Part shown: positions 1 to 64,000 of the stretch, piece by piece
How the letters are laid out: each line of letters begins with the position of its first letter
Numbering within the stretch: the first letter of the stretch is position 1
Origin: an uncultured Bacillales bacterium
Lineage (GTDB): Bacteria; Bacillota_I; Bacilli_A; RF39; UBA660
DNA: 64,000 nt
Direction: 5' to 3'
Assembly: GCA_947571655.1 (NCBI GenBank)
Contig: CANOYR010000002.1
Span: forward strand, 44,212 to 108,211
Translations under genes and position numbers: made by a program
The notes under the pieces: generated by a model
The model's input: the letters and a program-made list of their open reading frames with translations, nothing else
The model's database searches: none
Told to the model about the DNA's origin: nothing

Positions 1-332
1 GTAAGGATGTGAAGTGCCTTTATATTTAAATCAATCATTTCGATTTCTTTACTTAATTCTGTTTCTATAAAATTTCCAAAATCTCCAAAACCAGCATTAT
101 TTACTAAAATATTAATATCTTCATTTTTTGTTAGGACATAAAGAGATTTGGCATTAGCTTCTGATAGTAAATCCATTACTATAATTTTGGGTTTGTGTCG
201 AAAAGTAGTTGCCATTTCTTCTAATTTATTTTTACTTCTAGCTACTAAAATTAGATGGCATCCAAGTTCATCTAAATATTTTGCTATTTCTAATCCAATT
301 CCTGAAGATGCTCCTGTAACTAATGCTTTCAT
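1..332 (-). CDS. short-chain dehydrogenase/reductase (SDR) family oxidoreductase, N-terminal part; C-terminus runs off window start
   Basis: Reverse-strand translation starts MKALVTGASSGIGLEIAKYLDELGCHLILVARS... with the TGxxxGxG Rossmann motif typical of SDRs. The + strand ORF 148..447 is antisense to it. Confidence 0.6.
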   Translation of the reverse strand, partial: MKALVTGASSGIGLEIAKYLDELGCHLILVARSKNKLEEMATTFRHKPKIIVMDLLSEANAKSLYVLTKNEDINILVNNAGFGDFGNFIETELSKEIEMIDLNIKALHIL

Positions 333-459
333 ACAAATCACCTATATTTATTATACCATGGCCTATTTTAGGCTAAAAGATTTCTGGGCTATTTTTTTCA
401 TTAATTCCATATTATGCATTATATTTTCTTTTTTTTATTCATATTAATGATGTTTTATA

Positions 460-978
460 TCATTTTATCGTATGATTATTTAATTTTTTTCTTTTTGAAT
501 GATTTTCTAAATGTGTATTTACTTTGCTTATTATCTGTTCTTGGAAATTATTGGAAAGGAGAATTTTGTTATAGAATTCTTTTAGAATTTGCTCCTTTTC
601 AAGAGAGTTTTTTCTATTTTCTAATTGATGTTTTGGATCATAGAGAATAATTCCATTTTTTAGATCTTTTTTTCTTTGTTTATTATCACATTGTAAGGAT
701 TCTTTTACCTCATTATGATCATTCTCTTTTAAGTATTCTCCCCATGAATGTACATTCGAGATAATTTCATACCAGTCAAATCTTTTTGATTGTAATGTTA
801 GGTTATTTTTTTCTTTATTCGTAATAATTGTCAATTCTATTTTTCTGCGATGACCTATCATATAAGGAATCATGTAGATTCCAATAATATTTTCTCTATC
901 TTCAGTAACATAGTTTGCCACTAAGTCTATGATTGTTAATTCTATTTTATTGTTGATTTGTCTATTATCTTTTCTCAT
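460..978 (-). CDS. hypothetical protein (172 aa) immediately downstream of rplQ
   Basis: ORF with weak GGAGAGAAG RBS and an internal repeated KIELTII motif. No family recognised. It occupies the position where ecfA/ecfT/truA usually follow rplQ. Confidence 0.4.
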   Translation of the reverse strand: MRKDNRQINNKIELTIIDLVANYVTEDRENIIGIYMIPYMIGHRRKIELTIITNKEKNNLTLQSKRFDWYEIISNVHSWGEYLKENDHNEVKESLQCDNKQRKKDLKNGIILYDPKHQLENRKNSLEKEQILKEFYNKILLSNNFQEQIISKVNTHLENHSKRKKLNNHTIK

Positions 979-1033
979 ATCTTCTCTCCATTTTCTATTT
1001 TGTAATTAAAAAAAGGGAGCTCTGGCTACCCTT

Positions 1034-1378
1034 TTATTTTACTAATTCTAAGATTACCATTAACGCATCATCTCCACGTCTTTCTGCAATCTTTAAAATT
1101 CTTGTATATCCACCATTGCGGTTTTCGTATCTCTTTGATAAGTCTTCAAAGACTTTTTTTACTGCCTCAGTATCATTTTGAAGGAATGCTAGTGCCTTTC
1201 TTCTAGATACTAGGTTTCCATTTTTTCCATATGTAATCATTTTATCAACAAATTTACGAACTTCTTTTGCTCTTGTTTCTGTTGTCGTAATCTTCTCGTG
1301 CATAATGACATCTTTTACTTGGTTGGCAAGTAAACTTCTTCTATGTTTATTATCACGACCTAATTTTCTATATGCCAT
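1034..1378 (-). CDS. rplQ: 50S ribosomal protein L17
   Basis: [20 protein letters not shown]... canonical L17 N-terminus; follows rpoA. Confidence 0.95.
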
Positions 1379-1395
1379 AATTAACCTCCTTACTA

Positions 1396-2346
1396 TTAAT
1401 CTTCATCTCTAAGTACTAAACCTAAATCTCTTACTTTATCTAATACTTCTTTTAATGATTTCTTTCCTAAATTACGAATTTTCATCATTTCTGATTCAGA
1501 TTTATTTACTAAGTCTTGTAAGTTATGGATACCTGCTCGTTTTAGACAGTTATAAGCACGTACTGAGAAGTCTAAGTCTTCGATTGTTGTTTCTAATGCT
1601 TTTACTTTTGGATCTTCTGTTTTTTCAATCATAAGACCTGTTACATCTGCGATATTACTTAAATCTGTTAGAATTTCAAAATGTTCAATTAAAATACGAG
1701 ATGCCAAAGCGACTGCTTCTTCTGGTTTAATAGAACCGTTCGTCCATACACTTAATACTAATTTATCATAGCTTTCATCTTGTCCAACACGTGCTGGTTC
1801 AACTTCATAAGATACTCTTTCAATTGGAGAGTATAGAGAATCTATGGCGATTGCACCAACCTTTTTATCAGTTAATAGTTTCTTATTATCGTCACTTTTT
1901 ACATATCCTCTTCCATTATCTACTGTCATTTCCATTACTAGGCTTCCACCCTTAGCTAAAGTAGCAATAACTTTATCTGGATTCAAGATTTCAATATCTG
2001 AATCGCGTTCAATATCCCCAGCAGTAACGGGACCTTCTTTATTTGCATTAATATGAATTACTTTCTTTTCTCCAGAATGATTTTTTATTACGATGTCCTT
2101 TAAATTCAGAATAATTAATGAAACATCTTCAATTACTCCATCAATTGTTTGGAATTCATGAGATACGCCTTCAATTTTTACACTTGTAATTGCACTTCCT
2201 GGAAGAGAGGATAACATCACTCTTCTTAGAGCATTTCCAAGAGTTGTTCCAAATCCTCTTTCTAAAGGTTCTAATTCAAACTTTCCAAAGAAATTATTTT
2301 CTACATAATCTGTAATTTTATAAATTGGTTTTTCAAATTGTAACAT
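1396..2346 (-). CDS. rpoA: DNA-directed RNA polymerase subunit alpha
   Basis: 316 aa with conserved NTD ([18 protein letters not shown]) and CTD; position in the alpha operon. Confidence 0.95.
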
Positions 2347-2367
2347 GAAACTTTCCTCCTTTATCGA

Positions 2368-2751
2368 TTACCCACGAGGGCGTTTTGGTGGACGACATCC
2401 ATTGTGTGGAATTGGTGTTACATCTGAAATTGCTGTAACTTCAAGTCCTGCAGTTTGTAAGGAACGAATTGCTGTCTCACGTCCTGGACCCATACCTTTT
2501 ACTAATACTTCTACTTTGCGCATTCCCATATCGTAAGCAGCTTTTCCTGCAGCCTCTGCAGCCATACCAGCAGCATATGGTGTTGATTTTTTACTTCCTT
2601 TAAAACCGATTGCTCCACTGCATGACCAACTGATGGTATTTCCATTTTTATCACTGATGGTTACGATTGTGTTGTTAAACGTTGAATGAATATGTGCAAC
2701 ACCTTCTGGTACATTCTTTTTGACTTTTCTTTTTCTTGTTTTATATGCCAT
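2368..2751 (-). CDS. rpsK: 30S ribosomal protein S11
   Basis: Conserved S11 sequence ([14 protein letters not shown]..., C-terminal [10 protein letters not shown] is not diagnostic alone). Confidence 0.95.
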
Positions 2752-2773
2752 AAGTCTGACCTCCTAACTTTTT

Positions 2774-3139
2774 TTATTTCTTTTTATTTGCGATTGTTTT
2801 TGGTTTACCCTTACGAGTACGTGCATTTCTAGAAGTTCTTTGTCCTCTTACTGGTAATCCTCTTTTATGACGAATCCCTTGATAAGAATTAATCTCCATC
2901 TTTGTTTTGATGTTCATGTTGACTTCACGACGTAAATCACCTTCTGTTAGGTATTTTGATACTTCGTCACGGATTCTTGCTAATTCGTCATTATCTAAAT
3001 CACGTGCCTTTTTGCTAGGCTCTACGTTTGCATCTTTACAAATCGTAAGTGCAAGTTTTCTTCCAATACCATAGATATATGTTAATGCGATTGATATATG
3101 TTTCTCATTAGGGATATCAATTCCTTTAATACGTGCCAT
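2774..3139 (-). CDS. rpsM: 30S ribosomal protein S13
   Basis: [26 protein letters not shown]... canonical S13. Confidence 0.95.
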
Positions 3140-3158
3140 AAATTACACCTCCTATAAA

Positions 3159-3272
3159 TTATCCTTGTTTTTGTTTGTGCTTTTTATTTTGACAAATAAC
3201 CATTACTTTTCCTTTTCTTCTAATTATTCTACATTTTGCACAAATTGGTTTTACTGATGCTTTTACTTTCAT
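3159..3272 (-). CDS. rpmJ: 50S ribosomal protein L36
   Basis: Below the ORF-track size cutoff. Manual translation gives [37 protein letters not shown] (37 aa, zinc ribbon) between infA and rpsM. Confidence 0.85.
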
Positions 3273-3282
3273 ATTTCTCCTC

Positions 3283-3504
3283 CTAACCTTTTCTATAGGT
3301 TATGCGCCCTCGTTTTAAGTCATAAGGGGACATTTCTACTACAACTGTATCTCCTGGTAAAATACGAATATAGTTCATCCTTATTTTACCAGAAGGGTGA
3401 GCGTCTTCTACAATATGACCATTTTCAAGTTCAACTTTAAAATGCCCACCTGGTATTATTTCTAGAACTTTTCCTTCCATTTCAATAATATCATCTTTTG
3501 CCAT
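3283..3504 (-). CDS. infA: translation initiation factor IF-1
   Basis: [15 protein letters not shown]... S1-like IF-1, 72 aa. Confidence 0.95.
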
Positions 3505-3508
3505 TTCT

Positions 3509-4255
3509 TCACTCTCCCGTCAAAATTTTATATCCATCTTTGGTTACAGCTACTGTATGCTCATAGTGTGCAGAGGGTTTTCCATCATCTGTTTCAATGG
3601 TCCAGTCATCATCTAAAATATAAATGTCTGCCGTTCCCAAATTTAACATTGGTTCAATCGCAATGACCATTCCCTCTTTTAGAATCGGACCTGTTCCTTT
3701 TTTTCCGTAATTTGGAACTTCAGGGTCTTCATGAACACTTGTACCCACACCATGACCTACGAGTTCTTTAACGACACCTAAGTGATATTTTTCGGCATAC
3801 TTTTCAATTGCTTCTCCGATATCACCAACTCGGTTTCCTGGTTTTACTTGTTTAATTCCCTCATATAACGCTTTTTTTGTATGCTCCATCAGATACTTTT
3901 TTTTATCATCAATTTCTCCAACTGCATACGTCCAAGCCGAATCTCCATGAAATCCTTTATAACAAGCTCCAATATCTATTTTTATAATATCACCATTTTT
4001 TAATTTTCTTTTTCCTGGAATTCCGTGAACTACTTGATTATTGATACTTGTACAAATCGCCCCCGGAAAACCACTGTAACCTTTAAAAGAAGGGGTTGCA
4101 TCTTGACTTAGAATAAATTTTTCTGCCAAGAGGTCTATCTCTTTTGTCGTAATTCCCTCTTTTATATATGGCTTTAAATATTGATGTGTGCGATAAACAA
4201 TGTTTCCCGCTTTGTTCATGAGTTCTATTTCTCTCTCACTTTTTATTATTATCAT
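3509..4255 (-). CDS. map: type I methionine aminopeptidase
   Basis: 248 aa with metal-binding residues; canonical adk-map-infA order. Confidence 0.9.
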
Positions 4256-4911
4256 AGGACCCTCTCTTTTTCTATGATTTCACTGAGTTCTTGAAAAACG
4301 TCTTCCTTACTTTTATCAGCTTGGATATGGTAAAGAAGCTGTTTCTTTTGATAGTAATCTATGAGTGCACTTGTTTTATCTAAGTATTCCTCATAACGAG
4401 TTTCAAATGATTGTTCATTGTCATCACTTCTTTGAAATAAATTACCACCACATTGATCACAGATAGATTCTATTTTTGGTTTTAGAGATTCTATGTTAAT
4501 GTTGTAGAGAGAACCACATTGTTTGCAACATCTTCTACCTGTTATTCTCTTTTTTAGTATTTCTTTTTCTACTTCTAGGAGAAAAACAAAATTTAATTTG
4601 TCATTTTTTTTATTTAATATTTTCTCTAAGTGTTTCGCTTGATGTATATTTCTTGGAAAACCGTCAAATAATAAGTTTTTATTTTTATTTTCTTCCATAA
4701 AATTATCTAGTAATTGGAAGATAATCTCATCACTTACTAAGACTCCGTTTTCCAAAATATTTTTTATTTTTTTCCCAAAATCGTCTTCTCTACTGGCAGA
4801 TTTTCTTAATAAATCTCCAGTAGACAGATGATGTAAATGGTATTTTTTTTCTAATAACTCAGCTTGTGTTCCCTTCCCAGCAGCGGGTGGGGCAAGTAAA
4901 ATAATATTCAT
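4252..4911 (-). CDS. adk: adenylate kinase (zinc-finger LID)
   Basis: P-loop GKGTQ and CxxC...CxxC LID; overlaps map start by 4 nt. Confidence 0.9.
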   Translation of the reverse strand: MNIILLAPPAAGKGTQAELLEKKYHLHHLSTGDLLRKSASREDDFGKKIKNILENGVLVSDEIIFQLLDNFMEENKNKNLLFDGFPRNIHQAKHLEKILNKKNDKLNFVFLLEVEKEILKKRITGRRCCKQCGSLYNINIESLKPKIESICDQCGGNLFQRSDDNEQSFETRYEEYLDKTSALIDYYQKKQLLYHIQADKSKEDVFQELSEIIEKERVL

Positions 4912-4914
4912 TAA

Positions 4915-6198
4915 TTATTTTCTCCTATAACTTTTTTTGTAACTTCTTGTTACTAAGCTTCCTTCAAGCTGTTTGTATGTTTCTAGTGCAACACCAACAA
5001 CAATTAATAATCCAGTACCACCAATGGTTACGTTACTAGGTAAACTAATCTTATTGGAAAGATTAATAAGTGCTGTAAAAGCGATTGGTAATCCTGCAAT
5101 AATAATTAGGAAAATAGATCCTACTACGGTAAGTCTTGAAATTACTTTGGAAATATAGTTTTCTGTATCTTTTCCTGGACGAATTCCTGGAATGTATCCG
5201 CCTCCTTGTTGTAAGTCTTTTGATAACTCCTCTGGTTTGATTTGAATAAATGTATAAAAGTACCCAAAGAAGAATATCAAACATACATAGATTAAAAATC
5301 CAACTGGAGTTGTATAACTTAAATACTGATTACAGAAATCAATAAATCCTTGATCCTTTGTAAATTGTGCAATCGTTGCAGGAATCGCTAAGAAGCTGGA
5401 TGCGAAAATAACTGGGACTACTCCTGCAGCATTAATTTTCATTGGCATAAAACTTTGTGCATTTCCATATGCACTGGTAGATTTATTGGCATATTGAATC
5501 GGGATTTTACGATCCGCTTCTTGCACCCAAATTACTCCAATTACAATTAGGAAATATACAACAATGAATAGTACAAATAGACCAATTCCTATTGCTTTCG
5601 CAATGGCAGAATTTACAACCAATCCTTCAAAGGCTGCAATAAACATTTGAGGGAGCGTTTCGATAATTCCAGCCATAATAATCAAAGACATTCCATTTCC
5701 AATTCCCTTTTTGGTAATTTGATCTCCTAACCATAGGGTAAATGCTGTACCAGCAGTTAGAATCGTTGCAACATATAGATGTTCTAATGCACTTACGTCT
5801 TTTCCTAAGAAGGCAAAGGAAAATGCAAATCCTTCAATGAAGGCAAAGATAATTCCCATATATCTGGTAATCTGATTAATTTTCTGACGACCCACGGGAC
5901 CCTCTTTGGATAATTCGCTAAAATATGGAACAATATCTAGTTGTAATAATTGCATGATGATGGATGCCGTAATGTATGGCATGACTCCTAGTGCAAAAAT
6001 TGAGAATCTTTTTAGGGAACCTCCACCCATCGCATCCATTAATTCTAGAAATCCTAAGTTTCCTGTAATATCAGCAGTTCCAGGAACTCGAATCGATGTT
6101 CCGATAATAAAAATCATTAATGCAGCCAACGTGAACCCGATTCTTTTTCTTAAATCTTTATTCGTCGGTGCAAATAATTGTTTCAATACTTGAAACAT
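4915..6198 (-). CDS. secY: preprotein translocase subunit SecY
   Basis: 427 aa, 10-TM SecY; operon position. Confidence 0.95.
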   Translation of the reverse strand: MFQVLKQLFAPTNKDLRKRIGFTLAALMIFIIGTSIRVPGTADITGNLGFLELMDAMGGGSLKRFSIFALGVMPYITASIIMQLLQLDIVPYFSELSKEGPVGRQKINQITRYMGIIFAFIEGFAFSFAFLGKDVSALEHLYVATILTAGTAFTLWLGDQITKKGIGNGMSLIIMAGIIETLPQMFIAAFEGLVVNSAIAKAIGIGLFVLFIVVYFLIVIGVIWVQEADRKIPIQYANKSTSAYGNAQSFMPMKINAAGVVPVIFASSFLAIPATIAQFTKDQGFIDFCNQYLSYTTPVGFLIYVCLIFFFGYFYTFIQIKPEELSKDLQQGGGYIPGIRPGKDTENYISKVISRLTVVGSIFLIIIAGLPIAFTALINLSNKISLPSNVTIGGTGLLIVVGVALETYKQLEGSLVTRSYKKSYRRK

Positions 6199-6199
6199 A

Positions 6200-6643
6200 T
6201 TAGATCACCTCGGCTTTACTTCCTGACTTTTCAATCTTTTCTACAGCATTTACTGAGAATTTATTTGCTTGAATGGTAATTTTATGTTCTAATGTACCAT
6301 TTCCAAGTACTTTGATACCATCGTAACTTTTCTTTACTAAACCAGTTTCTTTCAATAAAGCAGGTGTTACTACTGTACCATCTTCAAATCTGTTTAAATC
6401 GTCTAAGTTTACTACTGCATATTCAACCTTAAATCTTGCATTTGTAAATCCACGTTTTGGAAGACGTCTGTATAGTGGTAATTGTCCACCTTCAAATACA
6501 GCTCCTTTTCCTCCACCACTACGTGCTTTTTGACCCTTTTGCCCTTTTCCACTTGTCTTTCCTAAACCACTACCTGGTCCTTGACCTAATCTTTTCTTTT
6601 TATGTCTAGAACCTTCACTTGCTTTTAATTCATGTAACTTCAT
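6200..6643 (-). CDS. rplO: 50S ribosomal protein L15
   Basis: Gly/Lys-rich N-terminus typical of L15; directly follows rpsE with no L30 gene. Confidence 0.9.
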
Positions 6644-7158
6644 TATCCTAAAATCTCCTCTTCTGTTTTTCCTCTTAATTTTGCAACTTCGCTTACAGAT
6701 TTCACCGATTTTAATGCATTAATTGTAGCAGTAGCCATGTTTAGTTTGGTACGACTTCCAAGTGATTTTGACAAAATATCACGAACTCCAGCAAGTTCTA
6801 AAACGGCACGAACTGCACCACCAGCAATCACTCCAGTACCAGCACTTGCAGGTTTTAAGAATACCTTGGCAGCTCCAGCAACACCAGTGATTTCATGTTG
6901 AATGGTTCTTCCGTCAACTAAAGAGATTCTAACTAGATTTTTATTTGCAGCTTGAATCGCTTTTTTGATTGCATCAGGAACTTCATTTGCTTTTCCAATT
7001 CCTAATCCAACACGACCTTTTCTATCCCCAACAACAACACAAGCTGAGAATCTTCTTTGACGTCCACCTTTGTTAACTTTAACAACAGATTTTACTTCAA
7101 TTACTAATTCTTCTAACTCTTTTTCTTTTTGTCTTGGGTCGTTATTTCTATTTTGCAT
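6643..7158 (-). CDS. rpsE: 30S ribosomal protein S5
   Basis: Conserved S5 dsRBD and C-terminal domain. Confidence 0.95.
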
Positions 7159-7171
7159 AAATACCCTCCTA

Positions 7172-7537
7172 TTAGAATTCTAATCCTTTGCTACGTGCAG
7201 CTTCTGCTAAAGCTTTCACACGTCCATGATAAAGATATCCACCTCTATCAAATACTACTTTTGTAATTCCTGCTTTTTTACAAGCTTCGGCAATTGCTTC
7301 TCCAACCTTGCTAGCAGCATCACGGTTTCCACCACTTGCTAATTTTAGAGTTAGAGTAGAAGCACTTGCTAAAGTAATACCATTTTCATCATCGATAACT
7401 TGCGCTCCGATATTTTTATTTGATCGGTAAACAGAAAGTCTTGGAACTACTGGAGTACCAAAGATTTTACTTCTTACTCTCTCATGTCTAATCTTGCGCA
7501 TTTCATTGCGAGATACTTTGTTTATCATAAGTAACAC
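7172..7537 (-). CDS. rplR: 50S ribosomal protein L18 (true start possibly the internal Met at MINKVSRNE...)
   Basis: L18 family sequence; operon position. Confidence 0.9.
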
Positions 7538-7553
7538 TCCCTTCTACGTGATT

Positions 7554-8090
7554 TTAAGCAGCTTTCTTACCTTCTTTACGTTGTATATGTTCGTCTTTAT
7601 AACGAATTCCTTTTCCTTTATATGGTTCTGGTTTTCTTATCTTACGAATGTTTGCTGCAAATTCTCCAACTTTTTCTTTATTAATTCCTTCTACTGTAAG
7701 TTCAGTATTGGATGGTACTTCCACTGAAAGTCCAGCTGGAATTTCTAATTCTACTGGATGAGAATATCCAGCATTAATTACTAAGGCATTGCCCTTTTTC
7801 GTAAAGCGATAACCAACACCAATAATTTCCAAATCTTTTTTGAAACCATTGGTAACACCTTCAATCATATTACTAATATTAGCATTGGTTGTTCCATGCA
7901 TTGCCTTTGTTGTTTTTTCATCGTTTGCTCTCGTGACAACTACAGTATTGTCTTCTACTTGAACGGTAATGTTTTTTTCGATTTTTAAAGATAGCTCTCC
8001 TTTTGGTCCTTTTACAGTTACTTGATTTTCATCGATTGTTATTGTAACACCTTCAGGTACTACCAATCTTCTGTTTCCAATACGGCTCAT
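7554..8090 (-). CDS. rplF: 50S ribosomal protein L6
   Basis: MSRIGNRRLVVPEGVTITID... canonical L6. Confidence 0.95.
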   Translation of the reverse strand: MSRIGNRRLVVPEGVTITIDENQVTVKGPKGELSLKIEKNITVQVEDNTVVVTRANDEKTTKAMHGTTNANISNMIEGVTNGFKKDLEIIGVGYRFTKKGNALVINAGYSHPVELEIPAGLSVEVPSNTELTVEGINKEKVGEFAANIRKIRKPEPYKGKGIRYKDEHIQRKEGKKAA

Positions 8091-8115
8091 TTATGACACC
8101 TCCTTATTTTTGTGA

Positions 8116-8517
8116 TTACCAAATATAAGCTAAAACTTCTCCACCTAGGTTTTGACGACGTGCCTCTTTATCTGTCATAATTCCTTTTGATGTAGAAATA
8201 ATGGCGATTCCTAAACCATTTAATACTTTAGGAATTTCATCTGCTTTTGCATACACACGTAATCCTGGTTTTGAAATTCTCTTAAGTCCTGTAATTACTC
8301 TTTCTTTCTTTTGTCCATATTTTAGTGTTAGATAAATCATTCCTTGAACATTTTCATCTAATACTTTGTAATCCTTGATAAATCCTTCTTCTTTTAAAAT
8401 TCTAGCAAGTTCTACCTTTAATTTAGAAGCAGGTACTTTTACTTCCGTATAACGCATACTATTAGCATTACGAATTCTCGTAAGCATATCTGCGATTGTA
8501 TCTGTTACTACAGCCAT
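8116..8517 (-). CDS. rpsH: 30S ribosomal protein S8
   Basis: Canonical S8, 132 aa. Confidence 0.95.
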
Positions 8518-8535
8518 TTTCGATTCCTCCTTCCT

Positions 8536-8721
8536 TTACCAGCTTGATTTTTTAACACCTGGTATTTGTCCTTTGTTTGCTAATTCTCTAAAACAAATAC
8601 GACAAATTCCGAATTTACTCATAACAGCATGAGGTCTTCCACATCTTTCACAACGAGTGTATTCACGCACTTTGAATTTTTGTTTACGACTAGCTTTTAC
8701 TTTTATACTTTTTTTTGCCAT
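8536..8721 (-). CDS. rpsN: 30S ribosomal protein S14 type Z (zinc-binding, 61 aa)
   Basis: MAKKSIKVK... [10 protein letters not shown]...CRICFRELA Cys4 motif. Start taken at MAKK rather than the upstream Met of the ORF track. Confidence 0.9.
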
Positions 8722-8733
8722 AATATCCTCCAA

Positions 8734-9273
8734 TTACTTTCTAAAAGGAATTCCAAGTTCACTTAATAAGTCAAATGCTTCTTCGTTTGACTTTGCGGTT
8801 GTAACGAATACGATATCCATACCACGTACTTTTACAACGTTATCATAATCAATTTCAGAGAAAATTAGTTGTTCTTTGATTCCCATTGTATAATTTCCAC
8901 GTCCATCAAATGCCTTTGGAGAAACTCCTCGGAAGTCACGAACACGTGGTAGTGCGATAGAAATTAACTTGTCGATGAAGTTATACATATTTTCTCCACG
9001 CAATGTTACTTTACATCCAATCGCTTGCCCTTCTCTTACTTTAAATCCAGCTATTGATTTACGAGCTTTTGTAATTACTGGATGTTGTCCTGAGATTACT
9101 TCTAAATCTTTTGCTGCAGCTTCGATTAATTTCGAATTGCTTGTTGCATCTCCAACTCCCATATTAATTACTACTTTCTCTAATTTAGGTACTTCCATAA
9201 CTGACTTATAGTTATGTTTCTTTTGTAAACTTGGAACTATTTCGTTTAGATATTTTTCTTTTAGGCGGTTCAT
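8734..9273 (-). CDS. rplE: 50S ribosomal protein L5
   Basis: Canonical L5, 179 aa. Confidence 0.95.
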
Positions 9274-9291
9274 ATGTTACCCTCCTTCCAA

Positions 9292-9603
9292 CTAATCAAT
9301 CTTCTCGTTTGATTTTTTTGAAATTCTTTCTTTTTTGTTTGTCTTTTCATTTATTATATAACCAATTCTAGTTGGTTTTTTTGTTTTTGGATCAATCACC
9401 ATGACATTTGATGCATGAATTGGTGCTTCTACTTCTAAAATTCCACCAGTTTCTTGTCCATTTCCCTTTTTGTGTTTTTTTACAAGATTGACACCTTCTA
9501 CAATTACACGATTTTCTTTTCTAAGTGTCTTTGTGATTTTTCCTTCTTTTCCTTTACTAGATCCGGCTATTACTCTTACTTTGTCTCCAACTTTAAGTTT
9601 CAT
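9292..9603 (-). CDS. rplX: 50S ribosomal protein L24
   Basis: KOW-domain L24 with Lys-rich tail. Confidence 0.9.
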   Translation of the reverse strand: MKLKVGDKVRVIAGSSKGKEGKITKTLRKENRVIVEGVNLVKKHKKGNGQETGGILEVEAPIHASNVMVIDPKTKKPTRIGYIINEKTNKKERISKKSNEKID

Positions 9604-9614
9604 AATATCCTCCT

Positions 9615-9983
9615 TTATAGCACTTCTTTCGCTAAAGATACTATTTTCATGAAATCTTTGTCGCGTAATTCACGAGCAACTGGTCCAAATATACGAGTTC
9701 CAACTGGACTCTTGTCTTCTTTGATGATTACGCAAGCATTGTCATCGAATTTAATATAGCTTCCGTCATCACGACGAACACCACGTTTGCTTCTTACGAT
9801 AACAGCTTTTACAACTTTTCCTTTTGCTACAGTTCCATTAGGTGTGGCATTTTTTACTGTACCAACAACTATGTCACCGATATTTCCTGTTTTTACTTTG
9901 CTTCCACCTAGTACACGAATAACTAACAATTCTTTTGCACCAGAGTTATCTGCAACCTTTAAACGGCTTTCTTGTTGTAACAT
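9615..9983 (-). CDS. rplN: 50S ribosomal protein L14
   Basis: [19 protein letters not shown]... canonical L14. Confidence 0.95.
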
Positions 9984-10009
9984 AAATCATATCCTCCTTC
10001 ACCTAAGAG

Positions 10010-10267
10010 TTATAGAATAACTGCTTCTTTTACGATTTCTGCTAAATAGAAATGTTTTGTTTTAGAAATTGGTTTTGTTTCAACAATTCTAACTGTATCT
10101 CCTACTTTAGCTTTATTTGATTCATCGTGAGCTGCATATTTCTTTGAGCTTCTCACTCTTTTTCCATATTTTGGATGTTTTTTATAAGTTTCTACTTTTA
10201 CAGTAATAGTTTTGTTATTGCAAGCACTTACTACCGTTCCAACCAATTCTTTTCTTACTTTTTCCAT
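10010..10267 (-). CDS. rpsQ: 30S ribosomal protein S17
   Basis: Canonical S17, 85 aa. Confidence 0.95.
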
Positions 10268-10281
10268 CTATGAAACCCTCC

Positions 10282-10479
10282 TTACTTTTCTTCTAATTCA
10301 CGTTCACGTAGTACCGTTTTTAAACGTGCTACGGTATGACGTAAATCTCTGATTCTTGAAGGTTTTTCTAAATTTCCTGTTGCCTGTTGGAATTTTAAAT
10401 TGAATAATTCTTCTTTACATTCCTTGATTTTTGCAACAATTTCTTCAGTGGTTAGTTCTCTTATTTCCTTAACCTTCAT
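10282..10479 (-). CDS. rpmC: 50S ribosomal protein L29
   Basis: [20 protein letters not shown]... Start placed at MKVKEIR just after the rplP stop; the ORF track begins 5 codons upstream. Confidence 0.85.
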
Positions 10480-10900
10480 TTTCGTCACCACCATTTTCTC
10501 TCATAACAAATTTTGTTTTGATAGGTAGTTTGTGGGAAGCAAGTCTTAATGCTTCACGAGCAATACTTTCGTCTACTCCTTTGATTTCAAACATTATCTT
10601 TCCTTCCTTAACTACAGCTACCCAAGCTTCCACATTTCCCTTACCTTTTCCTTGACGAGTACCAATTGGTTTCTTTGTTAAAGGTAAGTGTGGGAAAATA
10701 TTGATCCATACTTTTCCACCACGTTTCATATAACGTGTCATGGCAACACGAGCTGCTTCGATTTGATTGGATGTAATCCAAGCTCCTTCTTTTGCCATTA
10801 AACCATAGTCACCTTTGTCTAGTTTGGTATTTCCCTTTGCATGACCTTCGTAAGGTAATCTATGAACACGACGATATTTTGTTCTTGATGGGATTAACAT
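10469..10900 (-). CDS. rplP: 50S ribosomal protein L16
   Basis: [14 protein letters not shown]... canonical L16. Confidence 0.95.
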
Positions 10901-10902
10901 AA

Positions 10903-11556
10903 TTAATTACCTCCTTTAGCCTTTTTTGTTGGAAGAATTTCTCCTTTATAAATCCATACTTTGACACCGATTTTTCCAAATGTTGTATCTGCTTCACTGG
11001 TTGCATAATCGATATCTGCTCTTAATGTATGTAGAGGAATTGTTCCTTCTGTATATCCTTCACTACGAGCCATATCTGCTCCACCAAGACGTCCAGATAC
11101 TAATGTTTTAATACCCTTAGCTCCTGATTTCATCGCATTACGAATTGCTCTTTTTTGTGCCATTCTGAATGATGCACGATTCGAAATTTGATTTGCGATT
11201 GAGTTCGCAACAATTTGCGCATTCATATCTGGCTTTTTAATATCTACGATAGAAATACTAATTTCTTCGTTTACTAATTTTGATAATTGTTTTTTTAATT
11301 TTTCAATTGATTCTCCACCACGACCGATGATGACACCTGGTTTTGCAGTGTGAACAATGATTTCTGTTCTTTTAGAATTTCTTTCAACTTGTACTTTGGC
11401 AATAGCTGCATCTTTTAGATTTTTTTCAAAATATTCGCGGATTTTAATGTCATTATTTAATAATCTTGAATAATCTTTTCTATCTGCATACCATTTTGAG
11501 TCCCAGTCCTTGTTGATTCCAAGTCTAAGTCCATTAGGATTCACCTTTTGACCCAT
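10903..11556 (-). CDS. rpsC: 30S ribosomal protein S3
   Basis: KH-domain S3, 217 aa. Confidence 0.95.
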
Positions 11557-11575
11557 GATTTACCCTCCTTTGGTT

Positions 11576-11908
11576 TTATCTAGTAGCCACAACGATTACG
11601 ATGTGACTTGTTCTTTTATCTTTATGTCCAATATGACTACGTGAATCAAACATATGACGTTTTAATACTGGACCAGCATCTACTCTTGCTTCTTTTACAT
11701 AAAGCTCTTCTTGTTTTGCACCATTATTGTTTACTGCATTCGCAGTAGCAGATTCTAAAACTTTCTTTGTAAGACGAGCAGATTTTTTGTTCATATTATT
11801 TAATATTACTAACGCATCGTTAACATCTTTACCACGAATTAAGTCTACTACTAAACGAGCTTTAATAGGTGATACTCTAAGAGTTTTTGCGATTGCTCTT
11901 GCTTCCAT
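11576..11908 (-). CDS. rplV: 50S ribosomal protein L22
   Basis: Canonical L22. Confidence 0.95.
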   Translation of the reverse strand: MEARAIAKTLRVSPIKARLVVDLIRGKDVNDALVILNNMNKKSARLTKKVLESATANAVNNNGAKQEELYVKEARVDAGPVLKRHMFDSRSHIGHKDKRTSHIVIVVATR

Positions 11909-11927
11909 ATTATTCTCCTCCTAGTCA

Positions 11928-12194
11928 CTATTTCTTGTTATCGCCGTGTCCACCAAACTTACGAGTTTGTGAAAATTCTCCAAGTTTGTGTCCTACCATA
12001 TCTTCGGTTACATAAACTGGAATAAATTCTTTTCCGTTATGTACTGCGAATGTATGTCCAATAAATGCAGGATAGATAGTTGAACGACGTGACCATGTTT
12101 TAATGACTTCTTTTTTTCCAGATTCATTTAATTTTTCTACCTTAGCTAATAATCTATCGAATACGTAAGGTTTTTTCTTTAAACTTCTTGCCAT
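11928..12194 (-). CDS. rpsS: 30S ribosomal protein S19
   Basis: [23 protein letters not shown]... canonical S19. Confidence 0.95.
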
Positions 12195-12212
12195 AAATCA
12201 CTCAATCCTTTC

Positions 12213-13043
12213 CTATTTACTATTACGACGACGAACGATAAATTTATCAGACGTTTTTTTCTTTCTAGTTTTATATCCAAGTGCTGGTTTTCCCCAAGGA
12301 GTAACTGGACCTTTACGACCGATTGGCGCACGTCCTTCACCACCACCATGTGGATGATCATTAGGGTTCATAACAGATCCACGTACTGTTGGGCGAATTC
12401 CCATATGACGTTTACGTCCTGCTTTTCCTAATCTTACTAATTCTTGATCTTCATTTCCTACAGCACCGATTGTTGCGTAGCATGTTCCAAGAATTAATCT
12501 TTGCTCTCCGCTAGAGAGTCTTACCATTACATAATTTCCCTCACGTCCTAAGATTTGAGCAGATGCACCAGCACTTCTTGCTAGTTCTCCACCTTTTCCT
12601 GGACGAAGTTCAATATTATGAATCACTGTACCAACAGGAATATTCATAATTGGTAAGGCATTTCCTACTTTGATATCAGCTTTTTCTCCACTTTCAATCT
12701 TATTTCCTACTTTTAAACCTTTTGGAGCGATGATATATCTCTTTTCACCATCGTTATAATTAATTAATGCAATATTTGCAGTTCTATTTGGATCGTATTC
12801 AATCGCAGCTACTGTTCCAGGAATATCGCGCTTATTTCTTTTGAAATCGATAATTCTGTATTTTCTTTTTGCGCCTCCCCCTTGATGTCTTACAGTAATT
12901 TTTCCTTGATTGTTACGACCACCATTTTTCTTTAGGCTAACTATCAAACTTTTTTCTGGAGTCTTTTTTGTAATTTCGCTGTTTACTAAAGTGCTCTTTT
13001 TTCTTTGTCCGTTTGTAATTGGCCTGTAGCTTTTTACTGGCAT
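12213..13043 (-). CDS. rplB: 50S ribosomal protein L2
   Basis: Canonical L2 with conserved HPHGGGEG motif. Confidence 0.95.
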
Positions 13044-13057
13044 GAGTAACCCTCCTT

Positions 13058-13339
13058 CTAATTAAGTTCGATTTGTTGACCTTCTGCTAGAGTAACTATC
13101 GCTTTTTTTGTACGATTGGTTAATCCAGTATAACGACCAACTCTTCTTTTCTTAGGTTTTACGTTCAGTGTACGAATTGCTTCGACTTTTACGTTAAATA
13201 TTTTTTCAATTGCCTGCTTAATTTCTGTTTTATTACTTCTTGAATCTACTTTAAATACATATTGATTCTGTTGTGCAAGATTTCCAGATTTTTCTGTAAT
13301 TACTGGCGCTTTAATGATTTCTAAATATTTTGTATCCAT
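13058..13339 (-). CDS. rplW: 50S ribosomal protein L23
   Basis: Canonical L23. Confidence 0.95.
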
Positions 13340-13935
13340 TATTTAAGCACCTCCTCAATTTGTTTCAATGTGTCTTTTGTTGTTAGAACGACTGAAGCAT
13401 TGACTAAATCTAATACATTCATTTCTGTTGGTTCAATTACCATGATGTTTCTTAGGTTTCTAGATGCTAGAATTAAGTTTTCTTCAAGTTCACTTACAAC
13501 AATCAATACCTTCTGATCAGCAAGTTCTAGTGTATTTAATATTGCTACCATTTCTTTTGTTTTTGGGGTTGTCAATTTTAGTTCATCTACAACAACGATA
13601 TTTTTTTCATTATATAAGTTTAAGAAAGCAGTTTGTAATGCTAGTCTTCTTTCTTTACGATTTTGTTTCATACTGTAGTCTCTTGGAACTGGAGTACCAT
13701 ATCTTCCTCCACCTACCCATTGAACAGCACGAATAGATCCTTGACGAGCATGACCTGTTCCTTTTTGACGCCATGGTTTTCTTCCACCACCACGTACTTC
13801 ACTACGAGTTTTTGTCGAATGAGTTCCTTGTCTTAGAGATGCTTGTGATAAGATAATCGCATCAAATAAAACATTTTGGTTTGGCTCAATACTTGTTAAT
13901 TCTTTATTTAATTTAACGTCCTTTAGTTTTTCCAT
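13339..13935 (-). CDS. rplD: 50S ribosomal protein L4
   Basis: Canonical L4, 198 aa. Confidence 0.95.
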   Translation of the reverse strand: MEKLKDVKLNKELTSIEPNQNVLFDAIILSQASLRQGTHSTKTRSEVRGGGRKPWRQKGTGHARQGSIRAVQWVGGGRYGTPVPRDYSMKQNRKERRLALQTAFLNLYNEKNIVVVDELKLTTPKTKEMVAILNTLELADQKVLIVVSELEENLILASRNLRNIMVIEPTEMNVLDLVNASVVLTTKDTLKQIEEVLK

Positions 13936-13988
13936 CTTTAATTCCTCCTTCCATCACATTTCTTTTTTATTTTTAGTTCCTGTGATGA

Positions 13989-14774
13989 TTATTCGCTTAC
14001 TTCTTCGCTTGATCCTTCAGCAACTGGAGCATCTTCTGTAGATCCTTCTGTAACATTTTCTTGTTCAGTTTTCTCTTCTTCTACAGCTTCTTCTGTAGGT
14101 TCTTCTACTACTTCATAAGTAATTAACTCTTCCATTTCGTTAATTTTTTCTCCTTTTTTTACTGAAGTTCTAATCATAACTAAAGATTTTTTAGGACCTG
14201 GAACGTTACCTTTTACTAAAATCACATTGTTTTCTAAATCAACGTCTACTACTTCTAAATTTTGAACAGTAGTTAATACGTTACCCATGTGTCCAGGAAG
14301 TTTCTTTCCTTTTAATACGTGCATTGGTAACATTGTACCAAGAGAACCTACTCCTCTATGATATTGAGAACCATGCCCCATGGGCCCACGAGATTGATTG
14401 TGTCTTTTAATTACACCTTGGAATCCTTTTCCTTTACTAATTCCGCTAACATCCACAATTTCTCCTTTTGTGAATACACTAACGTTTAGTTCTTGTCCTA
14501 ATGTGTAATCTTCAATATTTACTCCCCTAATTTCTCTTAAGAAGCGCTTAGGTTCTGTATTCGCTTTTTTTGTATGACCCGTTTTTGGTTTGTTACTGTT
14601 TTTTGGTTTGATTGTTTCATATCCTAATTGAACTGCATTATAACCATCAGTTTCTACTGTTTTAATTTGAGTAACTATGTTAGGTTGTACTTCAATTACA
14701 GTAACTGGAATTAATCTACCGTTTGTCGTAAATACTTGAGTCATTCCAATTTTCTTACCTAAGATTCCTTTCAT
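13989..14774 (-). CDS. rplC: 50S ribosomal protein L3 with ~50-aa acidic C-terminal extension
   Basis: [15 protein letters not shown]... canonical L3 core (~210 aa) followed by a Glu-rich tail ([38 protein letters not shown]). Confidence 0.9.
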
Positions 14775-14788
14775 ACTTTTTCCTCCTA

Positions 14789-15106
14789 TTAATTTTGTTG
14801 TACTTTGATTTTAATATCAACACCGCTTGGTAAATCTAAGTGCGCTAGGGCATCTACTGTTTCCTTGCTTGGGTTTTTGATATCAATTAGTCTTTTGTGC
14901 GTACGCATTTCGAATTGTTCACGGCTGTCTTTATATTTATGAACAGCTCTTAAAATTGTGTATTTTTCAATTTCTGTTGGAAGTGGTACTGGTCCACTGA
15001 TTTCTCCACCAGTTCTATGTACTGTTTCCACAATTTTTTTTGCAGCATTATCTAGAATTCTATGATCGTATGCTTTTAAGTTTACGCGAATTTTATCTTT
15101 TGACAT
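14789..15106 (-). CDS. rpsJ: 30S ribosomal protein S10
   Basis: [19 protein letters not shown]... canonical S10; first gene of the operon. Confidence 0.95.
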
Positions 15107-15228
15107 TTTGAATCCTCCCTTCGCCTATATCTAGTATAGACTTGCTCCGTGTGAATTACCCGATTTTACCGAACAACTTAACCCGGTGTATCGACAACCT
15201 CCCACATCTAAGCAGCCACACGCATAAA

Positions 15229-15257
15229 ATTATAGCATAATAGGTATTGTTTCGCAA
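15229..15257 (-). promoter_or_regulatory. sigma-A type promoter of the S10 operon (TTGCGA-17-TATAAT on minus strand), followed by a ~120-nt relatively GC-rich leader (15107..15228)
   Basis: Minus-strand reading: TTGCGAAACAATACCTATTATGCTATAAT. The leader contains several short hairpins before the rpsJ RBS AGGGAGGA. Confidence 0.55.
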
Positions 15258-15291
15258 GTATTTTTTCTAAATTTCTTTGTTTTTAATTCCA

Positions 15292-15333
15292 TAATAAAAA
15301 AACCTAATTCCTTCTTTTTTGATGAATCAGGTT
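15292..15333 (-). terminator. rho-independent terminator downstream of gpmI
   Basis: Minus strand AACCTGATTC...GAATTAGGTT stem (1 mismatch) followed by TTTTTTTAT. Confidence 0.6.
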
Positions 15334-15400
15334 CCAATTTTATTTCTTTATATTTAGTAATATCTGTCAAAGTTGATAGACATTTATATGGTTTCATAAG

Positions 15401-16912
15401 CTATTTTATTTTTTGTACTAATACTTCTTTTGTCATTTCTTTTGGAATTTCTAATCCCATAATTTTTAGTATTGTAGGTGCAATATCTCCAAGCTTTCCA
15501 TCTTTTACTTGATACTTTTTATCACAAACAATGAATGGTACCTTATTTGTTGTATGTGAGGTTATAATGTTTCCTTCTTCATCAATCATTAATTCACAGT
15601 TTCCGTGATCGGCAGTTACAATTAGAGTACCACCTAAATCTTGAATTTTATGATAGACCTTACCCAAGTTCTCATCCACCGCTTCCACTGCTTTAATGGC
15701 AGCTTCTAAAACACCAGTATGACCTACCATGTCGCAATTTGCAAAGTTTAAAATTATGATATCATAGATATTTTTATCTAATTCTTTTAATAGACTATCC
15801 GTAACTTCAAAAATACTCATTTCAGGTTTTAAATCGTAGGTTGCTACTTTTGGAGATGGAATTAATATCTTTTTTTCATTCCTATAATCTACTTCTTTTC
15901 CACCATCAAAGAAAAATGTTACATGGGCATACTTTTCAGTTTCTGCAATACGTAATTGAGATAATCCTTTCTTTTCTATATATTCTCCCAAAATATTACT
16001 TAGCGATGGATCATCAAAAGCATGAGATGCAATTACTGATTCTACAACTGGTAGCATTGTTACTACCTTTACGTTATTAAAATGTTTTACTTCCATATCA
16101 TTAAAAGATGGATTAGTAATTGCTGTTAGTATTTCTCTTAAGCGATCTTTTCTATAATTAAATACAATCACCCCATCGTTTTCAGAAATATTTCCATCCT
16201 TTTCAAATACCGCTGGAATTAAAAATTCATCTGTTATTCCCTTTTGATAACTTTTCTCAATATACTCTTTCATAGAGGTAGATTGATTTCCTATAGAGTT
16301 CACAATTGCATCATACCCTTTTTTTAATCGGTCATAATTGTTATCTCTATCCATTCCGTAATATCTACCACCAATACTTGCGATTTTACCGATTCCAAGG
16401 TTCTTCAATTTTTCTTCTACTTGAAAGATATATTGATAGGCACTTTTTTTATCTACATCTCTTCCATCTGTAAATAGATGAAGATATAAATTTTCTATTT
16501 CATTTTGTTTACATATATCTAAAATAGCCATCAAGTGATCAATGTGTGAGTGTACTCCTCCGTCGCTAATTAATCCCAGTATGTGGAGTTTAGAATTATT
16601 TTTTTTAGAATGATTGATTACTTTTAGAATTTCTTTGTTATCAAAGAATTCCTTACTTCTGATACTTGTATTTATTAATTCTTGAGGCTGATACACTACC
16701 CTTCCTGCCCCTATATTCATATGACCAACTTCAGAGTTTCCCATCTGTCCTCTTGGAAGTCCTACTGGCTCTCCACTCGCATCTAAAGTACTATGTGGAT
16801 AAGTTTCCCATAAAAAATCAAAATTAGGCTTTTTCGCTAATTTGACAGCATTTCCATCTCTTTCCTCTCTAATTCCAAATCCATCAAGGATTGCTAGTAA
16901 TACTGGTTTCAT
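15401..16912 (-). CDS. gpmI: 2,3-bisphosphoglycerate-independent phosphoglycerate mutase
   Basis: 503 aa, MKPVLLAILDGFGIRE... iPGM family. Confidence 0.9.
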   Translation of the reverse strand: MKPVLLAILDGFGIREERDGNAVKLAKKPNFDFLWETYPHSTLDASGEPVGLPRGQMGNSEVGHMNIGAGRVVYQPQELINTSIRSKEFFDNKEILKVINHSKKNNSKLHILGLISDGGVHSHIDHLMAILDICKQNEIENLYLHLFTDGRDVDKKSAYQYIFQVEEKLKNLGIGKIASIGGRYYGMDRDNNYDRLKKGYDAIVNSIGNQSTSMKEYIEKSYQKGITDEFLIPAVFEKDGNISENDGVIVFNYRKDRLREILTAITNPSFNDMEVKHFNNVKVVTMLPVVESVIASHAFDDPSLSNILGEYIEKKGLSQLRIAETEKYAHVTFFFDGGKEVDYRNEKKILIPSPKVATYDLKPEMSIFEVTDSLLKELDKNIYDIIILNFANCDMVGHTGVLEAAIKAVEAVDENLGKVYHKIQDLGGTLIVTADHGNCELMIDEEGNIITSHTTNKVPFIVCDKKYQVKDGKLGDIAPTILKIMGLEIPKEMTKEVLVQKIK

Positions 16913-17089
16913 TCTATCCTCCTATTTTCAAATTATTGTGGATAAAGTATATCACTGGTTTCCATTTCACAAATTTTGTTTTGAATATAATTTTTCTTAT
17001 ATCTATAATTTTTTCATAAACATTCCTTCTACTAGTGAACGTTTGATTCCAATGTACACTTATATTATTTATATTAAGTGAGGATGTTT

Positions 17090-18397
17090 TTATAGACTTT
17101 CTTTCAAACAGAATGTGGCATATACAGGAACATAGCGAACATTTCTCTTTATACTAAAGTTATCCTCTGTAATTCGTATTCCTTCTGATATATTAAATTT
17201 ACTCATAAACAGGGAAAGGGATTTTGCCTTTGAAATATTTTTATTCACAACTTCGATTGGAATGATTTTTCCAGCTCTTGTCTGTACTACAAATGGCACT
17301 TCTGCTTTTCCCTCTGATTGATAATAATAGAGATTATACCCACAGGAAGTAATTGTAGTTGCGATATTATTTTCGTAAAGAATATATTTTATGTTTTCAT
17401 CTGTTAGTAGTCTTATTTTGGATAAATGCATCATCATAAACAAAATACCTGTATCATTTAGGTATAGTTTGAAGCTTTCAGAATCCTTACAATGACTAAG
17501 AGGCGGTTTTACCTCACTAATTTTATAACATTTGTAGGCGATTCCATTGGCACTTAAGAAACTTAATGCCTTTTCATAATCTTTACTTCTTCCTCCTGTT
17601 CTCATTAATCCATATTGAAATTTTCGATTGGACTTTAATAATTGGTATGGCAAAATATTCAATACATCTTCTGATCTTTGAATATCGATTAGTGTATCAA
17701 TTCCTAATAAGGCTTTTTTGTAACAATCAAGCACTTTTTCTTGAATCATTTTAATTTTTAAATCTGACTGATTGTTAATGCTTGCTTGAACTACCTCTGG
17801 TAATCCTCCTGTCATTAAGTATGTTTCATAATGATCTAATGCGATGTTATGGAATGGCATTGGCTTATTATTTCTATAGGAACTTTTGATAAATTCTATG
17901 AGTTCTGTATTTCCCACTGCTCTTAGGTATTCTTCGAAGTCCATCGCAAACATATAGCGATACTGCAATTCTTCTCCTTTAAATAGGGGTAATTTTTCAC
18001 GGTTAGACGTAATTAAAATGATGTGATATTCACTGCTTTCTTTTCCAAATTTTTTAAATCCTTTGATAATCTCTTCCTCTACGATGTTATCAATGATAAT
18101 TAAAGTATCATTTTTTAAAATCGTTTCTCCAATGAGCAGAGAAAGTCTTGCAATGATTCTATCTGTTGTTCTTTCTTTTTGCATAATACTATCAAGTGTC
18201 GTATTATTATTGCTATTAATATAGGCTACCGTTTTATACTCTTTTTCTCCAAATTCAATCGCTGTATAAGTTTTTCCTACTTGCTTGTTTCCATATAATA
18301 ATAATGGCTTACGATTTTGATCTCTTTTCCACTTTTGTAAATCTTGATATATTTTTCGTTCCATAAACCGCCCTCTCCTTACACTATTTTTATTCAA
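17090..18397 (-). CDS. AAA-family ATPase with DUF4143-like C-terminal domain
   Basis: Walker A GNKQVGKT and Walker B IIIDNI with a long C-terminal domain. It resembles the widespread AAA_14/DUF4143 ATP-binding proteins of unknown function. Confidence 0.6.
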   Translation of the reverse strand: MNKNSVRRGRFMERKIYQDLQKWKRDQNRKPLLLYGNKQVGKTYTAIEFGEKEYKTVAYINSNNNTTLDSIMQKERTTDRIIARLSLLIGETILKNDTLIIIDNIVEEEIIKGFKKFGKESSEYHIILITSNREKLPLFKGEELQYRYMFAMDFEEYLRAVGNTELIEFIKSSYRNNKPMPFHNIALDHYETYLMTGGLPEVVQASINNQSDLKIKMIQEKVLDCYKKALLGIDTLIDIQRSEDVLNILPYQLLKSNRKFQYGLMRTGGRSKDYEKALSFLSANGIAYKCYKISEVKPPLSHCKDSESFKLYLNDTGILFMMMHLSKIRLLTDENIKYILYENNIATTITSCGYNLYYYQSEGKAEVPFVVQTRAGKIIPIEVVNKNISKAKSLSLFMSKFNISEGIRITEDNFSIKRNVRYVPVYATFCLKESL

Positions 18398-18510
18398 TTA
18401 TAGTTTTTTATTTTTCTAATGTCAATATTTTACATAAGAGGTAAACTTTCTTTTTTTCTATCTAATCCTATCATCATTGATGAAGATACCACTAGTTTCA
18501 TAGTTTCTCA

Positions 18511-18540
18511 CAAATAAAAAGCAGGTCATCTATCTGCTTT
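18511..18540 (-). terminator. rho-independent terminator downstream of spo0A
   Basis: AAGCAG/CTGCTT stem followed by T-run on minus strand. Confidence 0.55.
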
Positions 18541-18556
18541 CATTTCCGTTTTCTAT

Positions 18557-19330
18557 TTATTTACTATAGCTTTTTTGAAATTCTAAACGTAACTTGTCTG
18601 CAACAGTTACGATAAATTCTGAATTGGTTGGTTTTGCCTTATCGATATCTACACTATGACCGAAGATATCTTCCATCAAATCCCAATCTCCACGATTCCA
18701 ACTCACTTCAATCGCATGACGAATCGCACGTTCTACCCTCGATACTGTTGTGTCAAATTTTTCAGCAATACTTGGATATAATTCTTTTGTAATCCCGCCA
18801 ATTACATCTGGCTTGTCATAAATAATTGAAATCCCTTCTCTAATGTATTGATATCCTTTGATATGTGAGGGAATCCCTAATTCATGAAGAATTTTAGTAA
18901 TTGAAATTTGTAAATTGTTATGATAAATGTCGATTGAGGTATTTCGATAATTATTTTCTTCTTGGCATTCCTCTAGTCTTCTTTCTAAATCTGATAATTC
19001 AAACGGTTTTAGTATGAAATAGTTCACACCATATTCTGATACTTTTCTAATCATATCTTGTGAGTTATATGAGGTTAGAACAATGATTTTCTTATCAATT
19101 TGCTCTTTTCTCATTGCTTCTAGAATAAATAATCCATCTTTCTTTGGCATAATTAAATCTAGAATGATGGTATCATACTCACTTTGTCTTTTGCGGATTA
19201 ACTCTAACCCTTCTTCACCATCATTTGCTTCTAAAACTAATTCTATACTAGCGTGATTTTTAAAATACTCCTTAATCATTCCTACTAATTCGATATTATC
19301 ATCGACCATAAGTACTCTGACTTTTTTCAT
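18557..19330 (-). CDS. spo0A: sporulation master regulator Spo0A (response regulator with Spo0A_C DNA-binding domain)
   Basis: Receiver domain (MVDDN...D...LDLIMP) plus C-terminal [35 protein letters not shown]...[20 protein letters not shown], near-identical to the B. subtilis Spo0A signature helix. Start taken at [11 protein letters not shown]. Confidence 0.9.
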
Positions 19331-19423
19331 ATTTTCCCCTTTCTTACTACACGCATCTTCATTATACAATATAATTTTACAAAATGATATGGCGAAGATT
19401 CACTAGTTTTGTCAAATAGTGTC

Positions 19424-19600
19424 GAAAAAGGAAGAATTTTTTATCATTTAGATAAAGCATTTAAAGCCATCTTAAAAATTATTAAAACTACTACAATGAT
19501 TAAAACCCAAAATAGAGGTTCATCAAAGTGGTTTTCTACCAATTTTTCTAGATTTTTCATAGTTTTATCAAACCATGTCGTAAGGTCGTCGATTATATTT
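19424..19600 (-). CDS. small membrane protein (58 aa), unannotated in ORF track
   Basis: Manual translation gives MSLNIIDDLTTWFDKTMKNLEKLVENHFDEPLFWVLIIVVVLIIFKMALNALSK. A strong RBS GGAGGAG is formed by the last codons of tpiA, and there is one C-terminal TM helix. Confidence 0.4.
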
Positions 19601-19609
19601 AAACTCATG

Positions 19610-20320
19610 TTACTCCTCCAATATTTCTATTATTTTCTTTAATTCTTTTATTTTTAGGCTTGTCCCTCCAATTAAATATCCATCCATATTTTTAATTTTG
19701 TTCAATTGGAGAATGGTATTTTGATTGACACTTCCTCCGTAAATTACTTTACACTCTATATTGTAATTTTTTTTAATATAGAATTTAATCCAATGAATGG
19801 TTGTTTCAATTTCTTGTTTGTCTGGAATTAAGCCTGTACCAATTGTCCAAATCGGTTCATAGGCAATGACTATGTTTTCTAATTTTGTTTGATTCTCAAA
19901 TGCCGTTTGTATCTCTTGTTCTAATACTTTTTCTTTGCTTTGTCGCTCTTTTTGTTGTTCTCCAATACAGAGAATTGGAGTGATATCATTTTTTAAACAT
20001 AGAGAAATCTTTTTTTGAATCGTATTCAAATCTTCTTTTAGTATCATTCTTCGCTCCGAATGACCAATAATTACATAGGTTACTCCTAAGGATTTTAATT
20101 GTTCAATGGAAATTTCTCCAGTTAAGGCCCCCATTTTCTGACTGGCCACATTTTGACTTCCTAAAGGATATTTGATTGCTTTAAAATAGGGAAGATATAC
20201 GAAACTTGGACAAAAAACAAGAAGATTTTTTTCACTTTTTAGTGTTTTGATTTCTTTTAGATACTCTTTTACTTCGTTTAAGGTTAAATTCATCTTATGA
20301 TTACTTACTATCAGTTTCAT
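19610..20320 (-). CDS. tpiA: triosephosphate isomerase
   Basis: Catalytic motifs (GHSERR, AYEPIWAIGTG-like YEPIWTIGTG). Confidence 0.9.
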   Translation of the reverse strand: MKLIVSNHKMNLTLNEVKEYLKEIKTLKSEKNLLVFCPSFVYLPYFKAIKYPLGSQNVASQKMGALTGEISIEQLKSLGVTYVIIGHSERRMILKEDLNTIQKKISLCLKNDITPILCIGEQQKERQSKEKVLEQEIQTAFENQTKLENIVIAYEPIWTIGTGLIPDKQEIETTIHWIKFYIKKNYNIECKVIYGGSVNQNTILQLNKIKNMDGYLIGGTSLKIKELKKIIEILEE

Positions 20321-21545
20321 CCTTTTCTCCCTTTAATTTTTCTACTAATTTTCCAAAAACACCCAATCGATTTTTCTTATGTTCTATGGCATATTGGTAT
20401 ACCTTCAGTACAGATTCTGCGAAATATTTTGAACTATAACGATCGACATTAATTCTCGCCTGTTTGGCTAGTTTTTGATTTTTTTCTGTATCTTGATAAA
20501 GTTCTTCAATTGCTTTTTTACATTCTCGCTTCGTTTTAAATAATTTTCCATTTAAATCATTAATTACTGTATTTATAAAACTTTCATCTTCAATACAAAT
20601 TGGAGTGACTTCTGCAGCCATTGCTTCAATGACGGTCAAGCCTTGTGTTTCTGTCGTTGAGGCAGTTAAAAATATATCTGCTAAGTGATAGTAGTAAGGA
20701 GTATCTTCCCATTTTGTCTTTCCTGTCATGATCACTTTTTCTTGTAAACCATATTCGTTAATTAATTTTTGATATTCTTCTTTGTCTGGACCATCTCCAA
20801 CGATTAACATTTTTAAGTTGGGACATTTTGGAAGAACTTCTTTTATTCGATCAATCAAGTAAATAATGTTTTTTTCTTGTGCGATTCTTCCTACGAAAAT
20901 TGCTATAAAGTCTTCTTTCTTTAATTTATATTTTTTTCTTAATTTTTCTAGCTTTTCAAGGTCTAGATTTTCTTTATAAAAACGCTCTAATTCAATTCCA
21001 GTTGGAATGATGTGAATGTTTTTGTCTACTTTATACTTCTCTTTAAATAAATCATAGGTTTTCTTTGTCGGAACAATCAGTTCACTGGCTGTTTTATCAC
21101 AATAAAACTTTGTTAAGTACTCGACGATTTTTTTACTCGATTTATTGAAGTATCCTTTGGTTACATAATGAACATAGTCTTCATACATTGTATGATAGGT
21201 ATGAACTAAAGGAAGATCTAACTGAAATGCTAAGAGTCTTGCAAATGTTCCTACCGCAAATTCTGTTTGAGAGTGAATAATATCCAATTTCCATGTTTTG
21301 ATGATATTGACGGCTCGAATGGGATATAGTCCTGTAAGCCTTGAATCATAAATTCCCGTTGGGATTCCTGGAATTCTTAAGATATGTTCTTCTTCGTCAT
21401 AGTCATAGTGAAAGCTTTCTAAATTGGCAGTTACTACATAGACTGTATGTCCTAATTTTTCTAGAGCTTTTTTAAGCATTACTTCACTAGTAACTAATCC
21501 ACTAATATATGGGGTATATGCCTCTGTAAAAATTCCTATTCGCAT
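20301..21545 (-). CDS. GT4-family glycosyltransferase (glycolipid synthase-like)
   Basis: MRIGIFTEAYTPYISG... N-terminal GT4 fold and a C-terminal EX7E-like region; resembles diglycosyl-diacylglycerol synthases. Confidence 0.7.
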   Translation of the reverse strand: MRIGIFTEAYTPYISGLVTSEVMLKKALEKLGHTVYVVTANLESFHYDYDEEEHILRIPGIPTGIYDSRLTGLYPIRAVNIIKTWKLDIIHSQTEFAVGTFARLLAFQLDLPLVHTYHTMYEDYVHYVTKGYFNKSSKKIVEYLTKFYCDKTASELIVPTKKTYDLFKEKYKVDKNIHIIPTGIELERFYKENLDLEKLEKLRKKYKLKKEDFIAIFVGRIAQEKNIIYLIDRIKEVLPKCPNLKMLIVGDGPDKEEYQKLINEYGLQEKVIMTGKTKWEDTPYYYHLADIFLTASTTETQGLTVIEAMAAEVTPICIEDESFINTVINDLNGKLFKTKRECKKAIEELYQDTEKNQKLAKQARINVDRYSSKYFAESVLKVYQYAIEHKKNRLGVFGKLVEKLKGEKDETDSK

Positions 21546-22552
21546 TTTTCTTCACTTCCCTTTAGATTAAATATAACTGCTCCTATAATCATTAAAAAAT
21601 AATATGAAATAAATCTCCAAATTAGAAGTGAAGCTTTTAATATACCTCCTTTAATGAATGAACCAAAGAATCTTAAATAGCCATATTCAATTCCACCAGA
21701 AGCACCTGGAATAGGTACAAAGGAACCAATAATTAATATGTATGCAGAAGAACAAATCGCATTGATTGGGGTTACAGGATTTTTAAAACCAAGCAGTGAA
21801 GCAAATACGAAGAATGGCGTTAAGTAGTTTAATGTTAGATAAATGAAGTTATAAAGGTAAGATTGTAGACACAGTTTTTTGTGTTTTTTTAAATAACTTG
21901 TTCCCTCATGGAAATCATCAATTCTCTCACTCCATTCTGCTTGCTTTTTTTCTTTGTTTTTGACGATTTTTAATTTTGCCAAAAGAGCAATTGTTTTATC
22001 AATAATGATGTGATTCAATTTACTACTAAAACTGATGATAATTAATCCTATCATAACTAGCGTATTTATCAAAAAACCAATGACTATTAAATTTTTCAAT
22101 AGTTTTACCTCTGCAAATAGATTCCATTTCCAGTTGACAAATAAGGCAACAACTCCATAGGTAACTAAGGCTGCCTGATAAAGAATAAAGTTTTGCATAA
22201 TAATATTGGTCGCCTTTGTTAAACGAAATCCTTCTTTTTTTAATAGATAGATTTGCATTGGTTGACCACCTGTTGAAAATGGAGTAATTCCATTAAAAAA
22301 TTTGGTTATAAATTGCATTTTTAGGGCACTTTTATAGGAATAGTTATCTATATAACTATCAACTACCTTTTTATATGCCAAAGCTTCAAACATTAACGCT
22401 ACAATTTGACAAATAAAAGCGAAACTTATAATTAGAATATTCGCTTTTAATAAAGCTTCTACAATTGCACTAAAGTCATCTTTTAAGACAAATGCAACAA
22501 TTAATATTGTTATCATTAATAAAATCATACTGTTTTTCTTTATGCTTTTCAT
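21536..22552 (-). CDS. UPF0104 / lysylphosphatidylglycerol-synthase-TM-like integral membrane protein (flippase-like)
   Basis: ~8 TM helices; overlaps the GT4 gene start, suggesting a coupled glycolipid synthesis and translocation pair. Confidence 0.55.
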   Translation of the reverse strand: MKSIKKNSMILLMITILIVAFVLKDDFSAIVEALLKANILIISFAFICQIVALMFEALAYKKVVDSYIDNYSYKSALKMQFITKFFNGITPFSTGGQPMQIYLLKKEGFRLTKATNIIMQNFILYQAALVTYGVVALFVNWKWNLFAEVKLLKNLIVIGFLINTLVMIGLIIISFSSKLNHIIIDKTIALLAKLKIVKNKEKKQAEWSERIDDFHEGTSYLKKHKKLCLQSYLYNFIYLTLNYLTPFFVFASLLGFKNPVTPINAICSSAYILIIGSFVPIPGASGGIEYGYLRFFGSFIKGGILKASLLIWRFISYYFLMIIGAVIFNLKGSEEKCE

Positions 22553-22567
22553 AGTTTACTCCCTCAA

Positions 22568-23749
22568 TTATTTTTCATCAATTACTTGTAGTCCTGGCAA
22601 TTCTTTTCCTTCTAAGTATTCAAGCGTTGCGCCTCCACCTGTAGAAGCATGGCTTACTTTTTCTTTATATCCTAGTTTTTTAGATGCTGCAACAATATCT
22701 CCCCCACCTAGAATTGTTTCTATTTTATGATCCGTTAAATACTTTAAAATCTGTTCTGTTCCAATACTATATTTTAGAATTTCATACATCCCAAGTGGTC
22801 CATTCCATACCACTGTTTTGGCATTTGTTAAATGTTTTATAAATAAATCTATCGTTTCAATTCCAATATCTAATCCCATTTCATTCGAATGAAGTTCATT
22901 TATTTTTGCATTTCTACTAGAACTTTGTTCTTTTGTATCAATTGATGCTTTTACATCCACTGGAAGAATTATTTTTTCCTGATAATTTGCCAAAATTTCT
23001 TTACAGAAGTCTATATTTTCAGTATCTAAAAGGGATGATCCAATATTATATCCTAGCGCTTTTAAAAAAGTAAAAGCCATTCCTCCACCAATGATCATTT
23101 TATCTGCTTTTTCTATTAAGTTTTTAATAACTCCTATTTTATCTGAAACTTTAGATCCTCCTAAAATTACAATATAGGGTCTTTTAGGATTTTCTAATTT
23201 ACTTAGTGCATCGATTTCTTTTTCTACTAAGAAGCCAATGGCATTCGGTAATCTACTTCCAATTCCTACATTAGAAGCATGGGCTCTATGAATGGTTCCA
23301 AATGCATCATTGATAAAAACTTCTCCTAAACTTGCCCAATAAGAAGCAAGCTCTGAATCATTGGAGCTTTCTTTTTTCCCCTCTAAATCTTCAAATCTTG
23401 TATTTTCTAGTAGAATGATTTCTCCTTCTTTCATGTTGTTAATGATTTCTTTTAATTTTTCACTTCTAGTACGATTGATAAACTTAATTGGAAGTCTTAG
23501 TAAATCCCCTAAGTGGATAGCAACTGGAGTTAAACTATTTTTTTCAAGATCATTCTTTTCTTTGATTCTTCCTAAGTGGGACATTAAAATTACTTTTGCT
23601 CTTTGTCCTACTGCATAACGAATGGTATCTAGGCTCTCTACTATTCTGGTATCATCTAGAATTTTCCCATCTTTCATGGGTACATTAAAATCGCAGCGAA
23701 TAATGACATGTTTCCCTGTTAAATTTAAATCCATCATCGTTTTTTTCAT
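22568..23749 (-). CDS. pgk: phosphoglycerate kinase
   Basis: 393 aa, canonical PGK. Confidence 0.9.
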   Translation of the reverse strand: MKKTMMDLNLTGKHVIIRCDFNVPMKDGKILDDTRIVESLDTIRYAVGQRAKVILMSHLGRIKEKNDLEKNSLTPVAIHLGDLLRLPIKFINRTRSEKLKEIINNMKEGEIILLENTRFEDLEGKKESSNDSELASYWASLGEVFINDAFGTIHRAHASNVGIGSRLPNAIGFLVEKEIDALSKLENPKRPYIVILGGSKVSDKIGVIKNLIEKADKMIIGGGMAFTFLKALGYNIGSSLLDTENIDFCKEILANYQEKIILPVDVKASIDTKEQSSSRNAKINELHSNEMGLDIGIETIDLFIKHLTNAKTVVWNGPLGMYEILKYSIGTEQILKYLTDHKIETILGGGDIVAASKKLGYKEKVSHASTGGGATLEYLEGKELPGLQVIDEK

Positions 23750-23897
23750 ATATCATCTCTCCATTTGCTTTTATATTTCTAATTTGATTTTTATTATTCT
23801 TATACATTCATGTTTAGTATACCATACTTTCTAGTCTTTGACACATGTTTCCTACTTATTTTCCTTACAATTTTGTCATATTTCAAAAACAGAAGTC

Positions 23898-23926
23898 TTG
23901 ACTTGTGTATATATTACACATATAAT
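23898..23926 (+). promoter_or_regulatory. promoter TTGACT-17-TATAAT for the NUDIX regulator gene, with a perfect 17-bp palindrome TGTGTATATATTACACA as spacer (candidate operator)
   Basis: Read directly; the palindrome occupies exactly the -35/-10 spacer. Confidence 0.5.
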
Positions 23927-23943
23927 GATGATATGGTGATATT

Positions 23944-24603
23944 ATGGAAACCAAAAATCCAAAATACAGGGGGCAAGGAATTCATGTAATGGCATCAATT
24001 TTTACAGTTGATCATGGGGTTGTAAAAATTCTTTTAGTAAAAAGAAATATGGAACCATTGGATGGAATGTGGTCCTTACCTGGTGGTGCATTATATAATG
24101 ATGAAGATTTAGATGATGGGATGGATAGAGAACTTCTTGAAAAAACAGGTCTTATCATTCCTAATTTAAGACAATGTGGTGTTTTTGGGAAAGCACATCG
24201 AGCTTTCTGTATGCGTATGGTTGCTATTTCCTATTTTGGAGTAATCTCTCAATTTAAAGTAGAACATTTCAATTCTACTTTAAAGAGTTCTAATGCCAGA
24301 TGGTTCTCAATTCACCAAATTCCACCTCTTGCTTATGATCATGAGGAAATTGTTAAAGATGCTTTGGAAAAGTTAAAAGAGGGAATTTTCGAATCCGACA
24401 TTCTTACTAGTCTTTTTTCAGAAAAATTTACACTCCCTGAAATTCAAAGAGTTTATGAATCTATTTTGGGAACGAAATATGATCGTAGAAATTTTAGGAA
24501 AAAGATGCTTTCTTTAGATTTAATTGAAGATACTTTTGAAACAGCAAGATTTGAAGGAAGGAAACCAGCAAAACTTTATCGTTTTCGAAAGGAAAACAAG
24601 TAA
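23944..24603 (+). CDS. NUDIX hydrolase domain fused to C-terminal winged-helix (NrtR-like transcriptional regulator)
   Basis: Nudix fold (LPGGALYNDEDLDDGMDRELLEKTGL) plus a C-terminal RNFRKKMLSLDLIE...GRKPAKLYRF segment resembling the NrtR wHTH. Confidence 0.6.
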   Translation: METKNPKYRGQGIHVMASIFTVDHGVVKILLVKRNMEPLDGMWSLPGGALYNDEDLDDGMDRELLEKTGLIIPNLRQCGVFGKAHRAFCMRMVAISYFGVISQFKVEHFNSTLKSSNARWFSIHQIPPLAYDHEEIVKDALEKLKEGIFESDILTSLFSEKFTLPEIQRVYESILGTKYDRRNFRKKMLSLDLIEDTFETARFEGRKPAKLYRFRKENK

Positions 24604-24628
24604 AATTTTTTAAGGAGAAGTAGTTCAT

Positions 24629-25252
24629 ATGGCAAAATTAATTTATTTTTACAGTGCGATGAAGGGAGGAAAGAGTAGTATTTTAATTTCAATCGCTTAC
24701 AATCTAGAAGAAAATCAACAACGTGTATTGGTTGTAAAACCTAGTATAGATACCAAAGGGGATGATACTATTATTTCTAGAGCTGGTGCTGGCCGAAAGG
24801 TTGATTTTTGTATTGATAAGGAAGAAAGTTTTTTTTCTGATGAAAATTTTTCTAAAATCTTTAATTCAGAGGTCATAATTATTGATGAAGCACAATTTTT
24901 AACTAAAAATCAAGTAGAAGAACTCTGGATTATTTCAAAAAAATTAAATACTCAAGTCATGGGATTTGGTCTTCGCGCTAATTTTAAAGGACAACTTTTT
25001 GAGGGTAGTCAAAGATTTTTTGAACTTGCTGATGAAATTTCTGAGCTTCCTGTAATTCCAAGTTGTAAGTGTGGAAAGAAAGCTTTGTTTAATGCTAGAA
25101 TGGTGAATGGAAAGTACACAATGGCAGGTGAAGAATGTGTTATTGATGGAAGCCAATCAGAAATTACTTATGAGCCACTTTGTGGAGAATGTTATTTATC
25201 AAAAGTTGTTTTACCTGAGAACAAAATGTATTTTAAAAGATTTCATCAATAA
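24629..25252 (+). CDS. tdk: thymidine kinase
   Basis: P-loop GKSS, IIIDEAQF and a C-terminal Cys4 zinc ribbon; 207 aa. Confidence 0.9.
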   Translation: MAKLIYFYSAMKGGKSSILISIAYNLEENQQRVLVVKPSIDTKGDDTIISRAGAGRKVDFCIDKEESFFSDENFSKIFNSEVIIIDEAQFLTKNQVEELWIISKKLNTQVMGFGLRANFKGQLFEGSQRFFELADEISELPVIPSCKCGKKALFNARMVNGKYTMAGEECVIDGSQSEITYEPLCGECYLSKVVLPENKMYFKRFHQ

Positions 25253-25715
25253 TTTATTGAAACTCTATTTATTTATAATTTTATAAATTTCTATTTTATT
25301 TTGTGTCTTTCAATTTAAGTTTCATCATTTACCTTTAAGTCTTAAGTACTGAGGAAAATAAAAAATGATAGATGAAAAACTATGATATAACAATGAATTT
25401 TGTCAATTTTTATGTGAATAAAGTCGTATTCAGCTTGCTTGGGAGTAAGTTATAAAGCGAGTTTTTCGGTACTGAGAAAGTGAATACGAAAAAATCTTAA
25501 TTTGTAGATATTTCTTATTTATATTGAAAACGGTGATTGAGAAAATTAGAAAATATAATGAATTTATCACATGATTTCATGTGTTTGATATGGTGAATGT
25601 GTAGAATTTCTCATTTTATAAAAATATGTCATTCAAAGATTAGTAGAAACTAATCAAGTAGTATGAAATTTATCATGAGTGAACTGGACATTTCGTACGA
25701 CTGATAAATGCAGTT

Positions 25716-25748
25716 AAAAAGAAGAGATTTTTTTATTCTCTTCTTTTT
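25716..25748. terminator. bidirectional rho-independent terminator between convergent tdk and gap
   Basis: AAGAAGAGA-TTTTTTTAT-TCTCTTCTT perfect 9-bp stem flanked by A/T runs. Confidence 0.7.
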
Positions 25749-26754
25749 ATATGAATTCCATTAGTTTTTTAGCTGTACGAACCAATTGACTCGTATAGGA
25801 ATTTTCGTTATCATACCAAGCAACTACCTGAACTAATGTCTTCCCATTTCCAATTGATATGCTCTTTGTTTGGGTGGCATCAAAGATAGAACCATGTGTA
25901 TCACCAATAATATCACTAGATACAATTGGATCTGTTGTATAACCGTAAGATTCTGAAACGAATTCTTTCATCTTGTCATTAATTTCTTCTTTGGTCATTT
26001 CTCCTTCTACTACTGCATCTAATATCGTTAAAGATCCATCTGGTACAGGAACTCTTTGGGCTCCTCCAATTAATTTTCCAGATAGTTCTGGAATGACTAA
26101 TCCGATTGCTTTTGCAGCACCTGTAGAATTTGGAACAATGTTAATTGCTCCTGCACGAGCTCTTCTTAAATCCCCCTTACGATGAGGGCCATCTAAAATC
26201 ATTTGATCTCCCGTATAGGCATGAACCGTTGTCATGATTCCAGAAATAATAGGAGCAAATTTATTTAGTGCATCTGCCATTGGCGCAAGACAATTAGTGG
26301 TACAAGAAGCTGCTGAAATAATTGAATCTTCTTTTGTTAGAGTATTTTCATTTACTCCATATACAATGGTAGGTAAATCAACTCCTGCGGGGGCGGAAAT
26401 AATTACTTTTTTGGCACCTGCCCTAATATGTGCTTCTGACTTTTCTCGTGATGTGAAGAAGCCTGTACATTCTAATACGATTTCTACTCCTAATTCTTTC
26501 CAAGGTAGTTCTTCAGGATTCTGTTTTGCATAAACTGGAATCTCTTTTCCATTCACCTTAATTCCTGTTTCTGTTGGATATACTGTATCTGCTAATTCAT
26601 ACTTTTTTTGTGCTGAATCATATTTTAATAAATGAGCTAACATTTCTGGACTTGTCAAATCATTAATTGCGACAATTTCAAAATCTTTCATTCCAAACAT
26701 TTGACGAAAAGCAAGTCGTCCAATTCGTCCAAATCCGTTAATTGCAACTTTCAT
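25747..26754 (-). CDS. gap: glyceraldehyde-3-phosphate dehydrogenase
   Basis: [16 protein letters not shown]...SCTTNCLAP; start placed at MKVAING with RBS GGAGGAG. The ORF track begins 26 codons upstream. Confidence 0.9.
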
Positions 26755-26865
26755 TTTATCCTCCTCTTTCCTAGTTTCAATATATAGTTTTTGTATTTTA
26801 ATGTCAATATATTCAGAAAAAGTCGCTTTCAAGTTGTCACTTTTTTATATGATACTATTAAAAAA

Positions 26866-26967
26866 TATCCACAATTTTTGTTGAATTGTTTTTTTGATTT
26901 ATTTTTTCAACAATTTCTGTGGATATTTTTAGTTTTAGAAAATCTTTTTCCACTATTTTTGTGGATA
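26866..26967. repeat. array of three ~23-bp repeats, each with an ATATCCACA (DnaA-box-like) core inside an imperfect palindrome CCACA-N5-TGTGG (26869..26883, 26908..26922, 26950..26964), upstream of the gap promoter
   Basis: Units AAAAATATCCACAATTTTTGTTG (+), CTAAAAATATCCACAGAAATTGTTG (-) and TAAATATCCACAAAAATAGTGG (-), spaced 39 and 42 bp. A fourth, perfect copy CCACAGTTTCTGTGG is at 63670..63684. Confidence 0.5.
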
Positions 26968-26968
26968 T

Positions 26969-28621
26969 TTATATTTTAAAGCATCCTCCTCCAATAAATT
27001 CTCTTAAAATTGAATCTTCTGGAATACTCTCAGAAGAAATTGGTAAGAAAATTCTTAGAAAGTTAATTAAGCGTAGTGCCTCATTATAGTAAGGAGAGTC
27101 TGGTGGTACAGAATAAAGTAGCGGTTCTACAAAGGTTTTTAATACTCCCAGTTCATAAATCATGGCAGTGTTATATGTATAATCTGCATCATCTTGATAT
27201 GGGAAAATATATTTTTCTTCTCCTAGTCTTACCTTTTTCCATTTTTCTAAGGTATCTTCTACTGTGTTTCCTCTTGTACGATTATCTCTTACAATTCTAC
27301 GTAATAGGCGATTATCTGTTGTTGATACTCTTGTATGATTATCGATATTTAATTCTGTTAGTGCAGATAGGTAAATAGTAATTTTATCTTCTTTTGGTAC
27401 ATGTTCTAACACTTTTGGATTTAAAGCATGAATTCCCTCAATTAGTAAAATATCGTCATCCTCTAAACACATTTGCTCTTTAAATTCTTTTTTTCCTAAA
27501 ATAAAATTGTAGGTTGGAATTTCTGTTTTTTCTCCTGAAATTAATTTTTGAACTGTTTTTTCAAATAGTTTTAAATCAATCGCTTCTAATCGTTCAAAGT
27601 CTGGTTTTCCATCCTCATCTAATGGGGTTTCTTTTCGATCGACAAAGTAATCATCCATAGAAAGCATTTTAGGATTACATCCTAAGCTCTTTAAACAAAA
27701 AACTAGTTTATTAGTCGTCGTTGTTTTTCCAGTGGAAGATGGTCCTGCAAGTAATACTATTTTTGCAGTATTCTTTTTTAAAACAATAGATTTGGCTAGT
27801 TCTAATAATTTCGCATTTTTTACTAATTCATCAATTCGGATTAACTCTTCAATTTTACTTTCTGATACTTTTTGGTTTAAATCGACTACGTTTTCTAAAT
27901 GAAGAAGTTTCGCCCATTCTCTTGACTCTTTAAATAAATTAAAGACTTTTTCACGATGTTCATAGGGCTTGATTCCATTTTCCATATAAATGGTTGGAAA
28001 TCTTAATACAAAACCATTTCTGTGAAGGTAAGTAAGTTCAAAATGAGATAGACATTTTGTATTAATTGGCATTTGACTGTATAAATAGTTATAAAATGGA
28101 CCTAGTTTGTAAAGATTTACATGAGTAGATGGAATATAGTTCATAATATCTTTTTTTACATAATCTCCAGTATTTTCAAAATAACTCATCGCATCAAATC
28201 TTGTAACTGTAACTTTGCTGATTGGTAGGTCATCTTGAACAATTTTTCTCATTTCTAGTTCTAGTCTTTTTAGAGATTCTTCTGAGATTCTACGAGTTGT
28301 TTCAATATATAAACCTTTGTCAATTGAGTGATTCACTTTCACTTCTATTTGATTTCCAAATAGTTTTTTCGCTGCATAAATTACTAAGTAAATTAATCCA
28401 TTCAGATATACTTTATTCGCACCTGAATCCGTTAAATCTAAAAATTCTACTGTACAATTCTTGTGGATTGTTGTGGTTAGTTCTTCATAGATTCCATCAA
28501 TTTTAGCTAAAATAATTTCATATTTAAAATTGTCTTGATATAGTTTTGACAGTTCTTCTAAGGAAGTTCCATTAGTTACTTCCATAATATTTCCATTCAC
28601 AGTTACTTTTACACTGTTCAT
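26969..28621 (-). CDS. TGS-like N-terminal domain fused to uridine kinase/PRK-family P-loop nucleoside kinase domain
   Basis: N-terminal beta-grasp-like segment, then Walker A LLAGPSSTGKTTT and uridine-kinase-like motifs. Start placed at MNSVKV (alternative: 28660). Confidence 0.6.
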   Translation of the reverse strand: MNSVKVTVNGNIMEVTNGTSLEELSKLYQDNFKYEIILAKIDGIYEELTTTIHKNCTVEFLDLTDSGANKVYLNGLIYLVIYAAKKLFGNQIEVKVNHSIDKGLYIETTRRISEESLKRLELEMRKIVQDDLPISKVTVTRFDAMSYFENTGDYVKKDIMNYIPSTHVNLYKLGPFYNYLYSQMPINTKCLSHFELTYLHRNGFVLRFPTIYMENGIKPYEHREKVFNLFKESREWAKLLHLENVVDLNQKVSESKIEELIRIDELVKNAKLLELAKSIVLKKNTAKIVLLAGPSSTGKTTTTNKLVFCLKSLGCNPKMLSMDDYFVDRKETPLDEDGKPDFERLEAIDLKLFEKTVQKLISGEKTEIPTYNFILGKKEFKEQMCLEDDDILLIEGIHALNPKVLEHVPKEDKITIYLSALTELNIDNHTRVSTTDNRLLRRIVRDNRTRGNTVEDTLEKWKKVRLGEEKYIFPYQDDADYTYNTAMIYELGVLKTFVEPLLYSVPPDSPYYNEALRLINFLRIFLPISSESIPEDSILREFIGGGCFKI

Positions 28622-28763
28622 ATTATCACCCTTATTCTCTTTATTATTTATTAATCCCATTGTATCACAATTTTTCTAATTTATTACAATTTTATCGGAA
28701 TTTGTCTTCTTCTTTTTTGTATGGTCTTTGATTATCCATTGTAAAATAGTATTAGGTGATAAT

Positions 28764-29348
28764 ATGAATTTAGTACCAATGGTAGTAGAAAAGGAGACAA
28801 ATGGGGAGAGAAGTTATGATATTTTTTCTAGACTTTTAAAGAATCGAATTATTCTTTTATCTGGAGAAATCACAGATGATACTGCCAATAGTGTCATCGC
28901 CCAAATTTTATATTTGGATTCTTTAAATCATGATGATATTAGTTTATATATTAATTCTCCTGGGGGATCCGTTACTGCTGGTATGGCAATTTATGATACG
29001 ATGAATTTTGTAGAAAGTGATGTTTCTACAATTTGCTTGGGAATGGCCGCTAGCATGGCTGCCTTTTTATTATCTTCTGGAGAAAAGGGAAAACGATTTA
29101 TTTTACCGAATGGAGAGGTTATGATTCATCAACCTCTCGGAGGCGCACAAGGACAGGCAACAGAAATTAAGATTGCGGCAGAACATATTTTAAAGTTACG
29201 AAAAAGATTAAATGAAATGCTTGCTGAAAATACTAATCAAAAAATTGAGACGATCGAACACGATACAGAACGAGATAATTTTATGGATAGTAAAGAAGCA
29301 TTAGAATATGGACTCGTTGATAAGATTATAGAAAAAAAGATTAAATAG
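28764..29348 (+). CDS. clpP: ATP-dependent Clp protease proteolytic subunit
   Basis: Catalytic triad context ([14 protein letters not shown]); start placed at MNLVPMVV. Confidence 0.9.
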
Positions 29349-29372
29349 AACTTTTAAATTCTTTTAATCTTT

Positions 29373-30263
29373 TTATTTTGGTAAATTTATTTTCTTTTGA
29401 AAGTCCTCTTTTTTTAATTTCATACGCTCATTAATATCTAGTTCTATGATAGAATCACATATTTTGTATTTGTAAAAGTTAATGATATCATGATAGTTGT
29501 CCTCATCCGTTTTGTGCATTGCTATTTGATATTCTTTTCTTTCATTTGACTTAATATAAATTGGTGGAAGTCCAGCATATTCAAATAATTTATTAGTAAA
29601 TCCTCTTGTTACCCTTCCATTTCCATCAATGAATGGGTGGATTTTGATAATCTTACATTTTAATATGACACAACGGTTAATATACTCAAATAATAGGTTT
29701 ACATCAGTATATTCTTTGACTAATGGTGCCATTTTTAGTAATGTTTGAACCTCTTCATCCAAAACGTTTAGTAGTGGTCGAATCATGGTCCATTCTGCTA
29801 GGTTGGTGCCAGTTCCTGATAAGTAGGCATCACTTTTTCGAAATTCTCCTGCGCATTCCGGAAATTCAGTTAATGAAAATAATTTTTCATGAAGTTCTTT
29901 TAACGTATAAATATTGAACATGTAATCAATATCATCAGAATGAATATATTCATACATTTTTCTTAATCCTTGAATCTCAACATTACTATGGTTTTGATGA
30001 ATATCGACTCTTTCTAATTCACTTTCATTTTTTATATAATGCGTAATAAAAACCTTTTTTAAAGCATTAAAATTTTCTAAATTGAATCCTAATCCATAGT
30101 ATAGACGAATTAAGTTATTGGGAATTTCTGCATCGTTTTCATATAATTTTCCCCTACCTTTTCGATATTTATAACCTAAAAAGGACTCTCTTATTACAAA
30201 TTCTGGATTGATATCAATTTCTTCTAGTGTTCGATAAATCTGTTCTTGTTTGCTTTTTTCCAT
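29373..30263 (-). CDS. Fic/DOC family protein (putative AMPylase)
   Basis: Canonical Fic motif HPFIDGNGRVTR. Confidence 0.75.
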   Translation of the reverse strand: MEKSKQEQIYRTLEEIDINPEFVIRESFLGYKYRKGRGKLYENDAEIPNNLIRLYYGLGFNLENFNALKKVFITHYIKNESELERVDIHQNHSNVEIQGLRKMYEYIHSDDIDYMFNIYTLKELHEKLFSLTEFPECAGEFRKSDAYLSGTGTNLAEWTMIRPLLNVLDEEVQTLLKMAPLVKEYTDVNLLFEYINRCVILKCKIIKIHPFIDGNGRVTRGFTNKLFEYAGLPPIYIKSNERKEYQIAMHKTDEDNYHDIINFYKYKICDSIIELDINERMKLKKEDFQKKINLPK

Positions 30264-30307
30264 AGTTATCCCCCCCTAACTTTTCGCATATTATAACAGA
30301 TTTTTCG

Positions 30308-31252
30308 TTATTTTTCAACATTCATTTCTTTTTTCATTTTTTCAGTAAGATTTTTAATTTTTCGGAAACGATGATTTAATCCTGATTTGGTAATCGGTTT
30401 TCCTGTTTCGTAAGTAATAATTTCACTCAGTTCTAAAAGAGAAGCTTCTGGATATTTTTCACGATAAGAGATTACTTCTTTTGTTTTGTCATCTAATAGT
30501 TCCATTCCCAGATTTTCTTTTAAATATTCGATATCCTCTATCTGTCTGGTGGCAGTTTCTACAATTTTATCTATGTTTGCCTGCTCACAATTATTTAGAC
30601 GATTGGTCATATTTTTATGATCCCTATAGATTCTAATATCTTCATAGTATAAAACAGCATTGGAAGCTTGGATAAGTCTTAAGAAATCTCCAATTTTTTC
30701 TGCTTCTTTGATGTAGACCATATATCCTTTTTCTCTCGCTAATACTTTACTATTTAAGTAGAATTCATTTAAAAGATTTTGAAGAAAGATTGCTTCTTCT
30801 TTTTCATCAATGATCAGCTCTAAGTGATATCTTGAGGTTTTTGGATCATTGATACTTCCTCTTGCTAAGAATACTCCTCTTAAATAGCCTCTTTTATCTT
30901 CCTCTGTATCTATTAGATAGGCTTGTGGTTTTTTTAAATATTCCCCTTCTTCCGAAAGAATCGACAAGTCTCTTAAAACAAAGTCTACTTTTTCATTAAT
31001 CATTATTAGATATAAGTTATTTTTACTAAAGTTATTTCCCTTTCTCGTTTCAAATTCACAGGTAATATCGTAGAGATCTTTTAATAGTTTATAAATTCTT
31101 TTTAAAACTGTAGCATTTTCTGTAATTAAATCAATAGTATCTTCTGTATAATTGCTATTGTTCCTTAAAAATCCAGACAATTCTGCAATACTTTCTGATT
31201 TGGAACTTTGAATTCTTGAAATTTCTTCTTTGATTGTTGTTGTAAATGACAT
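30308..31252 (-). CDS. whiA: DNA-binding sporulation/cell-division regulator WhiA
   Basis: 314 aa, LAGLIDADG-like N-terminal region and C-terminal HTH; conserved yvcK-whiA synteny. Confidence 0.85.
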   Translation of the reverse strand: MSFTTTIKEEISRIQSSKSESIAELSGFLRNNSNYTEDTIDLITENATVLKRIYKLLKDLYDITCEFETRKGNNFSKNNLYLIMINEKVDFVLRDLSILSEEGEYLKKPQAYLIDTEEDKRGYLRGVFLARGSINDPKTSRYHLELIIDEKEEAIFLQNLLNEFYLNSKVLAREKGYMVYIKEAEKIGDFLRLIQASNAVLYYEDIRIYRDHKNMTNRLNNCEQANIDKIVETATRQIEDIEYLKENLGMELLDDKTKEVISYREKYPEASLLELSEIITYETGKPITKSGLNHRFRKIKNLTEKMKKEMNVEK

Positions 31253-31256
31253 TCTA

Positions 31257-32201
31257 TCACCTCATTAAATAGGAGAAAATAATAGAACTTAGTTTTAAGC
31301 TATTATGTTTAATGGTTCCATCTTCTATCGTAATTAAGTCATCTTCTATTAGTTCTATATCCATTTCTTCTATATTTCTTTTATCTATTTTTATTGGTTG
31401 TTTCTGTTCTTTTTCGTATTTTTTTATCATTTCTGTTGATATTTCTTTATTATTTGCGATTACAATTTCTATTTTTCTTTTTCCTAAATTATTGTTTATT
31501 ATTGATAAGTAATGACTAACATAACTCTCTTCCGTTTCTCCAGGTTGATTCATAATGTTGCATAAATACATAAGAGGTGCCTTGGAATGATCAATTGCCT
31601 TAATCATCTCTTTACAGATTAAATGAGGAAGAATACTCGTATAAAGACTTCCCATACTTAAGATGATGATGTCTGCTTCTTGAATCGCTTCTTTTACTTC
31701 TTTTAGGATATGTGGAGATTCTTTGTATTTTATTTTCTTAAATAGTTTATAAGAGTTCATAATTTGTGATTGTCCTATAATTGTTTTTCCATCCATAGTT
31801 TCTGCTTCTAATGTTAAGTAGTCTTCTGATAGAGGAAGAACTTTATGTTTTATATCTAGTAATTTACTTAAATGTTCAATACTTTTTTTTAAGGAATTCG
31901 TCTGATTTACCATGGCTGTTAGCATTAGATTTCCTATTGGATGTCCATTTAAATCACTATAGGTATCAAAGCGATATTCCATGATATCTTTAATTTCTGG
32001 TGGTAATGGGGAAAGATTCGTTAATACTTTTCGAATATCTCCAACAGCGGGTGTTGAAAATTCTTCTCGCAGTTTACCTGTTGATTTTCCATTATCAGCA
32101 ACGGTAATAATCGCTGTAATTTCTACAGGAAAGTCTTTGAATTCTCGAAGTAGATGGGACATTCCTGTTCCACCACCTAAAACTACAACTTTTTTGCTCA
32201 T
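31257..32201 (-). CDS. yvcK: YvcK/CofD-like gluconeogenesis factor (UPF0052)
   Basis: MSKKVVVLGGGTGMSHLLREFK... characteristic N-terminus. Confidence 0.85.
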   Translation of the reverse strand: MSKKVVVLGGGTGMSHLLREFKDFPVEITAIITVADNGKSTGKLREEFSTPAVGDIRKVLTNLSPLPPEIKDIMEYRFDTYSDLNGHPIGNLMLTAMVNQTNSLKKSIEHLSKLLDIKHKVLPLSEDYLTLEAETMDGKTIIGQSQIMNSYKLFKKIKYKESPHILKEVKEAIQEADIIILSMGSLYTSILPHLICKEMIKAIDHSKAPLMYLCNIMNQPGETEESYVSHYLSIINNNLGKRKIEIVIANNKEISTEMIKKYEKEQKQPIKIDKRNIEEMDIELIEDDLITIEDGTIKHNSLKLSSIIFSYLMR

Positions 32202-32297
32202 AGAATCGCTTCCTTTCCTTAGGTTTCTGTTTAACTATATTTTTATTTTTTTCTTAGTATACCATAGATTGTATTGTTTTTTTCAAAAAGAGCTTTG

Positions 32298-32330
32298 ATT
32301 GAATTTCCAATAGAAAAAAGTTCTAGAAAC
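32298..32330 (-). terminator. rho-independent terminator at 3' end of the TPM-domain gene
   Basis: GTTCTAGA-GGTT-TCTAGAAC perfect 8-bp stem followed by TTTTTT on minus strand; the stem overlaps the stop codon. Confidence 0.55.
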
Positions 32331-33036
32331 CTCTAGAACTTCCTCCACCGCCTGAGAATCCTCCACCTCCAGAAAATCCTCCACCAAAAAAACTGTCTCC
32401 ACGATTAGAGGATCTTCTACCAAATGGGTTTCCTCCATAATAAAATCCACCAGTTCTTCTTCCATTTCTCCCAATGAAACTAATAATGATTGTGATCCAT
32501 TCTCCAATATCATTTTCTTCTTCTATTGGCTCATCGATATCTTCTGTATATTCGTAATAAGTAGCAATTTCTTTAAAGAAAGCCTTATAACCATTTAAGA
32601 TTCCTTCATCAAAATGATCTTCTTTGAAGTATGGAATCATATACTCATCTTGAAATCTTCCTGTTTTTCCATCTGGTAAAAGTCCTTCTAGTCCATATCC
32701 TACTTCTATTCTACTTTTTCTCTCCTCTAAAGAGATTAAGAGTAATAGTCCATTATTTTCATTTTTTGCTCCAATTCCAAATTTTCGAAACAATTCAGTT
32801 GCATAGGATTCTATGTCTTTTCTCTCTAGATTTTTCACAGTTACCACTACAATTTGTGCTCCTGTTTTTTCTTCGAGTTTTTTACTTTTTTCGATAATAT
32901 ATTGTTCATTCTTTTCAGATAAAACGTCTGCATAGTCATTGACATAGAATTCTTTTGTCGGGTTTACAATGGCTCTTACACTATCTGGTAGGATGAAAAA
33001 AGAAACTAGTAAACAGATTATGAATTTCTTTTTCAT
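32323..33036 (-). CDS. TPM-domain (TLP18.3/Psb32/MOLO-1) phosphatase-like protein with Gly-rich C-terminus
   Basis: Signal/TM N-terminus, TPM core, C-terminal GGGFSGGGG repeats; paired with LemA as commonly seen. Confidence 0.7.
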   Translation of the reverse strand: MKKKFIICLLVSFFILPDSVRAIVNPTKEFYVNDYADVLSEKNEQYIIEKSKKLEEKTGAQIVVVTVKNLERKDIESYATELFRKFGIGAKNENNGLLLLISLEERKSRIEVGYGLEGLLPDGKTGRFQDEYMIPYFKEDHFDEGILNGYKAFFKEIATYYEYTEDIDEPIEEENDIGEWITIIISFIGRNGRRTGGFYYGGNPFGRRSSNRGDSFFGGGFSGGGGFSGGGGSSRGF

Positions 33037-33038
33037 AT

Positions 33039-33602
33039 TTAAAATTCTACGTTTGGAACTTTTGTAGATCCTTCACTTGCTTCAAAGTATTCTTTTTGTT
33101 CATACCCAAACATTCCAGCGATGATATTCATCGGGAATTTTTTGATTGCTGTATTATAACTTTTCACAGCATCGTTATAATCTTTCCTAGCGACTGCAAT
33201 TCTATTTTCTGTTCCTGCAAGTTCATCGGATAATTGAATAAAATTTTCACTTGCTTTTAAATCTGGATAGTTTTCAACAACAACCATGAGAGCATCTAAT
33301 GATTTTGTTAATTCGTCGTTTGCTTTTACTTTGTCATCCATGTCTTTTGCTGCTAGAAGGTTTTCTCTTGCTTTTGTAATTTTATCGATAATTTCTGTTT
33401 CATGAGTTGTGTATCCCTTTACTGTGTTTACCAAATTTGGAATTAAATCGGCTCGTCTTTCTAGCATTACAGAAACGTTTGCAGATTTTGTATCTACATT
33501 TTCTGATTTTGTTACAATCGAGTTATAGCTTCCTCCAATTATCATCGCTAATACTAAAACTACTCCTAATATCGCAATAATGATTCCTGTTCCTTTTGAC
33601 AT
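33039..33602 (-). CDS. LemA family membrane protein
   Basis: N-terminal TM plus the conserved LemA region (MLERRADLIPNLVNTVKGY). Confidence 0.75.
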   Translation of the reverse strand: MSKGTGIIIAILGVVLVLAMIIGGSYNSIVTKSENVDTKSANVSVMLERRADLIPNLVNTVKGYTTHETEIIDKITKARENLLAAKDMDDKVKANDELTKSLDALMVVVENYPDLKASENFIQLSDELAGTENRIAVARKDYNDAVKSYNTAIKKFPMNIIAGMFGYEQKEYFEASEGSTKVPNVEF

Positions 33603-33686
33603 CTTTTCTCATCCTTTCTTATTCTAATTATAATATATTTTGGTCAACTTCAGTTTTTTTATTTGTATTTTTTATTTTTAGTTCTA

Positions 33687-34586
33687 TCAGTTACTATTTT
33701 TTATGATGTTTTCTGCTATAATTGCACCATCTGCACAGGCTGTTATGATTTGATATAGGTCTTTTTTAATACAATCTCCACCAGCATATAAGTTTTTAAT
33801 TTTTGTTTCAAATTTTTCATTTACTTCAATATAACCATTTTCATCCAAGAGTTTTAAGTCTTTACAAATATTAGTGGATGGTTCCTGTCCAATAAATTCA
33901 AAACATCCATCTACTTTGATTTCTTTTCCATCTTCTAATATTAATCCCTCTAGTTTTTCTTCTTTCTCAACAAATTCTACTACTTGGTTTTTGGTTACAA
34001 GTTGAATATTGGACATTGATTTTAGTTCCTCCATAAGGTTTTCTTCTGCTCGAAATTCATTTCTTCTATGAATTAATGTAACTTTAGAACACATTTTGGA
34101 TAGATAAATTGCCTCTTCAACGGCAGCTTTTCCTCCGCCAATCACAGCTACTTCTTTATTTTTGTATAGGGGGCCATCACAAATTGCACACCAACTGATT
34201 CCTTTTCCAGAAAGTTTTTGTTCATTTTTGATTCCTAATTTTTTTGGGGTTCTACCAAGTGCAAGAACTAGATTTTTACATTCTAGTTGATTGTTAATGG
34301 TATGTATTATAAACTTTTCCTTTTCTTTTTTGATACTTGTTACTTCTTCAAAAAGAAAGGGGACTTCTAAGTTATTTATTTGTTCATACATTTGAAAGGC
34401 AAGTTCAGGTCCTTCGATTTTAAGGATTCCTGGGTAATTTTCTATGGTTGCGGTTCTGGTAATTTGGCCACCAGGAGATTCTTTTTCAATTATCGCAACG
34501 TTTTTTCCAGCTCTTTTTAAATAGAGGGCTGTTGTCATTCCAGCCACTCCTCCTCCGATAATGATAGTGTCATATCTATCTTTCAT
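33687..34586 (-). CDS. trxB: thioredoxin-disulfide reductase
   Basis: FAD motif GGGVAGMT and redox-active CAIC. Confidence 0.85.
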   Translation of the reverse strand: MKDRYDTIIIGGGVAGMTTALYLKRAGKNVAIIEKESPGGQITRTATIENYPGILKIEGPELAFQMYEQINNLEVPFLFEEVTSIKKEKEKFIIHTINNQLECKNLVLALGRTPKKLGIKNEQKLSGKGISWCAICDGPLYKNKEVAVIGGGKAAVEEAIYLSKMCSKVTLIHRRNEFRAEENLMEELKSMSNIQLVTKNQVVEFVEKEEKLEGLILEDGKEIKVDGCFEFIGQEPSTNICKDLKLLDENGYIEVNEKFETKIKNLYAGGDCIKKDLYQIITACADGAIIAENIIKNSN

Positions 34587-34594
34587 AATTCCTC

Positions 34595-35407
34595 CTAAAA
34601 GAAAATTTCTTCTTTTTCTGTATCCTTGTAAAGATTATCAAATCTCGTACCTTTTTTACAGAAAAGAATGAGTAAAATTCCTAAAATAATTCCAATAATC
34701 GATACAATCTGTGCCATTCGAAATGGTCCAAGCATCAAGCTATCTTTCCTTGTTCCTTCAATAAATAGCCTTCCTAAAGAGTACCATGCTAGATAAACAC
34801 CAGATAACTGTCCTGTTTTTAAGTACTTATAATTTCTAATCATTAATAAGGCAAGGAATCCAGATGCACACCAAATTGATTCATAAAGAAAGGCAGGATG
34901 ACGATAAGCACCTTGAATGAACATTCCATCGATGATTGCCTTTGGAATTCCTAGACTTTGTAATCTCTCTAGGGAAGTTACTGCTCCATAGGCTTCTTGA
35001 TTAAAAAAATTTCCCCATCGTCCAATTGCTTGTCCAAGAATTAAACCGATGACAACAATATCTAATACTTTTAATATTTTGGCATTGTATTTTTTACAGT
35101 ATAGGGCGATAAATAGACTTCCAGTTAGAATTCCCCCATGGATTGCAAGTCCTCCATTCCATACCTCTAATATTTCTAATGGATACTTCTGATAGTATTC
35201 AAAGTTAAATGCTACATAATAAAGTCTTGCCCCAATTAGACCAAAGATTACTGTATAAAAGATTAAGTTAACAATGAAATCCTCATTAATCTTTTGTTTT
35301 TTGCATTCGCTTAAGATTACCCATACTCCAAAAAAAATTCCTAAAAAGATAAATACTGAATACCAATATATTTGTATAAATCCTAAATCTAATGCAATTC
35401 TATTCAT
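34595..35407 (-). CDS. lgt: prolipoprotein diacylglyceryl transferase
   Basis: Lgt signature and multi-TM profile. Confidence 0.85.
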   Translation of the reverse strand: MNRIALDLGFIQIYWYSVFIFLGIFFGVWVILSECKKQKINEDFIVNLIFYTVIFGLIGARLYYVAFNFEYYQKYPLEILEVWNGGLAIHGGILTGSLFIALYCKKYNAKILKVLDIVVIGLILGQAIGRWGNFFNQEAYGAVTSLERLQSLGIPKAIIDGMFIQGAYRHPAFLYESIWCASGFLALLMIRNYKYLKTGQLSGVYLAWYSLGRLFIEGTRKDSLMLGPFRMAQIVSIIGIILGILLILFCKKGTRFDNLYKDTEKEEIFF

Positions 35408-35825
35408 TTCTCTTTATTCTCCTCATAATTGGTTTTGTAATAATCACTTCTACTAATTGGTTCATTATGGATATTAAGATTGCTAGTAAAAAGGCAATAA
35501 AAATATTTGTAATTTGAAAATGTTTTTGAAGAATCCAATCCGTTAACTTTAATATGAATAAATTAATACACGGATAAAAGATTCCTATAGTAATACCTGT
35601 AATTGGAATGGTCAAGAAGAAGAGAATAGGCTTGATTGTTTTGTTTAATATAAAAATAATTAATGTTGCTAGTAATCCATATAAGTAGAGATGCTCATCA
35701 TCAATTTGAAAAGTATCAAAAAAGGTAGCAACAAATATTAATATTAGTGCATACCCTAGAATTTGCAAAGTCCACTCTATTAGACTTTCTATTCTCTGTC
35801 TTGTAATTTTCATTCTCTCACCCAA
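35400..35825 (-). CDS. small integral membrane protein (4 TM), function unknown
   Basis: Hydrophobic profile; lies between uvrA and lgt. Confidence 0.5.
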   Translation of the reverse strand: MGERMKITRQRIESLIEWTLQILGYALILIFVATFFDTFQIDDEHLYLYGLLATLIIFILNKTIKPILFFLTIPITGITIGIFYPCINLFILKLTDWILQKHFQITNIFIAFLLAILISIMNQLVEVIITKPIMRRIKRNE

Positions 35826-38645
35826 TTATTTTAATATTCTTTTCAAAAAACTTCCCGTTGCCGATTCTTTTACTTTGGCAATTTCTTCTGGAGTCCCAGT
35901 TGCCACTATGTTTCCACCAGAATCTCCACCTTCTGGTCCTAAATCGATTATATAGTCTGCACATTTTATTACATCTAAGTTATGTTCAATGATTACTACA
36001 GTATCTTTATTATCTACTATTTTATTAAATATTGCAAGTAATCTTTTAATGTCAGCAGAGTGAAGCCCTGTTGTCGGTTCGTCTAAAATATAGAGTGCTT
36101 TTCCTGTTGGCTTCTTTTGGAGTTCTTTGGCAAGCTTTACACGACCTGCTTCCCCACCAGATAAAGTGGTTGCACTTTGTCCTAATTTAATATATCCAAT
36201 TCCAACGTCTTCTAGAACTTGTAATTTATTTTTTATTTTGGGAACGTTTTCAAAGAATTCTAATGCTTCAGATACTCTCATGTCTAATACTTCTGCAATA
36301 TTTTTGTTTTTATACTTTATTTTTAAAGTTTCACTGTTATATCTAGTACCATGACATACTTCGCATGGAATATAGACATCTGGTAAGAAGTGCATCTCAA
36401 TTTTTTTAACACCATCTCCACGACAGGCTTCACAGCGTCCACCTTTTACATTAAAAGAGAATCTGTTTTTTTCAAATCCGTTCATTTTGGCTTCTTTGGT
36501 GTTGGTAAATAGTTCTCTAATTTCATCGAATACGCCAGTATAAGTTGCTGGATTACTTCTTGGAGTTCGTCCAATTGGATTTTGAGAAATTTCTATTACT
36601 TTGTCAATATGTTCTAATCCTAGAATTTTTTTATGTTTTCCAGGTTTTTCTTTACTTTTATAAACTTTTGAATAGGCTGCTCGACAAAGAATTTGATTAA
36701 CTAAAGTACTCTTTCCACTTCCAGATACCCCTGTTACACAAGTAAGGGTTCCTAGTGGAATTTTCACATCGATGTTTTTTAAGTTGTTCTCACTCGCTCC
36801 CTTGATTTCGATATATTTCTTATTACCTTTTCTTCTTGTTTTTGGGACCTCTATTTCTTCTTTTCCAGATAAGTATTTTCCTGTGATGCTGTTTTCGTTT
36901 TTCATTACTTCTTTTGGAGTTCCGGCAGCAACGATATATCCACCCTCACTTCCAGCTTTTGGCCCTACATCTACTAGAAAATCACTTGCAAGCATCGTAT
37001 CAGTATCATGTTCTACTACAATTAAAGTATTTCCTAAATCTCTCATTTCAAGTAGCGATTTAATTAACTTTTCGTTATCTCTTTGATGGAGTCCAATGCT
37101 CGGTTCATCTAATACATAAAGTACTCCTGTTAATTTTGATCCAATTTGGGTCGCTAGACGAATTCGTTGTGCTTCTCCACCAGATAATGTGCCAGCTGAT
37201 CGATTGAGTGTTAGATATTCTAATCCAACATTCTTTAGGAATAATAATCTCGATTGGATTTCTTTGATTAATAAATTGGAAATTTCCTGTTGAGATTTTG
37301 TTAGTTTTAATTGATTGAAAAATTCAATGATTTGTTTAATACTAAGGCTCGTTACTTCATGTATATTCTTTTTACCTACTAAAACGGACAAAACACTATC
37401 CTGTAATCTACTTCCATGACAGGTTTCGCATTCCGTTTCAATCATATAGTTTTCTAACCATTCACGAATCCATTCACTATTCGTTTCCATATATCTTCGT
37501 TCTAAATTATTGATAATCCCTTCGTAATAATCCTTCTGATTATACTGATTTCCACTTTTAGAACGATAGTTGAAATGAATGAGTTCATCACTTCCATAAA
37601 GAATATAGTTTTGCTCTTTTTTTGTAAGTTTTGAAAATGGCTTGTCCATATTAATTTTATAGTGCTTGCATAAACATTCTAAACGTTTGAAGTCCAAAGC
37701 CTCTGGATCATCTGTTAGTGTTTTAATCGCACCATTGTTTAGACTCTTTGTGCTATCTGGTACTACTAAATCAGGATCCATTTTTAGTTTAATTCCAAGC
37801 CCTTTGCAGTCGGTACATGCACCAAATGGAGCATTAAAGCTAAACATCCTAGGTTCTAGTTCTGGAAGAGAAAAATCACAGTAAGGGCATGCAAAATTTT
37901 CAGAAAATACGACTTCTTTATCTCCAATAAAGTCAATGACTACTTTTCCATGGGAAAGTTTGGTTGCTGTTTCAATTGATTCCATCAACCGTCCTCTACT
38001 ATCTTCTTTTAAAACAATTCGGTCGATAATCACATCAATGTTGTCTTTTTTATTTTTCTCTAAGGTTATTTCTTCTCCTAAATCATAAGTTTCTCCATTG
38101 ATTCGAACACGCACATAACCCTCTTTTCTTAAATCATCTAATAAGTCTTTGTGGATTCCTTTTTCTCCATGAACAACTGGTGCCATAATAATAATTTTCG
38201 TTCCTAACTCTTTTTCCATGATTTTATTTGCCATTTCTTCCACACTTTGAGAACTGATTGGAACTTGATGATTTGGACAATAAGGAGTTCCAATTCGTGC
38301 AAATAATAATCTTAAATAATCATAGATTTCCGTTACAGTCCCAACAGTTGAACGGGGATTTTTACTGGTTGTTTTTTGATCGATACTGATAGAGGGAGAG
38401 AGCCCTTCAATTGAATCGACATCCGGTTTTTCTGTTCCACCTAAAAACTGTCTGGCATAGGCAGATAAACTTTCTACATAGCGTCGTTGTCCTTCAGCAT
38501 ATATGGTATCAAAAGCAAGGGAGCTCTTTCCACTTCCTGATACTCCCGTCATTACAATTAGTTTATTTTTAGGGAGTTCTAAATTTACATTTTTTAGATT
38601 ATTTTCTCTTGCTCCCTTGACTATAATTTTATCCATAGTTATCAC
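35826..38645 (-). CDS. uvrA: excinuclease ABC subunit A
   Basis: 939 aa, two ABC ATPase modules with zinc fingers. Confidence 0.95.
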   Translation of the reverse strand: MITMDKIIVKGARENNLKNVNLELPKNKLIVMTGVSGSGKSSLAFDTIYAEGQRRYVESLSAYARQFLGGTEKPDVDSIEGLSPSISIDQKTTSKNPRSTVGTVTEIYDYLRLLFARIGTPYCPNHQVPISSQSVEEMANKIMEKELGTKIIIMAPVVHGEKGIHKDLLDDLRKEGYVRVRINGETYDLGEEITLEKNKKDNIDVIIDRIVLKEDSRGRLMESIETATKLSHGKVVIDFIGDKEVVFSENFACPYCDFSLPELEPRMFSFNAPFGACTDCKGLGIKLKMDPDLVVPDSTKSLNNGAIKTLTDDPEALDFKRLECLCKHYKINMDKPFSKLTKKEQNYILYGSDELIHFNYRSKSGNQYNQKDYYEGIINNLERRYMETNSEWIREWLENYMIETECETCHGSRLQDSVLSVLVGKKNIHEVTSLSIKQIIEFFNQLKLTKSQQEISNLLIKEIQSRLLFLKNVGLEYLTLNRSAGTLSGGEAQRIRLATQIGSKLTGVLYVLDEPSIGLHQRDNEKLIKSLLEMRDLGNTLIVVEHDTDTMLASDFLVDVGPKAGSEGGYIVAAGTPKEVMKNENSITGKYLSGKEEIEVPKTRRKGNKKYIEIKGASENNLKNIDVKIPLGTLTCVTGVSGSGKSTLVNQILCRAAYSKVYKSKEKPGKHKKILGLEHIDKVIEISQNPIGRTPRSNPATYTGVFDEIRELFTNTKEAKMNGFEKNRFSFNVKGGRCEACRGDGVKKIEMHFLPDVYIPCEVCHGTRYNSETLKIKYKNKNIAEVLDMRVSEALEFFENVPKIKNKLQVLEDVGIGYIKLGQSATTLSGGEAGRVKLAKELQKKPTGKALYILDEPTTGLHSADIKRLLAIFNKIVDNKDTVVIIEHNLDVIKCADYIIDLGPEGGDSGGNIVATGTPEEIAKVKESATGSFLKRILK

Positions 38646-38804
38646 CCGTTTTCTTATTATAACACAATTTTTTTATTTGTTTTGTGTTTTTCTATATGAA
38701 TATATCATACAAACATAAGTTCGTCAATTAGATTTTTAAAGATTATTATCACCTAAAAATTTTGGTTGGACCTTTTTTATAATTTTATTAATTAAATCTA
38801 ATTA

Positions 38805-38836
38805 CTAAAAAAAATACCAATATTTTGGTATTTTTT
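38805..38836. terminator. bidirectional terminator between uvrA region and the 213-aa gene
   Basis: ATACCAA-TATT-TTGGTAT perfect stem with flanking A7/T6 runs. Confidence 0.6.
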
Positions 38837-39476
38837 AATCTTGAGTTAGAGTTTTTTGATAATTGGTAGATGATTGACTCACGGTTTTGGATTTTGTTTC
38901 TTGTTCTATGAATTCTGTGATTACTGATTGTAGCTTTTCTACTTCTCTACAAACAGTAATTATATTTTGAGGATTTATTTCTGGATTTTCTTCTCTCATT
39001 TTATCCTGTAAAATATTTTTTAACTGCTCTTGATAGATAGTAATTTGTTCTTCTAATGTTTTATTCGTTGTGTTTATTGCTTCCTCTCCAATCATTATAT
39101 TACTTAACCCATTTGCTTCCTCTAATTCATCAATCAATCCTCCATTTTGAGGGGTGAATCCTATTTTTTCCTGGAGTTTTTCTAGTCTTTTTTGCTGTTT
39201 TTCTTGTTTGCTCTTCAATTCTTCTTTTTTTGATGAATCACTACTATAATCTGCTATCATTGATTCTAGAACTGTTTTTTTAAGAGAAGAGGCAGTTGTA
39301 AGATAGGCAAACAAATTATAGGTATCAACAACCCCAGCTTCTTTCATTTGTTCAAAGTTCACTGCAGTTCCTACTCGATATGGAGCAACTAAGTTTAAAA
39401 ATGCTTGGCGATCTATCATGTCCATTAATACTCTCTTTATGTACTCCCTAGTTAGTATTTCTTTTGCTTCTTGCAT
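38835..39476 (-). CDS. hypothetical coiled-coil protein (213 aa)
   Basis: ORF with RBS AAAGGAGGAG; Lys/Glu-rich predicted coiled-coil centre; no recognisable family. Confidence 0.5.
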   Translation of the reverse strand: MQEAKEILTREYIKRVLMDMIDRQAFLNLVAPYRVGTAVNFEQMKEAGVVDTYNLFAYLTTASSLKKTVLESMIADYSSDSSKKEELKSKQEKQQKRLEKLQEKIGFTPQNGGLIDELEEANGLSNIMIGEEAINTTNKTLEEQITIYQEQLKNILQDKMREENPEINPQNIITVCREVEKLQSVITEFIEQETKSKTVSQSSTNYQKTLTQD

Positions 39477-39579
39477 ACTTACTCCTCCTTTATTATCTTT
39501 ATTTTACTTATTTTTATTTCCTTATGTCAATAAAAGTTAAAATTTTTACCGTCAATTGTGTCAATAAAAAAACTACTTT

Positions 39580-39927
39580 TTAAGCAGCTTTTTTTAATAC
39601 TTTTTCATGTTTTTGTGTGTCTAGAACTTTTGCCTCTTCTAATCCTGTTCTTTCAATTATCTTTTCTACTTTATCACTACTGATTAACCATCCAATTTCA
39701 TTTTCTTTCATGTAAGAAGCAAGTGGGATAATTTTATTGATATTATGGTATTCGTAGGTCTTAATTGGTTCAAATTTCGCATTTTTTGCTTTTGATTTTT
39801 TCTCTAAGATTACCACCTTAGGTACAATTTGATTCTCATTGGTACTAGCATTTGGATTCACTGTATCCGCAAAACCGAAGAAAACTTTTTCTGTATCAAA
39901 GTAACTTGGTAGCTTTAAGTTTAACAT
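39580..39927 (-). CDS. hypothetical protein (115 aa)
   Basis: The ORF-track start at 39996 is the TTG of the promoter -35 TTGACA. The real start is most likely the internal ATG (MLNLKLPSYF...), preceded by RBS GAGGAGG. Confidence 0.5.
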   Translation of the reverse strand: MLNLKLPSYFDTEKVFFGFADTVNPNASTNENQIVPKVVILEKKSKAKNAKFEPIKTYEYHNINKIIPLASYMKENEIGWLISSDKVEKIIERTGLEEAKVLDTQKHEKVLKKAA

Positions 39928-39967
39928 AACAATTCCTCCTCTTTTTCCCTCATCAATTTCGTTGCTT

Positions 39968-39996
39968 ATTATATTAAAAATTGACGGTTTTGTCAA
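39968..39996 (-). promoter_or_regulatory. consensus sigma-A promoter TTGACA-17-TATAAT for the 115-aa gene
   Basis: Minus strand: TTGACAAAACCGTCAATTTTTAATATAAT. Confidence 0.6.
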
Positions 39997-40069
39997 GATT
40001 TTTTGCTACCTATCTTTATTTTTAACAAAAAAAGAAGAATTATTCTTTTCCTCGTAGTAAAAATTGTTA

Positions 40070-40933
40070 TTAGCGTTGACTTGTCTTATTTCTATCAAAT
40101 CTTTCTTTGAAACTACAATGCTTACATAATTCCTCTTGTGCCTTTCGATTATGGAATCCCTCAATTATTTTGATTGTTCGACTATTTTCTAAAATTGTTT
40201 CTAAATCACTTTTATAGATATTTCCTAGATTTATAATTCCTTCTCCATCTAAGCAACATGGAATGATTGTTCCGTCTGAAAGAATTGCAATTTGATCTTT
40301 TAATCCATGACAGTATCCTTCTTCTTGGTAATAATCATTTTCTAATCCTGGCCATAGAAATTGATTCTCTTTACTGATATAAATATTTTCCTTGATTTTA
40401 ATATTTTTTTCTTTTTTTATTTTTTCTATCGTCTCTATTGGTAAATGATAATAGTCTATTATTTGATTCACAATTTCTATAGATTTTTTATCCAAAATGT
40501 TGTTTTGGAGAGTCCAAAATCTGTAGGCAATCTTCTTATTTTGAGAAAGTGAATCAACAGCTTTTAAAATATCTTTTAAATAGTTTTTCTTTTGATTTTC
40601 ACTATGAAGAGAAATGTTGATTTGACGAATTCCTGGACTATTTACTAGAATTTCACGCATTTCATATAGAAATGTCCCATTTGTTGTGATTGTTACTTTT
40701 TTATGATATTGGTTGGAAAGAGTCAACAGTTCTTTTAAATTTGGATGAAGAAGTGGCTCTCCTTTTACATGAAGATAGAGATAATCTGTATAAGGGTTTA
40801 TTTTCTTTAATATTTCTTCAAATTCTATAGGTGTTATTTCTTTTTTTATTCTTTTTGTTTTACTACAAAAGGAACATGATAAATTGCAGGTATTGGTAAT
40901 TTCTATATAAATTCTTTTCCATCGTTTTTTCAT
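40070..40933 (-). CDS. radical SAM protein with C-terminal Cys-rich SPASM/twitch-like domain (287 aa)
   Basis: CNLSCSFC (Cx3Cx2C) near the N-terminus; C-terminal CHG...PCC...CKHC cluster. Confidence 0.65.
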   Translation of the reverse strand: MKKRWKRIYIEITNTCNLSCSFCSKTKRIKKEITPIEFEEILKKINPYTDYLYLHVKGEPLLHPNLKELLTLSNQYHKKVTITTNGTFLYEMREILVNSPGIRQINISLHSENQKKNYLKDILKAVDSLSQNKKIAYRFWTLQNNILDKKSIEIVNQIIDYYHLPIETIEKIKKEKNIKIKENIYISKENQFLWPGLENDYYQEEGYCHGLKDQIAILSDGTIIPCCLDGEGIINLGNIYKSDLETILENSRTIKIIEGFHNRKAQEELCKHCSFKERFDRNKTSQR

Positions 40934-40943
40934 AAAAATCCTA

Positions 40944-42905
40944 TTACATACTTGCTTTCATTTCGAATAATAAATCCCGTAATTCCATTGCTCTTTCAAA
41001 ATCAAGGTCTTTTGCTGCTTTCTTCATCTCTTCCTCAACAGCAGCAATTGTTTTTAGTATTTCTTTCTTATCTTGTTTTGTTGGCTTCTTTGATTTTTTA
41101 TTGGATTCTTCGTCAATATTTGAAATTAGGTCACGAACTTCTTTCTCGATTGTTTTTGGAATTATATGATGTTCTTCATTGTATTTCTCTTGAATACTTC
41201 GACGTCTCTTTGTTTCATCGATTGCTTTTTTCATGCTATCTGTAATTTTGTCCCCATACATAATGCAGTGTCCACTTGCATTTCTTGCACAGCGACCAAT
41301 CGTCTGAATTAGACTACGTTCACTTCTTAAGAATCCTTCCTTGTCCGCATCAAGAATTGCAATTAGACTTACCTCTGGAATATCAATTCCTTCCCTTAAT
41401 AAATTAATTCCAACAATACAATCATATTTTCCTAGACGTAAATCACGGATGATTTTCATTCTTTCTAAGGTTTTTACTTCACTATGGAGATATGCTACTT
41501 TGATGTCAATATCTTTTAAATAGTTTGTAAGCTCTTCTGCCATTCGAATAGTTAAAGTGGTGATTAGCGTTCGTTCATTTTTTCCAATTCTTTCTTTAAT
41601 TTCATAAATTAAGTCATCAATTTGGCCTTCTGTTTTACGAACCTCAATCGTTGGATCTAGTAATCCCGTTGGCCGAATAATTTGTTCAATAAATTGATGA
41701 GAAGTACGTTCTAATTCATAATCTCCTGGGGTAGCAGATACATAGATTACTTGATTGATTTTTTTCTCAAACTCGTCAAATTTTAATGGACGATTATCTA
41801 AGGCACTTGGTAATCGAAATCCATACTCTACTAAATTCATTTTTCTCGCTCGATCTCCATTATACATTCCTCTTACCTGTGGAATTGTTACATGAGATTC
41901 ATCAATTACTAAAAGGAAATCTTTCCCGAAGAAATCAATTAGAGTGGTTGGTGTTTCCCCTTCCCCACGTAAAGACATATGCCTAGAGTAATTCTCGATT
42001 CCATGACAGAAGCCCGTTTCTTCTAACATTTCAATATCATAATGTGTTCTTTGTTCTAATCGTTCCATTGCGAGTAGCTTATTATCTTTTTTTAGTTCTA
42101 TTAATCGTTCTTTTAATTCACTTTTAATTCTTTTAATCGCTTCTTTTAATTTATTATCACTTGTTACGAAGTGACTAGCTGGAAAGATACTTAGATTTTT
42201 TTTATTTTGAAGAACCACACCCGTTAAGGCATCAATTTCACTAATTCGATCAATTTCATCCCCAAAGAATTCTATTCGGAATCCCTTGCTACTTTGATAT
42301 GATGGAATTATTTCCAATACATCTCCCTTTACTCGAAAGGTTCCACGCTTAAAATCTAAATCATTTCTTCCATATTGCATTTCCACTAGTTTCACTAGTA
42401 CTTTATTTCTTTCGATATTCTCTCCTACTGATAAAGTTAACATTTTATTTTTATATTCTTCGACTTCACCAATTCCATAAATACAAGAGACACTTGCTAC
42501 AACAATGACATTTTCATCCGATAAAAGAGCACTCGTTGCTGCATGACGAAGCTCATCAATCTCGTCATTGATGGAAGAATCTTTTTCAATATAAGTATCC
42601 GTTGATGGAACATAGGCTTCTGGTTGATAATAGTCATAGTAGCTAACGAAATATTCCACTCTATTATTAGGAAAGAGTTCTTTAAATTCACTATAAAGTT
42701 GTCCTGCTAGTGTTTTGTTATGCGCTAATATTAGAGTTGGTTTATTTACTTCTTTAATAATATTCGCAATGGTAAAGGTTTTTCCTGTACCCGTTGCTCC
42801 TAATAGTACTTGATCTCTTTTTCCCTCTTTAATCCCCTGAACTAGTTTTTCTATTGCCTGTGGTTGGTCCCCACTTGGTTTATATTTTGATACTAAATTG
42901 AACAT
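40944..42905 (-). CDS. uvrB: excinuclease ABC subunit B
   Basis: Canonical UvrB helicase motifs; start placed at [10 protein letters not shown] with RBS AGGAAGTGA. Confidence 0.95.
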
Positions 42906-43264
42906 ATTATCACTTCCTAATCTTACTATAATCACTATTAATTAAATCACTCGCCTTTAAATGATTATTTCTATTCTTTGGCTATGTTCCTTTTTTCAGG
43001 AGGACAAATTCGTTATTTTTTTATTTTCTGAATAAAAACATCTAGGTAATAATTTCTATAATAAAAAGAGATTTATTGGATTATTTTATCATTTTTATAA
43101 TTAAAAGACAATCGAACAAATTATGATTTTTTAAAAACTACAATTATTCTATTTTTGCAATCTTTTTAAGAGAAAAAAATCTTTAAAAATAGAAAAATTA
43201 TTTATTAATTTTCTTATCATAATGATAATTGTAGAATTATATAATAGTACCATAGGTGATGAAA

Positions 43265-44641
43265 ATGGAGAAAAAATATTTTTTAGGCTTTGCAACAGTT
43301 ATGGCTCTAACTCTTTTTGTCTTTCTTGGGGTTGCTATTACAGAGAGTTTTAAAGGTTCAGAGGTTAAAACAAAAAGTATGGAAGCTACTGTTATGTGGG
43401 CACAAGATGATGAGCTTACTGTACAAGATAGTAACCATATTATTTATACATTTGCAGTCCATGGAGTTCATGCAGAAGCTGGATCCAATATTCAAATTGA
43501 ATATACTGGTTCATTAGATAAGAATAAAAGTGTACAGGAAGGAAAAGTTGTTAATTATCTGACTTCTAAAGTTTCTGTTGATGAAAATGGAATTTCTACT
43601 GATTGGTTAGATAAAGGGATTTTTAGTAATTACTATATTCTGGCTGGAAAAAAGCTAAAGGAAATGTCTTTAGATGAGAAAATTGCACAATTACTTTTGG
43701 TTCGTTATCCTGGTCAAAATGCTGTTGCTGCTTTAAAACAATATCAGTTTGGAGGATATGTCTTCTTTGAAAAAGACTTCAGTGGAAAACTAAAAGAGGA
43801 AGTGGAAGGAATGATGGCTGAACTTCAAGATGCTTCAAAGATTCCTATTTTAACAGCGGTAGATGAAGAAGGAGGAAAGGTTGTCCGAGTTAGTAGTAAT
43901 TCAAATCTTGCTCCTGAGAAATTTAAGTCTTCTAAAGATTTATATGCGGCAGGTGGTTTTGATGCCATTCGTACCGATACAATTAATAAAAGTAATTTAT
44001 TAAAAGACCTTGGAATTAATCTTAATTTAGCACCTGTTGTTGATGTTTCTACCAATCCTAGCGACTATATGTATGAGCGTTCCTTTGGTCAGGGAGTAGA
44101 TTTAACTTCTACTTATGCAAAAACTGTAATTGAATCAAGCAAAGGACTGGGAGTTTCTTATGTGATGAAACATTTTCCTGGGTATGGAAATAATGCAGAT
44201 ACTCATCAAACAGGTACTGTCGATCAACGAACTTATGAGGAAATTTTACAGAATGACTTACCACCATTTAAGTCAGGAATTGATGCTGGAGGAGAGGCCA
44301 TTTTAGTAAGCCATAACACCGTAAATAGTATTGATGCTAGTAATCCCGCTTCCCTTTCACCTAGTGTTCATAATGTGCTTCGTAATGAACTGGGATTTAC
44401 TGGAATTATTATGACTGATGATTTAGCGATGGGTGCTGTTTCTTCTATTGATGATGTTACTGTGAAAGCACTTCTTGCTGGGAATGATATTATTATGACT
44501 ACGGATTATGAAGAAAGTTTTAATTCTATTAAAAGAGCATTAGAAAATGGGACAATTGATGAAAACTTAATAGAAAAGAATGCTTTTCGAATTATTGCTT
44601 GGAAATATTATAAAGGATTAATGTACGAAAATCAAAAATAA
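43265..44641 (+). CDS. secreted or membrane-anchored glycoside hydrolase family 3 (beta-N-acetylhexosaminidase, NagZ/YbbD-like) with extra N-terminal domain
   Basis: N-terminal TM; KHFPGYGNNADTHQTG GH3 catalytic region; start placed at MEKKYF after RBS AGGTGA. Confidence 0.7.
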   Translation: MEKKYFLGFATVMALTLFVFLGVAITESFKGSEVKTKSMEATVMWAQDDELTVQDSNHIIYTFAVHGVHAEAGSNIQIEYTGSLDKNKSVQEGKVVNYLTSKVSVDENGISTDWLDKGIFSNYYILAGKKLKEMSLDEKIAQLLLVRYPGQNAVAALKQYQFGGYVFFEKDFSGKLKEEVEGMMAELQDASKIPILTAVDEEGGKVVRVSSNSNLAPEKFKSSKDLYAAGGFDAIRTDTINKSNLLKDLGINLNLAPVVDVSTNPSDYMYERSFGQGVDLTSTYAKTVIESSKGLGVSYVMKHFPGYGNNADTHQTGTVDQRTYEEILQNDLPPFKSGIDAGGEAILVSHNTVNSIDASNPASLSPSVHNVLRNELGFTGIIMTDDLAMGAVSSIDDVTVKALLAGNDIIMTTDYEESFNSIKRALENGTIDENLIEKNAFRIIAWKYYKGLMYENQK

Positions 44642-44644
44642 AAA

Positions 44645-44704
44645 GACACTAGTTATTTCAGATACCGTTTCTTGTTGGAAACGTTTCTGATTCTAGTGTT
44701 TTTT
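44645..44704. terminator. long bidirectional terminator hairpin between the GH3 gene and the M23 peptidase gene
   Basis: Nested inverted repeats ACACTAG...CTAGTGT and CGTTTC...GAAACG followed by TTTTTT. Confidence 0.6.
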
Positions 44705-44732
44705 CTATTTAGATTCTTATTGTCAAAATATC

Positions 44733-45932
44733 TTATCTACTTGTCCATGTCTGATAGGTTTTGTTTGGGAAATTAATAACACTTTCTGCTCCTTTAAATC
44801 CTGATTTATACTGCTTGTTTACAAACCTTACATATTCATCCCATCCTTCGCATTCCTTGTCCACATAAAGTCTACATGGCCATAACTCTAAATGGAGATG
44901 AACTCCCGTTACAAATCCTGTATCACCCATGTATCCGAGAATTGTATTTGGTGTTACTTCCATATTTTTGTATATATTTCCATATCTACTGAGATGTGCA
45001 TAAATTGCTGTATAATATTTTCCATCTCTTCCTCGATATTCAATATTGACATTATTGGCACCATTCTTATCTTTCCAAATAGAGGTAATTCTCCCATATC
45101 CAACAGAATATAATGGTGTATTTCTTCCAAGGGAACTTCCCATATCTAGCCCCCTATGAAGGCTCCCCCAACGATATCCAATAAAACTCGTAATATAACC
45201 TGTTTTGATTGGTCTTGAGAATTGACCATTCGACGAAGAAACTGCACAGTCTTTTCCAATCACATCACTTCGGTTCTTACATCCTTGTGCTTTATAGGAT
45301 TCAACTAATTCTCTTTTCGTTTTAACCTCCTGTTCTAAGCCTGGTGAGAGTTCCCCTAGTTTTGAAACAGAATTTGTCAATTTCCCAATTTCAGCATTTA
45401 GATTACTGATTTTGTTTTCATATTCCTTTTCTTTATTTGCAAGGTCTACTTTTCTTTGTTCATTTGCTTTAATTAAATTTTCTAATTCTTCCATTACTTT
45501 TTCATTGTATTCTGTAATTTGTTCTACAATAGAAAGGCGATATACTAAATCAGTAATAGATTCTCCCCCAAAAACATATTCTAGGTAAATATTCTCCCCT
45601 TGACTCATTTGATAATAACTAATTACATCTTTCGTTTGTTGTCTTCTTTCTGCAATACTAATGTTGGATTCTGCGATTTGTTGTTGTAGTTCATTGGTTT
45701 CTACTCCCATTGCTTCTATTTCACTTTTTAGTTTCCTAATGGTTTCGCTGTCTGCATTAATTTGATTCTGACTATTATTGATTGATTGGTTGTTATCCTT
45801 TAATTTTTTTTCTGCTTTTGCTAAATCATCTTGAAATTGACCAAACGTAACTTCTTCTGCTAAAACAGAAATTGGTAACATCATTACAAATGTACATAAA
45901 ACTGTAATACTACTTAATATTTTCTTTCTCAT
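44733..45932 (-). CDS. coiled-coil M23 family metallopeptidase (PcsB/EnvC-like FtsEX-associated hydrolase)
   Basis: Signal peptide, ~200-aa coiled coil, C-terminal LytM/M23 domain (HRGLD...HLHLE); immediately downstream of ftsEX. Confidence 0.75.
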   Translation of the reverse strand: MRKKILSSITVLCTFVMMLPISVLAEEVTFGQFQDDLAKAEKKLKDNNQSINNSQNQINADSETIRKLKSEIEAMGVETNELQQQIAESNISIAERRQQTKDVISYYQMSQGENIYLEYVFGGESITDLVYRLSIVEQITEYNEKVMEELENLIKANEQRKVDLANKEKEYENKISNLNAEIGKLTNSVSKLGELSPGLEQEVKTKRELVESYKAQGCKNRSDVIGKDCAVSSSNGQFSRPIKTGYITSFIGYRWGSLHRGLDMGSSLGRNTPLYSVGYGRITSIWKDKNGANNVNIEYRGRDGKYYTAIYAHLSRYGNIYKNMEVTPNTILGYMGDTGFVTGVHLHLELWPCRLYVDKECEGWDEYVRFVNKQYKSGFKGAESVINFPNKTYQTWTSR

Positions 45933-46834
45933 ACTTTTAAATACTTCCTTACTGCTCGATAACTACCAATCATACCCACAAGCATACCAATCGCTAGTAT
46001 AATTAAGGATACCATGTAAACAAATGGCTCAGGTTTAATTAATTGGATTAGAGGTGAGAATATCTGTCCTCCGAAATGTTTATATAAAGCGTAGTATCCA
46101 TAAATGACGAGAATGATTGGAATAATGGCCCCGAAAATTCCTAATACCATTCCTTCTACTACAAATGGCATTTTTATTGAAAAGTTGCTTGCACCAACTA
46201 CTCGCATAATGGAAATTTCTCTTTTTCTTGAGAAAATCGTCAATTTGATTGTATTAATAATTAAAAATACAGTTACTAAGATTAATAGTACAATCGCTAG
46301 AATAGTGCCTTTTTCTATCATTTTGAATGCAGATAAAAATTTGTTTACCATAGTTTCTCCATAGTTTACAGAGTCAATTCCTTCTATTTTTTCTATCATA
46401 TTCGCAGTTTCTGCGATTTGTTCTATCTCTTTTACCTTGATTTGAAAGGTATCTTTTAATGGATTTTCTGTTTCTTCCCATTCTTTCATTGTTGCTTCTA
46501 ACATACTCGAAGAGGCTTGCATCTCTTCCCTTAATTGTGTTTTGGATTTATAATCAATCGTCGCAATATTTTCCATTTGATCTAGTTTTGCTCGAATGAT
46601 ACCTAGTTCATTTTCTTGGACTTCTCTTTTCACAAATACTACAATTGTTACATCTTCTTTAATGACTTTTGTAAAATTATTCACATTTAAGGATGCCATT
46701 ATTCCAATCGCTACAATAATCAAAGTAATACTAATACAAGAAATAGAGGCTAGAGATAAGGAAAAATTTCGAATTACACTTTTAAAGGCATCTCGAATAC
46801 TTCTAAAAAACATTCTAAATGGCTTCATCATCAT
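45929..46834 (-). CDS. ftsX: cell division permease FtsX
   Basis: 4-TM FtsX topology with large extracellular loop; overlaps ftsE. Confidence 0.85.
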   Translation of the reverse strand: MMMKPFRMFFRSIRDAFKSVIRNFSLSLASISCISITLIIVAIGIMASLNVNNFTKVIKEDVTIVVFVKREVQENELGIIRAKLDQMENIATIDYKSKTQLREEMQASSSMLEATMKEWEETENPLKDTFQIKVKEIEQIAETANMIEKIEGIDSVNYGETMVNKFLSAFKMIEKGTILAIVLLILVTVFLIINTIKLTIFSRKREISIMRVVGASNFSIKMPFVVEGMVLGIFGAIIPIILVIYGYYALYKHFGGQIFSPLIQLIKPEPFVYMVSLIILAIGMLVGMIGSYRAVRKYLKV

Positions 46835-47513
46835 ACTCCCCTTTCTCTACATCCTTTACAAGACGACCTTCTTTTAAGATGACTACTCTTTTTTTCATTC
46901 GATTCACTATTTCTCTATCATGAGTTGCCATTACAACCGTCGTCCCTAAAGTAGTATTAATGGTATTTAATACTTTCATAATTTCAATACTCTTTTCTGG
47001 ATCTAGGTTTCCAGTTGGCTCATCACAAAGAAGGATTTTAGGCTCGTTGACGATTGCCCTTGCAATTGCCACTCTTTGTTGTTCCCCACCAGATAATTGA
47101 TCTGGGTACTGACGTACTTTTCCTTTTAATCCTACGAGTTCTAAAGCACGTAATACTTTTTTGTTAATTTCTTCCCTTGGAGCACCAATTACTTCTAAGG
47201 CAAAGGCAACATTTTCATAAACTGTTGATTTTGTAAGAAGTCGATAGTCTTGGAATACAATTCCCAGTTTTCTTCTTAATTTATAGACCCTACTATTTCG
47301 TAATCTCGCAACATTTAAACCACCTACAATAATTTCCCCCTTTGTAGGCTTTACTTCCCTATATAACATTTTAATTAATGTAGATTTACCACAACCTGTT
47401 CCACCGATGATAAATACAAAGTCTCCTCTTTTTATTTTCAACTCAAGGTCGTAAATTGCCATAACACCATTTTTGTATTGCATACTAACATTTCTTATTC
47501 TTATTAATTCCAT
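46815..47513 (-). CDS. ftsE: cell division ATP-binding protein FtsE
   Basis: ABC ATPase with Walker A GGTGCGKST, signature LSGGEQQR and Walker B. Confidence 0.9.
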   Translation of the reverse strand: MELIRIRNVSMQYKNGVMAIYDLELKIKRGDFVFIIGGTGCGKSTLIKMLYREVKPTKGEIIVGGLNVARLRNSRVYKLRRKLGIVFQDYRLLTKSTVYENVAFALEVIGAPREEINKKVLRALELVGLKGKVRQYPDQLSGGEQQRVAIARAIVNEPKILLCDEPTGNLDPEKSIEIMKVLNTINTTLGTTVVMATHDREIVNRMKKRVVILKEGRLVKDVEKGEYDDEAI

Positions 47514-47680
47514 TTTTTACCACCTTTCTTGTTTACTCTCACCAATATTTTTATATACAGTATTATAACACTTATTTCGACATTTTTATAGCATTTTTAC
47601 AAAAGTAATCAATGCCTTACAAAAGTAATCATTTGATTTGACATTTTTATAGATGAAAATAGTACATAATTTTTTAATAA

Positions 47681-47697
47681 CTTTTTATAAATTCTTA
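47681..47697. repeat. left copy of candidate att core direct repeat (CTTTTTATAAATTCTTA); overlaps the int stop codon
   Basis: 16/17 identity with 57304..57320. Extended similarity of ~25/28 with flanks AATAACTTTTTATAAATTCTTATATGCC versus AATTATCTTTTTATAAGTTCTTAAATGTC. Confidence 0.45.
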
Positions 47698-49011
47698 TAT
47701 GCCACTATAACTTGGTTTTACAAGGGTTTGTGGCTTTTCTTGTTTTGGAAGATTCTCACATATATTCTCATAATTTCTTATATTTTCGCTTTCAAAAGTA
47801 GTAAAAAAGTAGTAAATTTCACTTTTTAATACTCTTTCCATTTCGATCTTTGCTGATTCTGAATTTACGTGTGCGTAGTAACTTAATGTTATAAGAATAT
47901 TAGAGTGTCCCATAATATATTGTAATGCTTTTGGATTCATTCCTGAATTAGCCATTTTAGTACAGAATGTATGCCTTAGGCTATGAGGTGTTGTTTTATG
48001 TGGTAATGATTCTGTGTGGCATTCATTGTATTTAGAAACTAGACCACGAAATACGTTAGCATAATCTCTTGCTATTCTTGGAAGTCCATTTCGATTTAGA
48101 AATACAAAGTTGCTATATTCGTCAATAACAATAGATTTAATATTCTTCCTATTTGCTATAATTCGTTTTAATGCTTGAAAACACTTATCACTCATAGGTA
48201 CTTTTCTAACTCCTGCATCTGTTTTAGGTGTTTCAATGTAATAACCTTGTTTATTTTTTAATAATTGGTGATCGATATTGATTTCACGATTCGTAAAATC
48301 CAAATCTGTTTCTGTTAATCCACACAATTCAGATGCCCTTAAACCTGTTTCAAGAAATACTATTATATCGTCTACATACTTATAATAGATTTTACTATTT
48401 TTCATAAACTCTAATAAGTTATGTTCTTGTAATGGTGTAAGTGGAACTCTAGACTCTGTATCGTCGTCGATTATGTCCTTAAGTTTAAACTTAAATGGAT
48501 TCTTCCTTATGCAGTCGTCTTCTATCGCCATATAAAATATAGCTTTTAAAGACCTTTGATCGTTCTTAATGACTTGATACGGAGTACCCTTTAATTTCAT
48601 TCGTATAGCCCATTCTTTAGCATCTGACGGCTTTACATTCTCAATAGCACATACTCCAAGTTTGTCTTCTTTTAGGGATTTTAAAAGCCTTTCTCGTCCT
48701 ACTTTTGTATTATCTCGTACATTAGAGTGGATTCTGATATATTTCTCGTAAAGATCACAGACAGTCATTTTTTTACCTGTAGAGTCTATTCCATCGAATA
48801 AGTCTTTTTGTAATGCTTCTTCTTTTTCCCTTAATGATAAATCTTCTCTTTTTCCTTTTGGTAATTTATCTAGTGGTGTAAGCTTCCAAGCATACAAAAA
48901 TTTTGGCTTCCCGAAATTATCAATATATTTATAAGCATATCTTCCGTCTTTTCTTTGGCTCTCTCCATTTTGTAGTATACGTCCTTTTTTATCTCTTCTT
49001 TTTTCTGACAT
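47695..49011 (-). CDS. int: tyrosine site-specific integrase (Tn916 Int-like, with N-terminal arm-binding domain)
   Basis: C-terminal catalytic residues (R...HSLRHTF...ILITLSYY with Tyr). N-terminus KKGRILQNGESQRKDGRYAYKY is typical of the ICE/Tn916 Int N-domain. Start placed at MSEKRRD with RBS AAAGGAG. Confidence 0.85.
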   Translation of the reverse strand: MSEKRRDKKGRILQNGESQRKDGRYAYKYIDNFGKPKFLYAWKLTPLDKLPKGKREDLSLREKEEALQKDLFDGIDSTGKKMTVCDLYEKYIRIHSNVRDNTKVGRERLLKSLKEDKLGVCAIENVKPSDAKEWAIRMKLKGTPYQVIKNDQRSLKAIFYMAIEDDCIRKNPFKFKLKDIIDDDTESRVPLTPLQEHNLLEFMKNSKIYYKYVDDIIVFLETGLRASELCGLTETDLDFTNREINIDHQLLKNKQGYYIETPKTDAGVRKVPMSDKCFQALKRIIANRKNIKSIVIDEYSNFVFLNRNGLPRIARDYANVFRGLVSKYNECHTESLPHKTTPHSLRHTFCTKMANSGMNPKALQYIMGHSNILITLSYYAHVNSESAKIEMERVLKSEIYYFFTTFESENIRNYENICENLPKQEKPQTLVKPSYSGI

Positions 49012-49083
49012 ATATTTTGCTCCTTTCAATTAGAAAGAGCCTTGATATGCAATATCATTATATCACAAACAAGGCTCATTTTT

Positions 49084-49308
49084 CTATATCGCATTTAAAG
49101 AATCTATTATTTTTTCTAATTGCTTTCTTTTTATTTGAATTCGATTCCCATTCATTAGCACCCAACTAGAATTGAGATTTGCTTCTGCTAACTTGCGAAG
49201 TTTATTCTCGCCTATACGAAAATACTTTGATGCCTCTTCAATAGTAAGTGTATATTTTTCACTTATAGGAACATCATTGTTATTTGATCTATAAAATTCT
49301 TTTTGCAT
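49084..49308 (-). CDS. xis: excisionase / small HTH DNA-binding protein (Xis-like)
   Basis: 74 aa immediately upstream of int; MerR-like HTH ([20 protein letters not shown]). Start placed at the second Met for RBS spacing. Confidence 0.65.
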
Positions 49309-49336
49309 TAGAACCATTTCCTTTCATTTTAAAATT

Positions 49337-50335
49337 TTAATCATAATCAGAATTTAAGTAAGAAAATTCTCTGTATTCTTCCATAGTCATTTCTTTTGTT
49401 AAGAATTTGTCATTTTCCTTATAGTGGTAGACTATAAGATTTATTCTTCTTTTTAATTGATCGTAAGTATCACTTTTAAATAAATACATTTGTTTATATA
49501 ATACATCAGGTGGAAATATACTTGTTATATGTACTTCATTCCAAAGGCAAAAACTATTAGTGTAGCGACTATGAATCTGTGTTTTATAGCCCTCTATCAT
49601 AGTCAGAAGTAAGGTATAAGGTAGGCTTTCACTTCGTAGCTCATCCATAAAGAGTATAGGTTCTCCATTATATTTGTCTATAAAACCATTCGTATATTCA
49701 CTTACTCTGTAAATATTTTCTTCTCCATATTCTTCGGCTAATTTTATGTATGTATAACTTTTACCTGTCCCAGCCTTTCCATAATGCCAATATACTCTGA
49801 CATCTCTTTTAGGTGGAGTTTCTTTATATCTTTTTCGGTAGTATGCATCTTTAGTAATTTTTTCAAATTTTCTATATGCAAGTGATATATCAAAAATTTC
49901 ATTCGGAGTTAGACCTTGTTCGATCAATTCTTCGATAGCTTCTATGTCGTTTCGTTTTCCTTGCTTTCCTTGGATATCTCCACAATATTTTATTAAAAGT
50001 ACTTTTTCGCCTTTTTCTTCATATTTCCCACGTTTGTTTATGTAATCGTCTGCCTGTTGCTTATTTCCTTTTGTAGGCTGAATATTCATACCATTAAATA
50101 GCTTTTTGATCCCAGAGAATCTAATGCTTTTCTTATCTTCTAGTACACAATGTAGGTGTTTTAATCCCTTTGCTGAAATGCAATAAGCAACTGCACAGGT
50201 TCTTTGTGGATTATCTTTAGTCCATATTTCGATAACTTTATCTACTATTTCTTCTGGTGTACCCTCGAATCCGTGTAATTCAGGATTATTAAATTCGCAA
50301 AACCAAGATTTACTAGGCTCATTTTTAAATTCCAT
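49337..50335 (-). CDS. rep: replication initiator / relaxase-like Rep with N-terminal HUH endonuclease motifs and C-terminal SF3 helicase
   Basis: Motif I-like FCEFNN, motif II HLHCVL, motif III YINKRGK. SF3 Walker A GKAGTGKS, Walker B ILFMDEL and motif C LWNEVHITS. RBS AAGGAGG. Confidence 0.65.
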   Translation of the reverse strand: MEFKNEPSKSWFCEFNNPELHGFEGTPEEIVDKVIEIWTKDNPQRTCAVAYCISAKGLKHLHCVLEDKKSIRFSGIKKLFNGMNIQPTKGNKQQADDYINKRGKYEEKGEKVLLIKYCGDIQGKQGKRNDIEAIEELIEQGLTPNEIFDISLAYRKFEKITKDAYYRKRYKETPPKRDVRVYWHYGKAGTGKSYTYIKLAEEYGEENIYRVSEYTNGFIDKYNGEPILFMDELRSESLPYTLLLTMIEGYKTQIHSRYTNSFCLWNEVHITSIFPPDVLYKQMYLFKSDTYDQLKRRINLIVYHYKENDKFLTKEMTMEEYREFSYLNSDYD

Positions 50336-50480
50336 AGTGTTTTAACCTCCTTGTATCAACATTAGATACATCGTTTTTTTTTGATTTTTCAACGATTCAT
50401 TAGCAATTTGTATCTGTATCGAAGTCGGGGGCAATGCTAACCCCTCCTTTACGGTGGCTTTCGCTACGCTTCGCCACCGT
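50336..50480. other. structured GC-rich intergenic region between the FtsK-like and Rep genes (candidate oriT / nick site / dso)
   Basis: Hairpins CATCGTT...AACGAT, GGGGG...CCCCTCC and CGGTGGC-N14-GCCACCG (overlapping the 3' end of the upstream ORF). This island stands out in an otherwise ~25% GC element. Confidence 0.4.
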
Positions 50481-51234
50481 CTATTGGTTTTGATAATGCT
50501 TCTATACAAATTTCTTTTATACGTTCCATATCATTAACTTGTCCTATTTTGATAAAGTGTAGATCAGCACTCTGTAATAAAACTGCACCCTCGCCACGAT
50601 TAAATTCTTTCTTTTTTATTTGTTCCAAATGATCGGGCATAAGCATTTCATATATCGATTTCCCAACACCTAAAATTATAACTATTCCATAATTTAATCT
50701 CGATCCAACAGGGAAAGCCACAGCATCAGGTCGCTGACAAGAGCATACAAGCCTTATAGATTTAGACCTACCCATTAAAAGTATTTCGCTAACATCATTC
50801 ATAACTTTTTTAGCCCTTGTTTTATCTTCATTCATAAGAGCAAGTATATTTGCCATATATTCGTCCCATATAAAAGTGATAGGGTGGCGTGTCTTGTCTT
50901 TTCCTGACATTCTATCATTTAACCTATTGTGAACTATTTCCAATAACTCCGTTGTTTGTTTGAAAGAACGATAACGGGGAGTGCCACGCAAACATTCGAA
51001 CATATCGTCAGCTTTGTAATCGGCAAAATAGTATTCCCCTGACGGATCAGCCAAAATTAGCTTTGTTAGTAACCCGAATTCAGCAAATGACTTACCCGAT
51101 CCACTCATTCCCGATAATAGAATATGGGAATTTGTTCGTGGCGAAATATCAACATTTATTTCTTTTTTAATTCCAAAGTTTTTCCAATATTCCAAATCAT
51201 AGCCCAAAGTTAAGGTATTACTAGATTCTGTCAT
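50464..51234 (-). CDS. FtsK/SpoIIIE/TcpA-family DNA translocase ATPase domain protein (coupling-protein-like)
   Basis: Walker A GMSGSGKS and a downstream FtsK-like motor region. It has its own RBS AAAGGAGAA and ATG, overlapping the upstream membrane ORF by 14 nt. Confidence 0.65.
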   Translation of the reverse strand: MTESSNTLTLGYDLEYWKNFGIKKEINVDISPRTNSHILLSGMSGSGKSFAEFGLLTKLILADPSGEYYFADYKADDMFECLRGTPRYRSFKQTTELLEIVHNRLNDRMSGKDKTRHPITFIWDEYMANILALMNEDKTRAKKVMNDVSEILLMGRSKSIRLVCSCQRPDAVAFPVGSRLNYGIVIILGVGKSIYEMLMPDHLEQIKKKEFNRGEGAVLLQSADLHFIKIGQVNDMERIKEICIEALSKPIDGGEA

Positions 51235-51811
51235 CTTTTAATTCTCCTTTTGATTTAATACTTTTCTTTAAAATAAAATCAAAGTATATATATTCTTGAT
51301 CACTTTCTATTTTATCTATAATCTTGATTCCTAATTTTTGTTCTATATCTGTTCTTTTTTCTTCGTATTTAGATTCTGAAAAATCAGGAGAATAAAACTT
51401 AAAAGTGTTAATATTATTGTTAATATTGCATCTTCTTTTAAATTTTGAAACATAAATAGGTACTTTGTGATCTTCTTTTATATTGAGAACATCTTTTACG
51501 TCGTCTTCTATTTTTTTTGCTTTTTTAGGCTTTCCAAACCACGTTATAATACCAAAGGTAAAAATACCAAAAATTAACCAAAATAGAATGTAGACTAATA
51601 ATTTAAAAATATTCTTATAACTACTTGGATCATAAATAAGAATCCAAAGAAGTATTGCAATGATTATATAGAGTGAAAATATTATAAATTTTAGCTTTTT
51701 TGAAAATAGTTCTTTTATACCTTGCTTAAATCTTAATTCATTTACTTTTTGATTTCTTCTTCTGATTTGTCTTTCTTCAAAACTTAATTTATTTTGTACT
51801 TGATTCTTCAT
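51221..51811 (-). CDS. membrane protein (2 TM) likely corresponding to the N-terminal membrane anchor of an FtsK/TcpA-like protein, encoded separately
   Basis: Two TM helices followed by a Lys-rich linker. Combined length with the next ORF (196+256 aa) matches TcpA/Orf21-like proteins. Confidence 0.5.
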   Translation of the reverse strand: MKNQVQNKLSFEERQIRRRNQKVNELRFKQGIKELFSKKLKFIIFSLYIIIAILLWILIYDPSSYKNIFKLLVYILFWLIFGIFTFGIITWFGKPKKAKKIEDDVKDVLNIKEDHKVPIYVSKFKRRCNINNNINTFKFYSPDFSESKYEEKRTDIEQKLGIKIIDKIESDQEYIYFDFILKKSIKSKGELKDDRI

Positions 51812-52118
51812 ACATCTTCTCCTTTAATGCTTCCAACAGATCAGGCGATAAATCTAACTTATCAATAGAATCTGTTAAGCTATATTCTATTTTATCTATA
51901 TATGTAATGCCGATTTCTTCTTTTGCTAAAGCTAACCAAACTTCTCCCGTATCTGAATAAAAAATTTGAGCTATTTCGTTATAATTCAATATGTCATTAT
52001 CGTATATGCTGATAGTGGTATAATATTTATTAAATATAAATATGTAGTAGTCGTCATTTAACGTTATAGTTTTGTTCTTGTTTAGATCAAAAACTTCTTT
52101 TAATTGTAATAGATTCAT
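51789..52118 (-). CDS. hypothetical protein (109 aa)
   Basis: ORF with RBS AAAAGGAGAAG; overlaps the downstream gene by 23 nt; no family recognised. Confidence 0.45.
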   Translation of the reverse strand: MNLLQLKEVFDLNKNKTITLNDDYYIFIFNKYYTTISIYDNDILNYNEIAQIFYSDTGEVWLALAKEEIGITYIDKIEYSLTDSIDKLDLSPDLLEALKEKMYEESSTK

Positions 52119-52197
52119 AATTCTTCTCCTTTTAAAAATTAGTTACAGGTAGGGTGTAGCTATAAACTACACCACCTGTATACACTTTAATTTTGCA

Positions 52198-52488
52198 TTA
52201 TTTTTTGCTTGTTTCGGTAGAGCCAACGAATTCTATAAGACTAACATTTCCGTATCTATCGTAATGAAATTCTTCTACATCTCTGCCTACAAGACTTTTA
52301 ATTTCTAACGTAGTTAATTCTTTGCCAAAAGTTTTTGTTAAGACATTATACTTTACTTTAACTATTGAAACCTTAAGTCCTTCGCTTTTATCGTTATTGC
52401 CGAACTCTTCTGCACAATGAAGATTAACATTATGAAATGGATTATCTTCATATACGCCAATTCTTTCTTCAATACCTACAATTTTCAT
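52198..52488 (-). CDS. hypothetical protein (96 aa)
   Basis: ORF with RBS AAAGGAGAATAAAG; no family recognised. Confidence 0.45.
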   Translation of the reverse strand: MKIVGIEERIGVYEDNPFHNVNLHCAEEFGNNDKSEGLKVSIVKVKYNVLTKTFGKELTTLEIKSLVGRDVEEFHYDRYGNVSLIEFVGSTETSKK

Positions 52489-52585
52489 AGACTTTATTCT
52501 CCTTTCTTTAGATTTTTAAATGTTGTCGAACGATTCTCTCGCTGACACTATAGTTATAGGCGATTGTATATTTGGCTGAAAAATA

Positions 52586-52614
52586 AAGGTGTATAAATGA
52601 TACACCCTTTTTTT
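52586..52614. terminator. bidirectional terminator downstream of the sigma factor gene
   Basis: GGTGTA-TAAATGA-TACACC stem with flanking A/T runs. Confidence 0.6.
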
Positions 52615-52698
52615 ACATACAAAAAAAAGCCGTATTTTACTACAGCTTCTATTAAAATCAATAAATCAAAATACTATGATAAATAATTATTTTTTATT

Positions 52699-53973
52699 TT
52701 AGTTTTTCTTTTGTTCTTGTTTTTTCTTGCTCTTCTTTTTAGCCTGTGGATAAATATTTAAAAAATCTTTTTCTTCAATACCTAATAATTCTAATACTTT
52801 ATTACAATATTCAATAGGATATCCATTTAATTTCTCCAGAACAAAGGCATATGCAAGATGCGTCCTATTATTTTTTTTAAAACTATATCCAGCTGTATCT
52901 AGAAGTGCATTTATAGTATGACTTGATAATTTGAAGTATATACCAAAAGATACCATTGCTTTTATACTTGGTATTGCTCCCTTAGTTTTATAATATTTAA
53001 ACGTCTCTTCACTTAAATTTGTTGCTCTGCAAAACATTGATTCAGTTATATCTTTTTGTTCACAAATATTTTTAAATTGTTCTTCGAAAGTTGGATATCT
53101 TAAATTTATTGCATATTCTTCTTGAAATCTTGTTGATATATCTTTAAAGTTTTTTTCTTCTAATTTTTCATAATCTTCATATTTAGCAATTTTTTCAGTC
53201 TTTGCAGATATATCAATATTTCTCTTTTGTTTTTCAATAATATCTTTCAATAAACGATCTGTTTTTCCATTAGTTATATTATGATATTCGTCAGATTCAT
53301 AAAAATCATTAAGTTTATTGTTAATATTTTCTACTATTTTCTTAATTTTAACTCTATTAACTCCAAGCTTTTTTGCTATATTTGTATCATTCATTTCTTC
53401 TTTGTATTTAAATGTATAAATAAGTTTTTCGTGAGGATATAAAGTTTTAAAAAAAGCCTCTTTTATTAGCTGAATATCTTTTTTGTTTTCATTATCTATT
53501 GTTTGTTCTTCAGGTGTCATAGAGTTATCAGCAATAACATCAGAAAGAGTAGCATCACTTTCACTATCAATAGTACTTTCTAATGAGATATTTTGTTGTG
53601 ATAATGTTTTCAATTCAACTAATTTCTCTAATGGTATTTCTAATCTATCAGCAACCTCTTTATCAGTAGGATCACGTTTTAACTCTTGTGTTAATTCGTT
53701 TTCTACTTTTTTCATTTTATTTATTCGTTTGCTATTATAATTTGAAATACCTTTTGTTTCAGCAATATAATCTTCAATTTCCCATTTGATCCAAGGGGTG
53801 GCAAGTGTAGATATTTTAGTTCCTTTGCTTTCATCAAATTTTTCTGATGCTATCCAAAGACCATATCTTCCATAGTGTAATAAATCTTCAAATGGTACAC
53901 CATTTCCTATATATTTTTTAGCAATACTTTTAACTAACCACTCATTTTCGTTTAATATTCTTTCTTCTTCCAC
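52699..53973 (-). CDS. sigma-70 family RNA polymerase sigma factor with ~180-aa C-terminal extension (possible second HTH)
   Basis: Region 2 (DLLHYGRYGLWIASEKFDESKG), region 4 HTH (TNIAKKLGVNRVKIKK). GTG start with RBS AAGGTGGGA. C-terminal 180 aa not sigma-like. Confidence 0.65.
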   Translation of the reverse strand: MEEERILNENEWLVKSIAKKYIGNGVPFEDLLHYGRYGLWIASEKFDESKGTKISTLATPWIKWEIEDYIAETKGISNYNSKRINKMKKVENELTQELKRDPTDKEVADRLEIPLEKLVELKTLSQQNISLESTIDSESDATLSDVIADNSMTPEEQTIDNENKKDIQLIKEAFFKTLYPHEKLIYTFKYKEEMNDTNIAKKLGVNRVKIKKIVENINNKLNDFYESDEYHNITNGKTDRLLKDIIEKQKRNIDISAKTEKIAKYEDYEKLEEKNFKDISTRFQEEYAINLRYPTFEEQFKNICEQKDITESMFCRATNLSEETFKYYKTKGAIPSIKAMVSFGIYFKLSSHTINALLDTAGYSFKKNNRTHLAYAFVLEKLNGYPIEYCNKVLELLGIEEKDFLNIYPQAKKKSKKKQEQKKN

Positions 53974-54117
53974 ACAAATCCCACCTTATTTAATAATATT
54001 ATTTAACTACACAATATAAAATTTCCAATATAATTATACCATTTTTAGCCTGTTTAATATATAGTAAAACAAAAAATAATTTTGGATCATAAATTATATT
54101 CCAAAATTATTATGTTT

Positions 54118-54396
54118 TTATGCTCTGTTATTTTTATTAAGATATTTTTTATATATAGTATTTATCAACAAGTAGATACCATATAAGATTATTGAATACA
54201 ATAAACCACCGAAAACAATTATACATAAAAACATAGGATAATCATAGTTAATACCTTTTACTACTATTTCTAGTGGATTATTAGGTATTATGAAAGATAG
54301 TATACAAATTACTACAAAACCTATAACACCTAAAATTTTAAATATTTTTTCTAACATAAATTTCAACTCCTTTATTTCAAAAAATAAAAGTAGCAT
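54118..54396 (-). CDS. small membrane protein (92 aa, 3 TM)
   Basis: Hydrophobic ORF between the sigma factor and sortase genes. Confidence 0.4.
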   Translation of the reverse strand: MLLLFFEIKELKFMLEKIFKILGVIGFVVICILSFIIPNNPLEIVVKGINYDYPMFLCIIVFGGLLYSIILYGIYLLINTIYKKYLNKNNRA

Positions 54397-54452
54397 CTAA
54401 AATCTTTTAAAACTTTATAGATACTACTTTTCGTTTTAAATCATTTTATAGA

Positions 54453-55202
54453 TTATTCTAAATTTTCAACTCTTTTTGCGTGTACGACTTTTCTTTTAGA
54501 TGTTCCACCTGTACCCGAGCAAGTGGAAAGTGTAAGTATATTATCACTTGTAGATACTTCTATATCAAACTTTTTATAACTTCTTCTTGTAATGGTATCA
54601 ATAAATTTATTGAAATCACTATCACTTTTAAATGAAGTAGTTATATAATATTCTTCTTTTTCTATAATGTAATAACTAAATATTTGATAAGTCAAAAGTT
54701 CATTATCTTTATTGTATATTTGAATATAGTTATTTTCCTTTTTATCAAAAAATTCATTTTTAAATATATCTTGTAATGATCCAAACATAGTGTCGTCTAA
54801 CATTGAATGACCGAATAATACAACATTTCTATCATTAAAAGATTCATTTCGATAATCCATAAATATTGTTCCTGCCTGATTACTTTCTTTTTCAAAGGAA
54901 CGTTTAAGATAATATGAATTGTCTTTTGTATGTACAATAGGGTTGTTTATTTTATCTTGATTAAATCGTATCCAACCAATAGTATCACTATTGATAGATA
55001 ATAGTTTTTCAAAATCAATTTTAAATACTTCTTTTTCTTCTTCTATATCTATACTAATAACATTTTGGATCAATTCTTTTGTATCATTTTTATTTTTGTT
55101 AGAATCTAATAGGAATAATACAATTTTAGTAGTAGAGAATAGGAACACTACTATAAATAAAATTAGTAGAATATTTTTTGTTTTAAATTTTATTTTTTTC
55201 AT
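54453..55202 (-). CDS. srtB: class B sortase
   Basis: N-terminal TM, catalytic His (NVVLFGHSM), TLSTC active-site Cys motif and conserved Arg (KRKVVHAKR). Confidence 0.75.
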   Translation of the reverse strand: MKKIKFKTKNILLILFIVVFLFSTTKIVLFLLDSNKNKNDTKELIQNVISIDIEEEKEVFKIDFEKLLSINSDTIGWIRFNQDKINNPIVHTKDNSYYLKRSFEKESNQAGTIFMDYRNESFNDRNVVLFGHSMLDDTMFGSLQDIFKNEFFDKKENNYIQIYNKDNELLTYQIFSYYIIEKEEYYITTSFKSDSDFNKFIDTITRRSYKKFDIEVSTSDNILTLSTCSGTGGTSKRKVVHAKRVENLE

Positions 55203-55227
55203 TACTTTAAATAGAAAGAAATAGCAA

Positions 55228-56469
55228 CTAGGCTATTTCCTTTTTCTTCTTACTAACTAGAATATAAGTAATTCCTACTAAAGATCCAAGAGCTAATATA
55301 GAATATAATACAATGTCTATAGAAGAAGTTTGAGCATTGTTTGGTGCTTTATTTACGTTTTCAGTAGTAATAGTTTCATTATCACTTAAAGCTATCATAA
55401 ATGGAGAAAGCTCACTAACTGATATTTCTGCTTTTCCGTCTGTTATTGCTGTTTTAAATATTTCATAAGTATTGTCTTTCTTTTTATGTAATATTTGAAC
55501 TTCCTTACCATTGTAATTACTTCCAAGATTAAATGATATTTTCATATTGTTAGTAGTTGTTCCATAAGCTGTTAATTCATAACAACCTAAAATATTTTTA
55601 AAACCTTTACTTTCTAATTCTTTTGCCATAGTTTTGTAAATTTCGTCATCAGTTTCTAATTTAGCCATATTAACAGGTGTTCCATTTTCTAATGTTGTTC
55701 CATAAGCACCCATATTCATAATATGTTTTATATCATATAGAACATTATTTTTATAGAAGTATAAAATATATCCAACTCCCCAAGGTGTTCCTCCACCTAT
55801 GCCACCAACACCAGTTGTACCTTTAATAGTTATAGAACTATCATTGAATAGTTTATTGAAATTGTATGTATTTTCAGTCCATTTACTAGCATTTTCTTCG
55901 TCACCTATATTATACATTGTAAAAACTGCGTCCGTACCTTCAAAATTTGCAAACTTAATATTATTTACTGCATTTTTAATATATGTTGCATCTTGTTCAC
56001 TATAAGCACTTTCTTTAGCATATTTGATAGTGAATTCTTTTCCATAATTTGATCCGTTTATTCCAATACTTCCATTGTCAATAAATCCAATTCCACCACC
56101 TAAATCACAACCTGTTAAAAATTCAGAAGTGGATACATTAGTTATTCCATTTTGATTAAATATTTCCATAAACTTTTCTTCTAATGCTTTTTGAACAATA
56201 TCTTCTTCATCTGTTTGAAAATTTGTTCTTGTAATATAATTTGCATATTCTGTTTTAGTGATATTTATTTCAATAGTATTTGGAATAATGTTGTTTAATT
56301 CTTCCTCTGTTAAGTCTTTTAAACTTTTTGTTGTAGTAGTTTCTTGTGCTACTTGATTTGTTTGACTTTCGCTAGGTGTAGGTGTAAGTTCTTCTGCATT
56401 AACTGTCATAGTAAAAAACATACTAGATATTGCTAGTGCTGATAATAAAATTTTACTTGTTTTCTTCAT
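55228..56469 (-). CDS. secreted cell-wall-anchored surface protein with noncanonical C-terminal sorting signal (NAQTS + TM + KKKK tail)
   Basis: Signal peptide MKKTSKILLSALAISSMFFTMTVNA. C-terminal NNAQTSS followed by a hydrophobic segment and SKKKKEIA; sits adjacent to the class B sortase. Confidence 0.6.
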   Translation of the reverse strand: MKKTSKILLSALAISSMFFTMTVNAEELTPTPSESQTNQVAQETTTTKSLKDLTEEELNNIIPNTIEINITKTEYANYITRTNFQTDEEDIVQKALEEKFMEIFNQNGITNVSTSEFLTGCDLGGGIGFIDNGSIGINGSNYGKEFTIKYAKESAYSEQDATYIKNAVNNIKFANFEGTDAVFTMYNIGDEENASKWTENTYNFNKLFNDSSITIKGTTGVGGIGGGTPWGVGYILYFYKNNVLYDIKHIMNMGAYGTTLENGTPVNMAKLETDDEIYKTMAKELESKGFKNILGCYELTAYGTTTNNMKISFNLGSNYNGKEVQILHKKKDNTYEIFKTAITDGKAEISVSELSPFMIALSDNETITTENVNKAPNNAQTSSIDIVLYSILALGSLVGITYILVSKKKKEIA

Positions 56470-56548
56470 TTTTTATCTTCCTTTCTAACATATAAAATTT
56501 TTATTTATATAATAAATATTCGTAAAGAATATTATTACCATAAAATAA

Positions 56549-56653
56549 GGAACACTATAAACTTCCTTTGTGTTCCGATACTGCTATTGTTGGATTAACT
56601 GCATACTGCTCCCAACAATATTACAACACCGGTTATAGACACTTCACTAACCG
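56549..56653. other. cluster of three distinct GC-rich stem-loops in the divergent intergenic region between the surface-protein gene and the XRE gene (candidate sso/oriT or small RNA)
   Basis: GGAACAC-N14-GTGTTCC, ATTGTTGG-N18-CCAACAAT and CGGTTA-N12-TAACCG, with no T-runs; locally high GC. Confidence 0.35.
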
Positions 56654-56790
56654 ATAATAAGATTCTACCACTTTTATTTTATATAGTCAACATTTTTACT
56701 GATATTTTATCAGTTTATAATCAATACTAATTTTAGTGATAATAGTTCATAATAAAATAGAAGTTAGTTCTATAAAAAAGGAGTGGTGTT

Positions 56791-57099
56791 ATGAGAGTTA
56801 AACAAACAGAAGAAGACAAAATAATTTTAAAAATAATTGGCAATAATATCAAATTTTATAGAATAAATAATAATTGTTCAAGTGAAAATACAGACGAATA
56901 TGGAAGAATCAGTCAAGAAAAACTAGCCGAATTATCAGGAACTAGTGCATCTATGATCGCCAATTTAGAAGCAACTAATGTTATGCAAACTATGAGCATT
57001 GTTCTTTTGAGAAAAATTGCACTTGCTTTAAATATTCCTTTATATGCTTTCTTTTTAGAAAAGCCAATTAAAAATCCACCAATAAATCCTTTTGAATAA
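56791..57099 (+). CDS. XRE-family HTH transcriptional regulator
   Basis: HTH_3 (KLAELSGTSASMIANLE), 102 aa, RBS GGAGTGG. Confidence 0.7.
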   Translation: MRVKQTEEDKIILKIIGNNIKFYRINNNCSSENTDEYGRISQEKLAELSGTSASMIANLEATNVMQTMSIVLLRKIALALNIPLYAFFLEKPIKNPPINPFE

Positions 57100-57104
57100 A
57101 AAAA

Positions 57105-57137
57105 GAAAACGATTAGTAAATTACTAGTCGTTTTACT
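57105..57137 (+). terminator. terminator downstream of the XRE gene
   Basis: ACGATTAGTAA...TTACTAGTCGT stem followed by TTTACTTT. Confidence 0.5.
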
Positions 57138-57303
57138 TTGCATTATATTTTTAATTGCATACCTAGGCTCTTTGTTAAAAATCTTTATAAAGTAGTAAAT
57201 TAGTAGTAAATTCACTACTGTTTTATTGATTTATGCCTTATAATAAAGGCTTTTTTGGTTATTTATACTTTTTTTAGTCAAAAATAGTGTAATTTTTAAT
57301 TAT

Positions 57304-57320
57304 CTTTTTATAAGTTCTTA
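57304..57320. repeat. right copy of candidate att core direct repeat (CTTTTTATAAGTTCTTA)
   Basis: See the left copy. Preceded inside the element by a tandem AGTAGTAAATT direct repeat (57192..57216), possible arm-type sites. Confidence 0.45.
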
Positions 57321-57370
57321 AATGTCATTATAACCTCGTATAATGTAGTTAAGATATTTTTATTTTAAAA

Positions 57371-57398
57371 AGAAAAAACGCAATTTAAGAATTGCGCT
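57371..57398 (-). terminator. terminator downstream of yitT paralog 1
   Basis: ACGCAATT-CTTA-AATTGCG stem followed by T-run on the minus strand. Confidence 0.6.
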
Positions 57399-57407
57399 TT
57401 GTATCTT

Positions 57408-58325
57408 TTATGCTCCTCCTGAAACTTGGTAAGAATCTGTTACGATAAAGAATGCATCTTTATCAATTTCTTTGATTCCTTCTTTTAATTTATAATATTC
57501 TCTATTAGGAATTACGGTCATTAAAACTCTTCTTTTCTTTTGTAAAAATCCACCTTTTACATCGAAAATTGTAACCCCATGATGAAGCTCATTGATAATA
57601 TAATCTTTAATCTCTTCTTCTCTAGAAGTCATAATATGAAGACATTTATTCTTTGAAATACCAATTAACACACGATCTAGTACCAAACTATATATATATA
57701 AAATGATGGCAGCATACATTACCATATTCCAACCAAAGGCAGCTCCTCCAAAGAAAACAATGATCATATTCATAGCAAAGCTCACTCCTGAAATTGGTGT
57801 TTTTTTGTACTTAGAAATAATTTCACTAATAATAGAGATTCCTCCATTACTGAATCCAACTTTGTATACTAATCCTGTTGTTACTCCCGATAATACTCCT
57901 ATAAAGATAGATATTAAAATTTTATCTGATAAATCAACAGGAATCCAAGTACCAATTTGTGAGGTTAATTCAATAAAAAACGGATATATAATGGTAGAAA
58001 CTACAGCCCCTGAAGTTTTTTCAATTCCAAGAAAAATTGCCCCAATTACTAATAAGGAAACTGATATTAAGAAAATGATAATAGATGGATTGATATTAAA
58101 ATAGTGATTTAAAATAATTGAGATTCCAGAGCTTCCTCCTGTTACAATTTGTGTAGGTAGTTGTAATAGATTAAAGTAACAAGCTGATATAAATAAAGAT
58201 AAGATTAATATCATATATCGACGAATTAGTTTTTTCTTTTTGATTGTATCTAATATGTTGATTGTACTTTCTTTTCCTTTTTCTAATATGTCCATATTAT
58301 TCTCCTCCAAATACTTCATAAGCAT
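57408..58325 (-). CDS. YitT/DUF161 family membrane protein with DUF2179-like C-terminal domain (paralog 1)
   Basis: 5-6 TM helices plus a C-terminal soluble domain (GHGVTIFDVKGG...); tandem paralog of the next gene. Confidence 0.7.
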   Translation of the reverse strand: MLMKYLEENNMDILEKGKESTINILDTIKKKKLIRRYMILILSLFISACYFNLLQLPTQIVTGGSSGISIILNHYFNINPSIIIFLISVSLLVIGAIFLGIEKTSGAVVSTIIYPFFIELTSQIGTWIPVDLSDKILISIFIGVLSGVTTGLVYKVGFSNGGISIISEIISKYKKTPISGVSFAMNMIIVFFGGAAFGWNMVMYAAIILYIYSLVLDRVLIGISKNKCLHIMTSREEEIKDYIINELHHGVTIFDVKGGFLQKKRRVLMTVIPNREYYKLKEGIKEIDKDAFFIVTDSYQVSGGA

Positions 58326-59205
58326 CCATTACTACAAAAAATGCTTGTTTGTCAATTTCTTTAATTCCCTCTTTTAAACGATAATACTGATCCGTTGGAA
58401 CGACACATAGTAAGACTTTTTGTTTCTCACTCGTATACCCACCCTTTGCATCAAAAATCGTTACCCCATGACCTAATTCTTTTAAAATATAGTTTTTAAT
58501 ACCTTCTTCTTTTTCCGTTATGATATAGAATGCTTTTGAGTTTGAGATTCCAAGTAGAACTCGATCGGTTAATATCCCAATAAGGTAAACGACGATAATT
58601 GCATACATTAACTTATTGATTCCAAATACACTAACGCCACTTAATACAATTAGACCATCACTCATTAGCATTGCACTTCCCATACTAACTTTCATATATT
58701 TTGAAATAATTTGATTGATAATATCGGTTCCCCCTGTTGTAAATCCTGCCTTAAATACCAGTCCAGCTCCAACTCCATAGATAATTCCTCCAAAAAGTGC
58801 AGCGAGTAATAATTCGATTTCTCCAATAGGAAGAATTTCTCCAATATTTTCTGTCAGTTGTACAAATACAGGAAATAGAATGGATCCTAAAATAGATCCT
58901 GTCGTTTGATTTTTTCCTAAAACAAGAAAACTGACAATTAGAAGAAGTAAAGATCCTATATAAATTACGATAGATGGATCCCACCCAAATAGTTTTTTGG
59001 TAATAATTGAAATCCCACTCACTCCTCCAAATACAATGTTATTGGGTAATAGAAATAAATTAAAAGCAAGAGAAATTAGTAAGAGTCCAATCATGAGGCT
59101 GAAATAACGGCGTATTCGATCTTTTCGATAAATTGTTTTTATGATGCTATCTATTTTCACTGTCTTCTGAACTGAATTTTTCATTTTTATTCTCCTTTCA
59201 GACAA
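58297..59205 (-). CDS. YitT/DUF161 family membrane protein (paralog 2)
   Basis: Same architecture; about 45% identity to paralog 1 by eye. Confidence 0.7.
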   Translation of the reverse strand: MSERRIKMKNSVQKTVKIDSIIKTIYRKDRIRRYFSLMIGLLLISLAFNLFLLPNNIVFGGVSGISIITKKLFGWDPSIVIYIGSLLLLIVSFLVLGKNQTTGSILGSILFPVFVQLTENIGEILPIGEIELLLAALFGGIIYGVGAGLVFKAGFTTGGTDIINQIISKYMKVSMGSAMLMSDGLIVLSGVSVFGINKLMYAIIVVYLIGILTDRVLLGISNSKAFYIITEKEEGIKNYILKELGHGVTIFDAKGGYTSEKQKVLLCVVPTDQYYRLKEGIKEIDKQAFFVVMDAYEVFGGE

Positions 59206-60282
59206 GCCTCAATGAATTGATCTATCTCTCCATCTAAAACTTTTGTAACGTTACTTGTTTCATAATTGGTTCGATGATCTTTTACCATAGAATAGGGATG
59301 CATTACATAACTTCGAATTTGAGAGCCAAATTCAATATTTTGATATTTTCCTTTGACTTTGTTTAATTCTTGTTCTTTTTTTTCTTGTTCTAAAACATAG
59401 AGTTTCGCTTTTAGCATTTTCATCGCTTGCTCTTTGTTTTGAATCTGACTTCGTTCATTTTGACAGGTTACAACAATTTTGGTCGGTAAATGAGTAATTC
59501 GAACAGCACTATCTGTTGTATTGACCCCTTGTCCTCCACATCCACTCGAACGATAAACGTCTATTTTTAAATCTTTTTCATTAATTTCTACATTTATAGT
59601 ATTATCAAATTCTGGAATTATATCAATAGAAGCGAAAGAAGTGTGTCTTTTGTTCGCCGCATCAAATGGGGACAGTCGAACTAACCGATGAACACCTTTT
59701 TCAAATTTTAAATAACCATAGGCGTTTGTTCCAGTTACCCGAATGGAGGCACTTTTGATTCCTGCTTCCTCTCCATCTAAATAATCAATAATTTCTGTTT
59801 TATACCCTTTTTTCTCGCAATATCTTAAGTACATTCGATATAGCATCATGGCCCAATCACAGGCTTCTGTCCCACCAGCTCCTGAGTGCACTTCTAAAAT
59901 GCAATTATTTTTATCATATGGTCCATTTAGTAAAAGTAAGACGGATAGTTTTTCAAGTTTTTGCTGAATCTCTTTTGCTATTCCTTCAATTTCCTGTTCT
60001 AACAATTCATCTTTTTCATTCATTAAGAGTTCTAACATCTCAATATTATTTTGGTTTTCTTCTTTTAGTTGAACTAACTCGGCAATCTCTTTTCTTAATG
60101 TGTTTATTTCTGACAGAATTTTATCGGCTTCATTTTTATTATTCCAAAAATCAGGCTCATTCATTTGATTTTCTTTTTGTTTCAATTGCTCTTGTTTATT
60201 ATCAACGTCAAAGTGACCTCCATAAGTCGTTAATTTCTTTTTGATTTTCTTCTAGTATCTTTTTTAACTCATTTCTTTCCAT
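59187..60282 (-). CDS. prfB: peptide chain release factor 2, with programmed +1 ribosomal frameshift (join 60211..60282 and 59187..60209 on minus strand)
   Basis: Frame 0: ATG at 60282 encodes MERNELKKILEENQKEINDLWRSL then in-frame TGA. Classical shift site TGG AGG TCA CTT TGA C with SD-like GGAGG. The +1 frame continues DVDNKQEQ... into the 332-aa ORF containing the SPF, GGQ and methylated-Q region. Confidence 0.85.
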
Positions 60283-60394
60283 CTTATATATGCTCCTTAT
60301 TTTTCACTGTTTTTCTATTTTATTATATCATGACTATTTTTTGTACCAAAGAAAAAGTTCCATTTATCTTATGAAACTTTCATATTTTTATATT

Positions 60395-60823
60395 TTAATT
60401 ATAGATTTTTGTTTTTTCTTGCAACTCTAACTCTTGGTTATATTCTTGATTTATTCTATCTATAATATTTATTATATCCTCGCTTGTGAGATTACCATTT
60501 ATAGCTCTTTCTAATTCATCCTTTGTTAGCATTGATTCAATGGTTCCAACTAGCTCTATTTCATTTACAATTCTTACAAGATTTCCTGCTTCATTGCATT
60601 TTTGATTATCTGTTAATATTTCCCCATTCATGACATTTTTATAATGATTGTGTCCAGCATTTTTTGAAGTAAGTTTTAAAATCGTATAGTCTCCATCCAC
60701 ATTAGCTATAAATGTTTTAGCTAATATTGTCTCTTGTAATACATATTCCTTTTCCCCACATCCTGTAAGTATTGTCATCATTCCTAGTATGGCAGTTGTA
60801 AATCTTAAATTTTTTAACTTCAT
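60395..60823 (-). CDS. lipoprotein (142 aa)
   Basis: Signal peptide with lipobox ILTGC. Confidence 0.55.
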   Translation of the reverse strand: MKLKNLRFTTAILGMMTILTGCGEKEYVLQETILAKTFIANVDGDYTILKLTSKNAGHNHYKNVMNGEILTDNQKCNEAGNLVRIVNEIELVGTIESMLTKDELERAINGNLTSEDIINIIDRINQEYNQELELQEKTKIYN

Positions 60824-60868
60824 ATTTCCCCCTAGAATTTGCTATTATACTACCACATTCTATTTTTT

Positions 60869-61672
60869 TTAGTCAATTCCTTTTATTTTTTGAATTAGAT
60901 CTGTGTAGCACTTTTCTTTTACTTCTGGGGTTCCAAGCTTTGATTCAAATAATGTACCATGGTAATCACTTCCTCCAGTTTCTATTAAATGGTACCTTTT
61001 AGCAACTTTATGATATTTTTTTATATTTTGATCTGCATAATATACTTCTATTCCATCAACTCCATAAGAAATGATTTCTTCAACTATATCATCAGATAAG
61101 TGTAGCGGATGAGCAAGTACAGTAATCGCATGATTTCTTTTTAATAAATTGATTCCATCTTCGGTTGTTAATCTGTCAATTTCTACATAGGCAGGAGAAT
61201 CATCGTTTAAAAATTTTTCGAATACCTCCTCGTAACTATATCCATATTTCTCACTAATGGCTCTTGCGATATGAGGACGTGCAATAACTCCATGGCTATT
61301 TTTTCTGACAGTTTCATAATCAATTTCTAGGTGAAAATATTCTTTTAAAGCAATTAGTATTTTTTTGATTCTTTTTTCTCTTTTTTCTTTTATCTGAACT
61401 AAGTAGGTTCTTAATTCATCAATTTGAGGGAATGGCTTTTTAAAATATCCTAAAATATGAACAGATTTCCCATGAAGATAAGTCGATAATTCGATTCCAG
61501 GAATCACTGGATAATCTGTCTTTAGATTTTGATATTCATCTACTCCCTGAACAGTATCATGATCTGTTAATGCAAATGTATCAATTTTGTTTTTTTTAGC
61601 TTCTTTAATTAATTCTGATACAGACATTGTTCCATCTGAGTTATTTGAATGAACGTGTAAATCTACTTTCAT
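60869..61672 (-). CDS. PHP-domain metal-dependent phosphoesterase (TrpH/YcdX-like)
   Basis: MKVDLHVHSNNSDGT...ALTDHD motif. Confidence 0.75.
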   Translation of the reverse strand: MKVDLHVHSNNSDGTMSVSELIKEAKKNKIDTFALTDHDTVQGVDEYQNLKTDYPVIPGIELSTYLHGKSVHILGYFKKPFPQIDELRTYLVQIKEKREKRIKKILIALKEYFHLEIDYETVRKNSHGVIARPHIARAISEKYGYSYEEVFEKFLNDDSPAYVEIDRLTTEDGINLLKRNHAITVLAHPLHLSDDIVEEIISYGVDGIEVYYADQNIKKYHKVAKRYHLIETGGSDYHGTLFESKLGTPEVKEKCYTDLIQKIKGID

Positions 61673-61827
61673 ATTATCACCTGTTTTTTTATTATATCAT
61701 TAAAGTCTTTAAAACTATAAGAATTTAAATTCATTTTGTACTTTGATTCTATTCTTTCTATTTAGAAAATTTTGATTTTTTAGTGAATTTATGTTATAAT
61801 ATGAAATATTTTGAAAGGAGTAATTTT

Positions 61828-62565
61828 ATGTCTTTACTTTCTAATTTACAATTAGAAGAGTTATTGTTTTTAAAAGAATTGATTGAGAATAAGGAGTTGC
61901 AAGAAGAATTAAATCAACTTCTAGAAATCAAAGAGAATCAAAGTATGTTTCCAAGTGAATATCAAAGTAATCGCTTGCCAGAATATTATGAACAATACAA
62001 AGAACAATGCTCTTATTTATTATCCCAATTAACAGCAGATGATGTACCATTTGTTCCATTATGTGCTTATATGGATTCTGGAAATAATAAGGGTGGATGG
62101 TTTTGTATGCAGGAAAAGCATGCTTACTACTCTGCTCAAAACAATATTGGGTATTTAGAACATTTTTTTGATGAAAATGATAAAAATATATATTTATATG
62201 AGGGAACTTATAATACACTAAATTATTTAAGAACAGCTATTTGTATCGCATTAAAGGATGGAAAGACAATTGAATGTAAAAAAGATTTAATGAAAGATCA
62301 AGAGGAAAAACGAGAAATTGCGACTAAGGCATTAAGTCAAATTGCAAAAGAACTTTTATTTCTTAGAGAATCCGTTCCAAACAGTAGACTTTCAATTACT
62401 AATCAGGGTTTGTCAAGAATGGCAAAGAAGACGTCTGCATCACTCAGTCGCTATCAAAAATTATTTATTGATGCTATCGCTTTTGGAAGTAATTTGGAAA
62501 ATTTAAAGGATGGAAATTATAATGAAGCAAAGAGATTGCTATTCGTTCCCCAATCCAAAAGATAA
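61828..62565 (+). CDS. hypothetical protein (245 aa)
   Basis: Start placed at MSLLSNLQ after RBS AAAGGAG (the ORF track starts 15 codons upstream); no family recognised. Confidence 0.5.
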   Translation: MSLLSNLQLEELLFLKELIENKELQEELNQLLEIKENQSMFPSEYQSNRLPEYYEQYKEQCSYLLSQLTADDVPFVPLCAYMDSGNNKGGWFCMQEKHAYYSAQNNIGYLEHFFDENDKNIYLYEGTYNTLNYLRTAICIALKDGKTIECKKDLMKDQEEKREIATKALSQIAKELLFLRESVPNSRLSITNQGLSRMAKKTSASLSRYQKLFIDAIAFGSNLENLKDGNYNEAKRLLFVPQSKR

Positions 62566-62684
62566 GAAAAATCTTGAAATAATTTTTTTATATAGAGTAA
62601 TATCCTAGTTTTATATCATCTTTGCTTTTTTAACAAACGTGCTAAAACTTGATTATACTATTCAAACTTTTAGGAGGAAGAACT

Positions 62685-63641
62685 ATGCAATCAATTATTG
62701 TTAATTATCATCTATTTTCTGACAAATTGAATCAATCACAAAGGATTGTTTTAATCTCTGATATTCATGATATTTTTACTAATAAAAAAATCGCAAAGCA
62801 GTTGATTCGTGATATCAATGATTTGAAGTCTCATCATGTTGCTATTGCTGGAGATACAATGCAAGGAAATAAGTATGGAAATGCTAAAAAATGTAAACAA
62901 CTATCCTATTTTTTAGATGCATTATCTGAAGCACAGCCTGTTGTCTTATCTCTGGGCAACCATGATTTGGTTGGCCTAACAGAAGAGGGTCGGAAAAACT
63001 TTAGAAATCTAGGAGATTATTATAATAATGTATATCCTCTCGATAACCAAACTTTGATTCTTGATGATTTCCGTATTTCTGGTTTCTCCACTGGAAGAGG
63101 GGCTTATGCATCTTCTAATCATTCGAGTGGAAAAGCAAATCAGCTATTTACAGAGGATTGGAATCATTCTGGAATTGAAGTAGATTCCGATAGTCCTTTT
63201 TTTGAAGAACTTGTTGGACATGCTCCCCATCCTCTTGCAAGTGATTATGTTGGAAGGGAAGCTTCTGGAATTCGTAACTTCGATCTTTACTTAACGGGAC
63301 ATCTGCATGATGGGTATGTACCTTACTGGTATAAGAAAAAACATTTAGATTCTATTCATGATCGTGGCATATGGGAAATGCCAATCGAAAAAGATATTCA
63401 TGGCAAAATCACAGCCATTCGTCCTTGGATTTATACTCCAACTCATTTATGTAGAGGTGTTCACTTTATAGGAGACGGTAGAATTATATTAGAAAATGGT
63501 ACTGTAGTTCAAAATATAATTCCATCTACTGAGCATTCTGTTCCTTTAGTTATATCTGGTGGAGTCAATAAACTTTTTAGTCTTCCTTCTCATCCAGAAA
63601 TCACTTGTATTGATATTCATCCAAAAGTAAAACAGATCTAA
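62685..63641 (+). CDS. calcineurin-like metallophosphoesterase
   Basis: Motifs DIHD, GDTMQG, GNHD, GHLHDG; start at MQSIIV after RBS AGGAGGAAG. Confidence 0.7.
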   Translation: MQSIIVNYHLFSDKLNQSQRIVLISDIHDIFTNKKIAKQLIRDINDLKSHHVAIAGDTMQGNKYGNAKKCKQLSYFLDALSEAQPVVLSLGNHDLVGLTEEGRKNFRNLGDYYNNVYPLDNQTLILDDFRISGFSTGRGAYASSNHSSGKANQLFTEDWNHSGIEVDSDSPFFEELVGHAPHPLASDYVGREASGIRNFDLYLTGHLHDGYVPYWYKKKHLDSIHDRGIWEMPIEKDIHGKITAIRPWIYTPTHLCRGVHFIGDGRIILENGTVVQNIIPSTEHSVPLVISGGVNKLFSLPSHPEITCIDIHPKVKQI

Positions 63642-63669
63642 TAGATTTTGACTTTTACTTTGTTTTTTT

Positions 63670-63695
63670 CCACAGTTTCTGTGGATTTTTTTATT
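63670..63695 (+). terminator. terminator: perfect palindrome CCACAG-TTT-CTGTGG followed by ATTTTTTTATTT
   Basis: Read directly; the palindrome matches the gap-upstream repeat family. Confidence 0.55.
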
Positions 63696-63757
63696 TAATA
63701 AAAAAAAACTTATTTTTTCACAAGTTCTGTTCATATTTTTTTACTTTCATACGCCTT

Positions 63758-64000
63758 CTATATCATACTACACATATAAATTCCATAGAGAATGATTAAA
63801 AAGATGCCCTTTTTCCTATCTAATTCACTTTTTTTACTGACTGTTTCAATAAGTTGTAGTAGAATCGTAGATGCCATTAGAATCCAGATACTGGCATTAA
63901 AATTGGTTGTAAAAGTTAGAGGATGAATGAGTGCTCCAAGCCCAATCAACAAACATATATTTATAATGTTGGATCCTGAAATATTTCCTAGTAATAAATC
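63758..64000 (-). CDS. Na+/Ca2+ exchanger (CaCA family) membrane protein, C-terminal part; N-terminus lies beyond the window end
   Basis: Minus-strand translation continues upstream of the ORF-track start, through ...ISGSNIINICLLIGLGALIHPLTF... to the window edge. It resembles the GSNIFNILL alpha-2 repeat motif of YrbG-like exchangers. Confidence 0.55.
   Translation of the reverse strand, partial: DLLLGNISGSNIINICLLIGLGALIHPLTFTTNFNASIWILMASTILLQLIETVSKKSELDRKKGIFLIILYGIYMCSMI

Follow-up and report, generated by a model that had tools for sequence, protein, structure and literature searches.

An array of DnaA-box-like palindromes in a putative terminator region between a PRK-like gene and gap in an uncultured lineage of Bacilli

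The stretch of DNA analyzed here, hereafter the window (64 kb from an uncultured Bacillales bacterium), raises the question of whether an array of DnaA-box-like palindromes lying ahead of gap is an operator of that gene, a binding site for DnaA, or the end of the transcription unit upstream. The window has a G+C content of ~31% and a GC skew that is negative throughout, with the minus strand carrying nearly all genes. By exact protein matches, the organism groups with metagenome-assembled genomes of uncultured 'Bacilli bacterium'. In the region concerned, two co-directional minus-strand genes are separated by a spacer of 213 bp, which contains the array of three boxes; the upstream one (26969..28660) is a PRK/uridine-kinase-family gene encoding 563 aa, with the PF00485 PRK domain at residues 302–494 (Pfam, NCBIfam), and the downstream one is gap (25747..26754), encoding a type I GAPDH of 335 aa (TIGR01534, 403 bits), with its ATG at 26754 and GGAGG ahead. 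The stop codon TAA of the PRK-like gene occupies 26971–26969 (minus strand), and the first unit of the array begins 1 nt further on, a position that makes the array a 3′-flank element of the PRK-like gene. An Rfam scan of 25000–29000 at E ≤ 1 gave no RNA family match.

The exact 9-mer ATATCCACA occurs three times in the 64 kb, always within the PRK–gap spacer (26865–26873 on the plus strand, 26918–26926 and 26960–26968 on the minus strand), against 0.64 expected, a count attained in 1 of 100 shuffles. The pattern CCACA-N5-TGTGG with at most one mismatch is found four times in the window (at 26869, 26908, and 26950, and as a perfect copy at 63670), against 0.56 expected, and none of 100 shuffles gets to four. 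The three-unit array is non-random; it is only the clustering that is unusual, 9-mers within one mismatch of the perfect DnaA box TTATCCACA not being enriched window-wide (23 versus 22 expected). Described on the minus strand, unit A (ATATCCACAAAAATAGTGGAAAAA, 26945..26968) combines a strong box, ATATCCACA at 26960–26968(−), with a weak box, TTTTCCACT at 26946–26954(+), and folds by itself into a weak hairpin of −5.8 kcal/mol; unit B (ATATCCACAGAAATTGTTGAAAAA, 26903..26930) combines the strong box at 26918–26926(−) with the weak box TTTTCAACA at 26904–26912(+) and provides the 5′ arm of a long hairpin, the 3′ arm of which is provided by unit C (TTCAACAAAAATTGTGGATAT, 26861..26885), bearing the strong box ATATCCACA at 26865–26873(+). 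Units B and C constitute an inverted repeat of 25 nt with 84% complementarity, 20 nt apart. The three units described in an earlier note on this DNA are real, each strong 9-mer lying in an imperfect CCACA-N5-TGTGG palindrome, and the spacings of 39 and 42 bp given there are correct; the phasing by about four helical turns, also proposed there, is not kept in relatives, in which the boxes are spaced by 13, 14, 29, 34, 40, 41, and 55 bp. Because the weak arm in two of the three window units reads TGTTGAA instead of TGTGG, the conserved part is the asymmetric 9-mer and not the palindrome. All three window boxes have A, not T, at position 1.

The relatives compared were the gap neighbourhoods of lineages with 76–92% Gap identity and metagenome contigs sharing the PRK C-terminus; among the matches listed in the Gap search, at least three loci, L022 (92%), L023 (84%), and L024 (76%), lie above the ~72–75% identity of the Clostridia hits. 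In every relative with a sizeable PRK–gap spacer, DnaA-box-like 9-mers begin 1–22 nt past the PRK stop codon, and no boxes are present where the PRK–gap distance is 13–19 bp (L011, L016, L018, and L102). The arrangement of the boxes varies: two inverted units and then a T-run in L004; three units of the form ATATTCACA-N5-TGTGGAwAw in L022, the third being placed between tandem copies of a small ORF; one unit with the perfect TTATCCACA, then a separate canonical terminator, in L010; and ATATCCACA-AAAC-TGTGGATAT with a T-run in L020, where gap is 1.5 kb off. Four or five boxes are found both in L014/L015/L023 and in L105/L108/L111, including one or two lone perfect TGTGGATAA, an N4-spacer palindrome, and TTATCCCCA-N5-TGTGGAAAA. 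The perfect TTATCCACA occurs in all six of these loci as well as in L010, lone unpaired boxes occur in L014 and L015, and L015 has obtained an extra box through a 35-bp tandem duplication.

The small ORF seen in L022 belongs to a family of 107–146 aa located between PRK and gap, whose proteins share a conserved N-terminus (FLCxQGISYVKVENEIH) and are basic at the C-terminus; its members are found in L004 (2499–2918), L010 (2470–2904), L022 (9071–9394 and the tandem duplicate 9494–9907), L006 (2470–2910), and L106. No relative of this family was found in Pfam, NCBIfam, or PDB, and the window contains no copy.

On the coding strand of the PRK-like gene, the long B–C hairpin is followed by a run of six T residues (T6; 26865–26860, minus strand), together forming a terminator-like structure at 26855..26930. 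The hairpin has a calculated energy of −20.6 kcal/mol, with a stem of 14 + 8 bp containing an internal loop, and folding of the 146-nt array region gave z = −7.5. As in intrinsic terminators, a stable hairpin is located directly 3′ of the gene, right after the stop codon and on the coding strand, the U-tract comes right after the stem, and the structure stands between co-directional genes, the downstream one being served by a promoter of its own. Unlike the canonical short G+C-rich stem with a loop of 3–8 nt, the B–C stem is long, AU-rich, and interrupted, with a loop of 20 nt, and its sequence is kept across lineages, unlike that of the terminator of gap; a consensus terminator scan of the minus strand made no call. 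A hairpin with a T-run comparable to the B–C hairpin and T6 is present in L004, L020, and L022. At the level of sequence and predicted structure, the B–C hairpin with T6 is the terminator-like region of the PRK-like gene, an aspect of the array overlooked in the earlier note.

Suitability of the boxes for DnaA was scored with a matrix derived from the position frequencies of 150 experimentally bound B. subtilis boxes (IDAP-seq; PMC4447404, S3 Table). By this matrix, 26826–27000 is the best cluster in the 64 kb, with a score of 19.8, followed by the units at 63.7 kb with 13.9; a score of 19.8 is reached in 1% of 300 Markov simulations of 64 kb, and five array sites have a matrix p ≤ 0.0015. The three ATATCCACA boxes conform to the rule for DnaA-box clusters (DBCs) of B. 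subtilis (TTATNCACA with at most one mismatch). All seven relative loci with a sizeable spacer (L004, L010, L014, L015, L020, L022, and L023), each 7–21 kb long, have their highest-ranking cluster in the 150 bp that follow the PRK stop codon. However, stable DnaA sites in B. subtilis have four successive boxes with a density/affinity value A > 0.3 (PMC2533591), whereas the window array, having only three boxes within one mismatch, 42–53 bp apart, attains A = 0.039. Among the relatives, L105 (0.43) is the only lineage above this threshold, the values being borderline in L014/L015/L023 (0.25–0.29) and in L022 (0.22). Furthermore, E. coli DnaA prefers tandem box pairs 2–3 bp apart (PMC11317965), whereas the array pairs are convergent and 4–5 bp apart. 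There is no GC skew switch in the window, and neither dnaA nor oriC is present in any relative locus examined. As a description at the level of sequence, the DnaA-box cluster offered in the earlier note is the best supported, by the first rank in the matrix scan and by the boxes kept or improved in relatives, but the density known for stable binding in B. subtilis is not attained. In L018, a high-scoring cluster at 4880–5030 falls in a coding Asn/Tyr-Pro-Gln-rich repeat (TATCCACAA = Tyr-Pro-Gln) and was therefore rejected as a matrix artefact, which advises caution in matrix-only scans of AT-rich genomes.

The units also occur elsewhere. At a second locus, after a metallophosphoesterase gene (63666..63736, plus strand), TTTTCCACA-GTTTC-TGTGGATTT with T7 and TTTTTCACA-AGTTC-TGTTCATAT with T7 are found; the perfect CCACA-N5-TGTGG copy reported earlier at 63670 belongs to this locus. 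Relatives whose proteins are 83% and 69% identical still have these units at the orthologous position, as TTATCCACA-N5-TGTGGATTT with TTATACACA-N5-TGTTGATAA, and as ATATCCACA-GAAAT-TGTGGATAT. A third unit locus lies just past the right end of the window, and the species of the window has units in three intergenic regions over 71 kb. In L113, GTTATCCACA-N4-TGTGGATAAC-TTTTT stands after each of two neighbouring genes. The consensus of the unit, ~23 bp in length, is a convergent 9-mer pair, wTwTyCACA-N4/5-TGTGrAwAw. Strict convergent box pairs number 24 in 266 kb of clade DNA versus 0.5 expected, a density that is an upper estimate because the motif itself guided part of the choice of clade loci; at least 22 of these pairs are intergenic, and 1.31 Mb of Clostridia gap loci contain two, both weak. 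Some boxes are located in the loop of a terminator hairpin, not in the stem, and are still conserved. Neither a conserved GTAG-type foot nor a conserved flanking tetranucleotide is present in the units listed, and no family of DnaA-box palindromic terminators came up in a search of the literature. These sequences point to a clade-specific family of intergenic units.

The 9-mer itself appears to be under constraint. In the comparison of L014 with L105, 44 box columns are the same and 3 different, versus 36 and 17 for non-box columns (Fisher p = 0.002), and the three box changes convert CTTTCCACA to the perfect TTATCCACA, breaking a hairpin pair. The units vary at box positions for which the B. 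subtilis matrix is tolerant (1, 3, 5, and 6) and are essentially invariant at positions 4 and 7–9. In the same lineages, the terminator of gap alters its stem sequence by compensatory substitutions, and the PRK terminators of lineages without boxes are ordinary and diverse. The conservation of the boxes, set against such freely drifting ordinary terminators, therefore indicates a sequence-specific constraint on the 9-mer that hairpin formation alone leaves unexplained.

The promoter of gap (26779..26807, minus strand) is composed of TTGACA at 26807–26802 and TATATT at 26784–26779, with 11 of 12 matches, and is kept in relatives; the hexamers are those named in the earlier note, the spacer between them being 17 nt and not 18. 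About 27 bp upstream of the −35 hexamer lies AAGTGACAA (26834..26842, minus strand). This element is kept at an unchanged distance from the gap −35 in all lineages compared, as far as 76% Gap identity, and L014 has it twice. The resulting module, AAAAGTGACAA-N~24-TTGACA-N17-TATAtT, stands ahead of gap in all lineages, including L006 and L024, in which boxes are absent, and L020, in which they sit 1.5 kb away. Since the module travels with gap without the boxes, the reading of the array as the operator of a dimeric regulator of gap or of glycolysis, the other proposal of the earlier note, fails, and we consider it extremely improbable. Such an operator would account for two facts: the units of the window and of L014-type relatives precede the gap −35 by 45–160 bp, and a perfect TTATCCACA at 16937 overlaps the start region predicted for gpmI. 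However, one or two small genes stand between the units and gap in L004, L010, and L022, 1.5 kb of opposite-strand genes intervenes in L020, and, overall, relatives that share the promoter module have the units 0.5–1.5 kb off or lack them, so that the position of the units relative to gap is not kept. The half-sites are not always paired (lone boxes in L014/L015/L105), N4 and N5 spacers are both used, and the gpmI box is absent in L023. Further copies in the clade loci examined do not lie ahead of carbon-metabolism genes; they follow unrelated genes, among them the phosphoesterase gene, or surround a Na/Ca exchanger gene. The nearby NrtR-like regulator (23944–24603) was rejected as a binder; it has its own, different promoter palindrome, TGTGTATATATTACACA. 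In the promoter of this NrtR-like Nudix regulator gene, a promoter divergent from pgk, TTGACT and TATAAT are 17 bp apart, and the palindrome (23898–23926; GT-N7-AC core) takes up precisely this spacer; it is therefore probably the auto-operator of the gene. A glycolysis regulon linked through the gpmI box at 16937 was also rejected, since L023 lacks the box and gpmI there directly follows another gene. As leads and not as tests, the motifs of Rex, CggR, Spo0A, WalR/PhoP, NrdR, CcpN, ParB/Noc, and AbrB were considered, none of which suits the 9-mer, its orientation, or its spacing. For a regulatory or UP-like element of gap itself, AAGTGACAA is a better candidate than the boxes.

It is also conceivable that only the hairpin matters, the units being a copied or dispersed terminator/REP-like family with an inherited likeness to DnaA boxes and a 9-mer read by no protein; we judge this unlikely, though it has to be taken seriously. 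A T-run comes after most units when these are read on the strand of the gene upstream; the B/C pair and units U1/U2 of L004 are REPIN-like inverted doublets making larger hairpins; and in L113 both copies agree almost completely over ~32 nt, T-run included, as copied elements would. The gain of a box by tandem duplication in L015 and the T-for-C changes in the 5′ arm, which preserve G–U pairing on the coding strand, also speak for hairpins alone. Nevertheless, conservation extends to lone boxes, to loop boxes, and to units that no T-run follows (window A, L010, L014/L105, and L022 U1), some arm changes are uncompensated (C to A at box position 6, and T to A giving a perfect box), and the variation of the family centres exactly on TTATCCACA, whereas the other terminators of these genomes drift freely; the GTAG-type foot of such families was not seen in the units. 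A protein of the clade other than DnaA (nucleoid-associated, ParB/Noc-like, or the product of the neighbouring small ORF) that recognizes TCCACA-N4/5-TGTGGA would fit the palindromic form and the dispersed intergenic copies, which amount to about one locus per 20–25 kb. The half-site TTCCAC, which we take to resemble the parS half-site, and the adjoining of a small ORF of no known family to the units in L004, L010, and L022 also speak for such a binder. Yet a dimer with a variable N4/N5 spacer and lone half-sites would be unusual, the 9-bp DnaA matrix agrees with the conserved length and pattern of degeneracy, and the small ORF is absent from the window and present without units in L006 and L106; this explanation seems to us very unlikely.

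The explanation that we favour, to which we give about an even chance, is that the array is a terminator region of the PRK-like gene made from lineage-specific DnaA-box palindromes, which is likely also bound by DnaA and is not an operator of gap. By this explanation, drawn from sequence comparison, three copies of a ~23-bp unit that would be confined to this lineage of uncultured low-GC Bacilli have been assembled in the spacer; on the coding strand, the B–C hairpin with T6 would separate the PRK-like gene from gap as an intrinsic terminator, and gap would have its own promoter module beginning at AAGTGACAA, direct control of the gap promoter by the array being outside the conserved design. 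Selection for binding by a sequence-specific protein, of which DnaA is the most likely, may maintain the 9-mers; the region would then be a low-density DnaA-box cluster and serve as a titration or reservoir site. Alternatively, bound DnaA may possibly act as a roadblock through which termination, and with it read-through into gap, would be reinforced or modulated. Against a role of DnaA, it may be argued that a regular palindrome with a T-run is what a terminator needs and not what DnaA needs, and that three unit-bearing intergenic regions in 71 kb are denser than known DnaA-box clusters. We may further speculate, although we think it quite unlikely, that in this small-genome lineage of Bacilli dispersed convergent DnaA-box pairs double as terminators, so that DnaA spread over gene ends would both buffer the pool of free initiator and, as a roadblock dependent on replication status, tune read-through into genes such as gap, by which initiation control would be linked directly to glycolysis.

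The proposed terminator region with DnaA boxes is worth comparing with known systems. In the asnC/mioC region of E. coli, a DnaA box acts as a transcription block. The array boxes are similarly placed where a transcription unit ends, a point at which DnaA, once bound, could halt RNA polymerase or modulate it; in contrast to the array, the asnC/mioC boxes are single or tandem and next to oriC in a proteobacterium, with neither hairpin-forming inverted pairs nor a dispersed family described there. REP/REPIN elements and the inverted pairs of uptake sequences are short dispersed intergenic palindromes, sometimes arranged as inverted doublets, often at gene 3′ ends, and found as terminators. Unlike REP/REPIN elements, the clade units have an arm consensus that is the DnaA box, with no GTAG foot in the units listed and no RAYT gene seen in the loci examined, and unlike uptake sequences, they have a far lower copy density.

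DnaA itself acts as a transcription factor (PMC8203912), and DBCs outside oriC have been described in B. subtilis (Ishikawa 2007, PMC2533591; Okumura 2012, PMC3245932; Smith & Grossman 2015, PMC4447404), with DnaA titration and local transcription control as their proposed roles. The array resembles these DBCs in being an intergenic cluster of 9-mers (TTATNCACA with at most one mismatch) kept at orthologous positions in relatives; it differs from them in that its three good boxes are 42–53 bp apart, with A = 0.039, that the window boxes are convergent pairs inside hairpins with T-runs, and that the clade unit family looks more dispersed than the eight B. subtilis DBC sites. The DARS core of E. 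coli contains three DnaA boxes, one opposite to the other two, with close and invariant spacing (PMC5742627); the three strong boxes of the window have the same orientation pattern, but they are spaced by 42–53 bp, a spacing not kept in relatives, and no DARS is known in Firmicutes. In the injection-stop region of phage T5, consensus and variant boxes are arranged in conserved inverted repeats, without a role in origin firing (bioRxiv 10.1101/866236), and the boxes TTATCAACA and TTATCCCCA of that region also occur in the clade units; whereas T5 has a phage element with tandem pairs 3 bp apart, the pairs described here are chromosomal, convergent, and terminator-associated. The DARS and T5 precedents show only that opposed or inverted-repeat boxes occur.

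Should these sites be occupied by DnaA, they would represent DnaA-box clusters outside the origin with an unusual design, in which inverted pairs inside terminator hairpins recur at the ends of several genes and are maintained throughout a clade for which only metagenomes are available; DnaA titration or regulatory sites would thereby be extended beyond a few model organisms, and a case of DnaA at transcript ends would be provided. If DnaA does not bind, the result would be an ordinary one, a locally copied terminator hairpin, and the useful remainder would be the correction that gap is not regulated through the array and has a conserved element of its own, AAGTGACAA.

Several minor observations were made along with the above. 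Downstream of gap, between the convergent 3′ ends of tdk and gap, a stretch of 494 bp (25253–25746) is non-coding, and it is probably a deletion scar, because relatives have genes at this position, namely those of AAA_28 (NadR-like), a 209-aa protein of no assigned family, and His_Phos_1. Near gpmI, two perfect TTATCCACA boxes are present on the minus strand (16937–16945 and 16794–16802), 143 bp apart, of which one overlaps the predicted transcription start, just past the extended −10 TGATATACT, and the upstream one is not kept in L023. Between spo0A and gpmI lies a gene for an AAA_14/DUF4143 ATPase (17090–18397, minus strand), inside which several 1-mismatch DnaA-like 9-mers are found (17241, 17417). 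The Spo0A gene (18557–19369, minus strand) scores 273 bits with TIGR02875, the cut-off being 200, and the genomes of relatives are ~1.2 Mb in size. Finally, on L124 of the same species, ~3–7 kb past the right end of the window, a phage-type integrase gene and a run of small ORFs (14253–17651) are probably an integrated element.

Follow-up and report, generated by a model that had tools for sequence, protein, structure and literature searches.

The Rep protein encoded in the window, which is the whole 64,000-nucleotide stretch of DNA analysed here, is probably a functional rolling-circle initiator of pCRESS1 type that serves a 9.6 kb element, integrative but non-conjugative, for which an IME-type mobilisation is proposed. 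Elements of this kind are already known from gut and oral Firmicutes; the result added here is the origin, a predicted circovirus-type stem-loop with GATACA repeats 95 nt upstream of rep (Table 1). In the text and available supplements of PMC6668415 there is no mention of an origin with stem-loop, nonanucleotide and iterons, and no other report of one was found.

Table 1. Features of the integrative element and of the predicted origin, in window coordinates
Feature	Position	Strand	Description
Whole integrative element	47656..57274		9,619 bp; left terminus AAAATAGTACATAATTTTTTAATAAC, right terminus ...GGTTATTTATACTTTTTT
int	47695..49011	minus	Tn916-type tyrosine integrase, 438 aa, start MSEKRR; PF02920 2.3e-32, PF00589 1.1e-34; gene call in L001
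xis	49084..49308	minus	Tn916-type excisionase, 74 aa; PF09035 1.7e-16, PHROG excisionase 3.6e-28
rep	49337..50335	minus	pCRESS1-type; HUH endonuclease ~residues 1-120, linker/oligomerisation helices, SF3 helicase ~175-310
Iteron-like repeats	50352..50420	minus	two GATACA copies directly against the stem, 50420-50415 and 50414-50409
GATACA	50357-50352		beside the rep RBS (GGAGG, 50350-50346)
Inverted TGTATC	50370-50365		within the iteron-like repeat region
Predicted origin stem-loop	50421..50450	minus	AAAGGAGGGG / loop TTAGCATTGC / CCCCGACTTC; positional homology to the TAGTATTAC stem-loops of relatives
Nonanucleotide TAGCATTGC	50431-50439	minus	inside the origin stem-loop
Predicted nick TAGCATT/GC (cut after TAGCATT)	between 50433 and 50432	minus	placed by analogy with PCV2/WDV Rep-ssDNA structures (PMC7826260)
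G+C-rich hairpin	50451..50480	minus	ACGGTGGC-(14 nt)-GCCACCGT; spans the ATPase stop codon, directly 5' of the origin stem-loop
FtsK/HerA/TcpA-like P-loop ATPase	50464..51234	minus	256 aa, soluble; candidate coupling protein or DNA translocase
Membrane protein	51221..51811	minus	196 aa; 14-nt gene overlap with the ATPase; conserved core
Conserved core protein	52198..52488	minus	96 aa; model topology beta1-3/alpha/beta4-5
Sigma-70-like regulator	52699..53973	minus	424 aa, C-terminal extension; Sigma70_r2 + r3, PHROG sigma factor 2.4e-42
Cargo (sortase + secreted protein)	54453..56469	minus	
Cargo sortase	54453-55202	minus	PF04203 9e-15
Cargo secreted protein	55228-56469	minus	413 aa; hydrophobic segment then KKKK at the C-terminus
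Cro/CI-type HTH regulator	56791..57099	plus	102 aa, divergent, far element end; HTH_19/HTH_3, PHROG regulators

The reading frame of rep, encoding 332 residues as a preliminary description of this DNA had stated, runs from ATG to stop without interruption at exactly 49337-50335 of the minus strand, and the plus-strand frame over the same interval is riddled with stops. All the strings quoted in that description (FCEFNN, HLHCVL, YINKRGK, GKAGTGKS and ILFMDEL) are present, within WFCEFNNP (residues 11-18), HLHCVLED (60-67), YINKRGK (98-104), GKAGTGKS (186-193) and ILFMDELR (227-234). Conservation was followed in a set of 61 homologous sequences with 39-98% identity. Both histidines of the HUH motif II (H60-L-H62) are invariant in 61/61 sequences, as are the single catalytic Tyr and the Lys of the YxxK motif III (Y98-I-N-K101). 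The SF3 motifs GxxGxGKS and uuuuDE are conserved as well, with G186, G189, G191 and K192 of Walker A invariant and with only D/E substitutions at D231/E232. Since the key residues are invariant across the homologues, the motifs are no chance look-alikes.

Two CRESS virus hallmarks are replaced. Motif I, WFCEFNNP, aligns with uuTu/FTLNN and its NNP is conserved, but the typical Thr is Glu here and Val in 48/61 sequences. The motif C Asn (uTSN), which the preliminary description had listed, is absent: this Rep has ITSI, and the family has Val, Ile or Pro, never Asn, in the 61 sequences. The only nearly invariant Asn nearby, N260, lies within an RY(T/S)N motif upstream of the motif C position. 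From the family-wide conservation, the helicase is assumed to be competent as an ATPase despite the missing sensor-1 Asn. The rep gene is under purifying selection, with a dN/dS of 0.07-0.2 within the close clade.

The initial view of Rep as a two-domain HUH endonuclease and SF3 helicase of CRESS-virus type is strongly supported. In Pfam, the RNA_helicase profile PF00910 scores 25.7 bits, above its cutoff of 21.5, and Viral_Rep PF02407 scores 17.6 bits, below its gathering cutoff of 26, and is aligned only from the HUH motif to the Tyr (residues 55-101); Rep_trans, RepL, Gemini_AL1 and primase-polymerase profiles give no signal. With a non-HUH fold thus unsupported and the Tyr invariant, neither of the two outcomes named in the preliminary description as refuting it occurred. 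Rep has no NCBIfam match, its sole marginal match in PHROGs is a family of unknown function, and every homologue bearing a source name is called “hypothetical protein”. Because the Viral_Rep score is under threshold, domain-based screens would label the protein by PF00910 only or miss it. Its sequence relatives in the PDB are CRESS virus Reps only, and the family profile reaches Vientovirus 9pqq and PCV2 7lar with 1.6e-11. The AF2 model (pLDDT 86.8) matches Vientovirus 9pqq over the full length in Foldseek (1.4e-14), the ATPase domain of PCV2 with TMt 0.76-0.79 (8xms 0.78) and the HUH domains of PCV2 and duck circovirus with ssDNA (6wdz/7kij) with TMt 0.6-0.75.

By its sequence, Rep belongs to the published pCRESS1 group and is itself of an already known kind. 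Over 318 residues it shares 49% identity with CUO23215.1 (E 3e-107), one pCRESS1 member taken from the supplementary alignment of PMC6668415, and it bears the pCRESS1 motif signature: YINK instead of YLxH, and ITSI without the motif C Asn, whose absence is also reported for pCRESS1 (PMC6668415). Chromosomally integrated elements, which according to the preliminary description rarely carry such Reps, are their main home, as 97.5% of pCRESS1-6 and pCRESS8 Reps are found in integrated elements sharing FtsK-like ATPases (PMC6668415).

The element has been recently mobile and its borders are defined, its ends being mapped from five independent insertions. Copies with 99.9% identity are found at four unrelated chromosomal sites (L001-L004), where identity breaks at the terminal bases; these different genomic backgrounds imply horizontal spread. 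The flanks consist, in Tn916 style, of a T-run, a variable coupling sequence of 5-7 bp and an A-run, and a comparison of the int-proximal flank with 51.8-58.4 kb revealed no att direct repeats of more than 12 bp. The joint of the excised circle would read ...ACTTTTTT-N6-AAAATAGTAC.... Circular contigs were not found, L089, L093, L095 and L096 having no terminal overlap. The 15-nt terminal overlap of L094 was rejected as a circle, since its tRNA-like T-arm sequence points instead to att at a tRNA gene.

The genes are ordered TcpA-like ATPase, Rep, Xis and Tn916-type Int; TcpA, RCR-type relaxase, Xis and Int is the predominant architecture of streptococcal IMEs (PMC5357655). The proposed likeness to the position of Orf20 in Tn916 holds for the placement of rep downstream of an FtsK/TcpA-like ATPase gene, as in orf21-orf20, but not for the overall order, which is that of a compact IME. 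A scan of all element ORFs revealed no T4SS genes and no VirB4-, VirB6- or VirB8-like ORF, and there is no helper conjugative element within the window. The Cro/CI-type HTH regulator is present in all four other copies of the element.

The ATPase is similar to the FtsK/SpoIIIE-like PHROG (2.7e-10), and its homologues carry PF01580/PF01935. A single-sequence search of the PDB returned nothing significant and a family profile was needed, which reaches EccC5 (2e-5), HerA and the TcpA structures 6o1w-z, described as “DNA translocase coupling protein” (1.2e-4). The 256-residue protein has no TM domain; pCW3 TcpA is cited as TcpA102-530 after removal of its N-terminal TM region. The membrane protein, whose gene adjoins the ATPase gene also in L005-8, L089 and L093, may anchor the ATPase in the membrane. 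The top Foldseek matches of the 96-residue protein are SSBs and the Ff gene V protein (best E 0.18), and to judge from its model it may be an ssDNA binder with an OB fold. Across relatives, the core of the ~95-residue protein, TM protein, ATPase and Rep is kept and the recombinase is swapped between a Tn916-type Int, a serine recombinase and a phage-type Int. Many relatives lack any ATPase gene, and thus a link to transfer is not obligatory. Collecting ATPase orthologues through upstream ORFs was a shortcut that was dropped, gene order being too variable between subfamilies.

The stem-loop, nonanucleotide and iterons are predicted to form the cognate origin of Rep, and their place beside the gene is in line with the suggested role of Rep as the initiator of the element. 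The family loop consensus is TAGTATTAC, of which TAGCATTGC is the variant in the window. In 44/75 loci, against ~0.4 expected, the coding strand carries an exact AGTATTAC no more than 350 nt upstream of rep, with positions clustering at -90 to -250 relative to rep. In 63 distinct hairpins, 3-4 Watson-Crick pair types occur at stem positions 2-10 and 95% of positions pair in register vs ~40% with the partner slid, the first six stem pairs being the selection criterion and so no evidence by themselves. For the count, a script moved outwards along the stem from the loop, because the MAFFT alignment A3 places the two loop-length classes out of register. Loop positions 4 and 8 form T:A in 56 hairpins, C:G in five, A:T in one and a mismatch in one, the C:G form being present in four separate Rep lineages; the pair is thus supported by naturally compensated variants. 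In the window loop the two positions co-vary and the base pair is preserved as C4:G8. Crystals of PCV2 and WDV Reps with ssDNA show a T-4:A+1 base pair (PMC7826260), which the co-varying 4:8 pair of the bacterial family matches.

The four GATACA copies in the 95 nt before rep are equalled in 0/200 control windows. Hexamer repeats are also found in the PCV origin. Across the family, the mean top 6-mer count beside the origin is 4.5 vs 2.2 in controls, and most relatives have lineage-specific repeats at the same location. The adjacent G+C-rich hairpin is a conserved feature of the clade, and in L005-7 it has changed in a compensatory way (GATGGC/GCCATC). No promoter or terminator was called between the origin and rep, and therefore no autoregulation is claimed. 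Nine other TAGYATTRC matches occur in the window vs 1.9 expected; they are attributed to chance or composition, as none has a G+C-rich stem plus repeats, and the one at 27751, with a 6-bp stem, was rejected as an origin because it lies inside a uridine-kinase-family gene.

With the identity of the domains, the invariant catalytic residues, the conserved Rep-ATPase core and a cognate origin with covariation in hand, a course of events can be proposed. The element would be excised as a circle by Int and Xis, and Rep would bind the GATACA repeats flanking the stem-loop that lies 95 nt ahead of the rep start codon. The HUH domain, with a metal at H60/H62, would use Y98 to cut the loop on the rep-sense strand after TAGCATT and before GC, and Rep would remain linked to the 5' end; TTAGTATTAC, like the window loop TTAGCATTGC, would be a substrate for cleavage and attachment. 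An SF3 helicase hexamer would then unwind the DNA, the 3' OH would be extended by a host polymerase and the excised circle would be copied by rolling circle. In addition, the displaced ssDNA would probably travel through the adjacent TcpA-like ATPase and the membrane protein associated with it into a mating channel supplied by a conjugative element in the same cell. We infer the exact nick, the order of these events and an output for maintenance, transfer or both. A relaxase role has been demonstrated only for Rep_trans IMEs and for none of the CRESS-type Rep class (PMC7563843).

It is possible, although unlikely, that Rep serves replication only, the element being what Kazlauskas et al. call an “integrated plasmid”, where Rep maintains or amplifies the excised circle and is no conjugative relaxase, and the ATPase acts in segregation or otherwise. 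The origin is indeed built like a complete replication origin, with stem-loop, nonanucleotide and iterons, and Rep brings its own helicase, which IME relaxases do not need. However, this origin lies between the ATPase and initiator genes, the place of oriT in ICEs of the Tn916 superfamily (PMC7563843), and in Tn916 and ICEBs1 a single initiator does both jobs, serving transfer and plasmid-like replication alike (PMC5704250). Minimal HTH-Rep-Int relatives without an ATPase are abundant, and PMC6668415 reads such elements as plasmids, but Rep, the ATPase, the TM protein and the small protein co-travel across three recombination modules, the ATPase profile reaches the structure of a coupling protein, TcpA, and identical elements reside in many genomic backgrounds.

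It is improbable that the four-gene core (OB-like protein, membrane protein, ATPase and Rep with its TAGTATTAC origin) makes up a minimal T4SS-independent apparatus for replication and export. If it did, widespread gut elements would be self-transmissible and would serve as a living model, in bacteria, of the plasmid stage ancestral to CRESS-DNA viruses. Similarly improbable is self-sufficient transfer in the manner of Streptomyces TraB-type conjugation, with the core as a DNA-export device without a T4SS and the sortase-anchored surface protein aiding cell contact. The ATPase does match the NCBIfam plasmid TraB profile weakly (3e-5), but far under the cutoff (22.7 vs 800 bits); it is also short and without TM segments, and TraB systems move dsDNA with no nicking Rep. 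MPF genes are absent from element and window, and TcpA is structurally nearer to FtsK than to VirD4, according to Traore 2023, cited in PMC12857230; no precedent is known from Firmicutes, however. The sortase and surface protein carried by the element would suit such a device, but related elements lack sortase cargo.

Very improbable, too, is a decaying relic, whose origin has degenerated in the window lineage, whose Rep is inactive and which moves by Int/Xis or passively. The window stem consists of 4 bp, a 2x2 internal loop and 3 bp, with stem pairs 5-6 mismatched, two loop positions depart from the consensus, and taken alone the fold lacks significance (z = -1.7). Because of this weak stem, the case for the window origin rests on homology with the relatives. 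The two loop changes are, however, complementary (C4:G8), and L036, L063 and L068 have them again with perfect 10-bp stems; the remaining stem shows a compensatory GTGG/CCAC change in L010 and L089, the iterons are intact and the dN/dS of rep is ~0.08. An integrated ssDNA virus (prophage) or phage satellite, with Rep acting in genome replication and packaging, is hardly credible and was rejected, since Rep and origin are of virus type but Pfam and PHROGs searches of all element ORFs detected no capsid, scaffold or other phage structural protein and no pCRESS element has virion genes according to PMC6668415.

The predicted origin supplies a site acting in cis through which the system can be tested, with an exact predicted nick and in a tractable bacterial setting. 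It places a circovirus/nanovirus-type origin, with TAGTATTAC, flanking iterons and an intramolecular 4:8 pair, in bacterial integrated elements of this family, and strengthens the plasmid-to-CRESS-virus scenario by evidence from a DNA site, independent of the protein. A G+C-rich stem plus TAGTATTAC near a “hypothetical protein” with only PF00910 may serve as an annotation signature for elements that current pipelines leave unnamed. The question whether RCR-type initiators of this Rep class act in IMEs as relaxases, replicases or both is sharpened accordingly.

The Rep of Vientovirus (Redondoviridae; 9pqq/9pqj) is the closest full-length solved structure by sequence (3.4e-8) as well as by fold (1.4e-14), and likewise has a residue other than Asn where motif C aligns (VTSP). 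It comes, however, from a eukaryote-associated CRESS virus and is only ~17% identical.

The circovirus PCV2 (7lar, 8xms, 6wdz; Tompkins 2021, PMC7826260) shares both domain folds and the HUH/YxxK chemistry. Its origin is similarly a rep-sense-strand stem-loop upstream of rep, with the loop TAGTATTAC, found in most relatives of the window element, with paired positions 4:8 and with short direct repeats abutting the 3' arm of the stem. Rep identity is ~20%, and the bacterial protein differs by HLH instead of HLQ and by its missing motif I Thr and motif C Asn; as a replicon, the window element is integrating dsDNA of 9.6 kb without a capsid gene, and its loop is the C:G variant.

In Tn916 (Orf20) and ICEBs1 (NicK), which use MobT (Rep_trans) initiators, the RCR-type initiator gene also lies immediately downstream of that for an FtsK/TcpA-like ATPase (Orf21/ConQ), with the nick site between the two genes, as predicted for the window element. 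Tn916 further shares Int (PF02920 + PF00589) and Xis (PF09035), and likewise inserts into AT-rich targets with coupling sequences that vary. Unlike these ICEs, the window element has an initiator of unrelated fold (HUH + SF3), with no match to Rep_trans PF02486, lacks a conjugation module, and has rep adjoining xis-int.

The streptococcal IMEs that combine TcpA coupling proteins with RCR-initiator-type “relaxases” of the classes Rel_PF02407, Rel_PHA00330 and Rel_PF01719-PF00910 (Coluzzi 2017, PMC5357655; Guedon 2017, PMC5704250) show the same compact order of TcpA (a TcpA-like ATPase in the window element), relaxase candidate, excisionase and tyrosine integrase, the same absence of MPF genes and modular swapping of recombinases, and likewise have their own integrase and excisionase and defined ends. 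Members of the Rep family occur in S. suis and S. plurextorum. The window host, however, is no streptococcus, its ATPase is short and has no membrane domain, and the Viral_Rep score of its Rep is sub-threshold.

The pCRESS1 elements (Kazlauskas, Varsani, Koonin & Krupovic 2019, PMC6668415) have the same two-domain HUH + SF3 Rep, with YxxK rather than YLxH, no motif C Asn and a Walker B with Glu, and its gene belongs to a site-integrated element that has an FtsK-like ATPase and lacks virion genes. The window element differs from them in its Tn916-type Int/Xis and non-site-specific AT-rich targets, as opposed to the described tRNA or rpsI sites, and in its sortase/surface-protein cargo.

A single uninterrupted frame of 332 codons is found at 49337-50335, as in the preliminary description, and it lies on the minus strand; the plus-strand frame has many stops and is not open. 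All the motif strings quoted for its product are present (residues 11–18, 60–67, 98–104, 186–193 and 227–234), and His60, His62, Tyr98, Lys101 and the G/G/G/K residues of Walker A are invariant in 28 database homologues and in 61 genome-derived homologues of 39–98% identity. The pairwise dN/dS of rep in the close clade is 0.07–0.2. Judged from these sequences, the quoted motifs are conserved features, not coincidence. The Asn assigned to motif C was not borne out: the aligned residue is Ile in Rep, Val, Ile or Pro in its relatives, and Asn in none.

The SF3 domain is matched by Pfam RNA_helicase above the cutoff, and a Viral_Rep match below the cutoff spans exactly the HUH-to-Tyr segment. Rep gives no Pfam signal for Rep_trans, RepL, Gemini_AL1 or primase-polymerase and matches no NCBIfam model. 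The only significant matches in a sequence search of the PDB are Reps of CRESS-DNA viruses, namely Vientovirus (9pqq/9pqj) and, when the family profile is used, PCV2 (7lar/8xms). The AlphaFold model from the family alignment (pLDDT 86.8) matches full-length Vientovirus Rep with an E of 1.4e-14, the PCV2 ATPase domain with a TMt of about 0.78 and the ssDNA-bound nuclease domains of PCV2 and duck circovirus with TMt values of 0.6–0.75. By these matches the N-terminus is of the HUH type, its Tyr is conserved in all the homologues, and the identification of the protein as a CRESS-virus-like Rep is correct.

Rep is 49% identical over 318 residues (E 3e-107) to CUO23215.1, one pCRESS1 Rep, de-gapped from the supplementary alignment of Kazlauskas et al. 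2019 (PMC6668415). According to that study, the motif C Asn is missing from pCRESS1, FtsK-like ATPases and SSB-like proteins are common to the pCRESS1-3, -5 and -8 elements, and 97.5% of the Reps outside pCRESS7/pCRESS9 sit in elements integrated in bacterial chromosomes; motif III is YLxH in pCRESS4-8, whereas it is YINK here. Most streptococcal IMEs encode “relaxases” of the RCR-initiator type, including Viral_Rep and Rep_2+RNA_helicase classes, in the compact order TcpA, relaxase, excisionase, tyrosine integrase (Coluzzi et al. 2017, PMC5357655). Since both studies place such Reps in integrated elements, the claim that these rarely carry them is unsupported, and Rep is a further member of a known group in a known architecture.

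The family comprises at least 665 clusters, every named one a “hypothetical protein”, and occurs in at least 178 species-level genomes, mainly of Oscillospiraceae and Lachnospiraceae, also of Clostridium and Streptococcus suis/plurextorum. One close member (L010) lies in a record titled Candidatus Methanoflexus mossambicus, its protein P0006 being named Methanobrevibacter sp., and others are binned outside Firmicutes (L020, Tannerellaceae; L025, Coriobacteriia; L069, Gastranaerophilales). These bins reflect either mis-binned mobile-element contigs or a very broad host range.

The identical Rep is recorded in 136 blocks of the assembly collection, and the same gene block lies in four long contigs with completely different neighbours. 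These contigs are 99.9% identical to the window from about 47,640 to 57,300; at base level the shared sequence starts at 47,656 (AAAATAGTAC...) and ends at 57,274 (...ACTTTTTT). Every insertion is flanked by a T-run and an A-run with a variable coupling sequence of 5–7 bp, which is ATAATT on both sides in copy L002 and CATAC on both sides in copy L004. A Tn916-type Int and Xis, such as those encoded at the left end, are expected to give this pattern. In the window the element interrupts a prfB-YitT ... ftsEX neighbourhood, and the rest of the window holds housekeeping genes (SecY, glycolysis, UvrAB, FtsEX). Just beyond the right end, a 54-bp stretch shares 82% identity with the 56 bp that form the left terminus (AAAATAGT..TATAAC); this is either the lone end left behind by a related element or a target mimicking the element end. 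Because of this resemblance, BLAST matches to other copies overrun the true junction by a few bases. The host DNA that separates the left end from the ftsE start has two direct copies of TTACAAAAGTAATCA, 5 bp apart, possibly a regulatory site of the host that was severed by the insertion from the sequences upstream of it.

Genes of the element in minus-strand order, and other features in and around it
Order	Feature	Position	Strand	Remark
1	HTH regulator			divergent
2	Surface protein		minus	
3	Sortase		minus	
4	Small membrane protein		minus	
5	Sigma-70-like protein		minus	
6	96-aa protein	52198-52488	minus	
7	109-aa protein		minus	
8	196-aa membrane protein		minus	
9	256-aa ATPase		minus	
10	Rep	49337-50335	minus	
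11	Xis		minus	PF09035
12	Int		minus	PF02920 + PF00589
	Cargo	54453-56469	minus	
	Hairpin 5' of origin	50451-50480	minus	
	Predicted origin stem-loop	50421-50450	minus	
	Nonanucleotide	50431-50439	minus	
	TTACAAAAGTAATCA copies	47597-47611, 47617-47631		host DNA
	54 bp similar to left end	57281-57334		beyond right end

Neither T4SS genes nor phage structural genes were found among the element's genes. The ATPase, short and soluble, belongs by its profile matches to the FtsK/HerA superfamily; it matches the PHROG FtsK/SpoIIIE-like profile at 2.7e-10, PF01580/PF01935 are present in its homologues, and further matches are EccC5, HerA and the “DNA translocase coupling protein” 6o1w-z, which we take to be pCW3 TcpA. 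A review (PMC12857230) cites pCW3 TcpA from Traore 2023 as TcpA102-530, “6OZ1”. The 96-aa protein heads the conserved core and has no family match; its model (pLDDT 81) shows an OB-like topology, with SSBs and the Ff gene V protein as the best structural neighbours by matches that are not significant. Such a protein would agree with the SSB-like proteins that pCRESS elements are reported to have. The cargo consists of the sortase and a 413-aa secreted protein, the C-terminus of which (…PNNAQTSS, a hydrophobic stretch, KKKK) resembles a sorting signal of a non-LPXTG kind. Related elements that use other recombinases do not have this pair.

The sequence AAAGGAGGGG-TTAGCATTGC-CCCCGACTTC is located 95 nt upstream of the rep start on the rep-sense strand, with GATACA GATACA directly after the CCCCGACTTC arm and an inverted TGTATC and a further GATACA adjoining the rep RBS. 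Alone, the window hairpin has a weak stem and a non-significant fold (z = -1.7), and the argument for an origin is comparative, resting on the hairpins of the relatives. At the equivalent position these have a perfect G+C-rich stem, typically GAAGTNGGGG/CCCCNACTTC, and the loop (T/C)TAGTATTAC, the origin nonanucleotide of circoviruses and nanoviruses. Of 75 loci, 44 have exact AGTATTAC on the coding strand in the 350 nt upstream of rep, against about 0.4 expected, with offsets clustering at -90 to -250; most other loci have the same hairpin just 3' of rep, a few kb off, or with 1–2 loop changes. It is at about +1050, just downstream of rep, in L037, L054, L061, L064 and L066, and L028, L030, L033 and L055 have two hairpins each. 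Some loci hold two full TAGTATTAC stem-loops with repeats, several kb apart; paired origins might set the limits of a segment that is replicated or transferred, or be a sign of elements in tandem.

Among 63 distinct hairpins, stem positions 2–10 each show three or four Watson-Crick pair types, and pairing is 95% in register, falling to about 40% when one partner is shifted by a single position. Since the hairpins had been selected on their first six pairs, the informative parts are pair-type diversity and pairs 7–10. Short lineage-specific repeats of the G-N-N-ACA type are overrepresented in the hairpin-to-rep DNA (mean top 6-mer count 4.5 versus 2.2 in control windows), the window's four GATACA copies exceeding all 200 controls. 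Loop positions 4:8 are T:A in 56 hairpins, C:G in five, A:T in one and mismatched in one, and every base other than A at position 8 is matched by its complement at position 4. The C:G loop is found four separate times on the Rep tree: in the window clade, and in L036, L063 and L068, whose 10-bp stems are perfect. In L010 and L089 of the window clade the stem has changed in a compensatory manner from GGGG/CCCC to GTGG/CCAC. Given these compensations, the unusual loop of the window is best read as a compensated, functional variant, with a predicted nick at TAGCATT|GC, between 50,433 and 50,432. TAGYATTRC occurs nine times in the window against 1.9 expected (0 of 100 shuffles reached 9), only the listed nonanucleotide being in an origin context; a bias in codon usage or base composition may account for the excess of the other copies. 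Immediately 5' of the origin, another G+C-rich hairpin, with a perfect stem of 8 bp, extends across the ATPase stop codon. The clade retains this hairpin, L005-7 with a compensatory change; it was rejected as a terminator because it has no T-run. The accessible text and supplements of PMC6668415, PMC8780604 and an incomplete wider literature search contained no mention of a pCRESS nonanucleotide or stem-loop.

Close relatives retain a block of a ~95-aa protein, a membrane protein, the ATPase and Rep, paired with a serine recombinase in L005-8 and with a phage-type tyrosine integrase in L093. The remoter, abundant relatives are minimal HTH-Rep-Int elements without the ATPase. One such 4,250-bp contig, L094, has the same 15 nt, GATTCGAACTCCGGA, at both ends; these resemble a tRNA T-arm. 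L094 appears to be an element inserted at a tRNA gene between att repeats, a targeting that differs from the Tn916 style of the window element.

The best-supported reading is that Rep would initiate rolling-circle replication of the excised circle at the predicted origin. Two features, the placing of the origin between the genes for the ATPase and the initiator and the joint movement of the core, make it probable that the displaced strand is also what is transferred, with a helper element mobilising it as has been proposed for IMEs. Tn916 and ICEBs1 use a single initiator for transfer and replication (PMC5704250); experimental proof of a relaxase role in IMEs concerns Rep_trans proteins only (PMC7563843). 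That Rep replicates the element and has no role in transfer stays a serious rival, because many relatives are without the ATPase. T4SS-independent export of the element DNA has little support, and the readings as a decaying element or a prophage conflict with the selection data, with the compensated variants and with the gene content.

The remaining interest is in the origin, of a circovirus type inside bacterial integrated elements, which makes the initiation step attributed to Rep directly testable. In the Rep-ssDNA co-crystals of PCV2 and WDV, a Watson-Crick pair T-4:A+1 bends the nonanucleotide into a U, and cleavage occurs between -1 and +1 (PMC7826260). T-4 and A+1 are loop positions 4 and 8 of the hairpins described here, and the natural covariation at the loop mirrors this crystallographic base pair.

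Follow-up and report, generated by a model that had tools for sequence, protein, structure and literature searches.

A class B sortase and a surface protein with an NNAQTSS signal in the cargo end of a Tn916-integrase-type integrative element led by a sigma-HTH fusion

The window analysed here is a stretch of 64,000 nucleotides from an uncultured Bacillales bacterium. Between ftsE and a YitT-family gene it holds an integrative element of ~9.62 kb, at about 47655..57274. Two loci that carry the same element, L013 and L014, match the window at 99.9-100% identity as far as 57274/57283 and are wholly unlike it beyond, and the left boundary at 47655 is where homology to another locus, L005, stops. 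The three insertion sites of this element are all different, their right-hand flanks meeting at 57274-57283. To these defined ends and varied sites, typical of Tn916-type integrative elements, are added a Tn916-type tyrosine integrase with its N-terminal DNA-binding domain (47695..49029, minus strand, as are all features below unless noted; PF02920, 2.3e-32; PF00589, 1.1e-34) and a Tn916-type excisionase (49084..49317; PF09035, 1.7e-16). Tandem AAAGTAGTAAATT repeats near both ends (57188..57212, plus strand, with a second set at 47794-47818) are putative arm-type integrase binding sites. A preliminary description had placed the genes studied here on a mobile element, and the integrase and excisionase, together with the different flanks in L013 and L014, support this. 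The exact sequences of sigma, the surface protein and SrtB occur in 56, 49 and 57 contigs, respectively, and that of the host FtsE in 3.

The element further encodes a Rep-like protein of 332 aa with a superfamily-3 helicase domain (49337..50335; PF00910, 1.7e-05), a putative rolling-circle initiator or relaxase, and an FtsK/TraB-like P-loop ATPase of 256 aa (50464..51234; phrog_1358 FtsK/SpoIIIE-like, 2.7e-10), a putative DNA translocase or coupling protein. Both assignments are weak and under curated cut-offs, with 0.0046 for the Rep-like protein against PF02407 (Viral_Rep) and, for the ATPase, 3e-05 against NF041214 (TraB), far under the cut-off. The ORF inventory of the element contains no mating-pore or further transfer genes beyond these two, and with its Rep-like initiator and small ATPase of the FtsK type the element is probably mobilizable. 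Three more genes complete this part: a 196-aa membrane protein, TM196 (51221..51811), which runs over the start of the FtsK-like gene, and the backbone genes o109 (51789..52118) and o96 (52198..52488), 56-95% identical in L001, L002, L005 and L025. The genes for FtsEX and for a PcsB-like M23 peptidoglycan hydrolase in the host indicate that it has a cell wall.

The region from the sigma gene to the surface-protein gene is the regulatory and cargo end of this ~9.6-kb Tn916-integrase-type integrative element. It contains the three genes of the preliminary description, all on the minus strand. However, the sortase pair, said to lie downstream of the sigma gene, is upstream of it: in transcription order we read surface protein, SrtB, a 92-aa membrane protein and sigma, so that the pair is 5' of sigma with one small gene between. 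The 92-aa protein (54118..54396) has a 57% identical homologue in L002-L004 and a 37% identical one in L025, and found no family match in our profile searches.

The surface protein (413 aa, 56469..55228) starts with a signal peptide, MKKTSKILLSALAISSMFFTMTVNA|EE, and ends with NNAQTSS at residues 377-383 (codons 55321..55341, with predicted cleavage after Thr381), a hydrophobic stretch and a KKKK tail. Together these features, read from the translation as they had been before, make up the complete architecture of a sortase substrate. No other of the 95 window ORFs of at least 80 aa has a sortase-type motif together with such a hydrophobic segment at the C-terminus and a basic tail, and no second candidate substrate was found in the window. 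The protein has no Pfam family, and Foldseek returned no structural match and no recognizable adhesin fold for its AF2 model (mean pLDDT 80.5). The spelling NNAQTSS appears in no searchable paper; we take it as a spelling not reported before and in line with class B signals.

The adjacent sortase (249 aa, 55202..54453) has a membrane anchor at its N-terminus and scores 201.6 bits against TIGR03064, with a cut-off of 153.75 that is also passed by all seven adjacent sortases tested from related loci. Its catalytic residues His130 (FGH), Cys226 (TLSTC) and Arg237 align to those of the B. anthracis, C. difficile and S. aureus SrtB, and its best match among solved structures is B. anthracis SrtB (1rz2, E 7e-41, catalytic motifs aligned). 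Judged by profile and catalytic residues, it is a clear class B enzyme, as initially proposed.

Are these two proteins enzyme and substrate? A class B sortase is found 10-154 nt 3' of the surface-protein gene in nearly every locus. Among 93 homologues of the surface protein, NNAQT[SGA]S is retained down to ~32% identity, and NNAQTSS is nearly invariant while the linker around it varies freely. All 17 distinct NNAQTSS substrates lie beside a SrtB that shares at least 45% identity with the window enzyme, and all 11 with xPxTG signals lie beside one of another lineage, at most 35% identical to it. The motif type thus switches with the sortase lineage in 28/28 distinct pairs, with zero exceptions, although these pairs are related sequences and not independent events. 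This comparison supports a cognate pair for NNAQT|SS, whose cleavage by SrtB we infer, and it upholds the class-B-type sorting signal claimed earlier. One could argue instead that the C-terminal helix does no more than anchor the protein in the membrane, with NNAQTSS as a conserved linker and a sortase that serves other substrates. Paralogues with a TM segment and KKK tail and no motif do exist, beside the cassette in L032 and as P0194 and P0199, and curated sorting-signal models are not reached (TIGR01167, 15.5 vs 15.9; TIGR03063 srtB_target, 11.7 vs 18.15). However, the near invariance of the motif within a variable linker, its tracking of the sortase lineage and the window's lack of another substrate make this reading very improbable.

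Upstream of the surface-protein gene, a promoter scan identified a housekeeping-type early promoter, TTGACT-17-TGgTAGAAT (56662..56690; 10/12 matches, with TG), which is kept in the window and in L015, L016, L018, L024, L025 and L030. It is followed by a conserved and structured 5' leader RNA (56508..56661; MFE -43.9 kcal/mol, z -3.94) with a terminator-like hairpin at 56576-56549 and an AT-rich palindrome at 56536-56511. In the leader alignment 96.3% of cells are paired, and double changes affect 13 pairs vs 2.6 in shuffles. The leader has no match in Rfam; its covariance model, R1, also matches L017 and L002 (1e-6), the latter a locus with the leader and no sortase cassette. Divergent from the early operon is an XRE-type HTH gene of 102 aa (56791..57099, plus strand; HTH_19, 1e-05; HTH_3, 1.5e-04). 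Small divergent HTH genes occur upstream of the surface-protein gene in many loci, and the protein in the window is a probable element repressor. All promoter, terminator and cleavage-site assignments in this study are made from sequence alone.

The sigma-70-family protein (424 aa, 53973..52699) comprises regions 2-4 (53964-53293) and a C-terminal extension (53292-52702) with an HTH core at 53094-52774. Pfam matches cover region 2 (Sigma70_r2, PF04542, 2e-11) and region 3 (Sigma70_r3, PF04539, 5.8e-19), and residues 4-223 align with positions 3-226 of the 238 positions of TIGR02393 (RpoD_Cterm). A family profile matches solved SigA chains from residue 4 to residue 227, a span that takes in the region 4.2 HTH (E 1.9e-47); the fit to the solved primary sigma factors is good in regions 2.1-2.2 (core binding), 3 and 4.2. 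Regions 2 and 3 are intact by alignment, and region 4 appears to be so. Of the regions 2 and 4 that the preliminary description recognized, the first is found directly by Pfam and the second is indicated by the family profile, Sigma70_r4 (PF04545) being not significant in the window copy and reaching 4.8e-10 in the homologue P0216. The protein falls short of the curated cut-offs for the named sigma subfamilies (RpoD, SigB/F/G, FliA/WhiG, RpoS), with best scores of 131.8 vs 354, 103.8 vs 234 and 100.4 vs 190.

The extension measures about 197 aa (residues ~228-424) rather than the ~180 first given. The second HTH suspected in it finds support in homologues, with HTH_26 matching 10 of 13 family members (best 3.8e-5), and in AlphaFold2, which predicts a confident helical domain at residues ~290-400 (pLDDT 84-91). 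The window copy alone gives E 0.11 with HTH_26, and a family profile gives E 0.022 with the XRE-type protein 3op9. We consider this Cro/C1-type HTH probably real but weak by sequence. The same domain also exists as a standalone protein of ~140 aa, at the equivalent position in other elements, and elsewhere fused to ImmA/IrrE-type peptidases. The sigma-HTH fusion is rare: full-length copies fall into ~29 clusters at 90% identity, it is seen in 4 of 122 matching 50%-identity clusters (1.84 billion searched), and no full-length match was found in 72,556 plasmid and 50,697 phage records.

Does such a protein work as a sigma factor at all? It might mainly be an XRE-type protein for repression or immunity, or else sequester RNA polymerase as a decoy, and its sigma part would be degenerate. 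The extension is more conserved than the sigma half, and its other contexts, standalone regulators and the ImmA/IrrE-type peptidases of repressor switches, would suit such a role, as would the non-significant Pfam region 4 of the window copy. In region 2.3 the window protein reads STLATPW where the family consensus is STYATYW, with Leu and Pro in place of aromatics, which leaves its promoter-melting ability uncertain. However, the match of regions 2.1-2.2, 3 and 4.2 to solved primary sigma factors is good, and in ~29 full-length members of the family the sigma part is preserved in its entirety, at 46-80% identity. We regard a non-sigma function as unlikely.

The fusion is the first gene of a conserved backbone consisting of sigma, o96, o109, TM196, FtsK-like, Rep, Xis and Int. 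Its own promoter has an extended -10 (TGGTATAAT, 54033..54041) that is invariant in 7 elements, some of which have no cassette. Two intrinsic-terminator-like hairpins lie 3' of sigma (52585..52650, at 52650-52625 and 52609-52585), and the first is kept in 7/7 aligned loci. Past them, 5' of o96, is a conserved box, AATCGCCTATAACyATArTGTCAGCGAG (52538..52565), whose core does not vary among 7 loci. The window has a single copy of it, against a chance expectation of 0, and it is the only conserved DNA box linked to sigma. The core pattern has one match each in L002-L004, L008-L012 and L025, and a variant spelling in L001 and L005; it is absent from cassette loci devoid of the sigma fusion, and none was found upstream of the surface-protein gene. 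This box may be the sigma-dependent promoter or else an operator.

Sigma and cassette behave as mostly independent modules. The backbone is found with no sortase cassette upstream of sigma in L001, L002 and L005, and with genes in opposite orientation directly upstream of sigma in L008; in L009-L012 the upstream sequence is too short to judge. Conversely, the cassette sits on other backbones, with a different Rep in L015 and L018 and a 61%-identical integrase in L024. Among the cassette loci found, the only ones that also have the sigma fusion are L014, which is the same element, and L025, a diverged element that repeats the arrangement of the window.

The preliminary description suggested an element-controlled surface adhesin that might further donor-recipient contact. 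In its full form, this model would have the element sigma factor directly transcribing the sortase/surface-protein operon, with the surface protein acting as a mating adhesin. Cassette and sigma do belong to one element and one strand, and we found no terminator between the 92-aa gene and sigma, so that both may be co-transcribed and a feedback loop is possible. The arrangement also recurs in L025 despite 51% sigma identity, and a regulator of the extension type, fused or standalone, is located 0.6-1.3 kb 3' of srtB in L015, L016, L018, L027 and L028. As for the adhesin, PMC5704250 treats adhesins as a recognized step of conjugation. However, sigma is downstream of the operon, no sigma-linked box precedes the surface-protein gene, and the housekeeping-type cassette promoter is kept in L015, L016, L018 and L024, which have no sigma domain at all. 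In most copies of the backbone there is no cassette, and most cassettes come without sigma. No adhesin fold could be recognized in the surface protein, and the element has no mating-pore genes of its own. We thus consider this combined scenario improbable: control of the cassette by the element is plausible, control by sigma is not supported.

The explanation that we favour, with some reserve, is a self-contained sortase cassette in an early unit, followed by a later-acting sigma as backbone regulator. The surface protein and SrtB would form a "bring your own sortase" cassette. The signal peptide would direct export of the surface protein, which its hydrophobic segment and KKKK tail would retain in the membrane; SrtB would then cut NNAQT|SS after Thr381 and join the protein to peptidoglycan. 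As the element carries the enzyme, anchoring would not depend on the sortases of a new host. The cassette would be expressed in an early transcription unit, from the housekeeping-type promoter through a ~150-nt structured leader ending in a terminator hairpin. Promoter, leader and divergent XRE gene suggest that expression is probably governed by a repressor and attenuation, not by sigma. The neighbouring sigma looks like the element's own regulator and not like a switch for the sortase pair. It would most likely act one step later in the cascade, steering host RNA polymerase to the box past the two terminators and so activating the genes from o96 to Rep, Xis and Int. A second DNA contact or a control handle would come from its Cro/C1-type HTH extension.

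A bolder version of this explanation is a timed programme. A leader-gated early operon would display a new-fold protein through a private NNAQT|SS SrtB, for transfer contact or exclusion, and a sigma tethered to an operator-binding or protease-sensitive XRE module would then switch on replication, transfer and excision. If true, this would place three undescribed parts in one element, yet we hold it to be a long shot.

In the regulatory region of Tn916, orf9 (XRE-like, divergent), orf7 (sigma-like) and orf8 precede xis and int, and transcription attenuation acts upstream. The present element resembles it by analogy, in its integrase and excisionase families, the divergent HTH gene, a sigma-like regulator before xis-int and a leader with a terminator. 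However, Orf7 is a short sigma-like protein, whereas the fusion described here joins a full sigma, with regions 2, 3 and 4, to an XRE-type domain. Fused C-terminal regulatory extensions are also a feature of the ECF sigma factors ECF41 and ECF42, and by analogy the covalent domain here could modulate sigma activity. Unlike ECF factors, this sigma has region 3 and resembles groups 1-3, and its extension is a DNA-binding-type HTH instead of a SnoaL-like or TPR domain.

As described in PMC5704250, integrative mobilizable elements of Firmicutes combine a rolling-circle-Rep-type relaxase with a TcpA/FtsK-like coupling protein. Our element is likewise small and lacks a mating pore; it has a recombinase and what look like a Rep protein and an FtsK-related ATPase, although both of these matches are weak and the ATPase has just 256 aa. 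The passages of that review consulted here mention no sigma-HTH fusion as lead gene.

In S. aureus (NPQTN), B. anthracis and L. monocytogenes (NPKSS/NAKTN), SrtB and its substrate are encoded in operons with non-LPXTG signals of the N-x-x-T/S type (PMC8225981). The pair described here is similar, a class B sortase beside its own substrate with such a signal. However, neither a NEAT nor a haem-uptake domain is present in the substrate, whose family is uncharacterized, and the pair travels as cargo on a mobile element rather than forming a chromosomal iron-uptake locus. Another parallel is C. difficile, whose SrtB anchors CD0386 (CTn1) and CD3392 (CTn7), both borne by conjugative transposons (PMC5569036). 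There too, a surface protein on a mobile element is associated with a class B sortase, and a sister branch of our surface-protein family, beside the second SrtB lineage, has xPKTG-type signals that resemble the (S/P)PxTG of C. difficile. The sorting motif of the window protein differs from the latter, and in C. difficile the sortase is chromosomal and the substrate alone is mobile, whereas here enzyme and substrate travel together.

The genes considered here all lie on the minus strand of the window, in a same-strand series headed by the surface-protein gene (56469-55228), with a divergent XRE-type gene (56791-57099, plus strand) beside it. The sortase gene follows (55202-54453), then a 92-aa membrane-protein gene (54396-54118), the sigma gene (53973-52699), the small ORFs o96 and o109, genes for a 196-aa membrane protein, a 256-aa FtsK-like ATPase and a 332-aa Rep-like protein, and last those for a Tn916-type excisionase and integrase, the series ending at 47695. 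The preliminary description was essentially right about the genes themselves, but it placed the sortase pair downstream of sigma, when it lies upstream. On one side the chromosomal flank holds ftsE, ftsX and a gene for a PcsB-like M23 peptidoglycan hydrolase, from which it follows that the host has a cell wall; on the other it holds two YitT-family genes and prfB.

Identity to the window is 99.9-100% in two MAG contigs, L013 and L014, as far as 57274/57283 and is lost completely beyond, and the similarity of a related element, L005, stops at 47655; these breaks delimit an element of 9.62 kb at about 47655-57274. By sequence comparison it has inserted at three or more distinct AT-rich sites. 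The different flanks in L013 and L014, together with an integrase carrying the Tn916 DNA-binding domain (PF02920) and an excisionase of family PF09035, bear out the earlier claim of a mobile element. The exact sequences of sigma, surface protein and SrtB are recorded in 56, 49 and 57 contigs, respectively, against 3 for the host FtsE, in agreement with a circulating element. A 50-nt repeat (47667-47716 and 57290-57339, 82% identical) was rejected as attL/attR because L013, L014 and L005 set the ends at about 47655 and 57274; its right-hand copy is flanking chromosome that is similar to the element end. Tandem AAAGTAGTAAATT repeats lie near both ends (47794-47818 and 57188-57212), with matching repeats at the ends of the related elements L014, L015 and L025. 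The Tn916-type integrase probably binds them through its N-terminal domain as arm-type sites. We also rejected a prophage or satellite, since structural and packaging genes are absent; PHROGs matches in the element were confined to sigma, FtsK-like, excisionase and HTH families.

The Rep-like protein (49337-50335, minus strand) combines a weak match to Viral_Rep (HUH-type) with a superfamily-3 helicase domain (PF00910). This pair is reminiscent of small ssDNA virus Reps, and its setting here is an integrated bacterial element. Both the Rep-like and the FtsK-like gene are weakly assigned. The gene set is similar to that of Firmicutes integrative mobilizable elements with a rolling-circle-type relaxase and a TcpA/FtsK-like coupling protein, as outlined in PMC5704250, which also lists Viral_Rep-related initiators among the non-canonical relaxases of such elements. 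The 92-aa protein (54118-54396), which has two predicted membrane helices and matched no family, has a counterpart in L002 (8861-9082), and several elements conserve a protein of this kind ahead of sigma, after the leader or the cassette.

Against TIGR03064 the sortase reaches 201.6 bits (cut-off 153.75), and it aligns with the SrtB enzymes of B. anthracis, C. difficile and S. aureus with His130 (FGH), Cys226 (TLSTC) and Arg237 in place, confirming its assignment to class B. Its neighbour belongs to no family in Pfam, NCBIfam or PHROGs. The AlphaFold2 model of this surface protein is confident (block-mean pLDDT >90 over most of residues 50-360), and neither Foldseek against PDB and BFVD (no meaningful match, TM <=0.18) nor a sequence search of the PDB related it to a known fold. 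Its 93 homologues fall into two groups by C-terminus, one carrying NNAQTSS (with the rare variants NNPQTSS, NNADTSS, NNAQTGS and NNAQTAS) and the other in [DE][ET]P[KPY]TG, the motif being followed in both by a hydrophobic segment and a basic tail. In the window protein the signal is NNAQTSS, and cleavage would be expected after Thr381. The protein falls slightly below the cut-offs of curated sorting-signal models; NNAQTSS fits within the range of published class B signals, which includes NPQTN, NPKSS/NAKTN and (S/P)PxTG (PMC8225981). We found no co-occurrence of NNAQTSS (NAQTS) with a sortase in the searchable literature.

We scanned one genome per species for the surface protein and obtained 35 loci, nearly all with a sortase 10-154 nt downstream; all seven sortases tested were of class B. 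Next to the 17 distinct NNAQTSS substrates, the SrtB is 46-100% identical to the window enzyme; next to the 11 distinct xPxTG substrates, identity is just 26-33%. Motif type follows sortase lineage with zero exceptions across the 28 pairs, which are related by descent and therefore do not represent 28 independent events. Such joint switching of signal and enzyme is what a cognate pair predicts, and the element-borne sortase and substrate are very probably cognate.

Two further features of this protein family were seen. At one locus (L032, 9326-14213), an NNAQTSS substrate and its SrtB are followed by two paralogues that lack any sorting motif and keep a TM anchor, which suggests wall-anchored and membrane-anchored versions of one protein family side by side. 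Several diverged xPKTG-type homologues (L028 ~11000-11060, L029 and L034 ~3640-3720; proteins P0161, P0164, P0180, P0187 and P0201) share one 1-nt insertion placed exactly within the codons of the sorting signal, which read ACA-C-GGT in place of ACA-GGx. As called, the ORF ends ...EPKTRC..., and an intact TM segment with a KFKK tail lies in the next frame. Because the insertion recurs and the tail is preserved, it may reflect phase variation, or programmed frameshifting, that alternates a secreted with an anchored product.

Is the sigma factor tied to the sortase cassette, as was initially proposed? The comparison of loci says that it is not. A conserved backbone (sigma, o96, sometimes o109, membrane protein, FtsK-like, Rep, Xis and recombinase) starts with the sigma fusion and is found in L001, L002-L004, L005-L006, L008, L009-L012 and L025. 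Other genes stand 5' of sigma in L001, L002 and L005, and oppositely oriented genes directly so in L008, while the sequence of L009-L012 is too short on that side to tell. In L005 the FtsK-like, Rep and Xis proteins match those of the window at 100% identity, yet sigma is only 62% identical and the cassette is absent. Over the whole stretch (L005 8377-14652 against window 53973-47695; Int 98.6% identical) the comparison is mosaic, pointing to recombination or rapid divergence centred on the regulator gene. Conversely, the cassette occurs on other backbones without sigma; L015 and L018 have a different Rep and, at the position of the window sigma, a standalone extension-type HTH protein. Sigma and cassette are found together only in L014 (the same element as the window) and L025.

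Regulatory signals are in line with this separation. Two terminator-like hairpins lie 3' of sigma, followed by a 28-nt box (52565-52538, minus strand) that is conserved in every aligned backbone copy and occurs once in the window, away from the surface-protein promoter; a promoter motif common to the o96 and surface-protein upstream regions was rejected on that ground. The core pattern of the box matches sigma-fusion loci only (L001 and L005 have a variant spelling missed by the exact pattern), and its 8-nt core showed no enrichment. The sigma gene is preceded by an invariant extended -10 of its own (TGGTATAAT, 54041-54033, minus strand). The interpretation first given was half right: the pair is element-borne, but sigma belongs to the backbone as a regulator in its own right, and no support emerged for the surface protein as an adhesin or in mating. 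Cassette expression is plausibly under element control.

Upstream of the surface-protein gene we found a conserved promoter, TTGACT-17-TGgTAGAAT (56690-56662, minus strand), and directly after it a leader of about 150 nt (56661-56508, minus strand) that folds well (z -3.94). Copies lie in L002 (8720-8847), L015 (7899-8043), L018 (9798-9944) and L024 (600-751), and share three hairpins, the third terminator-like, then an AT-rich palindrome (56536-56511 in the window), with compensatory changes. Pair counts support the structure: 96.3% of cells are paired, and both partners have changed in 13 pairs, where shuffles give 2.6 and slid controls 1-3; these counts are biased toward structure because the alignment was fitted to the model. 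A covariance model built from six leaders also matches L002, where the leader precedes a 92-aa-type gene and the cassette is absent; the leader therefore belongs to the early region of the element. The third hairpin with its U-run looks like an attenuator. No Rfam family matched anywhere in the element, leader included, and early operons of mobile elements may have in this RNA a new attenuator or riboregulator. In the scheme we infer, an early promoter under XRE control, with the attenuator, would drive the cassette and the 92-aa gene, perhaps with read-through into sigma; sigma would then act through the box and so turn on the functions for transfer, replication and excision.

Regions 2, 3 and 4 of primary-type sigma factors align to residues 4-227 of sigma, which supports the original assignment for region 2 and makes it probable for region 4; no curated subfamily cut-off was reached. 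In region 2.3, Leu and Pro replace two consensus aromatic residues, a caveat for promoter melting. The extension (residues ~228-424) is at least as conserved as the sigma half and contains a confidently modelled helical domain (~290-400). The second HTH suspected there is probable, as Cro/C1-type HTH profiles match in 10 of 13 family members; Foldseek with the model retrieved sigma factors only, leaving the extension unmatched, and NCBIfam gave no usable match to the extension alone or its standalone homologues. Full-length relatives form about 29 clusters, nearly all metagenomic. Searching 1.84 billion representative proteins with the extension alone returned 122 relatives, mostly proteins of 135-180 aa that stand alone; in four the extension is joined to a sigma factor, and in a few others the partner is an ImmA/IrrE-type peptidase or a CHAT protease, with the HTH at the C-terminus (Peptidase_M78 in P0272, P0328 and P0331; CHAT in P0325). 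These fusions link the extension HTH to repressor-cleavage switches of mobile elements. Plasmid and phage records held no full-length match, and our literature search found no relevant paper on a mobile-element sigma factor with an XRE extension. With so few fusions among the relatives and no plasmid or phage match, the fusion is real, rare and, as far as searched, undescribed.

A mobile cassette with both a wall-anchored protein and a private sortase would allow an element to add to the cell surface of whichever walled host it enters, which bears on the exchange of colonisation or contact factors among gut Bacillota. The two covarying SrtB/signal pairs, NNAQTSS and xPKTG, offer a ready natural test of class B sortase specificity and might yield orthogonal enzymes for protein ligation, and, among regulators of mobile elements, a sigma factor fused to an XRE-type domain is an architecture that is uncharacterised. 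The undescribed details are the NNAQTSS signal with its private sortase, the sigma-XRE fusion and the leader RNA. Current understanding is not overturned, as every part extends a known kind: the window is a variant of familiar SrtB operons and Tn916-type small integrative elements, and, as in CTn1 and CTn7 of C. difficile, the SrtB substrate is borne by a mobile element (PMC5569036).
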